Shown: positions 1 through 60,829 of the stretch, in pieces
How positions within the stretch are numbered: position 1 is the stretch's first letter
Layout of the letters: every line of letters starts with the position of its first letter
NCBI GenBank assembly: GCA_001783065.1
Contig: MFQN01000011.1
Span: forward strand, 1 to 60,829
Source: Candidatus Magasanikbacteria bacterium RIFCSPLOWO2_12_FULL_43_12
GTDB taxonomy: Bacteria; Patescibacteriota; Patescibacteriia; Magasanikbacterales; UBA922
Direction: 5' to 3'
DNA length: 60,829 nucleotides
Made by a program: the position numbers and the translations under genes
Notes under the pieces: model-generated
What the model was told of the DNA's origin: nothing
Seen by the model: only the letters and a program-made list of their open reading frames with translations
Databases searched by the model: none

Positions 1-186
1 CTTTTTGGGATTTAATTGACGACGCCGTCAACGGATACAGGGCCAGTTTAATTAAAACCGTGATAATCAAAATAACCACGCCGACATCGGGAATTAAATT
101 ATACAGACCGACAAAAGCGTTGAACATCGGCTGGGTTAAAACCACTTGAAACAATTCGCGCATAAGTAATAAATAAGAATAGCCAA
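1..186 (-). CDS. yidC: Membrane protein insertase YidC/Oxa1 family, N-terminal part; the gene continues past the window start
   Basis: The minus-strand frame from the ATG at 186 gives MLYFGYSYLLLMRELFQVVLTQPMFNAFVGLYNLIPDVGVVILIITVLIKLALYPLTASSIKSQK with no stop down to position 1. ...ILIITVLIKLALYPLT... matches the conserved YidC hallmark (ILLTILIKLLLYPLT). The ORF-track ORF 99..293 is in a different frame. Confidence 0.6.
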
Positions 187-224
187 AGTATAACATCAAT
201 CCGCCAAAGTATCAATACTTCTCT

Positions 225-272
225 TATCCCTCCCCCTTCAATAGGGGGAGGTGCAGGAGGGGGTCTCGCTCG
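225..272. repeat. GC-rich hairpin element (family-B-like) upstream of yidC
   Basis: ccctccccc-ttcaata-gggggagg, then tgcaggagggggtctcgctcgc. Confidence 0.4.
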
Positions 273-472
273 CAACAAATTAAAAAACACCACCCAAAGT
301 GGCGCCTTTTATGTAGCAGCGAGGAGGAAGCCTCAATACCATTGGTGATGTAAAGGCCCTCTGCCGCTACGGAGATAATATAGCAGATGAGGGCAAAAAT
401 GACAAGAATATGATGTGTGATATAATATAAAAAAAGGTAATATTTAACCGCAAACTTAACAGAAATACTTTT

Positions 473-799
473 ATGAAAATAATAAAGATAAGCGTGCAAG
501 AACCATATTTTAGTTATATTATGTCTGGTGAAAAAACCGTTGAAGGCCGTTTAAACAAAGACAAATTTTTGGAGTTGGAAGTTGGCGACATTTTGGAGAT
601 CAACGGCCAAGCAAATTTTAAAATAATTAAAAAAAATACCTACAAAAATTTTCGAGAGATGATAATGGTAGAAGGTGTAAATAATGTTTTACCTGACAAA
701 AACAATATTGATGAGGCTGTGGATGTCTATTACAGATTTTATAGCAAACAAGACGAAACTGCGTATGGCGTGGTTGGAATAATACTAAAAAAAATATAA
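473..799 (+). CDS. ASCH-domain protein
   Basis: 108 aa. The beta-barrel pattern (IKISVQEPYFSYIMSGEKTVEGR...GDILEI) resembles ASC-1 homology (ASCH) domain proteins. A promoter-like TGACAA/TATAAT pair lies at about 405-435. Confidence 0.55.
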   Translation: MKIIKISVQEPYFSYIMSGEKTVEGRLNKDKFLELEVGDILEINGQANFKIIKKNTYKNFREMIMVEGVNNVLPDKNNIDEAVDVYYRFYSKQDETAYGVVGIILKKI

Positions 800-859
800 C
801 TCGAACACAAAACCTCCAGTTGCTGCATGTATTACTTCACAAAGAACATTTCTGGTGAG

Positions 860-900
860 CAAAAAAAGAAAGACCTCCATCTCGCGATTGAGGTCTTCCT
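860..900 (-). terminator. Terminator downstream of the UvrD-like helicase
   Basis: agacctc-...-gaggtct hairpin followed by a minus-strand T-run (plus-strand gagcaaaaaaagaaag). Confidence 0.5.
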
Positions 901-982
901 TAGGTCTTGAACACTTCCTTACCTATACATCACTGTATATATAGTACCAGAATAGTTGGATCTTGTCAATAGCTTGTATAGA

Positions 983-3157
983 TCAAAGATCATCGACATC
1001 CCGCAAAAAACTCCCGGGCTTAAATTGCCGTTTTGGTTTTTCTTCGTCAATATAAATAATTTCTTCCAGCTCGTTGTCATTAAACACCGCGCCGCGCAGA
1101 TCCGCGTCAACCAAATTTTTATTGATTTCATTGACAAACAAACTTGGTCCGCCGATTGAACCGCCGAAACTTCCAGACATTAAATAACTGATTTGCAGAT
1201 GTTTTTTCGCGCGCGTTACCGCCACGTAAAATAATCGCCGCTCTTCTTCTATTCCATTATCCTCGCGCGCCGCGCGATCATTCGGAAATTGACCATTGGA
1301 AACATTAATAATAAATACTGCCTGCCACTCCAAACCTTTGGCTTGATGAATGGTGGAAAGAACTATCTTGGACTTCAGACTTCTGTCTTCAGTCTTCGGT
1401 TGTCCGTCTGGGGCTGAAGTCTGAAGTCTGAAGTCTGAAGTCTGAAACCCCTCTTGCAAACTTGACTCGGCTAAGAATTGATCTAAATCCTCGGCTTGAT
1501 CCGCGAATTTCGCCAACTGTTCCAAATCCTGCAGCCGCTCCCGATAATCAGGATATTCATTTTCTAAATATTCGGCGTATTTACTTTCCATAATAATCCG
1601 AATCTTACCACCAACGCCAACATCAACCGTGTTTTGCAGAGGCTGAAAAACCTGCAAAAAATCATTCCACCCGACACTGGCTCTCGCCGGTAAATATTCA
1701 ATCATCCGTCCTATGTCATACGTCCTAAGTCTCTCTAAAATCACTTCAATCGTCGCCTCTCCAATCCCCACCTGCATATTTAAAACTCTCTGCCACGCGA
1801 CCGTATCTGTGGAATTATTTAATATCCGCAAATAGGCCAAAACATCTTTGACATGCGCGCGTTCAAAAAACCGCACGCCGCCGCGATAATCATAAGCGAT
1901 GCCGTGTTTTATCAGTTCCATTTCCAGCGCTTGCGAATGATGCGCGGCGCGGAATAAAACCGCGATATCTTTCGGCTCCACCCTCTCGCCAAACAACTCC
2001 TCTACCCGGCTGACGATGGCAACAGCTTCCTCGTCATTGGTATCAAACGAGTGGACTTCCGGCCGAACAAATTTTTCCCGCACGCTCTTCAATTCTTTTT
2101 GGTATTGGTTGATGTTGTTGGAAATTATGTTATTCGCCAAATTCAAAATCTCCGGCGTGGAGCGATAATTGGTTTCCAGACGAAAAATCTTCGCGTCAGG
2201 ATATTCTTTTTCAAAATCCAAAATATTTTTAACCTCCGCCGCGCGGAAACTGTAAATGCTCTGCGCGTCGTCGCCGACAACCAGCAAATTGCGATGTTTG
2301 GCGGCGATCAAACGGATAATTGACGCTTGAATTTTGTTAGTATCCTGATATTCATCAACTAAAATATATTGAAACTGCTCTTGGTATTTTTGCCGAATCT
2401 TTTCCGATTGTTGCAGCAATTTTAACCAATTAACCAACAAATCATCAAAATCCATTACATTCGCGGCTAATTTTCTTTTTTCATAATTCACCGCGATGCT
2501 TTTAATGCTGTCGGCTAACGGCAAAAAATGCTGGTACTTTAGATTCAAAACATCTTCTGTTGTCGTCTCGGAATTCCGCGCGTAGCTGACGATTGACTGC
2601 AAAACCGCCGGCGATGGAAAACGCCGCTGTGTCCGATCCACGCCTTCGTCTTTCAAGCATTGTTTAATTAAATTTGAACTATCATCGCTGTCCAAAACAG
2701 AAAAATTATTTTTATACCCCAAAAACGAACAATACTTTTTTAACACCCGATAGGCAATATGATGAAATGTCCCGGACCACGGCAAAACGGCGAGTTGGCG
2801 AACCACCTCTCTGCCCCGCCACGCCGTGGCATCTCCCCTTGTTAAGGGGAGAGGTTCGATACCCCCCGCCTTAACAAGGAGGGGTGCCCCGATTCGCATC
2901 GGGGCGGGGAGGGGGTTCACAAGCGTGGCCACCCTCTCAATCATCTCTCTCGCCGCTTTATTCGTAAAAGTTACCAACAAAATATTTTCCGGATTAATGC
3001 CTTGCTCCAGCAAATACGCCACGCGGTAAGTGATCGTCCGCGTCTTACCTGACCCAGCGCCAGCCAAAACCAAACACGGCCCGTCGGCATTCCGTACCGC
3101 GTTTAACTGTTCTTGATTTAATTCAGCTTCGTAATTTGGCATAAATAACACTTTCAA
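983..3157 (-). CDS. UvrD/PcrA/Rep-family ATP-dependent DNA helicase; carries two in-frame repeat-derived insertions
   Basis: 724 aa. Walker A AGAGSGKTRTITYRVAYLL; motifs TFTNKAAREM, GTFHH, VDEYQDTN, QAKGLEW and VAVTRAK. Extra segments VNPLPAPMRIGAPLLVKAGGIEPLPLTRGDATAWRGREVV (2812..2930) and QTSDFRLQTSAPDGQPKTEDRSLKSK (1370..1447) map to repeat elements. Confidence 0.85.
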   Translation of the reverse strand: MKVLFMPNYEAELNQEQLNAVRNADGPCLVLAGAGSGKTRTITYRVAYLLEQGINPENILLVTFTNKAAREMIERVATLVNPLPAPMRIGAPLLVKAGGIEPLPLTRGDATAWRGREVVRQLAVLPWSGTFHHIAYRVLKKYCSFLGYKNNFSVLDSDDSSNLIKQCLKDEGVDRTQRRFPSPAVLQSIVSYARNSETTTEDVLNLKYQHFLPLADSIKSIAVNYEKRKLAANVMDFDDLLVNWLKLLQQSEKIRQKYQEQFQYILVDEYQDTNKIQASIIRLIAAKHRNLLVVGDDAQSIYSFRAAEVKNILDFEKEYPDAKIFRLETNYRSTPEILNLANNIISNNINQYQKELKSVREKFVRPEVHSFDTNDEEAVAIVSRVEELFGERVEPKDIAVLFRAAHHSQALEMELIKHGIAYDYRGGVRFFERAHVKDVLAYLRILNNSTDTVAWQRVLNMQVGIGEATIEVILERLRTYDIGRMIEYLPARASVGWNDFLQVFQPLQNTVDVGVGGKIRIIMESKYAEYLENEYPDYRERLQDLEQLAKFADQAEDLDQFLAESSLQEGFQTSDFRLQTSAPDGQPKTEDRSLKSKIVLSTIHQAKGLEWQAVFIINVSNGQFPNDRAAREDNGIEEERRLFYVAVTRAKKHLQISYLMSGSFGGSIGGPSLFVNEINKNLVDADLRGAVFNDNELEEIIYIDEEKPKRQFKPGSFLRDVDDL
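1370..1447. repeat. Family-F heptamer tandem repeats (GAAGTCT)n with an inverted partner, in frame within the helicase gene
   Basis: ggacttcagacttctgtcttcagtcttcgg ... ctgaagtctgaagtctgaagtctgaagtctgaaa. Confidence 0.7.
2812..2930. repeat. Family-B GC-rich multi-hairpin element inserted in frame in the helicase gene
   Basis: Hairpins ctcccc-ttgttaa-ggggag and ccccgat-tcgc-atcgggg. Shares ggggtg(c/t)cccgattcgcatcggg with 44335..44458. Confidence 0.6.
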
Positions 3158-3209
3158 TTTGCTTAAAGCTCTTAATTTGTGGTAGGATTATATCATAAAA
3201 AAATTTAAT

Positions 3210-3833
3210 ATGATAAAAACCGCCATTGATTTCATTCTCCACTTTGACACCTACCTCACCGCGTTGGTAGCGACCTACGGCAGTCTTGTCTATTTATTTC
3301 TGTTTCTGATTATTTTCGTGGAAACCGGATTGGTAATTATGCCATTTCTCCCGGGCGATTCTTTAATATTTATCGCTGGAACTCTCGCCGCGGCCGGCGC
3401 TCTGAACCCATACATCCTATTTATACTGCTCACCGTAGCCGCAATCTTGGGCGACACGGTGAATTATTGGCTCGGACGCTATTTAGGAGAAAAAATCTTC
3501 GATAGATTCATCAACCCCGCGCATATAGAAAAAACAAAATCGTTTTTTACTCGTTATGGTAAAAAAACAATCGTCTTAGCAAGATTTGTCCCGATTGTCA
3601 GGACTTTCGCCCCGTTCGTTGCCGGTATTGGAAAAATGGATTACTTTAGTTTTTTAAGCTACAACATCATCGGCGGAATATTTTGGATTGCCATCTTTGT
3701 TTTTTCCGGTTATTATTTCGGCAATATCCAATTTGTCAAAGATAATCTAACGGCGATTGTTCTTCTGATTATAATTATTTCTATTATTCCAGCGGTGTGG
3801 GAATATATCAAACACAAACGCGCGAGGTTGTGA
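3210..3833 (+). CDS. DedA-family membrane protein
   Basis: 207 aa. DedA signature segments ETGLVIMPFLPGDSLIFIAG and RFVPIVRTFAPFVAGIGKM, with multiple transmembrane helices. Confidence 0.8.
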   Translation: MIKTAIDFILHFDTYLTALVATYGSLVYLFLFLIIFVETGLVIMPFLPGDSLIFIAGTLAAAGALNPYILFILLTVAAILGDTVNYWLGRYLGEKIFDRFINPAHIEKTKSFFTRYGKKTIVLARFVPIVRTFAPFVAGIGKMDYFSFLSYNIIGGIFWIAIFVFSGYYFGNIQFVKDNLTAIVLLIIIISIIPAVWEYIKHKRARL

Positions 3834-3888
3834 CCACGCCGTGGATTGCTTCGCCTGCGAAGGCTCGCAATGACAGAGCTGTCATTCC
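3833..3888. mobile_element. Family-A MITE-like palindromic element, partial copy (right end plus a truncated left-end fragment)
   Basis: gtggattgcttcgcctgcgaaggctcgcaatgacag, then agctgtcattcc. Confidence 0.6.
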
Positions 3889-4658
3889 ACCACCAATACC
3901 GCTCGCTTTCCATTTTTTACATCTCCGCCGTTCCAATCATGAATGGCGTTTAATAAATCTTTGTATTTGTATTTAAATCCTCTGCCGAATTGCGTTCCTG
4001 GGTCGTTTGTAATAAATTCGGTTTCCGTGTACCCGCGGATAATCAATGCGTGATAAACCGGTCCGCCGTTTCTAAAATGCGGATTCGGCAAAACCTTTCC
4101 ATCCGCGACCACCAACACCGGTTGTCCGTTAGCGACAAATTTTTTAATATTCTCCACAGTCGGATCATTCACAATTCGCGCGTGATGTAGTGATGTGGTG
4201 ATGGTGTGATTCAGTAACACAAATCGCTCTACCAACTCTCTCACCTTCTCAATCTCAATACTGCTTCCCCAACCTCTCTCTTCCTCCCATTTAATAATTT
4301 TCAAAATTTCATCTTTCGCGAACAGCGGACTCAAATTATAATTTTTATAATACGCGTCTAACATCAATACCGCCGCCTCCTCGCACGCGTCCTGCCACGG
4401 CTGTTCCCAATTTTTCTCCGGCGCTTGGGAAGTGAAAGGAACGGAAATAAAATATTGCGGCGGCAATGCCGCATTAACACGCGCGACATTATTTTCCATT
4501 TTGATTTTTACATTTTCAATTTTACTATTCGCTATTCTTAATTCCGCTTCATAATCTATCTCATCCGTCCCCCTCCACACCCACACCATCCCAAATAAAA
4601 AACCCGCGCTCAAAACAATACAGATTAAATTTATCAGCCAATATCTTTTCATATACAT
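3882..4658 (-). CDS. Membrane-anchored C39-like cysteine peptidase domain protein (YvpB/BtrH-like)
   Basis: 258 aa. N-terminal transmembrane helix. VPFTSQAPEKNWEQPWQDACEEAAVLMLDAYY resembles the peptidase_C39_2 Cys motif. Possible catalytic His in VYHALIIRGY. Contains an in-frame (CATCACY)n heptamer repeat at about 4189-4215. Confidence 0.5.
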   Translation of the reverse strand: MYMKRYWLINLICIVLSAGFLFGMVWVWRGTDEIDYEAELRIANSKIENVKIKMENNVARVNAALPPQYFISVPFTSQAPEKNWEQPWQDACEEAAVLMLDAYYKNYNLSPLFAKDEILKIIKWEEERGWGSSIEIEKVRELVERFVLLNHTITTSLHHARIVNDPTVENIKKFVANGQPVLVVADGKVLPNPHFRNGGPVYHALIIRGYTETEFITNDPGTQFGRGFKYKYKDLLNAIHDWNGGDVKNGKRAVLVVE

Positions 4659-4685
4659 CTATATTAAAATATCTTGATTTTTTAG

Positions 4686-6038
<1,353 letters not shown>

Positions 6039-6078
6039 CTGACGATAAAAAATTCAGACTTAAATCTAAATTAATTTT

Positions 6079-6471
6079 CTAAGCTGCTTTTTTCAACTCC
6101 CCTCTGTCCCTTACTGGTTTGTTTAATTTGCCGCCCTTTCCTCTTTTTTCTGACTCGCAGGATCTTCGTTCCAAGACACTGTGATAAACCGCGCCTTTTA
6201 CGATTGCGGATTTTCTTAAACCTTCAACTGTTGGGTTTGATTCGCCAACGCCACCATCACGGTCACCGTGCATCGACCCAACCGCTTCTTTATGTCGCCT
6301 CATATCTGGCAACTCATCATTTTCTCCGCCACGATCTTCTCGCGCGATTAACAAACTCTCCGGGTCTTTACCTTCGTCCGGTATTTCCTCCACCGGCACA
6401 TAATCAGACTCTCCGGGTTTTCTGCTTCTAACATTTTTCGCTTCTCCCCATTCATTATGAAATCTGCCCAT
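6079..6471 (-). CDS. Hypothetical highly charged, low-complexity protein (130 aa)
   Basis: Start taken at the ATG at 6471 (MGRFHNEWGE...). A perfect TTGACA-N17-TATAAT promoter at 6502..6530 on the minus strand lies immediately upstream. No recognisable domain. Confidence 0.4.
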   Translation of the reverse strand: MGRFHNEWGEAKNVRSRKPGESDYVPVEEIPDEGKDPESLLIAREDRGGENDELPDMRRHKEAVGSMHGDRDGGVGESNPTVEGLRKSAIVKGAVYHSVLERRSCESEKRGKGGKLNKPVRDRGELKKAA

Positions 6472-6501
6472 ATTTTTGATTTTATATGTATTAATGAATA
6501 T

Positions 6502-6530
6502 ATTATAGCACATTTTACCCCATTTGTCAA
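6502..6530 (-). promoter_or_regulatory. Perfect consensus promoter TTGACA-N17-tgcTATAAT upstream of the small charged protein gene
   Basis: Seen directly on the minus strand. Confidence 0.55.
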
Positions 6531-6617
6531 CCCCAGCGAATTTACACAAATAGCTGATTATGCTACAATTCAGGTAACAATTTAGTAATTCAAAAATTAA
6601 CTTTTTAATTTTAAACT

Positions 6618-7022
6618 ATGGATGCAGACATAAAAAAGCCGAGAAATTTAAAAAAACTATTTGGCTCTGTAATCTTGGCGACGACTCTTTTGTTGGTAGC
6701 GCTGTTAGTTACCCTACGAACTGTGCCTCGCAATGACGAAACCAAAAAATACTCCACCAGCATCGAATCTGTCATAGCTGAAAGCGGTTTTTCAAAAAAG
6801 GATGCAGAAGGTCTCATAGCTACTGTAAATAAGCGGGCAGACGTTAAAAATATGGGAGAAATCTTGTCAATAATAAAAATAAGCAACAATGAAGCGTCTA
6901 TTGTAATTGGCTATTACCTAAACGAAAGGGGGGTGTGGGGGGCTGCTACTACATACTCCGCAGAAAAAAAGTGGGGTAAATGGACCATATTGGAAATAAA
7001 AGACAAGAATTTTGGTATGTGA
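6618..7022 (+). CDS. Hypothetical membrane-anchored protein
   Basis: 134 aa with an N-terminal transmembrane segment (LFGSVILATTLLLVALLVTL). No recognised domain. Confidence 0.4.
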   Translation: MDADIKKPRNLKKLFGSVILATTLLLVALLVTLRTVPRNDETKKYSTSIESVIAESGFSKKDAEGLIATVNKRADVKNMGEILSIIKISNNEASIVIGYYLNERGVWGAATTYSAEKKWGKWTILEIKDKNFGM

Positions 7023-7076
7023 TTTTTTTGAATTGAATACAAACGAGAAGCACAATAACTGCAAAACTTTCAAACT

Positions 7077-7748
7077 ATGAAAACATTCAAACATCTCGAC
7101 CTCATCACCACTGCTTTCGCCGTCGTGCTAATTTTATCCAACATCACCAGCACAAAAATACTTTCGCTCGGCTGGTTTAGTTTTGACGGCGGGACGATTT
7201 TATTTCCTCTCGTTTACATCTTCGGGGATATTCTGACCGAAGTATACGGCTACGCGCGAGCAAGACGGGTAATTTGGATTGGTTTCGCGATGAACCTGCT
7301 GATGGTAATAACTTTTTGGGTGGTGCAGAAACTCCCGCCAGCGCTGGACTGGGGCAATCAAGCCGCGTTTGAGTCAATCCTTGGCGTAGTGCCAAGAATC
7401 GTGCTGGGCAGTTTGTGCGCGTATTTAATCGGTGAATTTTTAAACAGTTATATTTTGGCGAAAATAAAAATAAAGACGCATGGAAAATTTCTGTGGTTGC
7501 GGACGATTGGATCAACAGTAGTCGGACAATTTTTTGACACCACTGTCTTTTTACTAATCGCCTTCGCCGGCGTCCTGCCGTGGAATTTGATTTGGATTAT
7601 TTGGGTATCAAATTATATTTTCAAAATTTTGGTGGAGATAATTTTATTGCCTGTCACTTATCGTGTTGCTGGGTGGTTGAAAAAAAGAGAAGAGGTGGAC
7701 TATTATGACACAAATACCAACTTTAATCCGCTTAAAATTAAAAATTAG
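7077..7748 (+). CDS. yhhQ: Queuosine precursor transporter, YhhQ/Vut (DUF165) family
   Basis: 223 aa polytopic protein. ILFPLVYIFGDILTEVYGYARARRVIWIGF matches the YhhQ family. It lies between tgt and queA. Confidence 0.7.
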   Translation: MKTFKHLDLITTAFAVVLILSNITSTKILSLGWFSFDGGTILFPLVYIFGDILTEVYGYARARRVIWIGFAMNLLMVITFWVVQKLPPALDWGNQAAFESILGVVPRIVLGSLCAYLIGEFLNSYILAKIKIKTHGKFLWLRTIGSTVVGQFFDTTVFLLIAFAGVLPWNLIWIIWVSNYIFKILVEIILLPVTYRVAGWLKKREEVDYYDTNTNFNPLKIKN

Positions 7749-7892
7749 CAAACAAAACACCCGGCAGACGCCGGGTGTTCCGGTGCGGAGAGCAACGGAG
7801 TTGAACCGTATCCGCTTTTGGCGGATCAGTTGTGTATCAGACAACGTCCTGTCCCACAGGCAATACTCTCCAGTCACGGGAAATATTATAAC

Positions 7893-7918
7893 ATAAAAAG
7901 AAAAACCCTGTTGGGGTT
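7893..7918 (-). terminator. Rho-independent terminator downstream of queA
   Basis: Minus-strand hairpin aaccccaacagggtt followed by a T-tract. Confidence 0.5.
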
Positions 7919-8021
7919 CTTCCTGATCCGTTTTGGATACGGTTCGTCGTCTGATACACATTTATACGATACCACGGACTAATGATACTGTCAAGTTCTT
8001 TATCCACAATGGAATTTCCAC

Positions 8022-9125
8022 CTACTTGATTAGCATCGCGTCCCCGAAACTATAAAACCGATATTTCTCCTCCACTGCTTTCTGATAAGATTCTAACATA
8101 AACTGTGTGTCGCAAGCAAATGAACTAACTAACATCAAAAGCGTTGACTTCGGCAAGTGAAAATTCGTAATCATCGCGTCAACCACCTTGAATTCAAAGC
8201 CTGGTTTGATAAAGATGTTGATGTCGCCTTTATACGCTCTAACTAAAAATGTATAGCTATTTCCATTTATCTCTACATTATCTCTATCTATTTTATTATT
8301 TAATCCAGCCACTCCCTCAAGTGTTCTCACCGTCGTGGTCCCAATAGCAATAACTCTTCTCCCTTCTTCCTTCGCCAAATTAATCTTCTCCGCGTTTTCT
8401 TCGTCCAGCTCCACCCATTCGCTGTGCATAGTATGATCTTCCACGCGTTCGGATTTAACCGGTAAAAAAGTACCGAGCCCGACATGCAAAGTTATTTCCG
8501 CGAACTCAACGCCTTTGTCCCGCAACTTTTGAATCAACTCCGGCGTAAAATGAAACCCGGCTGTCGGCGCCGCGACCGAACCCTCGTATTTGGCATAAAC
8601 GGTCTGGTAACTCTCTAACTCGTGCGGCTCGTCTTTAATATACGGCGGCACCGGAATGTGGCCGTATTTATTCGCCTTTTCTCTCACTTGCTCTTCTGAA
8701 TCAACAAACTGAACCAAAATCTCACCTGTCGGTTCTTTCACTACCACATCGCAATAAAAATCCGGCGCGAATCTAACTCTCATCCCAGGTTCAACATGTT
8801 TCCCCGGCTTCGCCAATACTTTCCACACTCCCTCGTTTTCCATCGGCCTGATTAAAAATATTTCAATCAATTTTTTGTGTTCAAATAATTCTTGATCGTC
8901 AATCGTGGTTAATTTCCCAAACAATCTGGCCTTAAAAACTTTAGAATTATTCCAAACAATCAAATCGCCTTTTTTAAAAAAATCAATAATATCATAAAAA
9001 TGGCGATGTTCAATCGTTTGGGTTTTTCTATCAACAACCATCAGCCGCGAAGAATCGCGCGGATTTGTTGGTGTTTGCGCGATTAATTCGGAAGGTAAAT
9101 TGTAATCAAAATCTTTGGCTAACAT
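8022..9125 (-). CDS. queA: S-adenosylmethionine:tRNA ribosyltransferase-isomerase
   Basis: 367 aa. N-terminus MLAKDFDYNLPSELIAQTPTNPRDSSRLMVV is typical of QueA, with homology along its length. Confidence 0.9.
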   Translation of the reverse strand: MLAKDFDYNLPSELIAQTPTNPRDSSRLMVVDRKTQTIEHRHFYDIIDFFKKGDLIVWNNSKVFKARLFGKLTTIDDQELFEHKKLIEIFLIRPMENEGVWKVLAKPGKHVEPGMRVRFAPDFYCDVVVKEPTGEILVQFVDSEEQVREKANKYGHIPVPPYIKDEPHELESYQTVYAKYEGSVAAPTAGFHFTPELIQKLRDKGVEFAEITLHVGLGTFLPVKSERVEDHTMHSEWVELDEENAEKINLAKEEGRRVIAIGTTTVRTLEGVAGLNNKIDRDNVEINGNSYTFLVRAYKGDINIFIKPGFEFKVVDAMITNFHLPKSTLLMLVSSFACDTQFMLESYQKAVEEKYRFYSFGDAMLIK

Positions 9126-9128
9126 AAA

Positions 9129-9167
9129 TGCTTACGAGGCTTACGAGGCTGACAAGGCTTACAAAGC
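9129..9167. repeat. Family-E 9-mer tandem array (GGCTTACRA)n directly upstream of the queA start
   Basis: gcttacgag gcttacgag gctgacaag gcttacaaa. Confidence 0.7.
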
Positions 9168-9244
9168 TATTGAACCGATTTAATAAGTTTAAATGTAAGA
9201 TTTAATAGCGTTGTATACAGTTTCACAACTGTTAAACGGCTAAT

Positions 9245-9367
9245 CTGTCATTGCGAGGAGCTCGCGCGATCCCTCACATTCACTCGAGACAGGCTCCGCA
9301 ATCCAGCAATCGCATTAGAACGCGATAACGGTGTGGATTGCTTCGCCTGCGAAGGCTCGCAATGACT
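9245..9367. mobile_element. Family-A MITE-like element, full copy
   Basis: Terminal inverted repeats ctgtcattgcgaggagc ... gctcgcaatgac. Internal gtggattgcttcgcctgcgaaggctc. Confidence 0.7.
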
Positions 9368-9466
9368 TTCAAAAGTGTAAACAACGCTGGCTATTCCTAC
9401 AACTAATTTCACAAACTCTAACGCTTTTTTCCAAACCAACAAATTATGATAATCCTGCATATCGTA

Positions 9467-9510
9467 TTGTCAGCCTTGTAAGCCTAGTAAGCATTGTCAG
9501 CCTAGTACAC
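9467..9510. repeat. Family-E array in inverse orientation (TGTCAGCCTTGTAAGCC...)
   Basis: Forms a long inverted repeat with 9129..9167 around the MITE at 9245..9367. Confidence 0.6.
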
Positions 9511-10590
9511 CTCCACTCTGTTCGCATTATGTTCATCTAGAATTTTCGCGTATTTAACTTCACCCTCCGGGGTGGTCAAAAAGTACCAATAATCATTCTT
9601 TTCCGGATATAACGCGGCTTTGATTGATTCCAAAGACGGATTGCTGATCGGACTTGGCGGCAGGCCCGGATATTTGTAAGTATTCCACGGCGAGTTGCTG
9701 TCGCGATCTTCTTTGGTGGTGAAAACATCTCCGCTTTTATTTACCGCGTAATGCACAGTTGAATCCGCCTGCAATGCCCAGTTTTTATTATACCTCCTCC
9801 ACAAAATATCCGCGGCCAAACGCTTATCTTTTTCCGACTTTACTTCACGCTCCAAAATACTGGCCATAATTAAAATATCATAAAAACTCTTTCCTTGTTT
9901 CCCCATTTCCTGCCGCATCTCATCGGTAATTTCTTGCTCGCGCTGTTGAATTAATTTTAAGACAATATCTTCAAGCTTCGCGTTTTTATAAATCCGATAA
10001 GTTTCCGGCGCCAAATATCCTTCGTAACTCACATACCACGGCTTATCTTCCAAAATTTCCAGATCTGTCCTGAGCGACCCGTCCCGAGATGGACCGAGGG
10101 AAGCCGAAGGATCTGAACTCAACTTTGGCGCGCCTTCTTTCCAATTTTTATAACTCACCGCCGGCAAACCGACCAGCTCGGTCAATTCTTCGGCCTGAAA
10201 CATGCCGTTAAATTCAAAATACTGCGCGATATCGCGGATAGTCCACCCGGGAATAATCGTAATTTCTCTTTCATTCAACCCTGGTCGGGACAAAACATCG
10301 GCCACTCGCGCCAAAGTGATCGGCGCGGCTAATTCAAACTCGCCAAAGTTTATTTTTTTATCAAGTCCTTGCCAAACCAAATATTTTTTAAACAGCCACG
10401 CGCTTCTAATAACTTGTTCAATTTCTAATCGTTCGGCCAGCTCTGTCACGTTCTCGCCGGCTTTAACTTCAAATACAACTTTGCCTGCCCCCACCTGCGC
10501 CTCGGTGGTGTAAATTTCGGAATACAAAAACCAGGCTATGAAGAGTAAACATAGTAGAGTGACAATTAAGAAGATTTTTTTTATGGACAC
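9502..10590 (-). CDS. mltG: Endolytic murein transglycosylase MltG (YceG-like); carries an in-frame 42-nt repeat insertion
   Basis: 362 aa. N-terminal transmembrane helix; motifs IIPGWTIRDIAQ, EDIVLKLIQQ, WNTYKYPGLPPSPISNPSL and YWYFLTT. The repeat at 10067..10110 encodes DPSASLGPSRDGSLRTD. Confidence 0.8.
   Translation of the reverse strand: MSIKKIFLIVTLLCLLFIAWFLYSEIYTTEAQVGAGKVVFEVKAGENVTELAERLEIEQVIRSAWLFKKYLVWQGLDKKINFGEFELAAPITLARVADVLSRPGLNEREITIIPGWTIRDIAQYFEFNGMFQAEELTELVGLPAVSYKNWKEGAPKLSSDPSASLGPSRDGSLRTDLEILEDKPWYVSYEGYLAPETYRIYKNAKLEDIVLKLIQQREQEITDEMRQEMGKQGKSFYDILIMASILEREVKSEKDKRLAADILWRRYNKNWALQADSTVHYAVNKSGDVFTTKEDRDSNSPWNTYKYPGLPPSPISNPSLESIKAALYPEKNDYWYFLTTPEGEVKYAKILDEHNANRVEVY
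10067..10110. repeat. Family-C 42-nt GC-rich element, copy in mltG
   Basis: gtcctgagcgacccgtcccgagatggaccgagggaagccgaagg. 40 of 42 nt identical to the reverse complement of 27016..27058. Confidence 0.7.
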
Positions 10591-10674
10591 AATACGATAA
10601 ATAAGAAATAAGAGATAAGAGATAAAAAGACGCTTTTTCAGTGCCTATATCCTATCTCCTTTATCTCCAATCAC

Positions 10675-11526
10675 TCACTTCACCTTCACCACCACCGCCG
10701 TCGTGTCATCCACCACGCCTTTGGCTTTCACCGCCTCAATAATATCATTAGCAAGCGACTGCGCGTCTTTTGATTGGCTCAAAATCTGTTTTAATTCCTC
10801 GTCAGACAAGACATGATAAACTCCGTCGGAAACCAAAAGCCAAGTGTCACCGCGGCCAACTTCATACTCATCCAACACCTGTTCAGCGTCATCAGCTCCC
10901 AAACAATTCGTCAAAATACTTTCATCTTTCTTGGTTATCTTGGTAACACCGCGTGATTTTAATTCCTCCGCCTTTGTCTCGTCCTCTGTCATGCGCGCCA
11001 ACTGGCCGCCGCTATACAAATACAATCGGCTGTCACCGAGATACACGGATATTACCTTATCTCCGATAATCACTATACCGACAAAAGTCGTGAACATGTC
11101 GGAGTTATAAGCCAAATTATAACTATCCAAATGAGCCCCTTTTTCTCGCATATCATCCTCAATATCTCTGCTTTTTCTATCGGCCTCCGATAACAAAAAA
11201 ATATTAACCAGCCGGATTGTGTTTTCCACAACCTCTTTGTCGATTTCTTCTTTCTCTACCCTCTTCTGCAACTCCCGAACAAACCACTCTACTGCTGAAC
11301 GCGAAGCCTCGGCCGCGCTGGCGGTACTGCTCACACCGTCTGCCACCATAGCGACCAAATACGTCTGTCCCTCAAAAGGAGGCGATACTTTGCAATAGTC
11401 CTGTTGCGGATGACGCGGCGACTCAATCTGTGCCGAACCGGAATCAAACTGCCGCAAAGCTTCATGTTCTTCCGACGCTCTAATCCTGTCTGGAGGCGGA
11501 GTAGTCCTGCCTTCTGAATCCATCAT
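10675..11526 (-). CDS. PP2C-family Ser/Thr protein phosphatase
   Basis: 283 aa. VAMVADGVSS, GDSRLYLY and LVSDGVYHVLSDEEL are typical PPM motifs. Confidence 0.8.
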   Translation of the reverse strand: MMDSEGRTTPPPDRIRASEEHEALRQFDSGSAQIESPRHPQQDYCKVSPPFEGQTYLVAMVADGVSSTASAAEASRSAVEWFVRELQKRVEKEEIDKEVVENTIRLVNIFLLSEADRKSRDIEDDMREKGAHLDSYNLAYNSDMFTTFVGIVIIGDKVISVYLGDSRLYLYSGGQLARMTEDETKAEELKSRGVTKITKKDESILTNCLGADDAEQVLDEYEVGRGDTWLLVSDGVYHVLSDEELKQILSQSKDAQSLANDIIEAVKAKGVVDDTTAVVVKVK

Positions 11527-11583
11527 ACTATTAAATAAAAATTTAAAATCATTTATTTTAATTTTTGACTTTTACATTTTAAA

Positions 11584-12276
11584 TTATAAAAACACTCGCC
11601 AATTCTCCTTCGCCCATCCTAACCTTTCCGGCACGCCGATATCAATCCACGGCCGGTCAGATTCATAAACATACAAATCTTTCGTATTGGGAAATACGTC
11701 GTATTCTATGCTGAATTCTTCACGCTCCGGAAAATATTTTTTGATCCGCGGATTAAAAATATAAATCCCGCCATTTTGATAGCCTGGTTGATGAATGCCT
11801 TCTTTTTCTTTAAACTCTTGTAGATGATAATTTTTATCATAAACCAAAGTGCCATAGCTCGCGACATCATCCACAAATGAACCTAAAATTATTCCCTCGC
11901 TCTCTGGTTTTAAATACGAAACCATGTTTGATAAATTAACCGTAGTCAAAACATCGCCGTTCAAAATAATCGTAGGCTCGTCAGGATGTAAAACATATTC
12001 CAAACCATGTTTAATCGCTCCGCCGGTGTCTAATCTTTTGTCTTCAATCGCGTAAATAAATTCCAAACCCAATCGAGAAAAACCAACCGTGTCTTTTAAA
12101 ACTCCGGCTAAGTGGCCGGCTGCTAAAACTACTTCTTTAATACCAATAGATTTTAATTTTCCCAATTGCCAATCCAAAACAGTTTTGCCGCCTATCTCAA
12201 GCAAAATCTTGGGCACGCTTTTGGTAATATCCCCTAGACGAGTAGACAGCCCTCCGCACAAAATTATCGCGTTCAT
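11584..12276 (-). CDS. Sugar-1-phosphate nucleotidyltransferase (NTP_transferase family)
   Basis: 230 aa. N-terminal AIILCGGLSTRLGDITKSVPKILLEIGGKTVLDW glycine-rich NTP-binding motif. Confidence 0.8.
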   Translation of the reverse strand: MNAIILCGGLSTRLGDITKSVPKILLEIGGKTVLDWQLGKLKSIGIKEVVLAAGHLAGVLKDTVGFSRLGLEFIYAIEDKRLDTGGAIKHGLEYVLHPDEPTIILNGDVLTTVNLSNMVSYLKPESEGIILGSFVDDVASYGTLVYDKNYHLQEFKEKEGIHQPGYQNGGIYIFNPRIKKYFPEREEFSIEYDVFPNTKDLYVYESDRPWIDIGVPERLGWAKENWRVFL

Positions 12277-15200
12277 AATGCTTTTACCGCTTCATTAAGT
12301 TTAACGCTCACCAGCTGACTGACTCCGCTCTCGCCCATGGTCACGCCGTACAAAGCGTCGGCCGCGTGCATGGTGACGCGATTGTGAGTGATTAAAACAA
12401 ACTGCGATTTATAAGATAATTCATGCAAAATACGATTCAACCGCATGGTATTGGTTTCGTCTAACGCCGCCTCAACCTCATCCAGGACAACAAACGGCGA
12501 AGGATTTGTGTTTAAAATCGCGCAAACTAAAGCGATTGATGTCATGGTACGCTCTCCGCCGGATAAAGCCTGAACGCTTTTAATCTTTTTCCCTGGCGGG
12601 CAAGCGACGATATCTATTCCCATTAAAATCTGCTTCTTTTTCTTTGCGGGTTCCGCTGTCACACTTTTAAGACCAATCCGGTCAACTTGCTCCGCGCCAA
12701 TTTGCGCATCGGCAATGTCAATCTCACTCTCCGCCTCTATTTCCTCGCCATACAATTCAACTAATTCGGCCTTGCCGCCCTCAAACAGCATGGCAAAATA
12801 ACGCGCGAATTCTTTCTGAATTTCTTTAAACGCTTTTCCGCGCTTTTTCTTCATCAGCTCGTCAAGCTCAACCACCATTTGTTCCAAATCCGCGAAAGCT
12901 TTCCCCAAATCATCCAATTGCGCGGTCAAATGTTCGTATTTTTCCTTTGTTTCTTTATACTCCACTGCCGCTTCCTCGTCAATACCGCCAATCAAACTTA
13001 ACTGGTATTTTAATTTTTGAATTTTTACTTGCGCCTCTTCCAAATCTTGCGGCAATAAAATCTGAATACCACGCTCGCGCAAAGAATCCGGCGTGGTTTG
13101 AATTTCCTGATAAATCTCGTTGGTCAAGTCCTCCAGCTTGGTATCTAATTTGGCGGCTTCTATTTTTTTCAAATTTCTGTTCTCAATGATCTTACTAACC
13201 GCCTCTTGTTCGGCCTGCATCGCGTCCTGTAAAGAAAAAATCCGCTGTTTCTTTTTTTCTTCTTCATTATTAAACGTCGCGATTTTCTTTTGGACTGACT
13301 CTAGTTTTTTGTCTAAACCAACGATTGACTGATCTGACTCTTCTTTTTGACTCGCGATTGTCTTCAAACTGGCGTTAAATTCTTCCGGACTCATGGCGCA
13401 AAGCGACAACTCTTGTTCCAACATCGCCAGCTCCCGATCGGTTTCTTGTTTGGCAGCGCCTAAAATATCCGCTCGGCTAACGGCAATCTGCGCGCGAGAT
13501 TGGCAAGTGGTAAGCTCGACCTGCGCTTGATTCAAATCTGTTTCATTTTGCGTTAAACGATTTTGCAACCCAGTCATTTTTTCTTCGCTGTCTAAAATAT
13601 TATTCTGCAAAAGATATGGCGAACTGCCCTGCGAAAATCCTAAACCGCGGTGCTTCTCCGCCTGACGATAACCGCCTTTCATACTACCGCTGGTTTCCAA
13701 AACATCGCCCGCCAAAGTAACCATGCGAATCCGACCAATGCCGATTTCTCGCGCGACCTCTAAATCCCGCACAATTAAAGTATTGCCTAACGCGTAAGAA
13801 AAAATATCAGCGAACCGACTGTCGAAAGACACCAATTCCGATGCCAAACCAAACACGCCATCGCGATTTTTCAAATCCTGAATATCGTTTGCCTTTAAAC
13901 GCGGTTTAATTTTATTCAGTGGCAAAAATGTCGCCACGCCTAACTGGTGCTGACGCAAATATTCAATACCGGCTTGCGCGGTTCTGTCGCTGTCAACGAC
14001 GACCGAGGATAAATGAGAAGCGGCCGCCACATCCAAAGCCAAACGATATTTTTCATCCACCTCGCCCAATTGCGCCACCGTGCCATAAATCGCGCCAAGC
14101 CGATGCCGCTCTTCCAACACCGCTTGCACGGCTTTTAGTCCGGCATATTGCCAATATGATTGTTCGCCTTTTAATTGTGTTAAACTTTGCTCGTAATTCG
14201 CCAGCTGGCCTTTTGCTTCGGTTTTTTCTACCAGCAATTTATCCATCAGCTGTTTTTTGGTTAAAATTTCCGCGCCGGTTTTTTCAACCGCTGATTCCGC
14301 TTCTTTTAGTTCCCGCGCTGATCTCTCCGCCGCTGTTTTCAAATTTTCAATTTTATTTTCCAGCCAGCCGATATTTTGTTTGCCGGCTTTGGAATATTCG
14401 GTCTGCAGTTTTCCCTGCAATATCGCGCGCTCCCGTTCCAATTGATTTTTTTGCCGTGATAAATCTTGATACTCATTTTGCAGAACAACAAATTGTTCCT
14501 GACGCGAGCCTTCTTTGGCTAAAGCCGCTAATTCATTTTGCAATGTTTGCAAATGACTATGCGCTTCGTTATATTCTTGCTCAATTTTGATCAACTCGGT
14601 ATTTAATACTGATAATTGTTCGTGGTTGTGCGAAAAAAGCGTAAAATAATATTGTTCCTGCGTTTCACGCAATTCCAATTCCACTTCTTGCCGGCGCTCC
14701 AATCTTTTCACTTGGCGCGACAAAGTCCGCAAACGCGGTTCAATTTCAGTCAACAACATTTCCGCTTGCGTGATATTTTCTTTGGTGCGCGATAATTTTA
14801 AAATCGCTTGGTGGCGTTTGATTTGAAATTCTTTAATCCCGGCGGCTTCGTCAAAAAACGCCTTTCGTTCTTGCGGCGTGTGCAAAAGCAAATGATCAAT
14901 CATTCCCTGCCCGATAACGCTGTAAGCGCCCTGACCGAACTGGGCTTGGGCCAAAAGAATTTGCAAATCCAATAATCTTACCGTATTGCCATTAACCAAA
15001 TATTCGCTCTCGCCGGAACGATAATAACGGCGGGTTACTACCAATTCATCATAATCAATCGGCGCGCGATGATCGCTGTTGTCCAAAATCATTGTCACGC
15101 TCGCTATGCCCATCTGGCCTTTGGCGTCTGAACCGCCAAAAATAACATCCTCGCCCTTTTTTCCGCGCAAAGTTTTCATACTCTGCTCGCCCATCACCCA

Positions 15201-15353
15201 ACGGATCGCGTCCGCGATATTGCTTTTGCCGCTCCCATTCGGCCCCACCACCGCGGTGATACTGTTTTTTCCGTCCTTAGGCGCCACAAAATCCAAAACC
15301 GCCTTCTGGGCAAAGGACTTAAAACCGTGAAGTTCGATGGATTTGAGAAACAT
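12273..15353 (-). CDS. smc: Chromosome partition protein Smc
   Basis: 1026 aa. N-terminal Walker A VGPNGSGKSNIADAIRWVMGEQS, long coiled coils, hinge, C-terminal LSGGERTMTSIALVCAIL and Walker B VVLDEVEAALD. Confidence 0.9.
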   Translation of the reverse strand: MFLKSIELHGFKSFAQKAVLDFVAPKDGKNSITAVVGPNGSGKSNIADAIRWVMGEQSMKTLRGKKGEDVIFGGSDAKGQMGIASVTMILDNSDHRAPIDYDELVVTRRYYRSGESEYLVNGNTVRLLDLQILLAQAQFGQGAYSVIGQGMIDHLLLHTPQERKAFFDEAAGIKEFQIKRHQAILKLSRTKENITQAEMLLTEIEPRLRTLSRQVKRLERRQEVELELRETQEQYYFTLFSHNHEQLSVLNTELIKIEQEYNEAHSHLQTLQNELAALAKEGSRQEQFVVLQNEYQDLSRQKNQLERERAILQGKLQTEYSKAGKQNIGWLENKIENLKTAAERSARELKEAESAVEKTGAEILTKKQLMDKLLVEKTEAKGQLANYEQSLTQLKGEQSYWQYAGLKAVQAVLEERHRLGAIYGTVAQLGEVDEKYRLALDVAAASHLSSVVVDSDRTAQAGIEYLRQHQLGVATFLPLNKIKPRLKANDIQDLKNRDGVFGLASELVSFDSRFADIFSYALGNTLIVRDLEVAREIGIGRIRMVTLAGDVLETSGSMKGGYRQAEKHRGLGFSQGSSPYLLQNNILDSEEKMTGLQNRLTQNETDLNQAQVELTTCQSRAQIAVSRADILGAAKQETDRELAMLEQELSLCAMSPEEFNASLKTIASQKEESDQSIVGLDKKLESVQKKIATFNNEEEKKKQRIFSLQDAMQAEQEAVSKIIENRNLKKIEAAKLDTKLEDLTNEIYQEIQTTPDSLRERGIQILLPQDLEEAQVKIQKLKYQLSLIGGIDEEAAVEYKETKEKYEHLTAQLDDLGKAFADLEQMVVELDELMKKKRGKAFKEIQKEFARYFAMLFEGGKAELVELYGEEIEAESEIDIADAQIGAEQVDRIGLKSVTAEPAKKKKQILMGIDIVACPPGKKIKSVQALSGGERTMTSIALVCAILNTNPSPFVVLDEVEAALDETNTMRLNRILHELSYKSQFVLITHNRVTMHAADALYGVTMGESGVSQLVSVKLNEAVKAL

Positions 15354-15402
15354 AGATTAACCACTCCATTTTATCACCCTATTGACATATTATCCACAGG
15401 TA

Positions 15403-15431
15403 TTGACTTTTTTTTGAAATGTGTTATATTA
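15403..15431 (+). promoter_or_regulatory. Sigma70-like promoter (TTGACT, 16-18 nt spacer, TATATT/TATTAT) driving a short unit
   Basis: Seen directly. It is followed by a 10-bp perfect inverted repeat at 15440..15464 and a terminator at 15481..15515. Confidence 0.4.
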
Positions 15432-15437
15432 TATCTG

Positions 15438-15512
15438 TCTATTGGTCTGCCATAGACCAATAGGGTTTTACATCCAAGAACCACCTTCCTCGCGGAGGGT
15501 GGTTTGCATTTT
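15438..15512 (+). ncRNA. Candidate small RNA of about 75 nt with two hairpins (promoter-to-terminator unit)
   Basis: Hairpin 1: ctattggtct-gccat-agaccaatag. Hairpin 2: accaccttcctc-gcg-gagggtggt, followed by ttgcatttt. No ORF. Confidence 0.3.
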
Positions 15513-15698
15513 AGAATTCCTTACGGTGTTGCAATTGCCTTCCCCAAACATCTTCTTTTATCGTCAACACATCAAAAAATCTGCCTTTGGCTTTCTGCGC
15601 CTGCCACAAATTTGAGGCGTCAATAAAAACATATACAACACTCCGTTTTTCTTCTTTAAAAAGATTCATAAGATGAAAACCGCGAAAAACAAATACTA

Positions 15699-15731
15699 AA
15701 TAAACATAAAAAGTTGTATCCATTATACAAC
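15699..15731. terminator. Bidirectional terminator-like hairpin
   Basis: gttgtat-ccatta-tacaac flanked by an A-tract and a T-tract. On the minus strand it lies just downstream of the 15764..16231 gene. Confidence 0.45.
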
Positions 15732-15763
15732 TTTTTTTATAGAAGTAAAATCCCCTGCCCATC

Positions 15764-16231
15764 TCAATCTCCTCCATTATAATAATGAAGGAGATATTTG
15801 ATGGGGATGAACGTCGCGGCTCCTTGTGTTACTGTCAGTACCAGCGCCCACCCTGTCGACACTCCGTTTTCCTTACTGCCAAGAAAGGCGAAGGCGAAGA
15901 CACAGATTGTGAGAGAAAGAATGAGTGGCGTGGTGAAAGGTTCTACTGCGGCAATAAAAGCGACTATAGCGACGCAGTAAGCGGAGAAAAGGCAGACGGC
16001 GAAAGCCTTGTCGAAAAACCGGTAGACAATGACTTCTACGCAGGTTTGGATGACAATGAAGGGGCCGAGAGTCAGCTTCATCTCCATGTTGAGTACTTTG
16101 CGACAAAAGAAAAACGACACCAGAATGGTCAGTGTGGCTATGCCTTGAGCCAACCACAGTTTGTGCAAGTCCGCTTTGGACCTTTTATCCGTAGTTTCCA
16201 TGGCGACCTCCAAAGATGCGAAATGCATCAA
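15764..16231 (-). CDS. Hypothetical polytopic membrane protein
   Basis: 155-aa ORF with four or five hydrophobic helices and a minus-strand terminator immediately downstream. The true start may be an internal Met. The competing plus-strand ORF 15785..16285 has no membrane or domain features. Confidence 0.35.
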   Translation of the reverse strand: MMHFASLEVAMETTDKRSKADLHKLWLAQGIATLTILVSFFFCRKVLNMEMKLTLGPFIVIQTCVEVIVYRFFDKAFAVCLFSAYCVAIVAFIAAVEPFTTPLILSLTICVFAFAFLGSKENGVSTGWALVLTVTQGAATFIPIKYLLHYYNGGD

Positions 16232-16361
16232 ACCGCCCGACAGAAAATTATTAAAAATAACTTGCTATCGGGTAGTTTTATCTAAATTATGCTAAAATTA
16301 TAACTATAAACAACAACCAATTATACCACATTTTGATAGTTTTGTCAATACTTGACAGTTT

Positions 16362-16390
16362 CTTGCTGATATTATATACTCAACCGTCGG
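16362..16390 (+). promoter_or_regulatory. Promoter of nrnA (TTGACA-N17-TATACT), overlapped by the palindrome TTGTCAATACTTGACAG
   Basis: Seen directly. The palindrome at 16352..16368 is operator-like. Confidence 0.45.
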
Positions 16391-16436
16391 TCTTACAAAA
16401 AATCCTACGCCCTACGTCTTACACCCTACACCCACT
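16391..16436. repeat. (YCYTACR)n heptamer-like tandem repeats ending at the nrnA ATG
   Basis: tcttaca aaaaatcctacg ccctacg tcttaca ccctaca cccact ATG. Confidence 0.6.
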
Positions 16437-17423
16437 ATGCAAAGAATCGCCAAACAAATCCACAATGAAATCCTGAACGCGAAGAAGATTCTTCTTATAC
16501 CGCACCAAAAGCCGGACGGCGATGCTATGGGCTCGGTTTCGGCGTTTTCATATTTTTTACAAAACATCGCCAAGCCGCATGACGTCTTTTGTCTGACCTC
16601 GGCTGCCCCGCGACTCGCCAATCTCCCGCACCTGATCAAAGTTTCCACTAACCCAAACATTTGGAAAGCCGCTGAATATGATGCGGTGATAGTATTGGAC
16701 TCCGGTGATTTGAATTACGCGGGGATTGAGTCCTACACAAAAAATTTATCACCGCAAACTGTTATTATTAATATTGATCATCACATCAGCAATAAAAAAT
16801 TCGGCCGCCATAATTTAGTTATCCCGACCGCGTCTTCAACCGCCGAGGTTTTGCATTTTTTCTTTCGCCAGAATAATATTGAAATCACCAAAAACATGGC
16901 TCTCTCGCTTTTAACCGGTTTGATTACCGACACGGAAAATTTTTCCAATCCGGGCACTACCGAACATTCATTAAAAGTCGCGAGCGAGCTCATCCGCCAA
17001 GGCGCGAATTTCAATCTGATTAAAAGTTGGTTCCTGCGCGACAAACCGATTGAATCTCTGAAACTCTGGGGTGTGGCGTTGTCGCGTTTAACCAAAAAAG
17101 AAAGTTTGGATATTGTTTATACTTTTATTACTCAAGAAGATTTGAAAGAGCGCAATGCCGGCGAAACCGAAAGCGAAGGCATCGCCAATTTTTTGAATAA
17201 TACCAACGAAGGCCGCGCGTCATTGGTTTTGAAAGAAACCGAAGATGGAAAAATAAAAGGTAGTTTTCGCACCACCCGCGATGATTTTGATGTCTCTTTA
17301 ATCGCCTCATCTCTCGGCGGCGGCGGACACAAAAAAGCGGCAGGGTTTTTAATTGACGGCGGAATGGATGAGGCTCTGGAGAAAGTTTGGGAGACTATTG
17401 AAAAAAACAACGAAACAGTATAA
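16437..17423 (+). CDS. nrnA: DHH/DHHA1 phosphoesterase, NrnA-type oligoribonuclease/pAp phosphatase
   Basis: 328 aa. Motifs HQKPDGDAMGS, VLDSGD, NIDHHISN and C-terminal GGGHKKAAGF. Confidence 0.85.
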   Translation: MQRIAKQIHNEILNAKKILLIPHQKPDGDAMGSVSAFSYFLQNIAKPHDVFCLTSAAPRLANLPHLIKVSTNPNIWKAAEYDAVIVLDSGDLNYAGIESYTKNLSPQTVIINIDHHISNKKFGRHNLVIPTASSTAEVLHFFFRQNNIEITKNMALSLLTGLITDTENFSNPGTTEHSLKVASELIRQGANFNLIKSWFLRDKPIESLKLWGVALSRLTKKESLDIVYTFITQEDLKERNAGETESEGIANFLNNTNEGRASLVLKETEDGKIKGSFRTTRDDFDVSLIASSLGGGGHKKAAGFLIDGGMDEALEKVWETIEKNNETV

Positions 17424-17424
17424 A

Positions 17425-17500
17425 ATAATATTTAGTACTAGATATTAGTATACATTAGTATCATTAGTACTCTATTCGTATATTAGTATTTTAAATTCTA
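17425..17500. repeat. Family-D AT-rich array of about 10-bp units (YATTAGTAY) immediately upstream of the clpP ATG
   Basis: atttagtac tagatattagta tacattagta tcattagtac tctattcgta tattagtat. Confidence 0.6.
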
Positions 17501-17503
17501 ATT

Positions 17504-18106
17504 ATGCCTAACATCCGATCTCAGCATCTAATACCTACGGTAATCGAAAAAACCAGCTACGGCGAACGAGCCTATGATATTTTTTCTCGCTTGCTGAAGG
17601 ACCGTATTATCTTTTTGGGAAGTGAAATTGACGACGGTGTTGCCAACACGGTCATCGCCCAGATGCTGTTTTTAGAAAATCAAGATCCGACTAAAGACAT
17701 CAAATTATATATCAACTCTCCAGGCGGGTCAGTTACGTCCGGACTGGCGATTTACGACACAATGCAATATATCAAACCGGATGTTTCCACTATCTGCATC
17801 GGCATGGCCGCCAGTATGGCTTGCGTGCTGTTGACTGCAGGAGTAAAAGGCAAACGATTTTGTTTGCCGAACAGCGAAGTTATGATTCATCAGGTAATGG
17901 GCGGAACACAAGGACAAGCCAGCGACATCAAGATCCACGCCGAAAGAATTTTGAAATTAAAAGACCGACTTAATCACATCATCGTCACTCACACCGGTAA
18001 GGATATGGCGACCGTGGAAAAAGACGCTGACCGCGACTTCTTTCTCACCGCCGAAGAAGCGGTGAAATACGGCATAGTGGATAAGGTAGTAACTAATCAG
18101 AAATAG
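17504..18106 (+). CDS. clpP: ATP-dependent Clp protease proteolytic subunit
   Basis: 200 aa. [48 protein letters not shown] (catalytic Ser) and MIHQV (His). Confidence 0.95.
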
Positions 18107-18302
18107 TAAAGACGCACTGTTGTGCGTCTCTCTACGCAGATGATGTGGATAATTATGCTTGACAAATCTAATTCTTTCTGATAAACTTTACTTAGGTATC
18201 AATTGGTGAGACCGCATACGCGGAACGTACCAAAAAAACAACCCCGAAAGGGGCTGTTTTCATTTCAAAAAATTTGATATAATATTTGCCGGCGGTGAGA
18301 AT

Positions 18303-18391
18303 GGAGAGTAAACTCGGCCGGTATACGAGCGCCAATTGATACCTGGATGGTACGGTTCAAACCGTATGTGGTTCGACTCCACTACTCTCCG
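18303..18391 (+). ncRNA. tRNA-like element (degenerate tRNA or structured ncRNA); not a confident tRNA
   Basis: Perfect 7-bp acceptor-like helix GGAGAGT/ACTCTCC. T-arm gtgg-TTCGACT-ccac directly abutting it. D-arm ctcg-gccggtata-cgag. A 16-nt hairpin tacgg-ttcaaa-ccgta. No acceptable anticodon arm. An upstream promoter-like TTGACA-N17-TAAACT lies at about 18159-18192, and a 12-nt perfect complement pairs 18209-18220 with 18333-18344. Confidence 0.25.
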
Positions 18392-18452
18392 CCGCTAAAA
18401 CAGTTCTTTATCATGAGGACTGTTTTTTAGTATCTCGGTAACCACGACAATT

Positions 18453-20282
18453 TTAGGCATTAGACATTATCGCATTGAACTCTTCCTGCTCCACAATCTC
18501 TTTCTCCATCAAAACCTTCACCAACCCATCCATCTTTTCTCTGTTGTCTTTAATAATCTTTTCTGAAACGTTTGTGGCGTCGTCTAATAACTTATTAATT
18601 TCCCCATCAATCATCTCCGCGGTCTTTTCGCTGTAATTTTTCTTCTCGTGAATTTCCTGCGCCAAAAAAATAAATTCTTCATTGTCGCCATATTGGCGCG
18701 GACCGAGTTTCTCGCTCATACCGTAACGCATCACCATCGCGGTCGCCATTTGCGTGGCTTTTTTCAAGTCGCTGGACGGGCCGGTGGAAATTTGATCATC
18801 GCCGTAAATAAGTTTTTCCGTCACATACCCGCCAAGCATCATAGCCAAATCATCTTTGAATTTCGCCATAGTGTTATATCTTATGTCTTTTTCCGGCATG
18901 CTTAAAGTGTAGCCGCCAGCCAAACCGCGGCCAATGATGGAAACCTTGCGTATCGGATCGCAGTTTGGCAAAAAATGTCCAACAACCGCGTGGCCGGCTT
19001 CGTGATAAGCGGTCATTTCCCGTTCTTGATCTGACATCACGCGGGATTTTTTCTCCGGACCAAGCAATACTTTATCAATACTTTCCCAAACTTCGGTTTC
19101 CGTCACTTCTTTTTTATTGCGCCGCACGGTTAAAATCGCGGCTTCATTCAAAAGATTCGCCAAATCAGCTCCGGAAAATCCCGGTGTGCGTTCCGCGATA
19201 TTACGCAATGAAACTGATTTGGAAATTGGTTTGCCAATGGCGTGAACTTTTAAAATTTCTTCGCGATCAGCGATGTCCGGCAGATCAATCACCACTCGCC
19301 TGTCAAAACGGCCGGGACGCAACAAAGCCGGATCCAAGACATCGGGCCGATTAGTCGCGGCGACAACGATTACACCCAAGTTCGGATCAAAACCATCCAT
19401 CTCCACTAAAATTTGATTCAGAGTCTGTTCGCGTTCATCATGCGAACCGCCCAAACCGGAACCGCGCTTGCGGCCAACCGCGTCAATTTCATCAATAAAC
19501 ACAATCGCCGGCGCGGCTTTTTTGGCGCGAGTGAACAAATCCCGAACACGCGACGCGCCCACGCCGACAAACATTTCCACGAATTCCGAACCGGAGATTG
19601 AAAAAAATGGCACGCCTGCTTCTCCGGCCACCGCTTTTGCCAACAATGTCTTGCCGGTGCCAGGCGCGCCCATTAACAACACGCCCTTGGGAATTTTTGC
19701 TCCCATTTCCGTAAAACGCTTGGGTTCTTTTAAAAACTCAACAATCTCAAACAATTCTTCTTTGGCTTCTTTCGCGCCGGCCACGTCTTTAAAAGTTTTT
19801 TGATTTTTATCATCCGGCTTTGTCTGCCGCGCCGCGCTCTGGCCAAAACCCATCGCCCGATTATTCATGCCCTGCACTTGCCGGCTCATAAAATAAATAA
19901 TCACCAAAACCAGCAACACCGGCACCAAAAATGGCAACAACGACTTGAACCAATAGGCCGCGCCGGATTCATCCACCACTTCCACTTTTACTTGCTGTAA
20001 TTTTTCCGCGGAAACTTTGTAATTGTCCATCAACTCGGAAAACGACTGCCCGTATTCTTTTTTCACTGTTTGTTGTTTGGCAGTTTCGTCAGTTAACATA
20101 ACCACCAGATCATCCCCGCGCACTTTAATTTCCTTAACCGCGCCGCTATTTATTTCCTGCACCAGCTGGCTAATCCCAGCCGGTTCTGTTTTTGGCTTTG
20201 CTGTGGAGGAAAAACTCAACAATCCCGCGACCAAAAGCAGGACAAAAAAGATAATGGTAAAATTTTTCAAAAGATTTTTCAT
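18453..20282 (-). CDS. ftsH: ATP-dependent zinc metalloprotease FtsH
   Basis: 609 aa. N-terminal transmembrane helices, Walker [27 protein letters not shown] ([11 protein letters not shown]). Confidence 0.95.
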
Positions 20283-20319
20283 AATTCGTGTTTAGATTTA
20301 TATTCAGACAACGGAGTTT

Positions 20320-20347
20320 AGTATAGCAAAAAGAGAATAAAAGTCAA
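20320..20347 (-). promoter_or_regulatory. Promoter of ftsH (TTGACT-N16-TATACT)
   Basis: Seen directly on the minus strand. It abuts the family-A MITE copy at 20352..20451. Confidence 0.45.
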
Positions 20348-20351
20348 TTCT

Positions 20352-20451
20352 ACGTCATTGCGAGGAGCTCGCGCTACGAAGCAATCTATACAATCACGAA
20401 AATGCAACGACGGTGTGGATTGCTTCGCCTGCGAAGGCTCGCAATGACAGA
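20352..20451. mobile_element. Family-A MITE-like element
   Basis: gtcattgcgaggagctcgcg...gtggattgcttcgcctgcgaaggctcgcaatgacag. Confidence 0.7.
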
Positions 20452-20553
20452 AGAATGCCGATTCGCAAGCGATAAACCATAAACAACGCTTAAAATTATT
20501 ACAGTTTAACCTTTGATTTTTTATTAGAAATTAAGTGAATTAGAAATTTTTAA

Positions 20554-20582
20554 AAGCCCCTCGCGGGGCTTTTTTCTATTAT
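20554..20582. terminator. Bidirectional rho-independent terminator downstream of rpsA
   Basis: agcccctcgcggggct hairpin with T-runs on both strands. Confidence 0.6.
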
Positions 20583-21838
20583 TCCTTTTTCTCTTCAACC
20601 TTATCTTCTAATTTCCCCTCGCTCTTTTCTTCTTTTTTCTTTGTTTTCTCCTTTTTCTCTGTCTTCTCTTCCTTGTCCGCCGCAGCTCCGCCGAGCGAAG
20701 TGGAGGAGGGTTTCTCTTTAGCCGTACCCGTCAATTTCAACCCTAGTCTGTGCTCTGACGGCTCAACTGAAATCACTTCAAATTTTTCTTTTTGACCGAT
20801 TTTAAACCTGTCTCTCAATTCTTTCGGATCGCGAGCGCCGAGTTCGGAAATGTGCGCCAAACCATGGATGTCATTGTCTAATTTAATCATCAAACCAAAG
20901 GCCTCTATCTTGTGTATCTCGCCTTCCACTTCTTGGCCGACTTTGTATTTATCTTTAACAATTTTCCACGGATCATCAACCAACCGTTTGATTGATAAAT
21001 AAATTTTTGATTTGTTGATGTCAATAACCTGCGCTTTCACGCGGTCGCCGACTTTCAACACGTCTTTGGGATGGTCAATTCTCTGCCAAACAATTTCTGA
21101 AATATGAACCAATCCTTCCAAACCCTCGCCAAACTTGATAAACGCGCCAAAAGAAGTCAGCGCGCTTACTTCGCCATCAACCATCTGGCCGACTTTATAC
21201 GAGTCCAACACCGCTTTTTGATCGTCTTCCCAAACCGCTTTTTCAGATACAATTAATTTCTCTTCCTTATCATTTACATCAATCACTTTAACTTGCAATT
21301 CTCGACCGATCAATTTTTGTAAGTGTTCTAAAATTCGATTGCGATCGCCGCCGGGTACGCGCGGATAATTATCCGGGCTTAATTGCGACACCGGCATAAA
21401 ACCTGACAAAGAATCAACCTGCATCATCAACCCGCCTCGGTTGGCTTGAGTTACTTTCGCGCCAATCGTCAGACCGTCTTCTTTATATTTCTCCATGCGA
21501 GACCAAACCAAACGATGTCCCGCAGCGCGGAAAGAAAGCTCCATTTCGCCGTTTTCGTTTTCCAACTCCAATACGGTCGCTTCAACTTCATCGCCGACTT
21601 TGATATTGGAAAATTCGCGTGATTCCGTATATAGTTCCGGCCCGCGCACTACGCCGGTTATCATACCCTCAATGTCCATGCGGACCGCGCCGCTTTCCAC
21701 AGAAATCACCTTGCCCTTAATCAAATCGCCTGCTTGTGGAGTTTTAGTGAAAAAATTCTTAAGCAAAGCGGCAAAACTATTGCTGTTTTGGCCTGCGTCA
21801 GCTTTTTCGTCTTTCATATTAAAATTAAATTTAACCAA
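20579..21838 (-). CDS. rpsA: 30S ribosomal protein S1 (four S1 domains, K/E-rich C-terminal tail)
   Basis: 419 aa. Repeated S1 domain patterns (G.V..V...GA.V.......G..H.SE). Confidence 0.8.
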   Translation of the reverse strand: MVKFNFNMKDEKADAGQNSNSFAALLKNFFTKTPQAGDLIKGKVISVESGAVRMDIEGMITGVVRGPELYTESREFSNIKVGDEVEATVLELENENGEMELSFRAAGHRLVWSRMEKYKEDGLTIGAKVTQANRGGLMMQVDSLSGFMPVSQLSPDNYPRVPGGDRNRILEHLQKLIGRELQVKVIDVNDKEEKLIVSEKAVWEDDQKAVLDSYKVGQMVDGEVSALTSFGAFIKFGEGLEGLVHISEIVWQRIDHPKDVLKVGDRVKAQVIDINKSKIYLSIKRLVDDPWKIVKDKYKVGQEVEGEIHKIEAFGLMIKLDNDIHGLAHISELGARDPKELRDRFKIGQKEKFEVISVEPSEHRLGLKLTGTAKEKPSSTSLGGAAADKEEKTEKKEKTKKKEEKSEGKLEDKVEEKKE

Positions 21839-21970
21839 CAGGCGACGAACCCATCGGGCACCCTCTTTTGAGAGTATAAATAAGTGGCCGGATTATATAA
21901 CAACTCGTCAAAATTGTCAACACTTCGGTCTTGCGCCATTCCACAAAATGTGATAAACTCATTGAGTCAA

Positions 21971-22052
21971 ATGCTAATATACGAATGAATGCTAATGCAA
22001 CGAATATCACTATTGGTAGCATTGGTATAAATTAGTATATTAGCATTATACT
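21971..22052. repeat. Family-D-like array (ATTAGCAT/ATTAGTAT/TACGAAT) upstream of the MBL-hydrolase gene
   Basis: gctaatatacgaatgaatgctaatg...tagcattggtataaattagtatattagcatta. Confidence 0.5.
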
Positions 22053-22055
22053 TAT

Positions 22056-22673
22056 ATGCATATCTCCTGGCTCGGCAACACCGCTGTTCGTATTCAAGTA
22101 AAACCCTTTGACAAAGACGTTGATGTCGTTATTGACACTTATCGGCCGAAAACCGGCGAATTCCCGCGCAACCTATCCACTGACATCGGCCTTTTCACGC
22201 GCGGCGCAACCGATTCCATCACTCTCTCCGGTGATCCGTTTATTCTAGACACACCTGGTGAATGTGAGACAAAAGGTGTTTTGATAACAGCCGTTCAAGG
22301 CAATGAAGATGGTCATATTATGTTTCGTTTAGATGCTGAACATTTAAGTTTGGCGCATTTGGGTTTAATCGCTAAACCGTTAACCGACCAACAGTTGGAA
22401 ACGCTATCTGATGTCGATATTTTATTGGTGCCGGTCGGTGGAAAAAATTGCTATGATGCCGAAACCGCGGCAAAAGCTGTTAACGCGATTGAACCGCGCG
22501 TAGTCATTCCGATTGCTTATAAATCTGACAACAATCCTGACATGGAATCTGTGGAAAAATTTTTGAAAGAAATGGGCGTGGCCGGCAAAGTCCAAGCGGA
22601 AAAGAAAGTTATCATTAAGAGCAAGAGTCTGCCGCAGGAAGAAACTCAAGTCATACTGCTGTCTAAGGAGTGA
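22056..22673 (+). CDS. MBL-fold metal-dependent hydrolase (UlaG/Lactamase_B_3-like)
   Basis: 205 aa. N-terminal MHISWLGNTAVRIQV, later DVDILLVPVGG. The pattern matches the beta-lactamase-fold hydrolase family. Confidence 0.6.
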   Translation: MHISWLGNTAVRIQVKPFDKDVDVVIDTYRPKTGEFPRNLSTDIGLFTRGATDSITLSGDPFILDTPGECETKGVLITAVQGNEDGHIMFRLDAEHLSLAHLGLIAKPLTDQQLETLSDVDILLVPVGGKNCYDAETAAKAVNAIEPRVVIPIAYKSDNNPDMESVEKFLKEMGVAGKVQAEKKVIIKSKSLPQEETQVILLSKE

Positions 22674-22745
22674 AAAAAAAATAAAAATTAAAAATCAAAA
22701 TGTAAAATTTTTCATTTTGCAATTTACATTTTAACTTTAAATAAT

Positions 22746-23294
22746 GTGCCTGTCAAAAAAAATAAAAAACTAAAAGAAAAAAAAATTGACAAGAAAATAA
22801 GCAGGAAAGATGTAAAAATGGCGGTGGAAAAACTCCCGGGATTAATTGTTGAACGCGCGCGTTTATCAGAGCAGGAATCGCGGACGGAAACTCCAGAAAT
22901 TGAACAAGCGCCGGAACCGATTGAAACACGGCTGAAAGAGCCGCGTTCTGCCAACCGAGCGCGCATGCGCCACAATCCGCGCCAGACGCGCTGGCTTTGG
23001 ACCGGAGTCGTAATATTTTGTCTGGTGATTTTCAGCCTGTGGGGCTGGAATACGTACGTTATGATAACTGATACCACACAAGGGACCGAGACAAGTAAAG
23101 GCTGGCTGCCTGACCCGGTCAAAGATGATTTGCGCACCGTGTGGCAAGAGGTTGGCGCGCCGGATGATCAGATGGACGAAAACGAAACCATAAAAGAAAA
23201 AATTAAATCAGACTTGCGAGGCCTCGTGGCACAGATTAAAAGCCTGCCCGCCGCTGTAGCGACAAGCACGACGACAACAACAGAATCACTCTAA
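22746..23294 (+). CDS. Hypothetical membrane-anchored protein encoded immediately upstream of gyrA
   Basis: 182 aa. K-rich N-terminus, one transmembrane helix ([18 protein letters not shown]), Thr-rich C-terminus. Only 4 nt separate it from the gyrA start. Confidence 0.4.
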
Positions 23295-23298
23295 AATT

Positions 23299-25779
23299 AT
23301 GAAAGATGTAAAACCAAATCAAGAAAAATTAATCCTGGCTCCGATCGGCAAAGTTGAGCCGGTCGCTCTCGTGGATGAAATGAAAATATCCTACATGGAC
23401 TACGCGATGAGCGTAATTGTTTCCCGCGCCTTACCCGATGTGCGCGACGGCTTGAAGCCGGTGCATCGCCGCATTCTTTACGCTATGTGGAATATCGGTC
23501 TGAAACACAATGCCAAATTCCGCAAATCCGCGCATGTGGTCGGCGAGGTGATGGCAAAATACCACCCGCACGGCGACGTGGCGATTTATGATTCCATGGT
23601 CAGAATGGCGCAGGAGTTTGCCATGCGCAACCCGCTAGTCTATGGCCAAGGGAACTTCGGCTCCATGGATGGAGATCCGGCCGCGGCGATGCGCTATACG
23701 GAAGCCAAGTTGTCAGCTATTGCCGAAGAAATGTTGATGGATATTGAAAGAAATACCGTCAACTTCTCGCCCAACTATGACGGCTCCACGAATGAACCGA
23801 AAGTTTTGCCGAGCAAACTTCCAAATCTTTTGCTTAATGGCACCATGGGCATCGCGGTCGGTATGGCGACAAATATTCCTCCGCATAATTTAAGAGAACT
23901 TTGCGACGGCCTTACTGCCTTGATTAATGAACCGAAAATTACCGTTGAAGAATTAATGGGATTGGTAAAAGGCCCGGACTTTCCAACCGGCGGCATTATT
24001 TATAATAACAAAGATATTGCCGCGGCCTACGCAACCGGCAAAGGCGGTATTGTTATCCGCGCGAAAACAGAAATCCAAGAAAATAAATCCGGACTATTTC
24101 AAATTATCGTTAATGAAATCCCCTACCAAGTCAATAAATCAACTCTAATTGAAAAAATTGCCAATCTGGTGCAGGAGAAAAAACTGGAAGGCATAAAAGA
24201 TCTGCGCGATGAATCAAATAAAGACGGCGTGCGCATCGTTGTTGAACTTAAAAAAGATTCGTATCCTAAAAAAATATTGAATCAACTGTTCAACATGACC
24301 GAACTGCAGACGACTTTTCATATCAATATGTTAGCGTTGGTGGACGGCATACAACCGCGCGTGCTTAATTTGAAATCAGTGTTGGAAGAATACGTGAAAC
24401 ACCGCCAAGAGGTTATTCGCCGCCGCGCTGAATTTGATTTAAACAAGGCGCAGGAACGCGCTCATATTTTGGAAGGTTTGAGCAAGGCGCTGGATAAAAT
24501 TGATTTAGTTATCAACACGATTCGCAAATCCAAGGACAAAGACGAGGCCAAAATCAATTTGATGAATAAGTTCAAGTTTACCGAACGGCAGGCGATCGCG
24601 ATTTTAGAAATGAGACTGCAACAGCTCGCGAATCTTGAGCGGCAGAAGATTGAAGATGAATTGAAAGAGAAACGCGCGCTGATAAAAGAGCTGGAATCAA
24701 TTTTGCACAGCCCGAAGAGAATTTTGGACATGATAAAAAATGAAATTAAAGAAATAAAAGAAAAATATGGCGATGAAAGACGCACGCTGATTGTCGCCCA
24801 TGGCGTAAAAGAATTTACGACCGAAGATTTGGTTCCCAACGAATCAATCGTGGTAATGACCACTCGTGATGGTTATATCAAACGCGTCGCGCCTGATACT
24901 TTCAAAACCCAAGGCCGGGGCGGCAAAGGCGTAATCGGCTTAACAACAAAAGAAGAAGATGTTGTTGACCAGTTATTAACAACAAACACTCATGATAATC
25001 TGCTATTCTTCACTACACGCGGCCGGGTATTTCAAATGATGGCCTATGATATTCCTCCGGCTACCCGCACTTCCAAAGGCCAGGCAGTGGTTAATTTCCT
25101 TCAACTTGCTCCGAATGAAAAACTTTCCGCCATCTTATCAATGAGCAGTCTAACCCAGCACCAATTTTTAGTAATGGTAACCAACAAAGGCACAATCAAA
25201 AAAACCGCGTTAACTGATTTTACCAATGTGCGCCGATCCGGCCTAATCGCGCTGAAACTAAAACTTGATGATAATTTGGAATGGGTCAAGCCGTCAACCG
25301 GCAAAGATGACATTGTAATCGCCACTGATGGCGGACAAGCGATCCGATTTAAAGAAGCCAACATCCGCGCCATGGGCCGCAATGCTTCCGGCGTGCGCGG
25401 CATGAGATTGAAAGGCAAAGATCATATTGTTGGTATGGAAATCGCTCTGCCGGAACTCGTGAAAAAAAGCGTGTTGGAGCTTTTGGTTGTTTCAGAAAAT
25501 GGTCTGGGGAAACGCACGGCTTTGTCAGAATACAAAGTGCAAGGACGCGGCGGCAGTGGCATAAAAACCATGGCTGTAACGGCAAAGACCGGAAAAATCA
25601 TCAGCATGGCGGTGATAAATAACACCGAAGAGCGCGATCTGATGGCGATCTCGGTCAATGGCCAAGTCATTCGCGTCCCGCTTGACACCATCTCCACCCT
25701 CGGCCGCGCCACCCAAGGCGTCCGCGTAATGAGATTCAAAGAAGAGGGCGACAAAGTGGCGAGCATGACGTTGTTGTAA
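23299..25779 (+). CDS. gyrA: DNA gyrase subunit A
   Basis: 826 aa. [28 protein letters not shown], active-site region and C-terminal beta-pinwheel repeats. Confidence 0.95.
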
Positions 25780-25795
25780 CATCCGAATTACAAAA

Positions 25796-25820
25796 AATCC
25801 GCCGATGAGGCGGTTTTTTG
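25796..25820 (+). terminator. Rho-independent terminator after gyrA
   Basis: ccgcc-gatga-ggcgg followed by tttttt. Confidence 0.6.
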
Positions 25821-25822
25821 AT

Positions 25823-26104
25823 TCACTTAAATAAATTTCCATGGCTCCCCATCGCCACCAATTCTAGCACCACAATATCTCCATAGATTTTATAAAACAA
25901 CAACCAATCCGGCGCGATATGGCACTCCCAACAATTTTTCAAATCACCGGTAAGTTTATGGTTATGATATTTGTCAGGCAACACTGCGCCTTTTGCCAAC
26001 AAACTAACGACTGCCGACAACTCATTAACAATTCTCTTTCGACCAGAACAACGCAACTTTTTATACTGACGCTTAAATTGATTTGAATATCGCAATTCAT
26101 ACAT
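25823..26104 (-). CDS. yafQ: Type II toxin YafQ (RelE/ParE superfamily)
   Basis: 93 aa. F.RQYKKL..., LTGDLKNCWECHIAPDWLLFYKIYGDIVVLELVAMGSHGNLF matches the YafQ family pattern. Confidence 0.8.
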   Translation of the reverse strand: MYELRYSNQFKRQYKKLRCSGRKRIVNELSAVVSLLAKGAVLPDKYHNHKLTGDLKNCWECHIAPDWLLFYKIYGDIVVLELVAMGSHGNLFK

Positions 26105-26108
26105 AAAA

Positions 26109-26396
26109 CTAATCCTTCATTATTTCCGCGAACATTTTTTTGGCTGACTTGCGCGCTTTTCGTTTGCCGGAATTATAAAGCGCCATTGTTTCCGCCGACT
26201 CTTTTAGCAACATCCTCTCCTCTTCTTTGGTAAAACCATTTTCCGTGACTAACGGAAATGGAATTCCTTTGTATCTCAGCACCTGCTGAAAATAAATTTT
26301 CACGCCGGTGCTCAAATCCAAACCAAGTGACTGAAAAATACCGGCTACTGCCTGTTTAGTTTTTTTATCTACTCTAAGCTGGACTGTGTTACTCAT
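26109..26396 (-). CDS. dinJ: Type II antitoxin DinJ/RelB family
   Basis: 95 aa. VQLRVDKKTKQAVAGIFQSLGLDLSTGVKIYFQQV is a ribbon-helix-helix DinJ-like N-terminus. It lies 4 nt upstream of yafQ. Confidence 0.8.
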   Translation of the reverse strand: MSNTVQLRVDKKTKQAVAGIFQSLGLDLSTGVKIYFQQVLRYKGIPFPLVTENGFTKEEERMLLKESAETMALYNSGKRKARKSAKKMFAEIMKD

Positions 26397-26424
26397 ATTT
26401 TTATATTAAAAACTTCAAAATTGA

Positions 26425-26453
26425 TTATATTACATTGTCATTACTTTGTCAAT
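26425..26453 (-). promoter_or_regulatory. Consensus promoter TTGACA-N17-TATAAT for dinJ-yafQ
   Basis: Seen directly on the minus strand. Confidence 0.55.
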
Positions 26454-26536
26454 ACGAGTTATCAACAACTACACCACTTGTGACATTCCTTTAATATTTT
26501 GTCAGTATTTTTTTAATTTCTTACTAATATTTTTCC

Positions 26537-27166
26537 TCACTTCCCCAACCTCCTCAACGCCTCTTTTACTAATTTCCCCGCATCTTTCCCATCCACTGAC
26601 AAACCTTTAACCGCTTCGCGGGCTTCTTCGCGACTGTAACCCAAAGAAACCAGCCCGTCAATCACCTCACCCAACACTTCACTATCGCCATCGCCAAACT
26701 TTATGGACTTTACGGACTTTGTGACTTTTGACTTCAACTCAACAACCACTCGTTCCGCCGTCTTTTTGCCAATGCCGCTGACTTTCGTGAGATAACCAAC
26801 ATCGCCGCGCCCAATCGCCGCGCTGATTTCTTCCAAACTGCCTAATTCCAAAATATGCATGGCGCTTTTTGGCCCAATGCCGCTGACGGTTAACAACAAC
26901 TCAAAAAAACTTTTTTCTTCCAAAGTTTCAAAGCCAAACAAATCCAGCGCGTTCTCCCCCACCCGCAAATAAGTATATAAACTGATACTATCTCCGACTT
27001 GCAAACTTGAACACCCTTCGGCTTCCCTCGGTCCGTCTCGGGACGGGTCGCTCATGGCAGGCTTGCGCACTTTCACACATACCTTATATCCCACCCCTCC
27101 GCTCGTCAATACCAAAACTGACCGCTCGCTTTTTTCTATAATTTTGCCTTTAAGATACGAAATCAT
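26537..27166 (-). CDS. ruvA: Holliday junction branch migration complex subunit RuvA; carries an in-frame 42-nt repeat insertion
   Basis: 209 aa. MISYLKGKI, helix-hairpin-helix LLTVSGIGPKSAMHIL and VSGIGKKTAERVVVELK. The repeat at 27016..27058 encodes MSDPSRDGPREAEG. Confidence 0.85.
   Translation of the reverse strand: MISYLKGKIIEKSERSVLVLTSGGVGYKVCVKVRKPAMSDPSRDGPREAEGCSSLQVGDSISLYTYLRVGENALDLFGFETLEEKSFFELLLTVSGIGPKSAMHILELGSLEEISAAIGRGDVGYLTKVSGIGKKTAERVVVELKSKVTKSVKSIKFGDGDSEVLGEVIDGLVSLGYSREEAREAVKGLSVDGKDAGKLVKEALRRLGK
27016..27058. repeat. Family-C 42-nt GC-rich element, copy in ruvA (opposite orientation relative to the coding strand)
   Basis: ccttcggcttccctcggtccgtctcgggacgggtcgctcatgg. 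Confidence 0.7.
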
Positions 27167-27178
27167 AATTCAAAACTC

Positions 27179-27212
27179 AAAACACAATTAACAAAACACA
27201 ACAACGACCAAA
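27179..27212. repeat. Family-G conserved A/C-rich element (core 17-mer CAATTAACAAAACACAA), copy 1
   Basis: The exact 17-mer recurs at 56193..56209 and 58041..58057. Confidence 0.6.
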
Positions 27213-27353
27213 CATCTGACTCCAATAACCTGACACTATACTAACATAAAATAATTATAGCCGCAACAAAAACCGCCCCTTTCAGGACGGTCATTACCTC
27301 ACTAAAATTTTCCATCCAATAACAACTCGCCGTCATCCCCCATAATTCCCAAT

Positions 27354-28652
27354 TCATAATTCATCACTCTTTTTTTCTTCCTCAACCACCTTCTCTTCCT
27401 GCACCTCTTCCACCACACTCTCCTCTACTTTTTTCTCTTCACTTTTCTCTTCCACTATTTTTTCCACCTCTTTCGGATCAGCGTCACTGCTAACCACTTT
27501 CTCTTCATTCTCATTCTGCACCACATTTAATTTCCAACCGGTCAATTCAGCGGCTAAACGGACATTCTGCCCGCCGCGGCCGATTGCCAAAGAGAATTGA
27601 TCTCCGGCCACATATACTGTCGCCTCTTTACCGCCTTCACCTAAAGAAACGGCGGTAACTTTTGCCGGTGACAAAGCGTGTTTGATATATTCAGCCGCGT
27701 CTTCGCTGAATTGAATCACGTCAATTTTTTCTCCGCCCAATCCTTCAATAATTGTGGTAATTCGGCTGCCGCGCTGGCCGATGCAAGCGCCAATCGGATC
27801 AATGGAATCATCACCGGTCCAAACCGCTACTTTGGAACGATGCCCGGCATCGCGCGCCAAGCCTTTAATTTCCACCGCGCCGGAACTAATTTCCGGAATT
27901 TCTTCGGCGAAAATGGTTTCCACCATTTTCTTGCCGGCGCGAGACAAAACAATTTCCAAACCGCGCTGGCCCATTTCAACTTTTCCTATCAAGAAACGCA
28001 TGCGCGCGCCAGGACGATATTGCTCGCCGTAAATTTGTTCTTCCACCGGCAAAATCGCGGTGGTTTTACCTAAATCAATAATCATCCCGCCGGCGCGATC
28101 GCGGCGTTGAACAATGCCATGGATAATCGTGCCGACTTGATCTTTAAGTTCGTCAAAGACGCTGTTGCGTTCCGCCTCGCGCAGACGCTGAATGACCACT
28201 TGTTTGGCGGTTTGCGCGGCCATGCGGCCAAACTCTCCAGGCACTTCAAGTTTGATTTTTATAATCTCGCCGACTTTGGCTTTCTTAACATGCTCTTTGG
28301 CTTGAGTAACCATTATTTGCGTCTTGGGATTGAAGCGCGCCAAATCAGCCATTTCCTCTTCAGTCAATTCACGATTATCTTTCTGCGCTTCTTCGCGCCG
28401 TTTAGTTAACTCCTCTTGATCCTTAAGTAAAGTTTCTTCATCAACATCTTCCACCACTTCTTTTTCATCCCAAACTTCCATAGCCATGGTTTCCGGATCA
28501 AATTTAACTTTGACATTTTGCTGGCGATTTCCGAAGTCCTTGCGATAAGCCGCGGCCATGGCGGCTTCAACCGCCTCAATTACCGACTCAAAAGTAAGCC
28601 CCTTCTCATCGCAGATGAATTGAATCGCTTTAGTGATTTCCGACATATGCAT
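27354..28652 (-). CDS. nusA: Transcription termination/antitermination factor NusA
   Basis: 432 aa. N-terminal domain, S1, KH domains (ACIGQRGSRI, IEGLGGEKIDVIQFS), acidic C-terminal tail. Confidence 0.9.
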   Translation of the reverse strand: MHMSEITKAIQFICDEKGLTFESVIEAVEAAMAAAYRKDFGNRQQNVKVKFDPETMAMEVWDEKEVVEDVDEETLLKDQEELTKRREEAQKDNRELTEEEMADLARFNPKTQIMVTQAKEHVKKAKVGEIIKIKLEVPGEFGRMAAQTAKQVVIQRLREAERNSVFDELKDQVGTIIHGIVQRRDRAGGMIIDLGKTTAILPVEEQIYGEQYRPGARMRFLIGKVEMGQRGLEIVLSRAGKKMVETIFAEEIPEISSGAVEIKGLARDAGHRSKVAVWTGDDSIDPIGACIGQRGSRITTIIEGLGGEKIDVIQFSEDAAEYIKHALSPAKVTAVSLGEGGKEATVYVAGDQFSLAIGRGGQNVRLAAELTGWKLNVVQNENEEKVVSSDADPKEVEKIVEEKSEEKKVEESVVEEVQEEKVVEEEKKSDEL

Positions 28653-28703
28653 CTAAGTTAAACTTAAAGCAACCTATTGTGTAGGTTGCTTTATAATAAA
28701 TGT

Positions 28704-28732
28704 ATTATACCACAGAAACAAATGTTTGTCAA
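28704..28732 (-). promoter_or_regulatory. Consensus promoter TTGACA-N17-TATAAT (TG-extended) for nusA, followed by a leader hairpin at 28668..28692
   Basis: Seen directly on the minus strand. Leader hairpin gcaacct-acacaat-aggttgc. Confidence 0.55.
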
Positions 28733-30099
28733 TAGCTCTTGTCACTTACAGCTAAAAGTTTATCAAGCGCTGGTGAAATTTTTTGTCCGCTATCCATACC
28801 TGTGCCAACCACATCTTTAGCTGGATTTATTTTCACCGCAACATATGCCCCGGTAGATACGCCTGTAGCACTGCCTTTCAACACAAATTTTTTCTGTGAA
28901 TCCGCCAGTTTTGGGTCCTGCGCCTGTAAAACAATATTCCCAACATTGTTAAAAATCGCATAATATGTACCTGGTTTAGCGGGTTCTGCAGCCAATTCAA
29001 CCGGACCGGCAACTACGTTTTCTTCACCCCCGCTCTCATCAACCAAACGCAAGTTTGAGAAAGTTGTGATAGTTGTGCTAGTGGCGCTATTGGTGCTATT
29101 GGTTAACCAAATAGTAAACTTTATGCTGTTAACTGTTATGGACTCATTAAGAGCAGACAGTGCCACTACTCCCAAATCTTGGTTGCCATTTGTTAACTTG
29201 TTTGATGATAGTGATTTCACCACTAAATCAAGTTGCCCTATCTCAACAAAGGACTTTTCCAAATAATTATTCGCCTCGTTTGATTCTTTAACTTGATTAT
29301 TTGGATCAACTTCAGACGCCAGTGTTACCGTAGCTGGCAAAGAAAGCTCGCTAATGGCATAAGTGGCTATTTCTCCAGGACCGACTTTAGTTGATCCCCA
29401 CTTTGGGACATCATCGCCAACTCCAGCAATTTCCGGCCAAACTAAAAGTTCACTGCTACCATCGGCATTTTTCTGATATAGATTTACGCCGAATGACAAC
29501 GCCGGGGCATTACCGATATTTTTCACATTAACCGCAACGATTTTTTTGCCTGGGTTGTTGTCATCTGGCATCACTGAAATGTTAAATACAGTAAGATCTG
29601 GCTTACCCGCAGACACGCACGCTCCATCCACGCAACTTGTCCCTGCCGCGCAATTGTAGCTGTTCCAAGTTACTTTGTTCGCTTTGATATCACAGAAAAA
29701 CTCCAACAATCTTTTGTTATTCCAACACTGATCAGTGCCGGCAATATACTCATTTGAACCGGTCTTTATGCCATACGCAGTGCCTTTCATCGCTTGATTG
29801 ACAAAACTATACTTAAATAATGGCATGCCCGCGTCGTTTTTTACCGTATAATCACTGTCCCAACAATTGCTGTTGTTGTAACCGTACATTGGATCTGACT
29901 GTGGTAAAGCCACCAAACCGGCCGCGATCGCGGCAAAACCCAAAAAGGCTACTGCCACTGCCATGGCGGTTTTAGACACGACTTTTGTTTTCACTTCCGT
30001 TGCCGTGGCCGTGGCGGTTGGAGTGACTGCTGGCGGCATTACCGGCATTGCGTCTGGCACAACCGCGGACTTCGCGGACTTTTTTGCTCTTGGAGGCAT
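28729..30099 (-). CDS. Membrane-anchored surface protein with a Cys-rich N-terminal domain and CARDB-like domains
   Basis: 456 aa. Ala/Pro/Thr-rich N-terminus plus a transmembrane helix. A Cys-rich region. PDLTVFNISVMPDDNNPGKKIVAVNVKNIGNAPA resembles a CARDB domain. Confidence 0.45.
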   Translation of the reverse strand: MPPRAKKSAKSAVVPDAMPVMPPAVTPTATATATEVKTKVVSKTAMAVAVAFLGFAAIAAGLVALPQSDPMYGYNNSNCWDSDYTVKNDAGMPLFKYSFVNQAMKGTAYGIKTGSNEYIAGTDQCWNNKRLLEFFCDIKANKVTWNSYNCAAGTSCVDGACVSAGKPDLTVFNISVMPDDNNPGKKIVAVNVKNIGNAPALSFGVNLYQKNADGSSELLVWPEIAGVGDDVPKWGSTKVGPGEIATYAISELSLPATVTLASEVDPNNQVKESNEANNYLEKSFVEIGQLDLVVKSLSSNKLTNGNQDLGVVALSALNESITVNSIKFTIWLTNSTNSATSTTITTFSNLRLVDESGGEENVVAGPVELAAEPAKPGTYYAIFNNVGNIVLQAQDPKLADSQKKFVLKGSATGVSTGAYVAVKINPAKDVVGTGMDSGQKISPALDKLLAVSDKSY

Positions 30100-30165
30100 A
30101 GAGTTTAAATATTTAGATGATTAGTTATTTGATTGACAATATTATAACACAAAAAGAAGCAAAAT

Positions 30166-30330
30166 TTAATAGATAAACCGACTTATCAACAGCCACGCCA
30201 GCGTCAGCAAACTCACGCCCGCGCCAAATGATACCACTGCAATCTCCAGCCAATCCCAACTTCGCCGTCTTTTGTGTTCAAAAAGATAGAATAACAGAAA
30301 GCCTAAGATTAAGACGAGGATAAAAGTCAT
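30166..30330 (-). CDS. Possible small membrane protein (54 aa; below the ORF-track cutoff)
   Basis: Manual translation gives MTFILVLILGFLLFYLFEHKRRRSWDWLEIAVVSFGAGVSLLTLAWLLISRFIY, with two predicted transmembrane helices. No other support. Confidence 0.2.
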   Translation of the reverse strand: MTFILVLILGFLLFYLFEHKRRRSWDWLEIAVVSFGAGVSLLTLAWLLISRFIY

Positions 30331-30354
30331 AATCAAAAAAGATAAGACTACATA

Positions 30355-30474
30355 CTGTCATTGCGAGGAGCGAGGAACGAGCGACGCGGCAATCCATCGC
30401 CAATTTTTTTCTGAGCTAAGCGCGACTGGATTGCTTCGTCGGCCGACGAACGTCGGCCTCCTCGCAATGACAGA
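30355..30474. mobile_element. Family-A MITE-like element
   Basis: ctgtcattgcgaggagcgaggaacgagcgacgcggcaatcca...cctcctcgcaatgacaga. Confidence 0.7.
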
Positions 30475-30484
30475 CGAAGAATTA

Positions 30485-31894
30485 TCACTCCATACTGTTC
30501 CGATACTCAATCACTCCCTCCACCACTTTCATAAAACGCGAATCTTCCATCATCTTCTCTCCCAAATCCCGATACCTCTCTCCAATAAAAATATAAATCG
30601 GCCGGCCGCCATACTGTTCCAACAACTCCACTCGTTCCTGATTATTTTTAGTAAACCAAAACCTGCCCCAGCCTTCTCTGTCCCACAAATCGTATTCAAA
30701 CATTCCGGGCGCGATAATTTTTTTATTGGTAAAACCGTAAAGCCATGGCGCGTAAGTGGAATCAATTGCCAAGACATATTCTCCCGCTAAATTATCAGCG
30801 CCGCGAATGGCGGCGAAATCGCTATCGCTAATCAACGGCTGGCGAATTACGACAAGCCAAACTTGAATAGCCAACAAAACAACAACAAAAATCGCCACGA
30901 CTTGCTTCCCCCATTTCTGCGTCCAAACCGACTGAACCGCACTTGTGAAATAACTGGCAGCGAAAATAATCAACATTAAATCCAAAAACACTAAAAAACG
31001 ACGGTAAAAAGCAAATCCAATTAAGATTAAAAATAAATTCGCGCCAAAAAAGCTGGTCAACAAAATCTGTTTGCGAAAATTTTGCCACAATCCAAGAATA
31101 CCATAAGGCAAATAGATCAAGATGGCTGACACAAAAATTATCGGGGTGATAAAACTGCCGGTGAACTCCGGACGACCCGCGGCAACAAAATTTTTTGCCA
31201 GACCCAAACTCCCATCAAGTTGATCCAAATACAAAGCCAATTCTTGCCAATTAATCAGAAACAACAACACCGCGGCGATAATCCCCGATGACAAAACAAA
31301 TTTTCTACTACTACTGTCAATAATCGCGTAAACCAACAGAGCTATCCCCAACGGCGCCAAAGTTAATGGGTGTATTATACCAATGCCGATTAAAGTAAAA
31401 ATTGCGAGCCATGATTTTTTTTTAACCAACAAAAGGGTAATTAACAGTAAAAACAACGCCAAATAATTGCGATAATAATACCACCAATAAAACGCGAATT
31501 GGGTGGCGGAAATGGTGAAAAGAAAAACCGCGAAAACCGCGGTTTGCTTGTTAAAAAATTCCCGCGCCACTAAATAAAACGCCCAAAACATGCCGACTGC
31601 TATCAATAAATACCAAACAAACATTATCGTATCAACGCTGTCGCCCAGCAACATCAGCGGGTTAGAAAAATTTGCAAACCCAAACGGTGTGATCGCCGTG
31701 TCTCCGAGCCGTTCAAAATAGCCGGTAATGTAATGCCGATAAATTCCCGTATCATAACCAAAAGCCGTATAACCAAATCGCAATATCGGCCAGAGGTGAA
31801 GCAGTAAATATAATATAAAAATCAAGACAACCAGATATGGCTGCCTCTTTTCCGCACTGATGTTTCTATAAAAATTCAAGATACTAATATACAA
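30485..31894 (-). CDS. Polytopic membrane protein, possibly a GT-C-type glycosyltransferase
   Basis: 469 aa with about 12 transmembrane helices and a C-terminal soluble domain. No motif recognised with certainty. Confidence 0.4.
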   Translation of the reverse strand: MYISILNFYRNISAEKRQPYLVVLIFILYLLLHLWPILRFGYTAFGYDTGIYRHYITGYFERLGDTAITPFGFANFSNPLMLLGDSVDTIMFVWYLLIAVGMFWAFYLVAREFFNKQTAVFAVFLFTISATQFAFYWWYYYRNYLALFLLLITLLLVKKKSWLAIFTLIGIGIIHPLTLAPLGIALLVYAIIDSSSRKFVLSSGIIAAVLLFLINWQELALYLDQLDGSLGLAKNFVAAGRPEFTGSFITPIIFVSAILIYLPYGILGLWQNFRKQILLTSFFGANLFLILIGFAFYRRFLVFLDLMLIIFAASYFTSAVQSVWTQKWGKQVVAIFVVVLLAIQVWLVVIRQPLISDSDFAAIRGADNLAGEYVLAIDSTYAPWLYGFTNKKIIAPGMFEYDLWDREGWGRFWFTKNNQERVELLEQYGGRPIYIFIGERYRDLGEKMMEDSRFMKVVEGVIEYRNSME

Positions 31895-31990
31895 ATTGTA
31901 CTAAGTAATATTAATGCTATACGAATATTTTTTATCAAAGGGTATTAGTATTCATTAGTATCATTAGTACATTAGTATATTTGTATGTTA
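31895..31990. repeat. Family-D array between the Clp D1-only gene and the membrane-protein gene
   Basis: ggtattagtat tcattagtat cattagtac attagtat plus inverted atactaat copies. The 18-mer cattagtatcattagtac is shared with 17446..17470. Confidence 0.6.
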
Positions 31991-31994
31991 ATCT

Positions 31995-33188
31995 TCAATG
32001 TATCTCACTCGTCTTCATCCCCACCCAATCCGCCACCACTTCTTTAATGTGTTCAACACCGACCTCAATCCACCCTTTATCGCCCTTTTTCGCCGCTGAA
32101 TATTCTTCAATCTCTTTCACTTTATCAACAATTTTTTTTCTGACTGAAACCAATGTTTTTTCATCTTTTGTTTTCTCTTCTTGCGAATGAAGCGCGACCA
32201 ATTCTTTTTGCAAACGGTTCATCTCTTCGCCCAAATCACTCTTACTGCCGCTAATTTTCCCGGCCGCGCCGTGAAGCAGGGCGACGGCGTGATCAACCGG
32301 CAAACCTTCTTTAACATTAACCATGGCCGCCGCTTCGTCCATTACATCAATCGCCTTGTCCGGCAAACGCCGGCCTTTGATATATTCGTGTGACAACCGC
32401 GCCGCGGCCTCAATCGCCTCGTCAGTAAATTTAACCTTATGGAATGTTTCGTAATTCTTTTTGATGCCGTGCAAAATCAGAATTGTTTCGGCGACTGTCG
32501 GCTCGTCAACCAAAACCATTTGGAACCGCCGCGCCACACTTTCATCCGGAGCGATAAATTCATTATATTCTTTTTCCGTGGTAGCGCCGATAAGTTGTAA
32601 ATCGCCACGGGCAAGCGCGGGCTTGAGAATGTCGGAAAAGTTCACCGCGCCCTCCGCGCCCCTGGTTTGCATCACGGTGTGGATTTCGTCAATAAACAAG
32701 ATGATTGTGCGGTTGGAAATTCTGATTTCATCAACGATTTTTTTCACGCGTTGTTCAAATTCTCCGCGATACTTGGTGCCGGCCAATAGTTCGGAAACGC
32801 GCAAAGACAAAATTCTTTTGTTCCGCAAGACCTGCGGCACATCGCCGGTAACAATGCCCATTGCCAATCCTTCAACAATCGCGGTTTTGCCGACTCCCGG
32901 CGGTCCGGCTAAAATCACATTATTTTTAGTTCGGCGCGTCAGCACTTGCGTTACGCGCATAATTTCTTCTGTCCGTCCGACCACTGGATCAATTTTACCC
33001 TCTCTCGCCAAAACAGTCAAGTCAACGGCAAAGCCGCCGAGACAGCCGACACCACCACCGACATTTTTGGTAGTGAAAGATGTTGTCTCCCCGCCGCGGC
33101 GTTTATAAAAAAAATACATTGTCACGCCGACCATTAACAAAACCGAACCGCCGTAGCGCAGGATTTCGGGGAAAGATGTAGTGTCCAT
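31995..33188 (-). CDS. Membrane-anchored Clp/Hsp100-family AAA+ ATPase containing only the D1 module (ClpB/ClpC N-terminal half)
   Basis: 397 aa. N-terminal transmembrane helix (GGSVLLMVGVTMYFFY). KIDPVVGRTEEIMRVTQVLTRRTKNNVILAGPPGVGKTAIVEGLA (Walker A), IILFIDEIHTV (Walker B), GATTEKEY, ARRFQMV, LPDKAIDVMDEAAA. It ends at VADWVGMKTSEIH, which corresponds to the very start of a D2 module. No D2 is encoded downstream. Confidence 0.7.
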   Translation of the reverse strand: MDTTSFPEILRYGGSVLLMVGVTMYFFYKRRGGETTSFTTKNVGGGVGCLGGFAVDLTVLAREGKIDPVVGRTEEIMRVTQVLTRRTKNNVILAGPPGVGKTAIVEGLAMGIVTGDVPQVLRNKRILSLRVSELLAGTKYRGEFEQRVKKIVDEIRISNRTIILFIDEIHTVMQTRGAEGAVNFSDILKPALARGDLQLIGATTEKEYNEFIAPDESVARRFQMVLVDEPTVAETILILHGIKKNYETFHKVKFTDEAIEAAARLSHEYIKGRRLPDKAIDVMDEAAAMVNVKEGLPVDHAVALLHGAAGKISGSKSDLGEEMNRLQKELVALHSQEEKTKDEKTLVSVRKKIVDKVKEIEEYSAAKKGDKGWIEVGVEHIKEVVADWVGMKTSEIH

Positions 33189-33209
33189 AAAATTTTAGTT
33201 AATTTTTAT

Positions 33210-33348
33210 CTGTCATTGCGAGGAGCTCGCGCGATCCCTCGCATTCACTCGGGACAGGCTCCGCAATCCATCGCCAATTTTTTTCTGAGCTAAGCGCGAC
33301 TGGATTGCTTCGTCGGCCGACGAACATCGGCCTCCTCGCAATGACAGA
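33210..33348. mobile_element. Family-A MITE-like element (longest copy)
   Basis: A composite of modules seen at 9245 and 30355, with perfect terminal inverted repeats ctgtcattgcgaggag / ctcctcgcaatgacag. Confidence 0.7.
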
Positions 33349-33390
33349 TACTCGCTCTAAGTTCTGTAGTGTTTTAATTATATCACAATA

Positions 33391-33789
33391 CTAAAACTTA
33401 AACAAAAAACTCGGTAGAATATATTTTTTAAAACTGATTTTTTTGTTCGCCTTATCAACATACACGCTTACATGTTCAAACCTGATGCGCGTGCGGTCAA
33501 CATCAATGCGATTTAAATAGCAATAATTCTCCGCGGCGGACTTGATTTTCTGCGCTTTTATTTTATCAACTGACAACTCCGCGCTGTCTTCGCCGTAGCT
33601 TCTGGTTTTTACTTCAACAAAACACAACGCCGGCTCAACCGCGTCGCTTCTGTCCCAAGCCACGATGTCAATCTCTCCGCCGCGCGCGTTATAATTCCTC
33701 GCCACCACTTCATATTTATTTCTAACTAAAAAAAGCGAAGATTGCTCTTCACCCCAATCGCCGATCTCGCGCTGTGTCGTCTTCGCCAT
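33391..33789 (-). CDS. YraN-family (UPF0102) putative endonuclease
   Basis: Start placed at MAKTTQ (ATG at 33789) to avoid overlap. EVVARNYNARGGEIDIVAWDRSDAVEPALCFVEVKTR matches UPF0102. Confidence 0.65.
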   Translation of the reverse strand: MAKTTQREIGDWGEEQSSLFLVRNKYEVVARNYNARGGEIDIVAWDRSDAVEPALCFVEVKTRSYGEDSAELSVDKIKAQKIKSAAENYCYLNRIDVDRTRIRFEHVSVYVDKANKKISFKKYILPSFLFKF

Positions 33790-33808
33790 ACACACTTGTA
33801 TACTTCCC

Positions 33809-34360
33809 TCATTCTTGTTTATAAAGCACAACTCCGTGATGATACCCTCCCATGTCAAACTCTTCCTGCACTGCCAAGCCTTTGCTCCGCGCCCAGGTTT
33901 TAATTTCGTCAAAATTAATTAATTTTTCAGCTGGCGGAGCGAACGGCAAGCTGTTCTTTCTCCAATCAACCACCAGCAACCGCGCTTTATCTTTTAATAA
34001 CTTCAACGCGCCATCTAAAACCGCCAAATGATTTTTTGCTTGAAACAACATGTTGATAATAAACACCACATCCAAACTGCGCGCCGGAATTTTTGTGCCG
34101 TCAACCCGCTCCAAATCCGACCAAACCGTTTGCACATTTATCAAACTTTCTATTGCCGCGCGTTTTTTTATTTCAATCAAAACCTCTTTCAAAATATCCA
34201 CCGCGTACATCACGCCCAGCTCGCCCAAAATCGCCGCGCCGGGAAATACCACATGGCCGGTCTTGCCGCAACCCAAATCCGCCGCGTGCATTCCGGGACG
34301 CAACTGGACTTTTTCAAACAAGATTTCAGGATCGATCATTTGATTGCCGGAATGATACAT
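33809..34360 (-). CDS. Class I SAM-dependent methyltransferase
   Basis: 183 aa. SAM motif I DLGCGKTGH; VDW. Small MTase fold. Confidence 0.7.
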   Translation of the reverse strand: MYHSGNQMIDPEILFEKVQLRPGMHAADLGCGKTGHVVFPGAAILGELGVMYAVDILKEVLIEIKKRAAIESLINVQTVWSDLERVDGTKIPARSLDVVFIINMLFQAKNHLAVLDGALKLLKDKARLLVVDWRKNSLPFAPPAEKLINFDEIKTWARSKGLAVQEEFDMGGYHHGVVLYKQE

Positions 34361-34364
34361 AAAA

Positions 34365-34610
34365 TTATTTTAATCCAAATAATCTTCCAAATACACTAAT
34401 TATAACTTCACCCAACATTCCGGTTATTCCCATCATGGCAAGAATAATAAAAGCGACGCCGATGAATTTATACATCAGCCGCGTGCCGCCGCTGGAGCCG
34501 AGATGCTCTTCCGCCCAATTGCTGGTGCCAAAATTCTGCACAAACCATTCGGTTTTGATTACCAAAAATATGCCAACGACGATTGCCCCGATGCCGAAGA
34601 AGTATTTCAT
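34365..34610 (-). CDS. Small hypothetical membrane protein
   Basis: 81 aa with two hydrophobic helices. Confidence 0.3.
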   Translation of the reverse strand: MKYFFGIGAIVVGIFLVIKTEWFVQNFGTSNWAEEHLGSSGGTRLMYKFIGVAFIILAMMGITGMLGEVIISVFGRLFGLK

Positions 34611-34691
34611 AGCACTGATTCCACTGATTAAAAAAGATTACACTGATTTGATTGTACGGATATTATATAATAAAAACCTTGACAAGGCAAT

Positions 34692-34732
34692 AAAAATGCA
34701 AGAAACCCGCGGCCAATTCTGGTCCGCGGGTT
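34692..34732 (-). terminator. Terminator downstream of the DUF3048 gene
   Basis: acccgcgg-ccaattctggt-ccgcgggt hairpin with a T-tract on the minus strand. Confidence 0.5.
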
Positions 34733-34764
34733 CATCAATTATATTAGTAAGAGGAAGTGTCTCA

Positions 34765-34835
34765 AATCCCTCCCCCTACGAGGTGGAGGGATTGATCTCC
34801 ACCTCGCTATCTCCACCCACCACCTCCACCCAAAT
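34765..34835. repeat. GC-rich hairpin element (family-B-like) at the 3' end of the DUF3048 gene
   Basis: tccctcc-ccctacgag-gtggaggga, then ctccacctcgc. Confidence 0.4.
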
Positions 34836-35885
34836 CTTCCCCGGCTTTAATTTAATTTCTTCGCCAGTGGCGTCATAAAATCTTGTCCTGTCGTTTCTAT
34901 TTTCTTTCTTCCATGTCCCATCAATCTTTCTGCCATCGTAAAAAATAATTGCTTCGCCGGCGCCGATGGTGTTAATTTTTTTGCGGCCGATTTCATCAAT
35001 CACCAAACTTTTAACCCGCTGAATTATTAATGTATCGGCTTTAATTTTTTTACCACTTGTGTCTCTCTGTAATTCATCCCCCTGATACCGGTCGTATTTC
35101 TTTGTTGAACTATTAAACTTCCAATTAACAATATAATTCGGCGACAAAAAAGTTATTTTTAAACTCGTCGTCAACTCACTCTCGCCAAGTGATGTGGTGG
35201 TGAGGTGATCAAGTGATGAGGTGGCAAACCCCCATCCCTCATAATCCGCCGTTAAATCCTCATCCGCGTAATCTGTCAGCGCCTTCCTCCACAACTCCGA
35301 CGAAGTGTAAATATAATGCGGAGCTGAACGATCTGACGCGCGCCAATAATACCGGCCGAAATAAAACTCGTTTAGATTAAACAATTTGTATTCCTTAATT
35401 AAACCGAGCGCTTCCGGAGAACCGCCGACATACAGATACATCGCGCCGCCGTATTCGGACAACCAATCTAAATAATATGGCCGCGCGCTCCGCACCGGTC
35501 CGATTTTATCCACCTTAACATTTGCCGGATAAATCGCCATAAAGCGCGTGTAATTCGCTTCCACCGGCGCTTCATACACGATTGATGCTTCAGCCAAACC
35601 GGACAATGGTCGCGCGTCAACATAATTTTCAACCATCACCGCGACTAATTTTGGATTGATTTCTTCTTCGCTGGCAACGCACACGCCGTCTATCATACGG
35701 CGATATTGACAATCAATTCTGAACTGCCCAAAGCTGTCGTTCTCTACTACGCCATTAAAATCCGCTTGATTCTGGTTCAACAAATAACCATACCCAAACC
35801 ACCCCAACAAACCAAACGCGACCAAAAAAACCAATCCGGCGAGGAGGTGGAGAAGTTCGGCTTCATTAAAAAAATTCTTGCGCAT
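34776..35885 (-). CDS. DUF3048-domain lipoprotein-like protein (YerB-like)
   Basis: Start taken at MRKNFF (35885), which precedes a transmembrane/signal segment. KLVAVMVENYVDARPLSGLAEASIVYEAPVEANYTRFMAIYPANVKVDKIGPVRSARPYYLDWLSEYGGAMYLYVGGS matches the DUF3048 core. Contains in-frame heptamer-repeat-derived segments. Confidence 0.6.
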   Translation of the reverse strand: MRKNFFNEAELLHLLAGLVFLVAFGLLGWFGYGYLLNQNQADFNGVVENDSFGQFRIDCQYRRMIDGVCVASEEEINPKLVAVMVENYVDARPLSGLAEASIVYEAPVEANYTRFMAIYPANVKVDKIGPVRSARPYYLDWLSEYGGAMYLYVGGSPEALGLIKEYKLFNLNEFYFGRYYWRASDRSAPHYIYTSSELWRKALTDYADEDLTADYEGWGFATSSLDHLTTTSLGESELTTSLKITFLSPNYIVNWKFNSSTKKYDRYQGDELQRDTSGKKIKADTLIIQRVKSLVIDEIGRKKINTIGAGEAIIFYDGRKIDGTWKKENRNDRTRFYDATGEEIKLKPGKIWVEVVGGDSEVEINPSTS

Positions 35886-35976
35886 ATAGAGAATATTATA
35901 CTGTGAAACTAACTCGCCGTCCACCACAACATTTCTACGGTTCGCATACACTTGTACACTTGTATACTTGCGCACC

Positions 35977-36005
35977 TGCAAACTACAGGCTAAATGTGCT
36001 ATAAT
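35977..36005 (+). promoter_or_regulatory. TG-extended -10 promoter (TGCAAA ... tgcTATAAT) of the SPFH gene
   Basis: Shares the 18-mer AAATGTGCTATAATATAT with the promoter at 6502..6530. Confidence 0.45.
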
Positions 36006-36048
36006 ATATCAAAGGTCGAATTAACAAATCATCAATAAATATTCGGCT

Positions 36049-37146
36049 ATGGAAATAAAAGACAAAACCCATATAATCATACCTGGCGCGATAATCTTGC
36101 TGGGAATATTCACGAACTCGTTCTTTCTGATTATAATCGGTATTTTTTTGCTTTTCGCAATAAGCAAGCCGCAAGGCAAGGCGCAGTGGTATAAATACAC
36201 CGAGCCTATCATGGTGAAATTCATGGAGAAATTCTCCGGCAAGGGCGGATCAGCCGGATTCAAATTTAACTATAAAAATAATCTTAACCAAAAACCTATG
36301 GAAACCGTCAAACCCTATAAAAAAAGACGAATTGGCTTGTGGATACTGCTTTTCGTCGTCATTATTATTTTTATCAGCTTCGCCAGTTCGTTTTGGACCG
36401 TGGTAAATGCCGGCGAAACCGGCGTGCGTACTTTCTTCGGTAAAGTCAGAGACCAAGAATTCCACTCCGGTTTCCATTTAAAAAATCCCCTGGAAACAGT
36501 TACCAAAATGAGTGTGCGCACGCAAGACTATACCATGAGCGTGGCTCAAGGCGAAGGCAACCGCAGTAACGCCGATGCTATCAGCGCTTTGACCAAAGAA
36601 GGGTTAAGCGTTGATTTAGATATCACCATTCTTTATCGCCTAATAGAGGACAAAGCGTCTGATGTTTATAAAGAAATCGGATTAGACTATGATGAGGTGG
36701 TCATCCGTCCTCAAATCCGTTCAGTCATCCGCGAGGTAATCGCCGAATATGAGACCAAAGATATCTATTCGGAAAAACGCGCCGAAGCGGCCAAAAGAAT
36801 TTTTGAAAAATTAAACGCCGCGTTGGAACCGCGCGGCATTGCCTTGGAAGATGTTTTACTGCGGCATGTTGAGTTGCCGGCGAATCTTTCCAAGAGCATA
36901 CAAGAAAAATTGCAATCAGAACAAGAGGCTCAACGTTATGATTTTATCTTAGATGTGGCCAAGAAAGAGGCGGAAAGAAAACGAATTGAAGCCGAGGGCC
37001 AGCGCGATTCGCAAAAAATTATTAACGAAAGTCTGTCTGACAACTATCTCAACTACCTCTATATCCAAAGCTTGAAAGACCGACAAGGCACGATCTATGT
37101 GCCAACTAACTCTGCCAATGGCATGCCATTGTTCAAAGGGATTTAA
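36049..37146 (+). CDS. SPFH/band-7 (prohibitin/HflK/C-like) domain membrane protein
   Basis: 365 aa. Two N-terminal transmembrane helices; an alternative start at 36301 (METVKPY...). Core SPFH residues FWTVVNAGETGVRTFFGKV...LTKEGLSVDLDITILYR, followed by a coiled coil. Confidence 0.7.
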   Translation: MEIKDKTHIIIPGAIILLGIFTNSFFLIIIGIFLLFAISKPQGKAQWYKYTEPIMVKFMEKFSGKGGSAGFKFNYKNNLNQKPMETVKPYKKRRIGLWILLFVVIIIFISFASSFWTVVNAGETGVRTFFGKVRDQEFHSGFHLKNPLETVTKMSVRTQDYTMSVAQGEGNRSNADAISALTKEGLSVDLDITILYRLIEDKASDVYKEIGLDYDEVVIRPQIRSVIREVIAEYETKDIYSEKRAEAAKRIFEKLNAALEPRGIALEDVLLRHVELPANLSKSIQEKLQSEQEAQRYDFILDVAKKEAERKRIEAEGQRDSQKIINESLSDNYLNYLYIQSLKDRQGTIYVPTNSANGMPLFKGI

Positions 37147-37152
37147 TGTGTT

Positions 37153-37860
37153 TTATTCTTTCTTCTTCTCCTCTTTCTTCTCTTCCTTCTTTTCTCCAGC
37201 CTCACCGGCCGCGGCTTCGCCTTCTTCTTCTACTTTGCCTTTCTTTTCTACTTCAACCTCTTCAATGCTCTTTGGACCGGATTCTTCCATGGCTTTCAAT
37301 TGATCTTCGGTCAAAGGCGGCATTACTTTGGCAACCACTGTATCCAATTTATCCATAATCTTGATGCCATCCGGAAATTTAATGTCTTTAATATGAATCA
37401 GATCATCAAATGTCTGCAACACGTTCAAATCAACTTCTATTGAACCAATCAAATCTTTCGGCAAACAGCGGACGTCAATTTCCTCAACTGATTTATTCAA
37501 AGTGCCGCCCAGCCCTTTGACTGCCGGCGGTTCGCCGATAAAATGAATCTGGATTGTAACGTCCATTTCCTTATCCATTCTAATTTGGCGCAGATCAAAA
37601 TGAATCGGCTTCTGTTTGACCGGATCATATTGAATCTCCTGAATCAAAACTTTCACCGGTTCTTTTCCGCCTTCCACGGTAAAATCAATCAAACTGGATT
37701 CTCCGGCTTGGTCATATAGTTTTTGAAATTTAACGCGATCAACCGCGAGAGAAATCGGCTCAACGCCTTGTCCATATAAAATACCGGGCAACTGGCCGGC
37801 GGCGCGGACAATGTTAGCGTCTTTTTCCGTTCTTTTTTGCGCGGTAAATGTAAACACCAT
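37153..37860 (-). CDS. rplY: 50S ribosomal protein L25 / general stress protein Ctc
   Basis: 235 aa. RAAGQLPGILYG, HFDLRQI, two-domain Ctc form with a K/E-rich tail. Confidence 0.85.
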   Translation of the reverse strand: MVFTFTAQKRTEKDANIVRAAGQLPGILYGQGVEPISLAVDRVKFQKLYDQAGESSLIDFTVEGGKEPVKVLIQEIQYDPVKQKPIHFDLRQIRMDKEMDVTIQIHFIGEPPAVKGLGGTLNKSVEEIDVRCLPKDLIGSIEVDLNVLQTFDDLIHIKDIKFPDGIKIMDKLDTVVAKVMPPLTEDQLKAMEESGPKSIEEVEVEKKGKVEEEGEAAAGEAGEKKEEKKEEKKKE

Positions 37861-37861
37861 A

Positions 37862-38209
37862 TTACTTTCTTTCGCTTAAAATCTCTGATAGATTCCGCTC
37901 CTTTAATAATAAATGACTGGCAAATAATTCATCTTCATTCATCGGACCGCGATGAGATAACCGCGACACATCCTCCGCTGTCAAATCAGTCAGCATCCCG
38001 ACGGAACTCAAACCAACCGGCGTAGTCACAATTACCGCCACGATTGAATTTGAACAATGCGGGCAAGTAATGTGAACCAAATGCGCCTCATTTTTTTGCT
38101 CTAAAATATTCTTCTGATCCGCCCGATAATCGCCCTTGCAAACCGGGCATTGATTCATCAACCGCAAACCCTCTTGAATTGGTTTGGGTTGTTTAAAATC
38201 TTTAGGCAT
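37862..38209 (-). CDS. Hypothetical zinc-ribbon protein
   Basis: 115 aa. CPVCKG...CPHCSN pairs of CxxC. Confidence 0.35.
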   Translation of the reverse strand: MPKDFKQPKPIQEGLRLMNQCPVCKGDYRADQKNILEQKNEAHLVHITCPHCSNSIVAVIVTTPVGLSSVGMLTDLTAEDVSRLSHRGPMNEDELFASHLLLKERNLSEILSERK

Positions 38210-38256
38210 ATTTAAGTGTTCAATACTTTACCAATATTATACATTATTGTCAAGGA

Positions 38257-47741: not shown

Positions 47742-48387
47742 CTATAGTCATCACCACATCAACAAGCGGACGATTGTTTGAATTAACTTTTTCCGCGGCA
47801 ATCGCGTCCACGACTTCCATGCCCGAAATTACTCTGCCGAAAATAGTATAAGCATGAGGCAGTGATGTGTCTTTGTGCATGATAAAAAACTGACTGCCAT
47901 TGGTATTCGGACCGGCATTAGCCATCGCGACAGTTCCGCGCGTATAACCATTCTGATATGATGGCGCTTGCGGATTCAATTCATCGGCAAACTGATAACC
48001 GGGACCGCCGCTGCCAGTGCCGGTAGGATCCCCGCCCTGAATCATGAAGCCGCTGATTACGCGGTGAAAAATTACACCGTCATAAAAACCTTTTTTGGCC
48101 AAAGTTGTAAAATTTTCAACCGTCTTAGGCGCGTCAGCGGGGAAAAATTCTAAAGTGATGTCTCCTTTGCTGGTTTTGATTTTAACTACGGGCATAGTAT
48201 CTTGGTTAGTGATTAAATTTGTTTCCGGTAAAGGCGCTGGCGCGGCATTGTCTGAAATTCCGCCAAACAACGCCGGCGGCGGTGTTTCAACCTCGGTTTT
48301 ATCTGTTTGATTGAAAGATATGGCAACGATTCCCCAAACCAAAAATATTATTATTGCCGCGCCGATTAAAATTTTGAATTGAGACAT
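47725..48387 (-). CDS. Peptidyl-prolyl cis-trans isomerase (cyclophilin type), membrane-anchored/secreted
   Basis: 220 aa. FHRVISGFMIQGGDPTGTGSGGPGYQFADE. N-terminal transmembrane helix. Confidence 0.85.
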   Translation of the reverse strand: MSQFKILIGAAIIIFLVWGIVAISFNQTDKTEVETPPPALFGGISDNAAPAPLPETNLITNQDTMPVVKIKTSKGDITLEFFPADAPKTVENFTTLAKKGFYDGVIFHRVISGFMIQGGDPTGTGSGGPGYQFADELNPQAPSYQNGYTRGTVAMANAGPNTNGSQFFIMHKDTSLPHAYTIFGRVISGMEVVDAIAAEKVNSNNRPLVDVVMTIVEVVE

Positions 48388-48393
48388 ATTATT

Positions 48394-48639
48394 TTATCTC
48401 TGACGAATTAGTTTTAATTTCTCTTTTCTTGATAGTTTTTTTATTCTGCTTTCCTCTTTTGAGGCCGAAGACCGATTGCGAAACTTTTTTGAATAAACCA
48501 ATTTGACCGACCGGCGCGCCCGCGTATATCTCGCGCCAAGTCTGGATGAATTGTGCTCTTTCACCCTTCGTCCCAAATCAACCGTGATGCCGGTATATAA
48601 TGTTTTATCAGAACATTTTAGAATATAAAGGTGGTACAC
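48394..48639 (-). CDS. GIY-YIG nuclease-domain protein (UPF0213-like)
   Basis: 81 aa. YHLYILKCSDKTLYTGITVDLGRRVKEHN. Confidence 0.75.
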   Translation of the reverse strand: MYHLYILKCSDKTLYTGITVDLGRRVKEHNSSRLGARYTRARRSVKLVYSKKFRNRSSASKEESRIKKLSRKEKLKLIRQR

Positions 48640-48699
48640 AATAATTTATCATTTCGAAATAAAAACCGCCGTCGGTTTGCTGCAAATTAACTGGTCTGT

Positions 48700-49542
48700 T
48701 TATTTAATTCTCGCTTTTGACTTCTTCCGCTCTGACAAAAATCTCAAATTATTCCCGCTCACCACTTTCTTGCCGGTTTTTTGCTCTAATTCCAACCGCG
48801 CGTTTTTGGCAATCCGTCCGCCTTTTTTCGCCGGAATTTTATTTTCTTCTAAGCCTTTTGTTTCCATGGTTTCCGCGATTTGGCGGGTAGAGAGCTCAGC
48901 CAACGCCGTAAAAACCAATTCGGCATCGGACATATGGTCCCGCAAGTTTTCTGTTTTTAAATCTTTCAAACTTTTGTGTTCTTTCACCGACAAATCGCTC
49001 CACTCTTGATGGATTATATTTGTTAAAATCGCGTATTCATCCTGCCGCGCAACCTCGTTATTCTTCCAATAATCAGTCAGTTTATTTCTTATTTCCTGCC
49101 CCATCATTCTTTGCTGGATCCAAGCCTTGCTCCGTCCCATTTTTTGCCAATAATCCCTGCTGCGATTGAGCGCTTTTTCGGGGTCGCTCATTTCCTCTAT
49201 TCTTTCATAACCGACTTTGGCAAGCCAGAGTCTGACCGGCTCGGCTTTTTTTGATGGAATAGATTGAATTATTCTTAATAAATGCTCCGGACTTCCTGCC
49301 AATGTTTTTCTTTTTTTCCCAGTTTCGGTAAACATTGCTACCTGGGGACAATTTGTCCCCAGGTAAATAGCGAGTTCCGCGTCTCTTTTTCTTAATTTTT
49401 TTAAATAATCCGTCGGATTGACGCTTTCAGTAAGAACGGCCACAATATCCACGATAGAAAAATACCAAAGCTCTTTAGCCTCATCCCAAACCCGACGGAT
49501 TTGCTGACCTTCAAAAATGGCTAATTTTTTGTCTTTTTGCAT
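48700..49542 (-). CDS. Bro-N domain protein, DNA-damage-inducible protein D (DinD)-like
   Basis: 280 aa. LAIFEGQQIRRVWDEAKELWYFSIVDIVAVL is a BRO-N signature. The remainder resembles the DinD family. Confidence 0.6.
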   Translation of the reverse strand: MQKDKKLAIFEGQQIRRVWDEAKELWYFSIVDIVAVLTESVNPTDYLKKLRKRDAELAIYLGTNCPQVAMFTETGKKRKTLAGSPEHLLRIIQSIPSKKAEPVRLWLAKVGYERIEEMSDPEKALNRSRDYWQKMGRSKAWIQQRMMGQEIRNKLTDYWKNNEVARQDEYAILTNIIHQEWSDLSVKEHKSLKDLKTENLRDHMSDAELVFTALAELSTRQIAETMETKGLEENKIPAKKGGRIAKNARLELEQKTGKKVVSGNNLRFLSERKKSKARIK

Positions 49543-49591
49543 AAAATTTTAGATAAATAACTTTTTTAAAACACCTATCATACACCATACA

Positions 49592-49996
49592 TCATAAGCC
49601 ATACACCTTCAACCTCCCCGCCTTCACCAACGACCGGATTTTTTTGGATTCCAAACGGCGCAATTTAGACGCCTTTGTCGGCCTAGTCGGCCGGCGTTTT
49701 TTTGGCGCGCGTAACGCTTGGGTAACCAATGCTTGCAAATGGGAAACTGCCAGCGCGCGATTCTGCGGCTGTGAGCGTTCTTCCTCCGACATCATTACTA
49801 TCTCCTCTTCATTACTTATTTTGTTCGCTAATTTTACCCGCACCCGCGCTTTTTCTTCAAAAGTCAAAACCCGCGAATGACCGACTGACCAACGCGCGAT
49901 GACTTTGGTTGAAGTCTTGTTTACATTCTGCCCGCCAGCGCCGGATGACCGCGCGAAAGTCACGCGGATTTCGTTTGCGGGGATATGAATAGGCAT
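49592..49996 (-). CDS. arfB: Alternative ribosome-rescue factor ArfB (peptidyl-tRNA hydrolase, RF-1 domain with GGQ)
   Basis: 134 aa. SSGAGGQNVNKTSTKV GGQ motif and a basic C-terminal tail. Confidence 0.8.
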   Translation of the reverse strand: MPIHIPANEIRVTFARSSGAGGQNVNKTSTKVIARWSVGHSRVLTFEEKARVRVKLANKISNEEEIVMMSEEERSQPQNRALAVSHLQALVTQALRAPKKRRPTRPTKASKLRRLESKKIRSLVKAGRLKVYGL

Positions 49997-49999
49997 ACT

Positions 50000-50644
50000 T
50001 TATTTTTCTCCGGTAATAATCCAATGTCCGCGGACTATTTTACCGCGATTATCTAATTTTATTTTCACTGTCTTGAAATTCCCAAACAAATCCCTTACTT
50101 CCGGTTTGGCATAAAAACTGTGCGGCAAACCATTTTCCGGCCCCCTGACTGGCGCAAAGACGCCATTTCCAAGATCTTTATCATTAATAAATGTCTGCCA
50201 TTTTCGATTACTCTCTATATCAGGCAAGGTAATAAACACTTTGCCACCAGGCGCAAGTGATTTGTAAATTTCGTCTATAACTTTTTTCACAGACGGTTTC
50301 AAGCCGTGGTGAATGGTGGCAATTGAAAAAATTAAATCGTACTTATTTCTTGGTATTTTATATTCAAACATGTTTGCGTTAATAATATTTGAATCATTCG
50401 CCAAATTCGCTTTAGTCGCTTTAACCGCGGTTTGACTTGAATCAATACCATCGGTTCGAAAACCAAACTCTTTTAAAAATACCAAATATTTTCCCAGCCC
50501 GCAGCCAATTTCCAAGGCATGTTTAGTGGCAAACTTATTAACCTTTACAAAATTAACAAAATGAGGGAGCAGTCTCCCCTCTATCGTAGCCCAAGCCGGC
50601 CCGCCTTTTAAATAATTTTTATAGATTTTGTCCCAAATAGTCAT
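50000..50644 (-). CDS. Class I SAM-dependent methyltransferase
   Basis: 214 aa. EIGCGLGKYLVFL (motif I); Methyltransf_11-like. Confidence 0.7.
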   Translation of the reverse strand: MTIWDKIYKNYLKGGPAWATIEGRLLPHFVNFVKVNKFATKHALEIGCGLGKYLVFLKEFGFRTDGIDSSQTAVKATKANLANDSNIINANMFEYKIPRNKYDLIFSIATIHHGLKPSVKKVIDEIYKSLAPGGKVFITLPDIESNRKWQTFINDKDLGNGVFAPVRGPENGLPHSFYAKPEVRDLFGNFKTVKIKLDNRGKIVRGHWIITGEK

Positions 50645-50729
50645 AAAAACTATTTTGAAATATATAATACTTACTTGTAAGAACCCCGAGTGTTGTTTGT
50701 GATTTTACCAGCTGCAAAGTGGTGCTCTT

Positions 50730-50829
50730 CTGTCATTGCGAGCCTTCGCAGGCGAAGCAATCCACGCTCGTCGACCATTGGCGACTGGATTGCTTCGTCG
50801 TCGCGCGAGCTCCTCCTCGCAATGACAGA
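50730..50829. mobile_element. Family-A MITE-like element (palindromic variant with about 35-bp terminal inverted repeats)
   Basis: tgtcattgcgagccttcgcaggcgaagcaatccac ... gactggattgcttcg...ctcctcctcgcaatgacaga. Confidence 0.7.
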
Positions 50830-50919
50830 CATATTCCCTAACAATCTACAAAAGTGTATACAATACTGACAATTCTTACTATTTTATATTTTACACCTTC
50901 CCCACTCCCCTACACAATG

Positions 50920-52527
50920 TTATTTCCTTTTCAATTTCGCCGCCACAAAACGGATCTGCTCGTAACTGATATCACGCGGCAAAATATCTTTGATTGGGCT
51001 AAGCCGTTCGGTGTTGCCGATTTTATTAATCGCGATCATTATCTGTCTTTCCGCTTCCGGAGAAACAAAATCGGCGATTTTAAAATCCCCGCCGGATTGA
51101 TACCAGACAGCCAGGTGGTTAAAGATCGTCGTTACGCCCAAAGACCGCGCTTTGGCGATCTGCTCCGGCGCGTAATTTTTCTGATAAAGTTTGACGGTCT
51201 CTAAAACCGTATCGCTTAACCCGCCGCCGGTCTTGGTTAAACGTTCACGCCGTTTGTAAGGAGTCGCGTTTTCCCATTTGAAATTAAGGCAAACATCGCA
51301 CCCGCCGCAATTCTGCGGCAATTGTCCCAAATCAGGGTCGGAAAAATATTGCAAAATGATTTTCCGGCGGCATTGACTGGAATCAACATATTGATTCATT
51401 TTATTCAGCCGATCGTATTTGATATTTGTTACTCGCTCAATTTCAGTATAACTTTTTCCTTGCTGTTTCATCTCGGCCCAACCCTGACGGATAAAATAAT
51501 TATGCAAACCAAAATCTCTTTTGGAATGCAATAAAATGCAATAAGCCGGCTCGCCATCGCGTCCGGCTCTGCCCGCTTCTTGGTAATAACCCTCCAAAGA
51601 GCTTGGCATGCCGGCGTGAATGACAAAACGGATGTCCGCCTTATCAACGCCCATGCCAAACGCGATGGTCGCGACAATAACTTTGAAGCGATTTTCCATA
51701 AAATCATTTTGAATCCGCGTTCTCGCGAATTTTTCCAAGCCGGCGTGGTAAGCGGCCGAACCGATGCCATTGGCTGATAAAAAACTTGCCATTTCTTCGG
51801 TCTCTTTGCGGCTGATAGTGTAGACAATGCCCGAGCCGGGTTGAGTTTTAATAATGCGCGAGACTTCTTCTTGGCGCTGGCGCCCTTTGAGATCTTTTTG
51901 CGCGAAAAATTTTAAATTCGGCCGATCAAATCCGCGGATAAAAACTTGCGGGTCGCGCAAACCTAAATTTTTGATAATATCGTCCTTAACTTCCGGCGTC
52001 GCGGTCGCGGTAAACGCGCCGACGGTCGGACGAATTTGAAAACTATTGATAAAATTTTTAATGGACAAATAATCCGGCCGAAAATCATGCCCCCACTGAG
52101 AAACGCAATGAGCTTCATCCACGGCGAAAAAATTCACGTTAACATCTTTCAGCGCGCTTGCCAGCCGCTGGTTTGACAATCCTTCCGGCGCGACATAGAG
52201 CAACCTGACCTTCCCCGCTTTAATTTCCGCCAACGCTTTTTCCGTTTCATCCCAACTCAAAGAACTGTTAAAAAAAACCGCGCCAATACCACGAACGCGT
52301 AAACCATCCACTTGATCTTTCATTAAAGCGATCAAGGGTGAAACGACAATGGTAAAATTATTATTCAACACCGCCGGCAACTGAAAACACAGCGACTTGC
52401 CGCCGCCGGTCGGGAGCAAAGCCACCACATCGCGACCAGCCATAAAAGCGTCAATAATTTCTTTCTGGCCGGGCCGAAAAGAAGCGTGATTAAAATATTT
52501 TTCAAGATAGTGTTCCACATCGGACAT
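50920..52527 (-). CDS. recQ: ATP-dependent DNA helicase RecQ
   Basis: 535 aa. FRPGQKEII, LLPTGGGKSLCFQLPA, DEAHCVSQWGHDFRP, Zn-binding C..C..C..C, RQC region. Confidence 0.9.
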   Translation of the reverse strand: MSDVEHYLEKYFNHASFRPGQKEIIDAFMAGRDVVALLPTGGGKSLCFQLPAVLNNNFTIVVSPLIALMKDQVDGLRVRGIGAVFFNSSLSWDETEKALAEIKAGKVRLLYVAPEGLSNQRLASALKDVNVNFFAVDEAHCVSQWGHDFRPDYLSIKNFINSFQIRPTVGAFTATATPEVKDDIIKNLGLRDPQVFIRGFDRPNLKFFAQKDLKGRQRQEEVSRIIKTQPGSGIVYTISRKETEEMASFLSANGIGSAAYHAGLEKFARTRIQNDFMENRFKVIVATIAFGMGVDKADIRFVIHAGMPSSLEGYYQEAGRAGRDGEPAYCILLHSKRDFGLHNYFIRQGWAEMKQQGKSYTEIERVTNIKYDRLNKMNQYVDSSQCRRKIILQYFSDPDLGQLPQNCGGCDVCLNFKWENATPYKRRERLTKTGGGLSDTVLETVKLYQKNYAPEQIAKARSLGVTTIFNHLAVWYQSGGDFKIADFVSPEAERQIMIAINKIGNTERLSPIKDILPRDISYEQIRFVAAKLKRK

Positions 52528-52569
52528 AATTATAGCAAAATTAAAAATACCCAGACCTGATTATATCAT

Positions 52570-52618
52570 CTTTGCAGCTACATCACTACATCACCTCATC
52601 ACACCATCACTACACCAC
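52570..52618. repeat. (CATCACY)n heptamer tandem repeats upstream of the gyrB promoter
   Basis: catcact acatcacc tcatcaca ccatcact acaccact. Related copies lie inside coding regions at about 4189-4215 and about 35190-35225. Confidence 0.6.
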
Positions 52619-52647
52619 TTGAACGCCACCGCCACTTATGCTATAAT
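52619..52647 (+). promoter_or_regulatory. Promoter of gyrB (TTGAAC-N17-tgcTATAAT)
   Basis: Seen directly. It is preceded by (CATCACY)n repeats and followed by (AAGCCTYGT)n repeats up to the ATG. Confidence 0.5.
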
Positions 52648-52657
52648 ATTTTCATGA

Positions 52658-56176
<3,519 letters not shown>

Positions 56177-56210
56177 TACAAAACACAAAACCCAATTAAC
56201 AAAACACAAA
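56177..56210. repeat. Family-G element, copy 2 (between the gyrB stop and its terminator)
   Basis: acaaaacacaaaacccaattaacaaaacacaaaaaacc. Confidence 0.6.
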
Positions 56211-56246
56211 AAACCGTCTCGGTTTTGCACAGGGACGGTTTTTTGG
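56210..56246 (+). terminator. Rho-independent terminator after gyrB
   Basis: aaccgtc-...-gacggtt hairpin followed by ttttt. The conserved 17-mer (family G) lies just upstream. Confidence 0.5.
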
Positions 56247-56300
56247 TGTATATTAAAGCTTGGCTAAAATAAGCAAAAAAATTATACACAGCCAATACCC

Positions 56301-56329
56301 TTGACAAAACCTCGCCATTATTATAACAT
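56301..56329 (+). promoter_or_regulatory. Promoter of the secE-nusG-rplK operon (TTGACA-N17-TAACAT), followed by a leader hairpin gcggcc-aaa-ggccgt-ttttt
   Basis: Seen directly. Confidence 0.45.
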
Positions 56330-56405
56330 ATTAATAATCAAGCGGCCAAAGGCCGTTTTTAAGTAGACATCGGCAATCAGCTTTCAAACTTCAGCCTTAA
56401 TCGAT

Positions 56406-56434
56406 TGAAGTCCGAAGTCTGATCAACCGAAGTC
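56406..56434. repeat. Family-F repeats directly upstream of the secE ATG
   Basis: tgaagtccgaagtctgatcaaccgaagtc. Confidence 0.6.
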
Positions 56435-56441
56435 AGCATCT

Positions 56442-56633
56442 ATGAACCCCATCACCAAGCTCAAAAACTATTTCAAAGAATCAGTCGCGGAAATGAAAAA
56501 AGTTGTCTGGCCGACGAAAAAACAGACCACGACATATACTTTAATCGTCATCGGCTTGAGTCTCGGCGTTGCCATCTTTTTCGGCATCTTGGATTACGCT
56601 TTCAATCTCGGACTGGAAAAAATTATTAAATAG
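56442..56633 (+). CDS. secE: Preprotein translocase subunit SecE
   Basis: 63 aa with a single C-terminal transmembrane helix. KKVVWPTKKQTT is typical of SecE. It lies directly upstream of nusG. Confidence 0.8.
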   Translation: MNPITKLKNYFKESVAEMKKVVWPTKKQTTTYTLIVIGLSLGVAIFFGILDYAFNLGLEKIIK

Positions 56634-56697
56634 ACTTCGGCTTTCGGACTTCAGACTTCCGACAAGTTGCCGACAATCACAGCTGAAGTCTGAAAGC
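56633..56697. repeat. Family-F inverted repeat pair in the secE-nusG spacer (potential long hairpin)
   Basis: gacttcggctttcggacttcagacttccgac ... gctgaagtctgaaagctg. Confidence 0.6.
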
Positions 56698-56710
56698 TGA
56701 CAGCAACATT

Positions 56711-57256
56711 ATGGCTAAACAAAACCTCCAATTAGGACGCCGCTGGTATGTGCTCCACACCTATAGCGGCTATGAAGAAAACGTCAAACGCAATTTGGAA
56801 CAAAGAATTGAATCTTTTGACATGCGCGACAAAATTTTTGGCGTATTGGTGCCGAAGGAAAAAAAGATTAAAATCAAAAACGGCAAACGCAATGTGATTG
56901 AAGAAAAAGTCTTCCCGGGTTATGTTTTGGTGGAAATGATTGTTACCGATGATTCGTGGTATGTGGTCAGAAACACTCCGAATGTTACCGGCTTCATCGG
57001 TTCCGGCACCACGCCAACCCCGATTGATCAAAAAGAAATAGAAGTTTTACAAAAAAGAATGGGAGTGGATGAACCTACCCACCAGATTGATGTGTCGCTC
57101 AACGAACCGGTGCGCATTATTGACGGCCCGTTCAAAAATTTTGAAGGCAAAATTTCCAATGTTGATGAAGAGCGCGGCAAAGTCAAAGTGCTGGTCAATA
57201 TGTTTGGTCGCGAAACGCCGGTGGAGTTGGACGCGTTGCAAGTGAAGAAAATATAA
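56711..57256 (+). CDS. nusG: Transcription termination/antitermination protein NusG
   Basis: 181 aa. RWYVLHTYSGYEENV (NGN domain). KOW motif in the C-terminal region. Confidence 0.9.
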   Translation: MAKQNLQLGRRWYVLHTYSGYEENVKRNLEQRIESFDMRDKIFGVLVPKEKKIKIKNGKRNVIEEKVFPGYVLVEMIVTDDSWYVVRNTPNVTGFIGSGTTPTPIDQKEIEVLQKRMGVDEPTHQIDVSLNEPVRIIDGPFKNFEGKISNVDEERGKVKVLVNMFGRETPVELDALQVKKI

Positions 57257-57258
57257 AC

Positions 57259-57288
57259 GGACTTCAGCGATCAGACTTCAGACTTCGG
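57259..57288. repeat. Family-F repeats just after nusG
   Basis: ggacttcagcgatcagacttcagacttcgg. Confidence 0.6.
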
Positions 57289-57291
57289 CTT

Positions 57292-57505
57292 ATGAGTTAC
57301 CGATTTGAACAACTAGAGGTTTGGAAACTGGCCAGACAATTTGTCAATCTGAAGAATTGCTTACACATCCATGGAGGAAGTACTTGCGGCATCATTTATA
57401 GCTTTAGATCAAAAATACATTAGCCAAGAAAGATGCGATTTTATATATAATTCCAGCAATATCCTTGGCAAAAAAATAAATGCGTTAATTAAAAGTTTAA
57501 AGTAA
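57292..57505 (+). pseudogene. Decayed remnant of a four-helix-bundle protein gene (23S rRNA intervening-sequence protein family) between nusG and rplK
   Basis: Frame 0 from the ATG at 57292 gives MSYRFEQLEVWKLARQFVNL, matching the family N-terminus (FE.LEVW.KA..L...IY), then diverges to a stop. A +1 frame ending at 57505 gives ...NILGKKINALIKSLK*, matching the family C-terminus (KMLNGLINSLK). The middle is missing or frameshifted. The nusG-rplK spacer is unusually long at 340 nt. Confidence 0.4.
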
Positions 57506-57549
57506 TCAACTCGCTGGTCTAAAAAGACGCTTCTCAGCGCGTTAATAAT

Positions 57550-57590
57550 CACTTTCGGGCAGAAGTCAGAAGACCGAAGTCTGAAGTCCA
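57550..57590. repeat. Family-F repeats directly upstream of the rplK ATG
   Basis: cgggcagaagtcagaagaccgaagtctgaagtcc. Confidence 0.6.
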
Positions 57591-57596
57591 ATCACT

Positions 57597-58022
57597 ATGG
57601 TCAAAAAATTAATCACCCAAATCAAACTGCAAATTGCCGGCGGAGCGGCTAATCCGGCGCCACCGGTCGGACCGGCTTTGGGCCAGCATGGCGTGAATAT
57701 CCAGGGTTTTTGCAAAGAATTCAATGATAAAACCCAAGACCGCAAAGGAGAAACTGTGCCGGTGATTATTAATGTTTATGAAGACCGCTCTTTCAGCTTC
57801 ATAACCAAAGTTGCTCCGGCCAGCGAACTAATTAAAAAAGCGATCGGTTTGGAAAAAGGAGCGGCTAATCCGCTGAAAGATAAGGTTGGCAAAATCACCA
57901 AAGCCCAACTCATGAAAATCGCGGAAGTGAAAATGAAAGACATGAACACGGAAAATCTTGATTCGGCCGTGCGTTCACTTGCTGGTACGGCCAGACAGAT
58001 GGGAGTGCTGGTGGAAGGGTGA
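57597..58022 (+). CDS. rplK: 50S ribosomal protein L11
   Basis: 141 aa. [26 protein letters not shown]. Confidence 0.95.
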
Positions 58023-58028
58023 TTTTCA

Positions 58029-58058
58029 GAACACAAAACTCAATTAACAAAACACAAC
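58029..58058. repeat. Family-G element, copy 3 (between the rplK stop and its terminator)
   Basis: acacaaaactcaattaacaaaacacaacg. Confidence 0.6.
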
Positions 58059-58060
58059 GA

Positions 58061-58089
58061 ACCCGCTGAAAAGCGGGTTTTGAATTTTC
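58061..58089 (+). terminator. Rho-independent terminator after rplK
   Basis: cccgct-gaaa-agcggg followed by ttttgaatttt, preceded by the family-G 17-mer. Confidence 0.6.
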
Positions 58090-58143
58090 AATTTCCACCA
58101 TCTTCTGCTATAATATAATTGCTTTTAATTATTCCTCATCCCT

Positions 58144-59058
58144 ATGCAACAGTCAAAAATCGCTATCATCGGCGCCGGCGCGGTTGGCGCGACAACCGCT
58201 TACGTGGCCACATTAAAAAATTTAGCCGCGGAAATATTATTAATTGATGTTAATGAAACAAAAGAAGAAGGCGAGGTAATGGATATTGCCGATGGTTTGA
58301 GTTTGGTGGAAACCGGATGCGTCAAAGGCGCGGATTTCAAAGACGCGCGCGACGCGGATATTATTGTCATTACCGCCGGCGCGCCGCAAAAGCCGGGGGA
58401 AACTCGTTTGGATTTGGTGAAAAAAAACACGGAAATTCAAAAATCAATTTTCAAACAAATCGGCAAACTAAAATCAACCGCGATTGTTATCATGGTTGCG
58501 AATCCGGTGGATGTCTTGACTCTCGCGGCGCAAAAAATCAGCGGCCTGCCGCGCCAGCAGGTTTTCGGCAGCGGCACGACATTAGACACGATGCGGTTTA
58601 AAGCAACGCTCGCGAAAAAACTTGAAGTAAGCCCGCAAAGCGTGCACGGTTATGTTCTGGGCGAACATGGCGACAGCGAATTTGTAGCCTGGAGCACGGT
58701 AACTGTCGGCGGCGTGCCGATTGATAAAATAAAAGAAATAACCGCGAAAGATAAACAAGAGATTGAAAAGAAAGTCAAAAAAGAAGCGTATGAAATCATT
58801 AATCGCAAAGGCGCGACTTTTTACGGCATCGCTTTAGTATTGTCTGATATTATTGAAGCAATTTTGTATAATCAACACAAAATTATGCCGGTCTCCAGTT
58901 TGTTGCTGGAATGCCACGACGTCAGCGGTGTTTGTCTCGGCATGCCGGCAGTGCTTGGCAGAGGCGGAGTGGAAAAAATTTGGCCATTGCCGCTGAACGC
59001 GACAGAAAAAAAGAGATTACAAAATTCTGCGAAGATTTTTGAGCAGTTTTCAAAATAA
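58144..59058 (+). CDS. ldh: L-lactate dehydrogenase
   Basis: 304 aa. IAIIGAGAVGA, ITAGAPQKPGETRLDL (the Gln at the substrate-specificity position is LDH-type), GEHGDSEF. Confidence 0.8.
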   Translation: MQQSKIAIIGAGAVGATTAYVATLKNLAAEILLIDVNETKEEGEVMDIADGLSLVETGCVKGADFKDARDADIIVITAGAPQKPGETRLDLVKKNTEIQKSIFKQIGKLKSTAIVIMVANPVDVLTLAAQKISGLPRQQVFGSGTTLDTMRFKATLAKKLEVSPQSVHGYVLGEHGDSEFVAWSTVTVGGVPIDKIKEITAKDKQEIEKKVKKEAYEIINRKGATFYGIALVLSDIIEAILYNQHKIMPVSSLLLECHDVSGVCLGMPAVLGRGGVEKIWPLPLNATEKKRLQNSAKIFEQFSK

Positions 59059-59105
59059 TTGTGCCGACGCTTCATTGTTAAATTGCTAAATTGTAGAATT
59101 GAAAA

Positions 59106-59996
59106 TTGTTTAAAAATTACAAATTGAAAATTAAAAATTACCAAAGCATTGTGTTCTCTATGAACCAACAAATAAAATTAATCCTCTTACTTACCATTGT
59201 TTTGATAATCGTGGGCGCTGGTTGTTTTACCAAAACTCCAAAAACAACAACTGAAACAGCAACCACGACAGTTGAAATTATAAAAAAGAAACCAAAAATT
59301 GACACTTCGGCTAATCCGGCTCAAAACTATTGTGAAAAAACCGGCAATGAGTTGATTATTCGCTTTGATGAAACCGCTTCAAGCTCAATCGCCTACTGCC
59401 GTTTTGCCGACATGACCGAATGCGAGGTGGAAAAATATTTTAGACAAACCTGCGCGCCCGGACAAAGCGCCGAGCAATACAGCCCGCAAGAAAAAATGGA
59501 CAATTTTGCCACTTGCACCAACGAATACGAACCGGTTTGCGGCGCAAACGGCACAACTTACACCAATACCTGCCTGGCGCAAGTTCAAGGAATAATTATC
59601 ACCCATACCGGCGTCTGCGCTCCGGCAGAACAAAAGCAAACAGCGACTGAAAACAAAAATAGCGCGATAGTAAGTAACAGCGCCCAAACAAAAAAACCAA
59701 CGGCCGCTGTTAGCCAAAGCGCCAACGACCCTTCAGGATGGCTTGGGATAGTTAAAGATTTCGCGCTCTCCGCGCCAAAATCAAACCCGCCGGCATTTAT
59801 TGAAAAATGCGCTTATTCCGGCATTGATTCATACTATTTCTCGCCAGGCTGCGATGGATGCGTTACAACTTTATATGATAAGAACGGTAAAATAGTCTGC
59901 TACCCGAGCAATGATCTGGATAACACTTGTCCCGCGTATTTCACCGGCGCTTATCGCTCAAACTATTGCTCCAAGGTGTGGAAGGACGAAAGATAA
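59106..59996 (+). CDS. Secreted Cys-rich protein with a DUF333 (putative hemolysin-like) domain and a Kazal-type protease-inhibitor domain
   Basis: 296 aa. Signal/transmembrane segment. NPAQNYCEKTGNELIIRFDETASSSIAYCRF (DUF333 pattern). CTNEYEPVCGANGTTYTNTCLAQVQGIIITHTGVC (Kazal). C-terminal Cys-rich module. Confidence 0.55.
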   Translation: MFKNYKLKIKNYQSIVFSMNQQIKLILLLTIVLIIVGAGCFTKTPKTTTETATTTVEIIKKKPKIDTSANPAQNYCEKTGNELIIRFDETASSSIAYCRFADMTECEVEKYFRQTCAPGQSAEQYSPQEKMDNFATCTNEYEPVCGANGTTYTNTCLAQVQGIIITHTGVCAPAEQKQTATENKNSAIVSNSAQTKKPTAAVSQSANDPSGWLGIVKDFALSAPKSNPPAFIEKCAYSGIDSYYFSPGCDGCVTTLYDKNGKIVCYPSNDLDNTCPAYFTGAYRSNYCSKVWKDER

Positions 59997-60035
59997 GGCT
60001 TACGAGGCCGACAAGGCTTACAAAGCCCACAAGGT
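59996..60035. repeat. Family-E array, left arm flanking the rplA promoter
   Basis: aaggcttacg aggccgaca aggcttaca aagcccaca agg. Confidence 0.6.
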
Positions 60036-60038
60036 CTC

Positions 60039-60067
60039 TTGACAACATTGACCATATATTATATAAC
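60039..60067 (+). promoter_or_regulatory. Stand-alone promoter of rplA (TTGACA-N17-TATAAC), with an approximately 100-nt structured leader
   Basis: Seen directly. Leader ggtgg...ccacc helix at about 60088-60124. Flanked by inverted (AAGGCTTAC)n arrays. Confidence 0.45.
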
Positions 60068-60124
60068 AAGGGTACTTTTAGTAACCGGTGGGACCTCTGC
60101 CATCCAGGGGGTTAGAACCACCAA

Positions 60125-60165
60125 TCTTACGAAGCCTTGTAAGCATTGCACGCCTCGTAAGCCTT
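60125..60165. repeat. Family-E array, right arm (inverse orientation), ending 8 nt before the rplA ATG
   Basis: tcttacgaagccttgtaagcattgcacgcctcgtaagcc. Confidence 0.6.

Positions 60166-60829: not shown

Follow-up and report, generated by a model that had tools for sequence, protein, structure and literature searches.

The helicase gene and its insert

The stretch of DNA analysed here, hereafter the window, comprises 60,829 nt of Candidatus Magasanikbacteria bacterium RIFCSPLOWO2_12_FULL_43_12 (GCA_001783065.1, MFQN01000011.1:1-60829). Its minus strand encodes at 983..3157 an intact UvrD/PcrA-type helicase of 724 aa, whose orthologues bear the names of Candidatus Magasanikbacteria helicases. 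The protein matches PcrA (1pjr) with a phmmer E-value of 3.6e-105, and PcrA and UvrD are both matched over motifs I to VI. Two segments of the gene, from different repeat families, are repeat-derived and in frame. The larger one, at 2798..2920 on the minus strand, is a full copy (copy 1) of a palindromic mosaic element that we call family B. It has 123 nt, i.e. 41 codons, and is read as residues V80-R120 of the helicase (VNPLPAPMRIGAPLLVKAGGIEPLPLTRGDATAWRGREVVR). The other, at 1365..1447 on the same strand, consists of GAAGTCT heptamers in an inverted array and contributes ..DFRLQTSAPDGQPKTEDRSLK.. to the protein. Both inserts had been proposed in a first-pass annotation of the window, and the heptamer block is indeed real and in frame. 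Overall, palindromic repeats of at least four families are present in the window, and several of these lie within genes.

It had also been argued that the helicase is not a frameshifted pseudogene. The uninterrupted reading frame and the matches to all motifs agree with this, as does the presence of the family-B insert in all 9 full-length members of the 90% cluster of the helicase, which was drawn from NCBI, ENA, and JGI assemblies. The remaining two members of the cluster are truncated proteins that start within the insert or at its end. The insert is present in every assembly examined of the host species.

The element lies between the conserved stretches TFTNKAAREM and GTFHH, i.e. between motifs Ia and Ib. 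The alignment with PcrA breaks only at this point, where residues 82-125 of the query stand opposite residues 82-86 of PcrA, a 5-residue loop at the end of the first 1A segment. This match bears out the earlier expectation that the insert lies in a loop of domain 1A/1B. The AF2 model of the helicase (pTM 0.71) gives pLDDT values of 33-37, i.e. below 50, to residues 86-121, and values below 50 to residues 570-595 in the heptamer-array insert, while the remainder of the protein folds confidently. The family-B insert probably adds a floppy 41-residue surface loop to the helicase. This loop is rich in Pro, Gly, Leu, and Arg, and most probably it is not a functional domain but a passenger that is neutral or slightly deleterious.

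The comparison with orthologues supports the earlier view that the segment is an insertion. A syntenic orthologue (L011) is without the insert at this site, and the spacer is fixed at 20 residues in 75 of 109 helicase orthologues, against 59 residues in the window helicase. Of the 109, 33 have a longer version of this loop, mostly owing to peptides that resemble translated hairpins, and at least three unrelated hairpin families occupy it in different orthologues. Short forms are found in the loop of two sister species (L013 and L016), where they begin with GTGA(A/C)CCACCTCACCCC and share their left boundary and orientation; L016 has an extra hairpin nested within the loop of the first one. A further contig (L015) was considered as a near-identical empty or alternative allele and was left unused: it is 100% identical to the window before the insertion point and 89% identical after it, and is therefore probably a chimeric low-coverage contig.

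Anatomy of the element

On the plus strand, copy 1 starts with GCGAACCACCTC and ends with GAGGGGGTTCAC, and its GC content is 67% compared with 43.7% for the window. These two termini, at 2798..2809 and 2909..2920, are inverted repeats that pair with each other in the consensus fold. In most strains the right terminal repeat is GAGGTGGTTCAC, which is translated as VNH and not as VNP. Between the termini lie the hairpins H2 (TCTCCCCT-TGTTA-AGGGGAGA, 2832..2852), H4 (CCCCGCCTT-AAC-AAGGAGGGG, 2864..2884), and H5 (GCCCCGAT-TCGC-ATCGGGGC, 2886..2905), the last one with TG in front. The first-pass annotation had drawn the element at 2812..2930; its hairpins are where it had placed them, but the boundaries had to be moved to those of the full element, 2798..2920.

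Across the family, full elements have 114-130 nt and 12-nt termini (GYGAACCACCTC / GAGGTGGTTCRC). They are made of four or five short hairpin modules, and the entire element can also be folded as one long imperfect hairpin. The predicted fold of copy 1 has a minimum free energy of -77.8 kcal/mol (z = -6.8), which was reached by none of 200 shuffled sequences; the fold of its sense strand has -77 kcal/mol. In the consensus fold of the four full copies, 94% of the cells are paired and 11 pairs are changed on both sides, compared with 3.6 in shuffled and 0-3 in slid controls. This co-variation is seen in H2, where 4 of the 9 pairs are changed on both sides across the four copies, in the central hairpin, and in H4.

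The most constant part of the element is a unit composed of a variable hairpin (H4 in copy 1), C-rich in its 5' arm and G-rich in its 3' arm, the dinucleotide TG, and the core module YCCCGAT-TCGC-ATCGGGR (H5). We compared 12 distinct copies of this unit, including copies from different mosaics and genomes. H4 has a stem of 6-9 bp in all of them, and the stem sequence takes 10 different forms. The 12 copies agree fully in H5 and in the TG before it, an invariance that is partly by construction, given that the copies were fetched by an exact match to a pattern covering H5. The closing pair of H5 can be C-G or T-A. In every copy the invariant hairpin is preceded by GGTG, and the base that follows it is variable. 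In other genomes the H4-TG-H5 unit recurs in combination with other hairpins, i.e. the organisation is mosaic. As a side observation, the G-T wobble pairs of family B favour folding of the plus strand, and the heptamer hairpin likewise folds better on that strand. The use of this asymmetry to infer the folding strand was dropped, as the other repeat families of the window have no consistent bias.

Copies at other loci

The second full copy of the window (copy 2, 124 nt, minus strand) is intergenic. It is located at 44333..44456, in the spacer that separates the upstream gene's stop (44464) from the start of the gene of a large LTD-domain surface protein, and its H5 (TCCCGAT-TCGC-ATCGGGA) is at 44423..44440. 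A homologue had been announced at 44335..44458, and it proved to be real: the two copies have 78% identity over their aligned length in a pairwise alignment and share a 28-nt block at 27 of 28 positions (blastn-short E = 2.4e-8 within the window). The 16-mer core they had been said to share is found exactly at two places, with 5 matches at up to 3 mismatches where 0.59 are expected. The predicted fold of copy 2 has -83 kcal/mol (z = -8.0). No terminator-like site was called for this copy, the sole one in 44100..44700 being at 44243..44217.

Copy 2 affects the reading of the gene that follows it. The surface protein gene (40482..44276, minus strand) has its publicly called start at TTG 44276, preceded by AAGGAGG, and its 1264-aa product is on record in public proteins, unlike a product of 1331 aa. 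The 1331-aa ORF, which starts at an upstream TTG (44477), is an artefact of the stop-free element. This agrees with the spurious N-terminal extension that had been suspected there. The accompanying claim that copy 2 lies in the same frame needs a qualification: the one consistently open frame of the family merely happens to be in phase with the downstream gene, and this is no sign of translation. No comparable empty site was found for copy 2 among the homologues of the surface protein, which are at most 53% identical, so that the orthologous spacer cannot be compared.

Two short forms complete the set, giving two full copies and two short forms of family B within 60 kb. One, at 42898..42934 on the minus strand, consists of the hairpin CCCCTCT-CGG-AGAGGGG and the tail CAGGGGGTGTGTTCGC, and is in frame within the large surface protein (..TPPAPLREGS..). 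The other, at 229..272, consists of one C/G hairpin, TG, and a tail resembling the terminal repeat. This intergenic 45-nt short form (225..272) directly follows positions 76..215 of the window, which match the related contig L031, and at the matching point L031 carries a full copy. These are two of the three regions that had been listed as degenerate relatives (225..272 and 42895..42930); the third one, 34765..34835, is similar only weakly (nhmmer E = 0.13).

Further full copies were found at unrelated loci of the related metagenome contigs L017 and L031, and the inner part of the L017 copy appears inverted relative to the others. The assembly of L018, a contig from the same organism that is 100% identical over 2908 nt, breaks off within the element, as is common at repeats. 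Of the full copies in related contigs, one is in frame in the gene of an NAD-dependent DNA ligase, with the orientation and frame seen in the helicase. There, 47 residues replace positions 418-424 of E. coli LigA, which lie between the two cysteine pairs of the zinc finger. The lengths of the intragenic copies, 123 and 114 nt, are multiples of 3; the intergenic ones have 124 and 130 nt. Most copies of the unit are in short spacers beside housekeeping genes, with varying orientation relative to these: co-directional with the upstream gene in L002, antisense in the window.

We also considered whether the openness of the frame used is a sign of selection, and discarded this argument: by our own estimate a frame of this length and composition would be open by chance in about 37% of the cases, and 11 of 24 are open here. 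What counts is solely that two genes use the same frame (n = 2). In GC-rich genomes (L001, L005, L008-L010, L019-L021, L025, L026, L028-L030), the core has matches that are without the flanking hairpins and were attributed to chance, and a scan for GC-rich islands as a way of counting intragenic repeats was too noisy at 44% GC.

The family peptide is rare in called proteins, since an exhaustive profile search of 1.84 billion protein representatives gave only three real matches, in two small ORFs and a 129-aa protein with the element in the same frame, all other matches being of low complexity. The helicase and ligase cases are probably hidden in this search behind insert-free cluster representatives or, for the ligase, behind a gene cut by the end of the contig. 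A peptide search in a word-indexed protein collection returned 3 candidates and 1 match, the index being ill-suited to a query of 41 residues. We found no copies of the element in viral, plasmid, or phage collections; the 12-nt terminus by itself is too short for such scans.

Origin of the element and relation to known repeats

Taken together, we think it quite probable that family B is a non-autonomous palindromic repeat, comparable to RPE, REPIN, or BIME elements, that is kept where it happens to be in frame in a permissive loop. The genomes of this Magasanikbacteria lineage would be populated by a family of small, non-coding, GC-rich palindromic repeats. Some process able to recognise DNA hairpins would have spread these from one locus to another or copied them there. 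Candidates for it are recombination and gene conversion among the copies, or a hairpin-specific single-strand transposase of the RAYT or IS200-IS605 type. At fixed sites, long and short forms would replace each other. An intragenic copy would survive only if the frame is kept, no stop codon is introduced, and the loop tolerates insertions; the helicase copy combines all three, so that it would be expressed, in mRNA as well as in protein, as part of the helicase. A scan of the 40 ORFs of the window found no gene that might mobilise the element, whether a transposase (Y1_Tnp included) or another candidate, and no transposase domain was found in 20 ORFs flanking ten other loci bearing the unit. 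Because no filled and empty pair of sites was found between close relatives, we infer mobility from the distribution of the copies only.

Among the closest known elements are the Rickettsia palindromic elements (RPEs), which have 105-146 bp with terminal inverted repeats of 12 bp, form a long stem-loop, and occur as in-frame fusions in conserved genes (PMC2229807, PMC10969869). Family B is similar in its size class (114-130 nt), its 12-nt terminal inverted repeats, and its predicted long stem-loop. The similarity extends to the dispersed intergenic and intragenic copies and to the open frame fused at a permissive site into housekeeping genes that are left intact. The hosts are in both cases bacteria with small genomes. 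RPE-1 and its relatives were reportedly described by Ogata et al. in 2000. The differences concern the host, which is a member of the Patescibacteria/CPR (Candidatus Magasanikbacteria) and not of the Rickettsiales, so the likeness is one of class and no sequence relationship is expected. Moreover, family B is GC-rich in a genome of 44% GC and is visibly modular: other mosaics use some of the same hairpin units, and one site may alternate between a long and a short form. Its in-frame cases are also much fewer: two or three in very large protein collections, compared with dozens in one Rickettsia genome.

REPs and REPINs resemble family B in being short GC-rich stem-loops, single or in inverted pairs that fold into larger structures (PMC3733652, PMC3116915, PMC3337134). 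Like family B, they are mostly found in short spacers, with occasional copies in replication and repair genes, as in the helicase and ligase here. Intragenic REPs are concentrated in such genes, UvrD/Rep helicases included (PMC3733652). Family B differs from them by the absence of the conserved GTAG or CGTC tag, which marks one end of the 20-40 nt REP unit, at either end of all 12 distinct copies, where GGTG precedes the unit instead, and no RAYT or other transposase was found in the available sequence. A REPIN consists of two units in inverted orientation that form one long hairpin; the family-B element as a whole is an imperfect palindrome, but its halves are not two copies of one unit, and H5 is on one side only. 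BIMEs (bacterial interspersed mosaic elements) are extragenic, specific to enterobacteria, and built from the REP units Y, Z1, and Z2. They share with family B the mosaic of few palindromic unit types and short motifs whose arrangement varies by locus. Their units are unrelated to those of family B, and BIMEs are not known to form in-frame protein inserts. The GC clusters and double-hairpin elements of fungal mitochondria are GC-rich modules that spread in AT-richer genomes, sometimes within variable loops of coding or rRNA genes. The resemblance lies in the GC-rich hairpin modules that are occasionally inside genes of an AT-richer genome; the fungal elements are much shorter, organellar, and in some yeasts bypassed instead of translated. 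Family B shares with MITEs the terminal inverted repeats (12 nt, pairing as consensus helix 1), whereas a target-site duplication was not found at any of the four full copies (flanks TTG/AAG, ATTT/CCCA, CTGA/CTTG, and GAT/TCG, with ends uncertain by a few bases).

The element might instead be mainly a functional nucleic-acid structure, either an RNA signal (a stabiliser, a processing or pausing signal, a protein-binding hairpin) or a DNA site, in which H5 is recognised and the in-frame copies are tolerated by-products. The co-variation in H2, the central hairpin, and H4 would fit such a role, as would the identity of H5, its loop, and the preceding TG across genomes and mosaics, and the location of most copies in short spacers by housekeeping genes, which is usual for REP-type post-transcriptional elements (PMC3733652). 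The H5 loop of both window copies reads GCGA on the sense strand, in line with the GNRA tetraloop pattern. However, co-variation in a palindrome may also result from a requirement for DNA hairpins in transposition or from conversion between arms. In addition, the unit occurs in both orientations relative to its neighbour genes, as in L002 and the window, and copy 2 is without a terminator-like site (see above). Rfam returned nothing meaningful, be it for the whole window at the gathering score or for both copies at E up to 10, where the matches are at chance level. A cis-regulatory role shared by the helicase and ligase copies and the intergenic ones is implausible, and we regard a primarily functional structure as unlikely. 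An explanation without any mobile copies is less likely still. It would take the helicase loop as one old locus and not as a target hit repeatedly: a short GC hairpin, formed or inserted once in an ancestor, would have been enlarged, reduced, or overwritten in place by template switching, by slippage between similar modules, and by gene conversion from other hairpins. This would account for the shared left boundary and orientation of the short forms of L013 and L016, the nested hairpin of the latter, the short form at 225..272 facing a long form in L031, the apparent inversion within the L017 copy, and the lack of target-site duplications. Yet it does not explain the near-identical elements of 120 nt at the unlinked positions 2798 and 44333, and the one in LigA elsewhere, which require copying between loci, nor the unrelated hairpin families in the one helicase loop, which need several independent arrivals. 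Local remodelling is thus better seen as a complement to the spread of a non-autonomous repeat, covering what happens after arrival, than as its replacement.

A last possibility is that the segment is removed or skipped in expression, by intron-like excision, as an intein, or by programmed bypass, such that the mature helicase is without it. The gene is otherwise AT-richer, and the GC-rich structure set between two of its conserved motifs is very stable and encodes a peptide that is predicted to be disordered and is not conserved among orthologues, which might suggest this. On the other hand, the open frame, the same orientation and frame in the helicase and ligase, and intragenic lengths that are multiples of 3 when the intergenic ones are not would all be needless if the segment was excised. 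There is no intron or ribozyme match in Rfam, and 41 residues are far too short for an intein; a genuine one (domain Intein_splicing) was recognised in the gyrB of the window, which shows that the detection works. Bypass is known from gene 60 of T4 and from the GC-rich "byp" elements of yeast mitochondria, and known bypass elements carry a stop after the take-off codon, as the gene 60 literature has it. The insert has no such stop, and no intron or ribozyme fold, intein motif, or pair of take-off and landing sites with an in-frame stop was found in it. Hence, we consider excision or bypass to be highly improbable.

Within the preferred reading of a non-autonomous repeat, the fate of the copies at their sites deserves attention. 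At two loci, a relative has a short form at the place where one genome has the long form, and this switching fits remodelling in situ as well as, or better than, repeated transposition. The exactness of H5 across distant genomes is above what would be expected for junk and hints at a recognised site. One may speculate, with considerable reservation, that the Magasanikbacteria, and perhaps other lineages too, possess a hairpin "construction kit", in which TG and YCCCGAT-TCGC-ATCGGGR would be the site of a putative hairpin-specific enzyme that builds, swaps, and resizes mosaics at fixed sites, including the same surface loops of essential replication and repair enzymes. If this were true, protein loops in CPR bacteria would owe much of their variation to the turnover of hairpin repeats, a source not described before, and such inserts would be more than occasional accidents; in about 30% of the orthologues of one helicase, one loop is lengthened in some way. 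The invariant hairpin could serve as a bait for finding the enzyme that moves such elements.

Palindromic repeats that lie in frame in genes of replication and repair, among them UvrD, have already been described in other bacteria (PMC3733652, PMC2229807), and the principle is not new. The helicase and ligase cases extend the reported bias of intragenic REPs towards these genes, and indicate that in-frame selfish repeats are no peculiarity of Rickettsia, being present in very small CPR genomes too. For annotation, stop-free GC-rich repeats in CPR genomes mean that ORFs become longer, as in the 1331 aa versus the 1264 aa of the public call, that essential proteins acquire spurious "domains", and that assemblies break. 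Finally, with longer versions in 33 of 109 orthologues, mostly through hairpin-like peptides from unrelated families, the Ia/Ib loop provides a natural map of insertion tolerance in a UvrD/PcrA helicase.

The element within the helicase gene

The helicase gene (983..3157, minus strand, 724 aa) lies in a window of 43.7% GC. Its nearest relatives are ATP-dependent helicases source-named Candidatus Magasanikbacteria (CPR/Patescibacteria), and its neighbours, encoding tgt, a C39-like peptidase, and a VTT-domain protein, are conserved in orthologous contigs. The first-pass annotation had described a string of GC-rich hairpins at 2812..2930, translated as part of this helicase. The element is real, but its best limits are 2798..2920, running on the plus strand from GCGAACCACCTC to GAGGGGGTTCAC (123 nt, 67% GC); we call it copy 1 of family B, a GC-rich palindromic mosaic. 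Both hairpins named in that annotation exist, TCTCCCCT-TGTTA-AGGGGAGA at 2832..2852 and GCCCCGAT-TCGC-ATCGGGGC at 2886..2905. The copy can fold as a single long imperfect hairpin or as a row of local hairpins, with energies of -77.8 kcal/mol (z = -6.8) on the plus strand and -76.9 kcal/mol (z = -5.7) on the minus strand. Its minus-strand reading, VNPLPAPMRIGAPLLVKAGGIEPLPLTRGDATAWRGREVVR, corresponds to helicase residues 80-120.

As had been proposed, the segment has been inserted into a helicase that is normal in other respects. It is absent from the syntenic orthologue in contig L011, where ..IERVQ runs directly into IKLPWSGTFHH, and the motifs TFTNKAA and GTFH are separated by exactly 20 residues in 75 of the 109 orthologues in which both are present, against 59 in the window. 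The match to PcrA (1pjr) comes in two blocks, query 11-81 and 126-686, which together span helicase motifs I to VI, with residues 82-125 unaligned opposite PcrA 82-86. The AlphaFold2 model (pTM 0.71, 38 sequences in the alignment) has low confidence at residues 86-121 (mean pLDDT about 33-37) and 570-595, over a short segment at 300-309, and at both ends, and is confident elsewhere. The nine full-length members of the 90% identity cluster come from NCBI, ENA, and JGI assemblies, and every one has the same insert, with P82H as the only difference; the remaining two are truncated proteins starting within the insert or at its end. A metagenome contig with 100% identity to window 1..2908 ends within copy 1. 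The gene is thus no pseudogene, and the insert did not arise from misassembly.

The same loop is longer in 33 of the 109 orthologues (P0002..P0120), at the exact site of the window insert. Most of the longer loops resemble translated GC hairpins; family B aside, these fall into at least three unrelated kinds, with the peptides ..TPxPSPxxGEG.., ..VETQNFASL.. or ..RDALQCVF.., and ..RQGYGGQG... In the related contigs L013 and L016 the loop DNA opens with the terminal repeat of the window element, GTGA(A/C)CCACCTC, followed by a single hairpin, and L016 has an extra hairpin nested within the loop of its first one. Contig L015 has a wholly different hairpin at this site. Two of the degenerate relatives reported earlier in the window are short forms of the element: one near 225..272, found at 229..272 with one hairpin and a terminal-repeat-like tail, and one near 42895..42930, found at 42898..42934 in frame within the large surface protein. 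Together, the orthologue loops and these short forms show that long and short forms alternate at fixed sites, and that several families reached the same permissive helicase loop. Other loops of the orthologues have similar lineage-specific inserts, e.g., ..PRLSGGQAG.. and ..HPNPLLQGEGN... L015 itself (ENA contig NODE_36449, coverage 1.6) is 100% identical to the window over 386 nt until the insertion point and 89% identical beyond it; it is probably a chimera whose parts the assembler joined at the repeat.

The second copy and the family elsewhere

The homologous element reported upstream of the large surface protein gene was confirmed at 44333..44456, with 78% identity to copy 1 over the aligned length. 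The two copies share a 28-nt block (27/28 identical, blastn-short E = 2.4e-8), and a 16-nt core is exact in both. Since copy 2 has no stop in that frame, the 1331-aa ORF beginning at TTG 44477 reads through it. The product on public record is the 1264-aa protein from TTG 44276, with AAGGAGG ahead of its start; neither a 1331-aa product nor one of 1273 aa (ATG 44303) is listed there. The upstream gene stops at 44464, and copy 2 is thus intergenic, within a 187-nt spacer, the N-terminal extension being spurious as the first-pass annotation had stated. The large surface protein (40482..44276, minus strand) has an LTD (lamin-tail) domain, and its nearest homologues reach no more than 53% identity. 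PF00882, the zinc-dependent phospholipase C family, is found in several distant homologues of its N-terminal region. Just upstream of the operon with copy 2 lies a likely toxin-antitoxin pair (45087..46212, minus strand), made of a 261-aa protein (public call; SocA_Panacea domain and a faint HTH_3 hit) and a 118-aa partner.

We searched for further copies with core-pattern scans, one each over genome and metagenome collections. A full copy lies within the NAD-dependent DNA ligase of contig L017, keeping the orientation and reading frame that it has in the helicase (..GGKVIDHLSAPMRIGAPPLVKGKGRQAPLLDKEGNTGEVVRSVAFFC..). In this ligase, 47 residues stand in place of E. coli LigA 418-424, a stretch of the zinc finger flanked by its two cysteine pairs. 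Another full copy, in L031, directly follows a stretch 85% identical to window 76..215, where the window has just the 45-nt short form at 229..272. The sub-unit C/G hairpin - TG - YCCCGATTCGCATCGGGR is set in other hairpin mosaics at three loci of Magasanikbacteria GW2011_GWC2_37_14, and in different mosaics of several metagenome contigs and two MAG contigs labelled Gammaproteobacteria. In the latter (L006 and L007, uncultured, about 50% GC), the units lie at 2929..2975 and at 693..735 and 1396..1425, respectively, adjoining housekeeping genes; either these contigs were binned wrongly or the unit occurs across phyla. Core matches in GC-rich genomes lacked the flanking hairpins and were treated as chance, and viral, plasmid, and phage collections yielded no copies.

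Structure, reading frames, and possible origin

The consensus fold of the four full copies has 44 pairs, with 94% of cells paired. Eleven of these pairs vary on both sides; shuffles give 3.6 ± 1.5 such pairs and slid partners 0-3. Over four related sequences, this co-variation is supportive but short of conclusive. Across 12 distinct copies of the unit, the variable hairpin H4 keeps a stem of 6-9 bp with 10 different sequences, its C-rich arm always 5' and its G-rich arm 3'. H5 and the preceding TG are identical in all 12, with C-G or T-A as the closing pair, although this invariance is partly by construction, the copies having been retrieved by an exact pattern spanning H5. Pairing is thus maintained and, with the same reservation, H5 is conserved in sequence too. 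Of the possible frames, only the one read in the helicase is open in every full copy. Frame openness alone is weak evidence, because 11 of the 24 frames are open, about what chance predicts at this length and 65% GC (0.37 per frame by our own estimate). More telling, the intragenic copies share a frame and measure 123 and 114 nt, against 124 and 130 nt for those between genes.

The observation is confirmed and its original interpretation supported. In anatomy, family B fits an established class, that of small non-autonomous palindromic repeats: it has inverted termini, consists of hairpin modules combined into mosaics, occurs as dispersed copies, and encodes nothing itself. It behaves like the Rickettsia RPEs, elements of 105-146 bp that have 12-bp inverted termini, fold into a long stem-loop, and occur as in-frame fusions in conserved genes; for one such protein, guanylate kinase, both synthesis and activity were demonstrated (PMC2229807; also PMC10969869). 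Lacking the tag, family B falls outside the GTAG/CGTC superfamilies, and it does not qualify as an RPE in the strict sense. Its distinctive features include a kit-like modularity, the invariant hairpin H5, and the much-used helicase loop. Our search of the full-text literature found no report of palindromic, MITE, REP, or RAYT-type elements in Patescibacteria or CPR.

Copies could be moved by a hairpin-specific single-strand transposase, as for REP/RAYT, or by gene conversion among copies, and both are compatible with the data. No transposase was found within the window or beside ten other unit-bearing loci, and no target duplication is visible at the element. Within genes, a filter would let copies persist only if they are in frame, free of stops, and in tolerant loops. 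Taking the segment as a functional RNA or DNA signal, as the outcome of purely local remodelling, or as subject to excision or bypass does no better overall than the palindromic-repeat reading. Directly downstream of one hairpin-TG-H5 unit, L034 has a DUF559 gene (3049..3579, Vsr-like endonuclease fold); this is probably a coincidence, since it is the only nuclease-like neighbour among the ten loci.

Other repeats and inserts in the window

A different palindromic family (GTCATTGCGAGGAGC ... GGATTGCTTCG ... CTCGCAATGAC; 100-145 nt, folding at -33 to -72 kcal/mol) occurs at 3815..3874, 5700..5790, 9240..9370, 20350..20450, 30350..30480, and 33205..33350. The copy at 5700..5790 is in frame inside the queuine tRNA-ribosyltransferase gene tgt (4728..6038, plus strand), whose 436-aa product is longer than its counterparts in orthologous contigs (417 and 408 aa). 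The (GAAGTCT)n block noted earlier within the helicase is an array of GAAGTCY heptamers at 1365..1447, in frame and predicted to be disordered. Further arrays lie at 52809..52854, 55925..55970, 56360..56420, 56627..56690, 57254..57286, and 57557..57602, and some arrays are inverted and hairpin-forming. Arrays of 9-nt units (GCTTACAAG / CTTGTAAGC) were found at 9118..9173, 9456..9509, 39358..39442, 52661..52714, 59986..60032, and 60117..60170. The one at 39358..39442 forms a near-perfect hairpin (about 23 pairs, -41 kcal/mol) in the area of the junction between genes 38257..39432 and 39433..40455.

The DNA gyrase B gene (52718..56176, plus strand, 1152 aa) contains an intein, seen as an Intein_splicing match that spans residues 500-919 and separates the central domain from Toprim. 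Pfam matches exceed the length of their profile in nusA (27354..28652; NusA_N 5-163 against 119 positions), queA (8022..9125; Queuosine_synth 4-366 against 322), yceG (9502..10590; YceG 40-358 against 275), and ruvA (26537..27166; RuvA_N 1-78 against 61), which suggests further lineage-specific inserts in these housekeeping proteins.

Follow-up and report, generated by a model that had tools for sequence, protein, structure and literature searches.

The window, the whole stretch of 60,829 nucleotides of Candidatus Magasanikbacteria DNA that was analysed, carries arrays of the heptamer GAAGTCY in all three spacers of the secE-nusG-rplK operon and, in frame, within the genes for a UvrD-type helicase and GyrB (Table 1). 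A preliminary description of this DNA had reported the in-frame repeats and arrays in every spacer of the operon. All of its repeat sites were recovered in place, those of the operon lying before secE, between secE and nusG, after nusG and before rplK, and the in-frame copies were confirmed by TRF and translation. A probe of two units (GAAGTCYGAAGTC, at most one mismatch) finds 12 matches where 0.09 are expected, a count reached in none of 100 shuffles, and the window holds seven AAGTC clusters of at least three sites each versus none in 30 shuffles. The polarity GACTTC...GAAGTC is constant at all 7-8 loci bearing the GAAGTCY unit.

Generally, short tandem repeats with a period of 5-12 are about 8-fold over-represented across the window (40 versus about 5 in shuffles), and of 44 short arrays 25 lie mainly between genes, with intergenic DNA making up 9.9 % of the window (P 1.5e-14). 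At least five unit families could be identified, among them the GAAGTCY arrays; both GAAGTCY and AAGCCTYGT arrays are present as inverted pairs. The families are scattered across 55 kb and include nested insertions, and copies have units in common without sharing a full-length consensus. The hairpins and a motif resembling an rplK leader lie outside every curated RNA family; Rfam gave no match for the whole window at gathering thresholds or for 56100-60300 at E ≤ 1. Among 81 sources (the window and 80 relatives) the strict phase pattern (AGTCNNN)2AGTC was found only in the window and in relative L025, and the family is therefore clade-restricted. A metagenome scan for (GAAGTCY)2GAAGTC yielded 120 contigs, mostly unrelated, high in GC and even eukaryote-like (L179), of which only L096 and L115 matched the window; because the matching contigs are mostly unrelated, the scan is uninformative on this lineage.

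Table 1 Repeat arrays, hairpins and associated genes in the window.
Feature	Position	Strand	Details
UvrD-type helicase gene	983-3142	-	host of inverted pair
Helicase hairpin, complete	1371-1446	-	arm (GACTTCW)3.9 at 1371-1397, 16-nt loop, arm (CTGAAGT)4.7 at 1414-1446; TRF, translation
Second cassette, other unit family	9130-9507	-	nonamer arms (GCTTACRAG)n at 9130-9168 and (CTYGTAAGC)n at 9467-9507
RuvA-linker AAGTC-type 7-9-nt array	26698-26734	-	between HHH_5 and RuvA_C (Pfam); TRF, AAGTC/GACTT cluster
Compact nonamer-armed hairpin	39367-39426	-	fills spacer upstream of ftsW/rodA: stop TGA, arms, TTTTATTT ATG
GyrB N-terminal degenerate AAGTC repeats	52757-52855	+	spacing 7-9 nt; K-rich extension
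GyrB solo perfect array (TCCGAAG)4.4	55927-55957	+	TRF, translation (14-residue peptide)
secE 5' leader: short hairpin and GAAGTCY units	56387-56434	+	array part 56407-56434; ends 8 nt before ATG
secE-nusG spacer hairpin	56634-56704	+	5' arm ACTTCGG/CTTTCGG/ACTTCAG/ACTTCCG directly after stop; 3' arm CTGAAGTCTGAAAGCTG 6 nt before nusG ATG
nusG-rplK cassette, 5' arm (GACTTCR)n	57259-57291	+	ends 5 nt before ATG of IVP pseudogene
Decayed 23S_rRNA_IVP gene (four-helix-bundle, S23p)	57292-57505	+	internal deletion of ~47 codons and frameshift; tblastn
Small hairpin with GCUUCUC 3' strand	57511-57540	+	upstream of rplK in many relatives; no Rfam match
nusG-rplK cassette, 3' arm	57556-57589	+	CAGAAGT/CAGAAGA/CCGAAGT/CTGAAGT/CC; ends 7 nt before rplK ATG
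Nonamer arm pair	59997-60180	+	arms 59997-60034 and 60130-60180; whole spacer between DUF333/Kazal gene and rplA

Arrays in the secE-nusG region and in protein genes

A promoter-like site at 56301-56329 and a terminator at 58059-58080, with no further such site between them on the + strand, place the intergenic elements within one predicted transcription unit. Canonical terminators (56210-56226 region and 58059-58080) are separate from the stems, and neither terminator-like sites nor U-tracts, and no G+C-rich stem leading into a U-tract in the manner of an intrinsic terminator or attenuator, were found on the + strand at 56330-58059. These results speak against the attenuation role that had been proposed for the inverted pairs. 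The long hairpin suggested earlier for the secE-nusG spacer does fold strongly (-28.7 kcal/mol, z -4.6); the secE leader hairpin reaches z -2.7, and several arrays in 5' untranslated regions lack a partner arm and form no fold. In most of the 80 relatives fewer than 25 nt separate secE from nusG, and the element in this spacer is therefore not counted as essential. A short contig (L010) reads TAG-GACT-ATG at this junction, possibly an empty site, with no clean duplication and with the contig end only 29 nt away.

The helicase arms translate in frame as FQTSDFRLQTSAPDGQPKTEDRSLKS and the hairpin as a whole is read in frame as QTSDFRLQTSAPDGQPKTEDRSLKS, inserted in a length-variable linker immediately before KIVLSTIHQAKGLEW. 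The insert is missing from 19 aligned homologues, relatives have other palindromic inserts at the same linker, and the hairpin is identical in 11 cluster members. Folding gives -33.9 kcal/mol (z -4.6) for the sense and -46.5 kcal/mol (z -8.1) for the antisense strand. The GyrB array is located in a variable E/K-rich linker, is built solely from the C variant of the unit, which is free of stops, brings no net gain in length compared with relatives and, having no partner arm, does not fold (z +1.8). Its period is 7 and not 8, as first described. Repeats had also been reported in the K-rich N-terminal extension of GyrB, and they are indeed present there in degenerate form; this extension is genuinely translated, with its start MPIKRV.KGR conserved in relatives, and the GyrB start should be annotated at 52718. 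The array in the RuvA linker had been overlooked. The helicase hairpin also occurs in frame in the secA gene of a second CPR contig from Rifle (L096), and queA of L025 contains similar in-frame arrays. If the IVS-like interpretation set out below is right, the repeat-encoded peptides of GyrB, the helicase, SecA, QueA and RuvA are inserts and not domains, and the elements would persist in proteins solely in a stop-free orientation or variant, as whole-codon inserts. The argument that the reading frame limits copy number to multiples of three units holds arithmetically, but the arrays consist of 4.4-4.7 units; divisibility by three applies to the complete insert, including partial units and loop.

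IVP genes and complementary arms

Judged by its sequence, the nusG-rplK spacer is an IVS-like cassette with the architecture of an rRNA intervening sequence (IVS), and we regard it as the prototype of the elements described here. It runs from the stop codon through (GACTTCR)n, an IVP pseudogene, the native rplK leader and (GAAGTCY)n to the start codon, the small hairpin at 57511-57540 inside the large loop probably representing this leader. The two arms form a duplex of -33.5 kcal/mol (z -5.0, 0/300 shuffles), and the whole spacer folds with z -2.9. When the intact gene of L025 is compared with the window by tblastn (E 2e-17), amino acids 4-21 align at 57298-57351 and 69-114 at 57353-57490. 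This intact orthologue (ORF 6601-6946; PF05635 E 2.7e-35, TIGR02436 E 6.9e-33) likewise lies in the nusG-rplK spacer, and intact IVP genes occupy the same spacer in six further relatives (L040, L222, L223, L224, L228 and L230). In relatives with an intact gene the arms share the core GACTNC/GNAGTC, with covarying variable positions, and the 3' arm of L025 (CTGTAGT/CTGTAGA/CTGTAGT/CCGTAGT/CC) matches that of the window unit for unit. The preliminary description had missed the several unit families, the IVP pseudogene between the arms and the intact gene at that site in relatives.

Complementary arms of tandem 7-9-mers flank 12 of the 14 IVP genes that were inspected in CPR genomes, with complementarity at z -4.2 to -9.9 and the observed energy reached by at most 1 in 300 shuffles. 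Values of z ≤ -4.2 were obtained for 9/10 cassettes of one set and 2/3 of another, the twelfth being the tentative cassette at 9130-9507. The hosts are spacers of protein operons, specifically nusG-rplK, pheS-pheT, cysH-cysN-like and yceG-queA. The 9130-9507 cassette (fold z -5.9) contains a nested GTCATTGCGAG palindrome at 9247-9366 and a possible N-terminal remnant of an IVP gene at 9389-9451, an assignment that is tentative because the tblastn E value is only 0.063. Nonamer arms also form the hairpin upstream of ftsW/rodA (-41.8 kcal/mol) and the arm pair upstream of rplA (-64.1 kcal/mol, z -4.8).

Covariation and candidate roles of the stems

The arms are complementary, and complementarity is maintained between species through changes on both arms. 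Unit pairs across seven lineages are GACTTC/GAAGTC, GACTAC/GTAGTC, GACTCC/GGAGTC, GACTAT/ATAGTC and GACTAA/TTAGTC; in three of these pairs both sides have changed, and the covariation score in a hand-picked alignment is 0.307 versus 0.095 in shuffles (0/500 reach it). When folding energies and G.U counts were compared between the two strands, no consistent bias emerged, sense pairing being better in about 6 and antisense pairing in about 11 of 23 comparisons. In the absence of a sense-strand advantage, conservation could therefore act on DNA or stem from a homogenising mechanism at the DNA level. It should be noted that the spacers of strains L217 and L218, 97-98 % identical, have zero substitutions, which is not evidence of constraint because the differences in these contigs form clustered tracts.

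We propose, with a probability of about 0.6, that the GAAGTCY arrays serve as arms in palindromic IVS-like elements that fold into hairpins, with stems that form in RNA and, by analogy with known systems, may be substrates of RNase III. The 5' (GACTTCR)n and 3' (GAAGTCY)n arms would pair into stems assembled from tandem 7-nt units, and hairpins without an ORF as well as solo arms would have come to occupy neighbouring spacers (before secE and between secE and nusG) and variable, disordered protein linkers (helicase, GyrB and RuvA). Stems of 20-35 bp satisfy the length needed by RNase III. As in rRNA IVSs and Correia elements, such stems would arise in the polycistronic transcript; their cleavage would divide the operon RNA at cistron boundaries and free the loop. 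The tandem build may reflect replication slippage combined with arm-to-arm correction, a form of concerted evolution, and a stem of this kind should be robust because loss or gain of a unit merely shifts the pairing register. The earlier view of the intergenic inverted pairs as processing structures within a ribosomal-protein operon holds in outline, with strong folds, one predicted transcription unit and, by analogy, an architecture like that of RNase III-processed IVSs. The stems may be processed by RNase III or couple translation of adjacent genes, or they may be purely selfish. Taken as a whole, the elements seem to be selfish or close to neutral and not essential. Several observations run against the IVS-like proposal: no rnc gene was found in the window, stems pair no better on the sense strand than on the antisense strand, no target-site duplication or transposase was found, the GyrB array and several 5'-UTR arrays lack a partner arm, and the arms in the nusG-rplK and rplA spacers enclose native leaders, which would not be expected had an arm-cargo-arm unit simply been transposed. 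Synteny of IVP with nusG and rplK over many lineages could also mean that the cassette is a functional operon member and not selfish.

It is conceivable, though on present evidence unlikely, that the arrays are translation elements of a genome lacking Shine-Dalgarno (SD) sites, with S1 or another RNA-binding protein using the 3' arm as its landing or standby site, or with the stem bringing stop and start together so that a ribosome finishing the upstream gene opens the base of the stem and re-initiates. An SD-like 4-mer precedes only 4 of 42 genes, leaders are 73 % A+T, a four-domain S1 protein is encoded at 20579-21838, and arms begin 0-7 nt past stop codons and finish 4-20 nt ahead of start codons. 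A translation role has likewise been proposed for TAACTGA heptamers abutting starts in SD-poor leaders of Beggiatoaceae, including those of r-protein operons (PMC4679880). However, in compact spacers any insert automatically abuts both codons, most genes of the window and most relatives at the spacers concerned have no array, and a single binding motif is lacking because unit sequences vary by locus and species. Pairing without a sense-strand bias and the copies inside ORFs, which are unable to serve initiation, argue in the same direction. In a separate attempt, 3' arms were considered as stop pads covering three frames before starts, and this was rejected: (GAAGTCT)n, (GTAGTC)n and (ATTAGTA)n have stops in all three frames, whereas CCTACRC, CATCCTA, CTTATCT and the nonamers do not.

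A rather unlikely explanation is that the elements act as DNA only, either as cruciforms or single-stranded hairpins on which a recombinase or transposase works (REP/RAYT-like or MITE-like) or as the outcome of template-switch replication, with no role for the transcribed RNA. Antisense pairing that is equal or better, the dispersal of unit families, nested insertions, the possible empty site in L010 and the concerted change of window and L025 arms at every unit are in line with such an origin. On the other hand, neither a transposase nor a RAYT nor a target-site duplication was found in the window or the loci examined, the enclosed leaders are native, and the fixed nusG-rplK position of the cassette over many lineages looks vertical and not like active transposition. 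Integron attC sites, retrons, DGRs and CRISPR were also rejected, as arms pair across cargo and the window has no integrase, reverse transcriptase or cas genes.

That the arrays arose independently by neutral slippage and share no common identity is very improbable. The window-wide excess of short repeats and the occurrence of (GAAGTCY)3 in many unrelated high-GC metagenome contigs would fit, yet one unit recurs at 7-8 loci in fixed polarity, arm complementarity lies far above shuffles, arrays accompany IVP genes in 12/14 cassettes and arms covary across species. Least credible of all are the contingency (phase-variable) repeats of the preliminary description, in which slippage would switch or tune the helicase, GyrB or the operon: some arrays are perfect (4.4-4.7 units) and the heptamer copy number of the Coxiella IVS differs between strains (PMC4990558), but all arrays are short and most are imperfect, the genes concerned have essential housekeeping functions, gain or loss of one unit would shift their reading frame, and unit number is constant, with no indels in 20 loci from at least 16 independent assemblies (L001-L010 and L211-L220, covering 97-100 % identity only and including the 97-98 % identical strains) and no copy-number change among the 11 helicase cluster members. 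The GAAGTCY arrays are thus not evidence of phase variation.

If the proposal of IVS-like elements is correct, IVS-type elements would not be limited to rRNA and would also reside in protein-operon spacers of Patescibacteria, with positions kept over many lineages (nusG-IVP-rplK). This would offer a handle on the long-unexplained 23S_rRNA_IVP/four-helix-bundle family, which is related to DGR Avd, account for the abundance of short tandem and palindromic repeats in CPR spacers and protein linkers, and lead one to expect RNase III-type ends in aquifer metatranscriptomes. Far more speculatively, the tandem-heptamer stem and the IVP gene might constitute a conserved 'messenger-RNA intervening sequence' module of ribosomal-protein and other operons in CPR, cut by RNase III or bound by a pentameric Avd-like IVP protein. 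Such a module would set cistron boundaries and downstream translation without SD sites, its self-homogenising stems would also give rise to new disordered linkers of essential proteins, and IVSs would be a general transcript-resident class; we consider this doubtful.

Comparison with known systems

Like the rRNA IVSs of Coxiella, Leptospira, Brucella and CPR, the nusG-rplK cassette has long complementary termini forming a terminal stem around a four-helix-bundle ORF (PF05635; S23p/23S_rRNA_IVP), and excision by RNase III without re-ligation, as in those IVSs, would be expected by analogy. The 23S IVS of Coxiella has a 28-bp stem with two to four copies of GACAGAT just upstream of the S23p start and is cut by RNase III at the first repeat; the ORF it carries is prone to decay, whereas the stem is retained (PMC4990558). 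The nusG-rplK cassette shares with the Coxiella element the tandem heptamers in the 5' strand of the stem that immediately precede the ORF start. IVP ORFs are also known from CPR rRNA insertions (PMC11270868). In contrast to rRNA IVSs, which are inserted in a helix of the 23S or 16S rRNA gene, the cassettes described here lie between protein genes such as nusG and rplK, in a window with no rRNA match in Rfam, both arms consist wholly of tandem 7-9-mers, and ORF-less copies have spread to neighbouring spacers and ORFs.

Rickettsia palindromic elements (RPEs) insert in frame (PMC10969869) and, similar to the elements described here, occur in reduced genomes as palindromic inserts that add a peptide at permissive sites of unrelated housekeeping genes. 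The helicase insert is an in-frame palindrome at a permissive site and absent from orthologues, whereas the GyrB array adds no net length. RPEs form families of 100-150 bp with a conserved consensus and peptide; the present inserts are about 30-80 nt long and consist of tandem heptamers encoding a periodic peptide (DFRLQTS/EVRSPKS), with units in common with the intergenic stems.

RNase III cuts the hairpin of Correia terminal repeats in mRNAs (PMC10969869), and Correia/ERIC-type MITEs are, as predicted here, intergenic inverted repeats co-transcribed with genes. They differ from the present elements, for which no target-site duplication, full-length family consensus or related transposase was found, and which have low-complexity tandem arms and cassettes positionally conserved across species. 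The near-identical full-length copies and autonomous IS of a MITE family were not seen, with no transposase among the Pfam matches of the window.

The TAACTGA heptamers of Beggiatoaceae (PMC4679880) and the STRR heptamers of heterocystous cyanobacteria (PMC4692102) resemble the arrays in their 2-6 tandem copies, mostly intergenic and a few nt from starts, in SD-poor leaders including those of r-protein operons, with some copies inside ORFs in the stop-free orientation only. Those repeats comprise one unit per genome and are almost always direct (169 direct sets and 1 indirect; PMC4679880, PMC4692102), whereas the window contains several unit families and inverted pairs that form stems and flank IVP genes.

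Tandem arrays as arms of hairpins

The source MAG belongs to Candidatus Magasanikbacteria (CPR/Patescibacteria) from the Rifle aquifer, and two further contigs, MFQI01000039.1 and MFPZ01000020.1, carry the same sequence as the window or differ by at most 1 nt. The stretch is compact (about 90% coding) and encodes a UvrD-type helicase, GyrB with an intein, secE, nusG and rplK, followed by ldh/mdh, a DUF333/Kazal gene and rplA. An SD-like 4-mer (AGGA, GGAG or GAGG within -22 to -4) precedes only 4 of 42 genes, leaders are 73% A+T with T at -1 in most, and SD-led initiation seems, judging from these leaders, to be absent from the genome. The window also encodes a four-domain S1 protein.

All of the heptamer sites listed in the preliminary description, within the helicase and gyrB genes and along secE-nusG-rplK, are present. 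The probe GAAGTCYGAAGTC, allowing at most one mismatch, matches 12 times (0.09 expected), and seven clusters of at least three AAGTC sites are found compared with none in 30 shuffles; the linker between the RuvA domains contains one more AAGTC-type array. More generally, exact short tandem repeats of period 5-12 number 40 in the window (about 5 in shuffles), and there are 44 TRF arrays of period 6-10, 25 of them mostly intergenic, with intergenic DNA making up only 9.9% of the sequence (P = 1.5e-14). Several unit families are involved, namely GAAGTCY, the nonamer AAGCCTYGT (17 matches, 0.18 expected), CCTACRY, ATTAGTA, AGATAAG and CTACATCA. Typically, an array starts right 3' of a stop codon and ends 4-20 nt 5' of the next start codon.

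The tandem arrays are hairpin arms. Their polarity is invariably 5' (GACTTCR)n ... 3' (GAAGTCY)n, and likewise (GCTTACRAG)n ... (CTYGTAAGC)n for the nonamer. The secE-nusG spacer, for which a long hairpin had been proposed, is indeed predicted to fold into one, and in the nusG-rplK spacer the two arrays close the MFE structure. Solo arrays that adopt no structure also exist, namely that of GyrB and some in 5' UTRs.

Features of the window, with predicted folding energies where calculated
Feature	Position (nt)	MFE (kcal/mol)	z	Remarks
Helicase insert, sense strand	1371-1397, 1414-1446	-33.9	-4.6	inverted arrays; in-frame reading FQTSDFRLQTSAPDGQPKTEDRSLKS
Helicase insert, antisense strand		-46.5	-8.1	
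Second in-frame helicase insert	2790-2910			aa ~80-125; G/C-rich palindromes, e.g. TCTCCCCTTAACAAGGGGAGA
CTGTCATTGCGAG...CTCGCAATGACAG palindromes	3864, 5707, 6727, 9247-9366, 20354-20448, 30357-30471, 33212-33345, 50732-50826			~90-135 nt
tRNA-Ile(GAT), ARAGORN call	7785-7871			87 nt
Nonamer cassette	9130-9507 (fold, 9120-9515)	-138.8	-5.9	arms around short IVP-like N-terminus (E 0.063, tentative) and nested GTCATTGCGAG palindrome
tRNA-like sequence	~18300-18410			GGTTCGACTCC T-arm
Four-domain S1 protein	20579-21838			
Motif ACAAAACNCAATTAACAAAACACAA	27185-27201, 56193-56209, 58041-58057, 43125-43141			last site with 1 mismatch
gyrB	52718-56176			1152 aa
Promoter-like site	56301-56329			
secE-nusG spacer hairpin	56634-56704	-28.7	-4.6	
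nusG-rplK spacer, arms	57259-57291, 57556-57589	-82.5	-2.9	
IVP pseudogene	57292-57505			
Small hairpin upstream of rplK	57511-57540			3' strand GCUUCUC
Terminator	58059-58080			
ldh/mdh and DUF333/Kazal genes	58144-59996			
Spacer upstream of rplA		-64.1	-4.8	

A second palindromic family, CTGTCATTGCGAG...CTCGCAATGACAG, was also observed (14 arm matches, 1 expected), of which one copy is nested inside the nonamer cassette; tgt and the ORF at 6618-7022 each contain a single arm. The motif ACAAAACNCAATTAACAAAACACAA occurs just 3' of stop codons and directly ahead of intrinsic-terminator hairpins, following ruvA's neighbour, gyrB and rplK, with 0 occurrences expected by chance. The tRNA-Ile(GAT) call has no Rfam match at gathering score and, given its length, may contain an insertion or intron; the tRNA-like sequence is called by neither ARAGORN nor Rfam.

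IVP cassettes between nusG and rplK and at other loci

The loop of the window's nusG-rplK spacer opens with an ATG 5 nt past the 5' arm (encoded start MSYRFEQLEVWKLARQFV...). In tblastn, the intact gene of L025, the contig of a relative, aligns to this loop across two frames (E 2e-17), with a deletion inside the window copy; the window IVP gene is a pseudogene. Its L025 counterpart encodes a bona fide 23S_rRNA_IVP/four-helix-bundle protein (PF05635, E 2.7e-35; TIGR02436, E 6.9e-33) and likewise lies in the nusG-rplK spacer, between (GGACTAC)n and (GTAGTC)n. The 3' arms of the window (CAGAAGT/CAGAAGA/CCGAAGT/CTGAAGT/CC) and L025 (CTGTAGT/CTGTAGA/CTGTAGT/CCGTAGT/CC) correspond unit for unit, revealing a complementary T<->A change in every unit of both arms. 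Such coordinated change points to concerted evolution, in which the arms would be kept alike by slippage combined with arm-to-arm correction.

Contigs encoding homologues of the L025 IVP protein were fetched and 14 cassettes were examined in all. Five of the six first-sampled homologues (L222, L223, L224, L228 and L230) are located between nusG and rplK, and all five share the arm core GACTNC/GNAGTC. Complementary tandem-unit arms were also found in other contexts: pheS-pheT (L034), a cysH-like/GTPase pair (L233) and a Gracilibacteria locus (L235). In total, 12 of the 14 cassettes are armed, the twelfth being the window's own nonamer cassette with its only tentative IVP remnant, while the IVP loci of L227 and L231 lack complementary tandem-unit arms. 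Arm-arm duplexes in IVP cassettes have z values of -4.2 to -9.9. When the basal unit pair was aligned by hand for 7 lineages, 3 pairs are seen to be altered on both sides and 92% of cells are paired; the covariation score (0.307 vs 0.095 in shuffles) was reached by 0 of 500 shuffles and slid controls collapse, evidence that is supportive and not independent because the units were chosen by the analyst.

Between nusG and rplK, the four-helix-bundle, Avd-like IVP gene occurs in many CPR lineages, including Magasanikbacteria and Yanofskybacteria (the five contigs, L025, L040 and, as a pseudogene, the window), and is missing from 77 of the 80 species representatives that were retrieved with NusG. 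Two alternative histories are suggested by this distribution: an old resident with frequent losses, or site-specific re-insertion. The small hairpin upstream of rplK, with a covarying outer stem, is also found in the nusG-rplK spacer of eight relatives (L016, L017, L026, L223, L230, L222, L224 and L025) and matches no Rfam family even at E<=1; it is likely to be an autoregulatory r-protein leader.

A promoter-like site and a terminator flank secE, nusG, the IVP pseudogene and rplK, with no further such site on the + strand between them, placing the hairpins inside one predicted mRNA. The ldh/mdh and DUF333/Kazal genes that separate rplK from rplA each have their own promoter-like site, so the usual rplKA operon is split in this lineage. 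Most of the 80 relatives have fewer than 25 nt between secE and nusG, and only some lineages have strong hairpins, indicating that the secE-nusG hairpins are derived and not essential. In the 923-nt contig L010 (L010:1-50 vs window 56590-56730), the two genes are joined as secE-TAG-GACT-ATG-nusG without the 77-nt hairpin spacer, and the NusG protein is identical with nusG differing by 4 nt; this junction, covered by only 29 nt at the contig end, may be an empty-site allele.

Copies inside genes and stability of unit number

The helicase hairpin, whose inverted partner had been noted earlier, occupies a length-variable linker directly before KIVLSTIHQAKGLEW, where relatives have no insert or other palindrome-encoded peptides, for example VETQNFASL. 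Related PSP..GEG-type inserts are found in relatives' helicases at the equivalent of the second insert and at three further sites, making the helicase a mosaic of palindrome-encoded loops. A closely similar in-frame hairpin lies in secA of L096, another Rifle CPR contig, and AAGTC-type arrays are in frame in L025 queA. The latter form an inverted pair 400 nt apart, encoding AKVQSPKSRV and TLDFRLSTLV, in a QueA of 436 aa (L025:9091-10401; 367 aa in the window) that includes other palindrome-encoded peptides as well.

The GyrB array was confirmed as (TCCGAAG)4.4; of the 7-8-nt unit initially described, the period is 7 and not 8. It lies in a variable E/K-rich linker with no net length gain. Degenerate AAGTC repeats do occur in the K-rich N-terminal extension, which is real since the start MPIKRV.KGR is conserved in relatives; this extension and the intein (aa ~500-919, PF14890) account for the length of GyrB, and the NCBI call (1111 aa) starts too late. 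Direct reading shows that forward (GAAGTCT)n contains TGA in all three frames, and that ORF copies use the C variant in GyrB and the reverse orientation in the helicase and secA.

Contingency-type slippage, suggested initially for these repeats, would alter unit number between strains. In a comparison of 20 loci from independent assemblies, of which some share only 97-98% identity, unit number is the same for every array, and it is also constant in 11 members of the helicase cluster. As the array-bearing genes are also housekeeping genes, contingency variation is unsupported within the limited diversity sampled, and the heptamer slippage in ORFs, as first noted, is largely explained.

Relation to rRNA intervening sequences and palindromic elements

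By analogy with the Coxiella IVS, the stems would form in RNA and be cut by RNase III. The Coxiella IVS has a 28-bp stem with tandem heptamers (GACAGAT x2-4) upstream of S23p and an RNase III cleavage site at the first heptamer repeat (PMC4990558), and RNase III cleavage has been demonstrated for Correia hairpins in mRNAs (PMC10969869). A tandem-unit stem could absorb loss or gain of units via a register shift. Against a specifically RNA-level role, the sense strand folds no better than the antisense strand. A simple transposon fits less well, as the arms enclose native leaders (the small hairpin upstream of rplK and the rplA leader region) and neither target-site duplication nor transposase was found.

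No description of tandem-unit-stem IVP cassettes between protein-coding genes was found in the searchable literature; IVP ORFs have been reported inside CPR rRNA insertions (PMC11270868). The proposed explanation, conserved mRNA-resident IVS-like cassettes in CPR, is itself worth pursuing. rRNA IVSs with S23p/IVP are alike in architecture but differ in host molecule. In SD-poor genomes, TAACTGA/STRR heptamers (PMC4679880) are also arranged in tandem at start codons, yet they are direct repeats of a single unit. Correia-type MITEs are among the closest known systems, and Rickettsia palindromic elements are, as here, in-frame palindromes within genes.

What the first reader, a model, noticed from the sequence alone, without database searches (positions are those of the whole stretch)
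10067..10110. An identical 42-nt GC-rich element is inserted in frame in two unrelated housekeeping genes (mltG and ruvA), in opposite orientations
The 42-mer GAGCGACCCGTCCCGAGAYGGACCGAGGGAAGCCGAAGG occurs at 10067..10110 inside mltG and, reverse-complemented with 40 of 42 nt identical, at 27016..27058 inside ruvA. Both genes are read through it. In MltG it adds DPSASLGPSRDGSLRTD; in RuvA it adds MSDPSRDGPREAEG. The element is about 70 percent GC in an AT-rich genome and contains a small hairpin (ccgtc-ccga-gacgg). That near-identical DNA is in frame in both orientations argues that it is a mobile or repeat sequence and not protein-level convergence.
Basis: seen in the sequence. Interest (0 to 1): 0.8.

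Follow-up and report, generated by a model that had tools for sequence, protein, structure and literature searches.

The report
Tiny hairpin repeat inserted inside genes
Two housekeeping genes of a groundwater Magasanikbacteria (CPR) bacterium each carry, in frame and in opposite orientations, the same 40-48-nt copy of a very short GC-rich hairpin repeat. Its 18-nt core turns out to be widespread in environmental viral contigs, so the case resembles the "selfish DNA inside genes" known from Rickettsia, on a much smaller scale.

Summary
TGAGCGACCCGTCCCGAGAYGGACCGAGGGAAGCCGAAGG lies at 10071-10110 (+) in mltG and at 27015-27054 (-) in ruvA, 39/40 identical, with 0 matches in shuffles. Both genes read through it, and it is unchanged in 10 and 4 independent assemblies.

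It is a composite. The outer 24 nt, CCTG-YCCT-GAGCGAAGYCGA-AGGR, is a short repeat. Sister species carry it at the same two sites, or lack it. They also carry it in queA, in a DUF3048 gene and in a hypothetical gene. It is always in frame and is read in four different frames. The inner 24 nt, CCCGTCCCGAGAYGGACCGAGGGA, was found only in this species, at both sites.

The 18-nt core occurs in more than 120 IMG/VR contigs, against 1 and 0 for composition-matched controls. Its closing base pair covaries, giving a 4-bp stem and a 12-nt loop built from the GCGAAGC and CCGAAGG mini-hairpin motifs. I found no Rfam family or paper describing it.

Best reading: a REP/RPE-like mini-repeat that survives only as stop-free, 3n-long insertions in disordered loops. 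The loop-expanded variant was then copied between the two loci, probably by gene conversion. The mobilising mechanism is unknown.

Verdict: new variant of a known kind, of moderate interest.

The parts
10063..10113 (+). The 48-nt in-frame insertion in mltG, with the 3-nt ATC repeat that makes its borders ambiguous (10063-10110 or 10066-10113). Element orientation is +, antisense to the gene. It encodes (D)PSASLGPSRDGSLRT(D), about MltG residues 159-175.
   Evidence: The empty allele in the nearest relative is L035 (CTT GAT TCA|AGT TTG) and in L006. Protein alignment A2.
10068..10111 (+). Hairpin unit of the mltG copy: stem TCCT (10068-10071) pairing with AGGA (10108-10111), closing pair T:A, enclosing the expanded loop.
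   Evidence: The closing pair covaries across the family: C:G in ruvA, DUF3048, queA and the hypothetical gene, T:A in all mltG copies. In 102 viral-contig copies the same pair is CG 49, UA 30, UG 6, GC 5, AU 2.
10078..10101 (+). Inner 24-nt segment CCCGTCCCGAGATGGACCGAGGGA. The junction is ambiguous by 2 nt (10076-10099 to 10078-10101). It sits inside the GCGA|AGC mini-hairpin motif of the short repeat and contains the 5-bp hairpin CCGTC/GATGG with one G:T pair.
   Evidence: Codon-level comparison with the short alleles L002 and L005. This segment is unique to this species: searches returned only chance hits in high-GC DNA.
27014..27061 (-). The 48-nt in-frame insertion in ruvA. Element orientation is -, the same sense as the gene. 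It encodes PAMSDPSRDGPREAEG, RuvA residues 36-51.
   Evidence: Empty allele L007 (GTG TTA AAG|TGC) and short allele L001 (CCTGCCCTGAGCGAAGTCGAAGGG). The AlphaFold2 model has pLDDT below 50 for residues 35-51, between strand 26-30 and helix 52-54. T. thermophilus RuvA has a gap here.
27024..27047 (-). Inner 24-nt segment of the ruvA copy (reverse complement of CCCGTCCCGAGACGGACCGAGGGA), with a perfect 5-bp hairpin CCGTC/GACGG.
9502..10590 (-). mltG (YceG family endolytic transglycosylase), host gene 1.
26537..27166 (-). ruvA (Holliday junction branch migration protein), host gene 2.

Best explanation
The sequence is a loop-expanded member of a family of very short GC-rich hairpin repeats. The basic unit is about 24 nt: CCTG + YCCT-GAGCGAAGYCGA-AGGR. 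That is a 4-bp stem closing a conserved 12-nt loop made of two overlapping mini-hairpin motifs, GCGAAGC and CCGAAGG.

In this Magasanikbacteria clade, copies of the unit have landed inside protein-coding genes. Only insertions that are a multiple of 3 long, free of stop codons (5 of 6 frames qualify) and located in structurally permissive loops persist. They are then translated as short disordered Pro/Ser/Gly/Arg/Asp-rich loops.

An ancestor already carried the 24-nt unit in mltG and in ruvA. In the lineage of this species a further 24 nt arose inside the loop of one copy, probably by slippage or duplication at the mini-hairpin. It was then copied into the other copy by short-tract gene conversion or template switching between the two inverted repeats. 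The result is two 40-nt stretches that are 39/40 identical.

Shown:
- the repeat family exists;
- the insertions are in frame and read in multiple frames;
- presence varies between species;
- the element is composite;
- the inner part was found only in this species, within the collections I could search.

Inferred:
- the way the unit spreads;
- the origin of the inner 24 nt;
- the conversion step;
- neutrality at the protein level.
For: Three allele states occur at both loci.
- ruvA: empty (L007), 24 nt (L001), 48 nt (window).
- mltG: empty (L006, L035), 24 nt (L002, L005), 48 nt (window).

The states do not travel together. GCA_016214105.1 has ruvA short and mltG empty. GCA_016207245.1 has the reverse.

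Further 15-28-nt copies sit in queA (L002, L006), in a DUF3048 gene (L007) and in a hypothetical gene (L001). All are in frame, and all are empty in the window. That makes 9 copies at 5 loci against 0.1 expected from shuffles. They are read as PALSEVEG, PSASLRT, LRLAPLAQ and PFGSAQGR, which are four different frames.

An independent related insertion lies in the same RuvA loop, in the opposite orientation, in a more distant relative (L036).

The outer ends of the window copies match their orthologues, not each other. The inner 24 nt has no match in 185,579 species genomes, in the metagenome collection or in IMG/VR.

Fourfold-degenerate sites differ by about 35% among the three species, yet the two long copies differ at 1 of 40 positions.

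Loop length varies in other family members. The queA-L006 copy carries a GAGCG slippage expansion, and 36-nt loop-expanded variants occur in viral contigs.

The core 18-mer is more than 100-fold enriched in IMG/VR, and its closing pair covaries.

The RuvA insertion models as a disordered loop.
Against: - No mobilising enzyme was found. Twenty window ORFs have no transposase domain. There is only a weak 52-aa Y1_Tnp fragment in a relative.
- There is no consistent target-site duplication. ATC/ATC flanks the window mltG copy only.
- Homology arms of 7 to 11 nt are very short for RecA-type gene conversion between sites 17 kb apart.
- Orthologous short copies differ by only 1-3 of 24 nt, far less than neutral sites. 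At that slow rate, 1 difference in 40 is not significant (P = 0.14), so recency is not proven. Some DNA-level constraint or continual homogenisation may be acting instead.
- The rest of this genome could not be reached, so the copy number and the state of other copies are unknown.
- In the MltG tree the filled alleles are not monophyletic. That requires several precise losses, recurrent insertion at the same site, or allele exchange.
Confidence: 0.55

Rival explanations
1. The inner 24 nt is itself a tiny mobile unit. It inserted independently into both pre-existing short repeats because it targets the GCGAAGC mini-hairpin loop (site-specific nested insertion).
For: Both short copies in the window (2 of 2) carry it at the same position inside GCGA|AGC. 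None of the 7 copies in sister species does. The junction has a GA microhomology and imperfect GAGCGA/GAGGGA direct repeats. It contains its own 5-bp hairpin. Nested or merged GC clusters are described in yeast mitochondria (PMC8811140).
Against: No free-standing or third copy exists in the 60.8-kb window, even by Smith-Waterman search (best score 22 against a null of 21-30). There are no real hits in 596 Gb of genomes, in the metagenome collection or in IMG/VR. Only 7 protein clusters shared words with its six-frame peptides, and none scored. No enzyme candidate was found.
Confidence: 0.17
2. The 48-nt form is ancestral at both loci and is held constant by selection on a DNA or RNA-level function, such as a protein-binding or priming hairpin. 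The 24-nt forms in relatives would be recurrent deletions between the GAGCGA/GAGGGA direct repeats.
For: Family copies are more conserved than fourfold-degenerate sites and at least as conserved as the host genes, regardless of reading frame (8 differences in 96 nt against 35% neutral divergence). The core is conserved across contigs of 35-73% GC. Mini-hairpin motifs are reported at priming and origin sites (PMC13037366).
Against: The inner segment was seen in no other species, and the canonical family form everywhere else is short. This reading needs at least three identical independent deletions. A function would have to work in either orientation inside unrelated genes, yet be dispensable in sister species with empty sites.
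Confidence: 0.1
3. The short GC-rich segments are not mobile elements. They are by-products of a repair or replication process that pastes in copies of abundant hairpin repeats at breaks or stalled forks (templated insertions). Selection then keeps only in-frame events.
For: There is no transposase and no consistent target-site duplication. The net size is usually 24 nt. The same genomes carry many related hairpin repeats in intergenic arrays and, in frame, in other genes such as tgt, the uvrD-like helicase, nusA and S1.
Against: This is hard to tell apart from non-autonomous transposition with the data available. It does not by itself explain the cross-taxon over-representation of the exact 18-mer.
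Confidence: 0.13
4. Protein-level convergence or selection for a PSRDG-containing loop, an assembly chimera, or a recombination site for programmed inversion of the 17-kb segment.
For: Both proteins contain PSRDG. The two copies are inverted repeats 16.9 kb apart.
Against: PSRDG in both proteins follows automatically from the palindrome CCGTCYCGRGACGG being read in the equivalent frame on either strand. Nucleotide identity is 39/40 even though the reading strands are opposite. The sequence is identical in 14 independent assemblies, all in the same arrangement. An inversion would split both genes.
Confidence: 0.03

Closest known systems
Rickettsia palindromic elements (RPEs; Ogata et al. 2000, 2002, as summarised in PMC10969869)
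   Same: Both are dispersed repeats found inside unrelated housekeeping genes. Both are in frame and translated as extra peptide segments at structurally tolerated sites, with presence or absence differing between close species. No autonomous partner is known for either.
   Different: RPEs are about 100-150 bp, clearly palindromic and confined to Rickettsia, and each family encodes one conserved peptide. Here the unit is 24 nt (48 nt in the window) with only a 4-bp stem. It is read in at least four frames. Its core is shared with very diverse environmental contigs.
Yeast mitochondrial GC clusters, including the optional in-frame clusters of var1 (PMC8811140)
   Same: Both are short GC-rich hairpin elements in a lower-GC genome and can sit in frame in a protein gene. 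Both spread or are lost by gene conversion and occur in both orientations. GC clusters are described as merging and shuffling into composite clusters, which parallels the nested structure here.
   Different: GC clusters are mitochondrial, 30-50 bp, with AG/TAG target duplications and AT-rich targets. Here there is no consistent duplication, the host is a bacterium, and there is no sequence relationship.
REP/BIME elements and their RAYT (Y1) transposases (PMC2817692)
   Same: Both are 20-35-nt GC-rich imperfect hairpins, often in arrays. Some REP loops contain GCGAAGC-like sequence; the Coxiella REP GTAGGTTGGGCTGAGCTTGCGAAGCCCAAC resembles CCCTGAGCTTGCCGAAGGG in queA of L002. REPs leave no target duplication.
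   Different: REPs are by definition extragenic, carry a GT[AG]G head, are species-specific and flank a rayt gene. Here there is no GTAG head, no RAYT in the window, the copies are intragenic, and the core is shared across very different GC contents.
Intragenic MITEs (ERIC, Correia, Nezha and others; PMC10969869) and mitochondrial 'byp' translational-bypass elements (mentioned in PMC8811140)
   Same: Small non-autonomous insertions inside coding regions that leave the gene functional.
   Different: MITEs are at least 50 bp with terminal inverted repeats and target-site duplications derived from an insertion sequence. The byp elements are skipped by the ribosome, whereas this element is stop-free, a multiple of 3 long and presumably translated.
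DNA mini-hairpin motifs GCGAAGC and CCGAAGG (PMC13037366)
   Same: The conserved loop GAGCGAAGCCGAAGG is exactly these two motifs sharing one C. The inner 24 nt interrupts the first motif.
   Different: Mini-hairpins are a structural motif reported at phage and plasmid priming sites, not a repeat family. No priming role has been tested here.

Membership tests
Rickettsia palindromic elements (RPE) | Dispersed repeat inserted in frame in unrelated protein-coding genes | tested here: met
   mltG and ruvA in the window; queA, DUF3048 and a hypothetical gene in sister species.
Rickettsia palindromic elements (RPE) | Length of about 100-150 bp with an extended palindromic structure | tested here: not met
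   The unit is 24 nt (48 nt in the window). It has only a 4-bp outer stem plus a 5-bp inner hairpin, and its folding energy equals that of shuffles.
Rickettsia palindromic elements (RPE) | Sequence belongs to one of the described RPE families of Rickettsia | not tested
   No RPE sequences were available to compare. The host is a CPR bacterium.
MITE | Terminal inverted repeats and a flanking target-site duplication of fixed length | tested here: not met
   The only inverted ends are the 4-bp YCCT/AGGR. A 3-nt ATC repeat flanks the window mltG copy but not L002, L005, ruvA or the DUF3048 gene.
MITE | A related autonomous insertion sequence or transposase in the genome | tested here: inconclusive
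   No transposase domain in 20 window ORFs.
REP / RAYT system | Short (20-40 nt) GC-rich imperfect palindrome present in many copies | tested here: inconclusive
   Size and GC content fit, and the stem covaries. Copy number in this genome is unknown: 2 copies in 60.8 kb.
REP / RAYT system | Conserved GT[AG]G head 5' of the palindrome | tested here: not met
   The left flanks are CCTG, TTTA, CGTTCGC, AGCCTGY or ACTCAT, with no GTAG.
REP / RAYT system | Extragenic location | tested here: not met
   All 9 Magasanikbacteria copies are inside coding sequences. One marginal intergenic relative lies at L007 2304-2350.
REP / RAYT system | A cognate rayt (Y1 transposase) gene flanked by the repeats | tested here: inconclusive
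   None in the window. A weak 52-aa Y1_Tnp fragment lies in the relative L006 at 4898-5056.
Yeast-type mobile GC clusters | GC-rich hairpin cluster, optional between strains, in frame in a protein gene | tested here: met
   This is an analogy only.
Yeast-type mobile GC clusters | AG/TAG terminal repeats and a mitochondrial host | tested here: not met
   The host is a bacterial chromosome and there are no AG/TAG duplications.
Any Rfam RNA family | Match to a curated covariance model | tested here: not met
   No hit at gathering threshold in the window. There were no relevant hits at E up to 10 around either copy. Five viral contigs carrying the core motif also gave none.

The most novel reading that the evidence does not exclude
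YCCT-GAGCGAAGYCGA-AGGR may be an undescribed, pan-environmental mobile or functional single-stranded-DNA hairpin: two stacked GNA mini-hairpins closed by a covarying stem. It would be shared by phages and many bacterial phyla, spread by an unknown mechanism, and able to colonise coding sequence in frame. On this reading the window catches it in the act of evolving, with a nested 24-nt expansion propagated between two copies in one species.
Probability: 0.25. Interest if true: 0.75.

Novelty: new variant of a known kind. Interest (0 to 1): 0.55.

Why it matters
In-frame colonisation of essential genes by repeats is textbook only for Rickettsia, and in organelles for yeast GC clusters. This finding shows the same phenomenon in a CPR (Patescibacteria) lineage with a unit five times smaller.

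These genomes appear to carry many such insertions. tgt, a UvrD-like helicase, queA, nusA and S1 all show lineage-specific GC-rich in-frame indels.

This matters in three ways.

- **Annotation and phylogenomics.** It affects annotation, protein-family alignment and phylogenomics of CPR genomes.
- **Protein evolution.** It offers a route by which new surface loops can arise.
- **The core motif.** The 18-nt core is more than 100-fold enriched in environmental viral contigs, has a covarying stem, and has no Rfam family and no literature match in my searches. It may therefore mark an unrecognised widespread hairpin element whose function or mobilising enzyme could now be sought.

Tried and rejected
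- **Further copies of the long form.** Window search with 3 mismatches, blastn-short and Smith-Waterman against shuffles found no third copy.
- **Public collections.** The inner core pattern in genome contigs, metagenome contigs and viral contigs gave only chance hits in DNA of 58-74% GC. The window's own genome is not in those collections, so they say nothing about its other contigs.
- **Peptide search.** The six-frame peptides searched against 5.8 billion proteins gave 7 word-sharing candidates, none scoring (one search was a parameter error).
- **Cultured phages and plasmids.** Only weak or chance matches. The Trichlorobacter plasmid hit lies inside a transposase coding sequence and was uninformative.
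- **Rfam.** Nothing.
- **Literature searches by sequence string.** Only unrelated primers.
- **A possible diverged relative at 44338-44374.** It shares CGACCC..GTCCCGA but did not exceed the shuffle null. I rejected it as a copy.
- **GC-richness as a criterion.** Rejected, because 211 comparable islands exist in the window.
- **Nearest-neighbour folding.** It shows no excess stability. The mini-hairpin review states that such models under-predict GCGAAGC stability, so this result is weak evidence either way.
- **The MltG AlphaFold2 model.** Too poor (mean pLDDT 62.5) to place the insertion beyond 'low-confidence linker'. No fold searches were run.

Full report
**1. Observation**

The 40-mer TGAGCGACCCGTCCCGAGAYGGACCGAGGGAAGCCGAAGG occurs exactly twice in the window, at 10071-10110 (+) and 27015-27054 (-). 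The only difference is T versus C at one position. No shuffle of the window gave a match. The pair extends to 46 nt at 93% identity.

Both host genes lie on the minus strand: mltG at 9502-10590 and ruvA at 26537-27166.

The shared PSRDG is a by-product of the palindrome CCGTCYCGRGACGG being read in the equivalent frame on both strands.

The organism is a Candidatus Magasanikbacteria bacterium from the Rifle groundwater data sets; its RuvA is 100% identical to P0001.

The ruvA copy is identical in 10 independent assemblies and the mltG copy in 4. The element is therefore real and fixed, and the T/C difference is a fixed difference between the two loci.

- The window is 43.7% GC and the element 67.5%.
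- 211 other 24-nt islands in the window reach 70% GC.
- The element does not fold better than shuffles under nearest-neighbour parameters.

**2. The element is composite**

Aligning RuvA and MltG with their closest homologues shows three states at each site. The DNA confirms it.

| Locus | Empty | Short (24 nt) | Long (48 nt) |
|---|---|---|---|
| ruvA | L007: GTG TTA AAG\|TGC | L001: + CCTGCCCTGAGCGAAGTCGAAGGG | window: CCTGCCATGAGCGA[CCCGTCCCGAGACGGACCGAGG]GAAGCCGAAGGG |
| mltG | L006; nearest relative L035 | L002 and L005: reverse complement CCTGTCCTGAGCGAAGCCGAAGGA and a variant | window |

The outermost bases of each window copy match its orthologue rather than the other window copy. Only the central 40 nt are shared between the two loci.

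The two reference relatives carry opposite combinations:
- GCA_016214105.1: ruvA short, mltG empty.
- GCA_016207245.1: ruvA empty, mltG short.

In an NJ tree of MltG the filled alleles are not monophyletic.

**3. A repeat family that sits in frame in many genes**

The short unit recurs in sister species in other genes:
- a DUF3048 gene (L007, 1856-1879);
- queA, as a 15-nt net form in L002 and a 24-nt net form with a GAGCG slippage expansion in L006;
- a hypothetical gene (L001, 2683-2702).

All of these are in frame, and all are empty in the window. That gives 9 copies at 5 loci, against 0.1 expected in composition-preserving shuffles.

The copies are read in four different frames (PALSEVEG, PSASLRT, LRLAPLAQ, PFGSAQGR). 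Five of the six frames are stop-free for both the short and the long form.

A more distant RuvA (P0008, L036) has an independent, related insertion (…CCTTCGTCCCGAGCTCAGG…) in the same loop, in the opposite orientation.

The RuvA insertion (residues 36-51) falls in a gap relative to T. thermophilus RuvA. In the AlphaFold2 model it lies in a segment with pLDDT below 50, between strand 26-30 and helix 52-54. The MltG model is poor, but the insertion lies in its low-confidence linker.

A systematic comparison of window genes with their orthologues lists many further lineage-specific GC-rich in-frame indels, in tgt, a UvrD-like helicase, nusA, S1 and queA. Several of these are made of the same hairpin repeats that fill intergenic regions.

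**4. The core is widespread**

Two composition-matched controls gave 1 and 0.

The contigs range from 35% to 73% GC. Some carry two or three copies, or tandem copies.

The bases flanking CCT…AGG pair in 92 of 102 distinct copies (CG 49, UA 30, UG 6, GC 5, AU 2). The covariation score is 0.25, against 0.15 in shuffles (0 of 500 reached the observed value) and at most 0.17 when the partner columns are slid.

The same pair covaries in Magasanikbacteria. It is C:G in ruvA, the DUF3048 gene, queA and the hypothetical gene, and T:A in all mltG copies.

The unit is therefore a 4-bp (sometimes longer) stem with a conserved 12-nt loop, GAGCGAAGYCGA. In the C variant that loop is GCGAAGC plus CCGAAGG sharing one C. 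Both are described as extraordinarily stable DNA mini-hairpins, found for example at priming sites (PMC13037366).

The window's inner 24 nt interrupts GCGA|AGC. Loop-expanded variants of 30-36 nt exist in other contigs.

In low-GC viral contigs most copies lie at ORF edges, but a few are deep inside long ORFs.

I found no Rfam family and no paper containing the sequence. Cultured phages and plasmids give only weak hits.

**5. Origin of the long form**

The inner segment was not found in 185,579 species genomes, in the metagenome collection or in IMG/VR, apart from chance hits in high-GC DNA. There is no third copy in the window. The canonical family form is short everywhere else, so the long form is most simply derived in this species.

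Fourfold-degenerate sites differ by about 35% among the three species. At that rate, 1 difference in 40 nt between two old paralogues has P = 7e-7.

However, orthologous short copies differ by only 8 of 96 nt. At that slower rate P = 0.14. Recency is therefore likely but not proven. The slow evolution of the repeat, independent of reading frame, is itself unexplained; it could reflect constraint or homogenisation.

I favour one origin of the 24-nt expansion. The long form reads like three tandem-like CCnGAGnGR motifs, and queA-L006 shows a slippage expansion in the same loop. Copying to the other locus by short-tract conversion or template switching would follow.

Independent targeted insertion, or an ancestral long form with recurrent deletions, remain possible.

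**6. Mechanism of spread**

This is unknown. Twenty window ORFs show no transposase, and only a weak Y1_Tnp fragment lies in a relative. There is no consistent target-site duplication.

In behaviour the element is closest to RPEs (PMC10969869), to the yeast mitochondrial GC clusters of var1 (PMC8811140) and to REPs (PMC2817692). It fails defining features of each:
- RPE: length and palindromic structure;
- REP: the GTAG head, extragenic location and a RAYT gene;
- MITE: terminal inverted repeats and target-site duplications.

**7. Verdict**

- It is a new variant of a known kind of phenomenon (selfish or REP-like repeats tolerated in frame), not a new category.
- The most interesting open point is the identity of the widespread 18-nt hairpin core.

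Noticed in passing
window 5705-5785 (inside tgt, 4728-6038 +): tgt carries an in-frame copy of a second repeat, CTGTCATTGCGAGGAGCGAGGGACGAGCGACGAAGCAATCC…. It adds about 13 residues ([13 protein letters not shown]) right after the conserved [13 protein letters not shown] motif, and the orthologue in L002 lacks it. The same family is intergenic at 3840-3877, 9247-9366, 20354-20476, 30357-30474, 33208-33348 and 50704-50766, and contains GCGAAGC.
   Followed up: partly
window 2769-2934 (inside the UvrD/PcrA-like helicase, 983-3157 -): A 166-nt GC-rich block of palindromic hairpins (…CCCCTTGTTAAGGGGAG…, …CCCCGATTCGCATCGGGG…) is read in frame. It adds about 45 residues that are absent from the L002 orthologue. 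The same hairpins occur in an intergenic array at 44338-44460.
   Followed up: partly
window 1365-1456, 55925-55970, 56627-56659, 57254-57289, 57557-57602; and 9118-9173, 9456-9509, 39358-39442, 52661-52714, 59986-60034, 60117-60170: Many intergenic regions contain short tandem arrays of 7-nt (GAAGTCT-like) or 9-nt (CTTACGAGG / CTTGTAAGC-like) units, often as inverted pairs flanking genes. Their function is unknown.
   Followed up: no
window 52718-56176 (+): gyrB is interrupted by an intein. The Pfam Intein_splicing domain spans residues 500-919, between the GyrB and Toprim domains.
   Followed up: no
L036 667-1266 (RuvA P0008): An independent insertion related to the family lies in the same RuvA loop, in the opposite orientation. 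It is bracketed by an exact 8-nt direct repeat, TGCAGAAT, 48 nt apart. This could be a target duplication or a local duplication.
   Followed up: partly
L002 11046-12296 (queA of GCA_016207245.1): This single queA gene carries four separate lineage-specific in-frame insertions: LRQAQ, ASSLRGDSVEPGQATN, APCEHPPCSPLR and SKLGYGVTQSAFAG. All are GC-rich (56-67%), which suggests heavy repeat colonisation of some genes.
   Followed up: no
L006 4898-5056: A 52-aa ORF with a weak Y1_Tnp (IS200/RAYT-type) Pfam hit lies between the DHH and SMC genes of the sister genome. The syntenic window region (15354-16436) has ORFs with no Pfam hit.
   Followed up: partly
L007 2304-2350: An intergenic GC-rich hairpin, TCCCCCTCGTAGGCTTCGGCCATGAGCTCAGCCGAACGGGGGGA, lies just downstream of the DUF3048 gene. 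It contains a diverged copy of the core (nhmmer E = 0.15), so intergenic relatives of the family do exist in the clade.
   Followed up: partly
window 25823-26396 (-): A RelB/DinJ-YafQ toxin-antitoxin pair sits immediately downstream of ruvA. It is conserved there in GCA_016214105.1 but absent in GCA_016207245.1.
   Followed up: no
Metagenome-contig collection versus look-up of encoding contigs: JGI contig Ga0209541_10006784 carries the ruvA element (L022), yet the metagenome contigs pattern scan did not return it. That collection is therefore incomplete for this organism, and negative scans there are weak evidence.
   Followed up: yes
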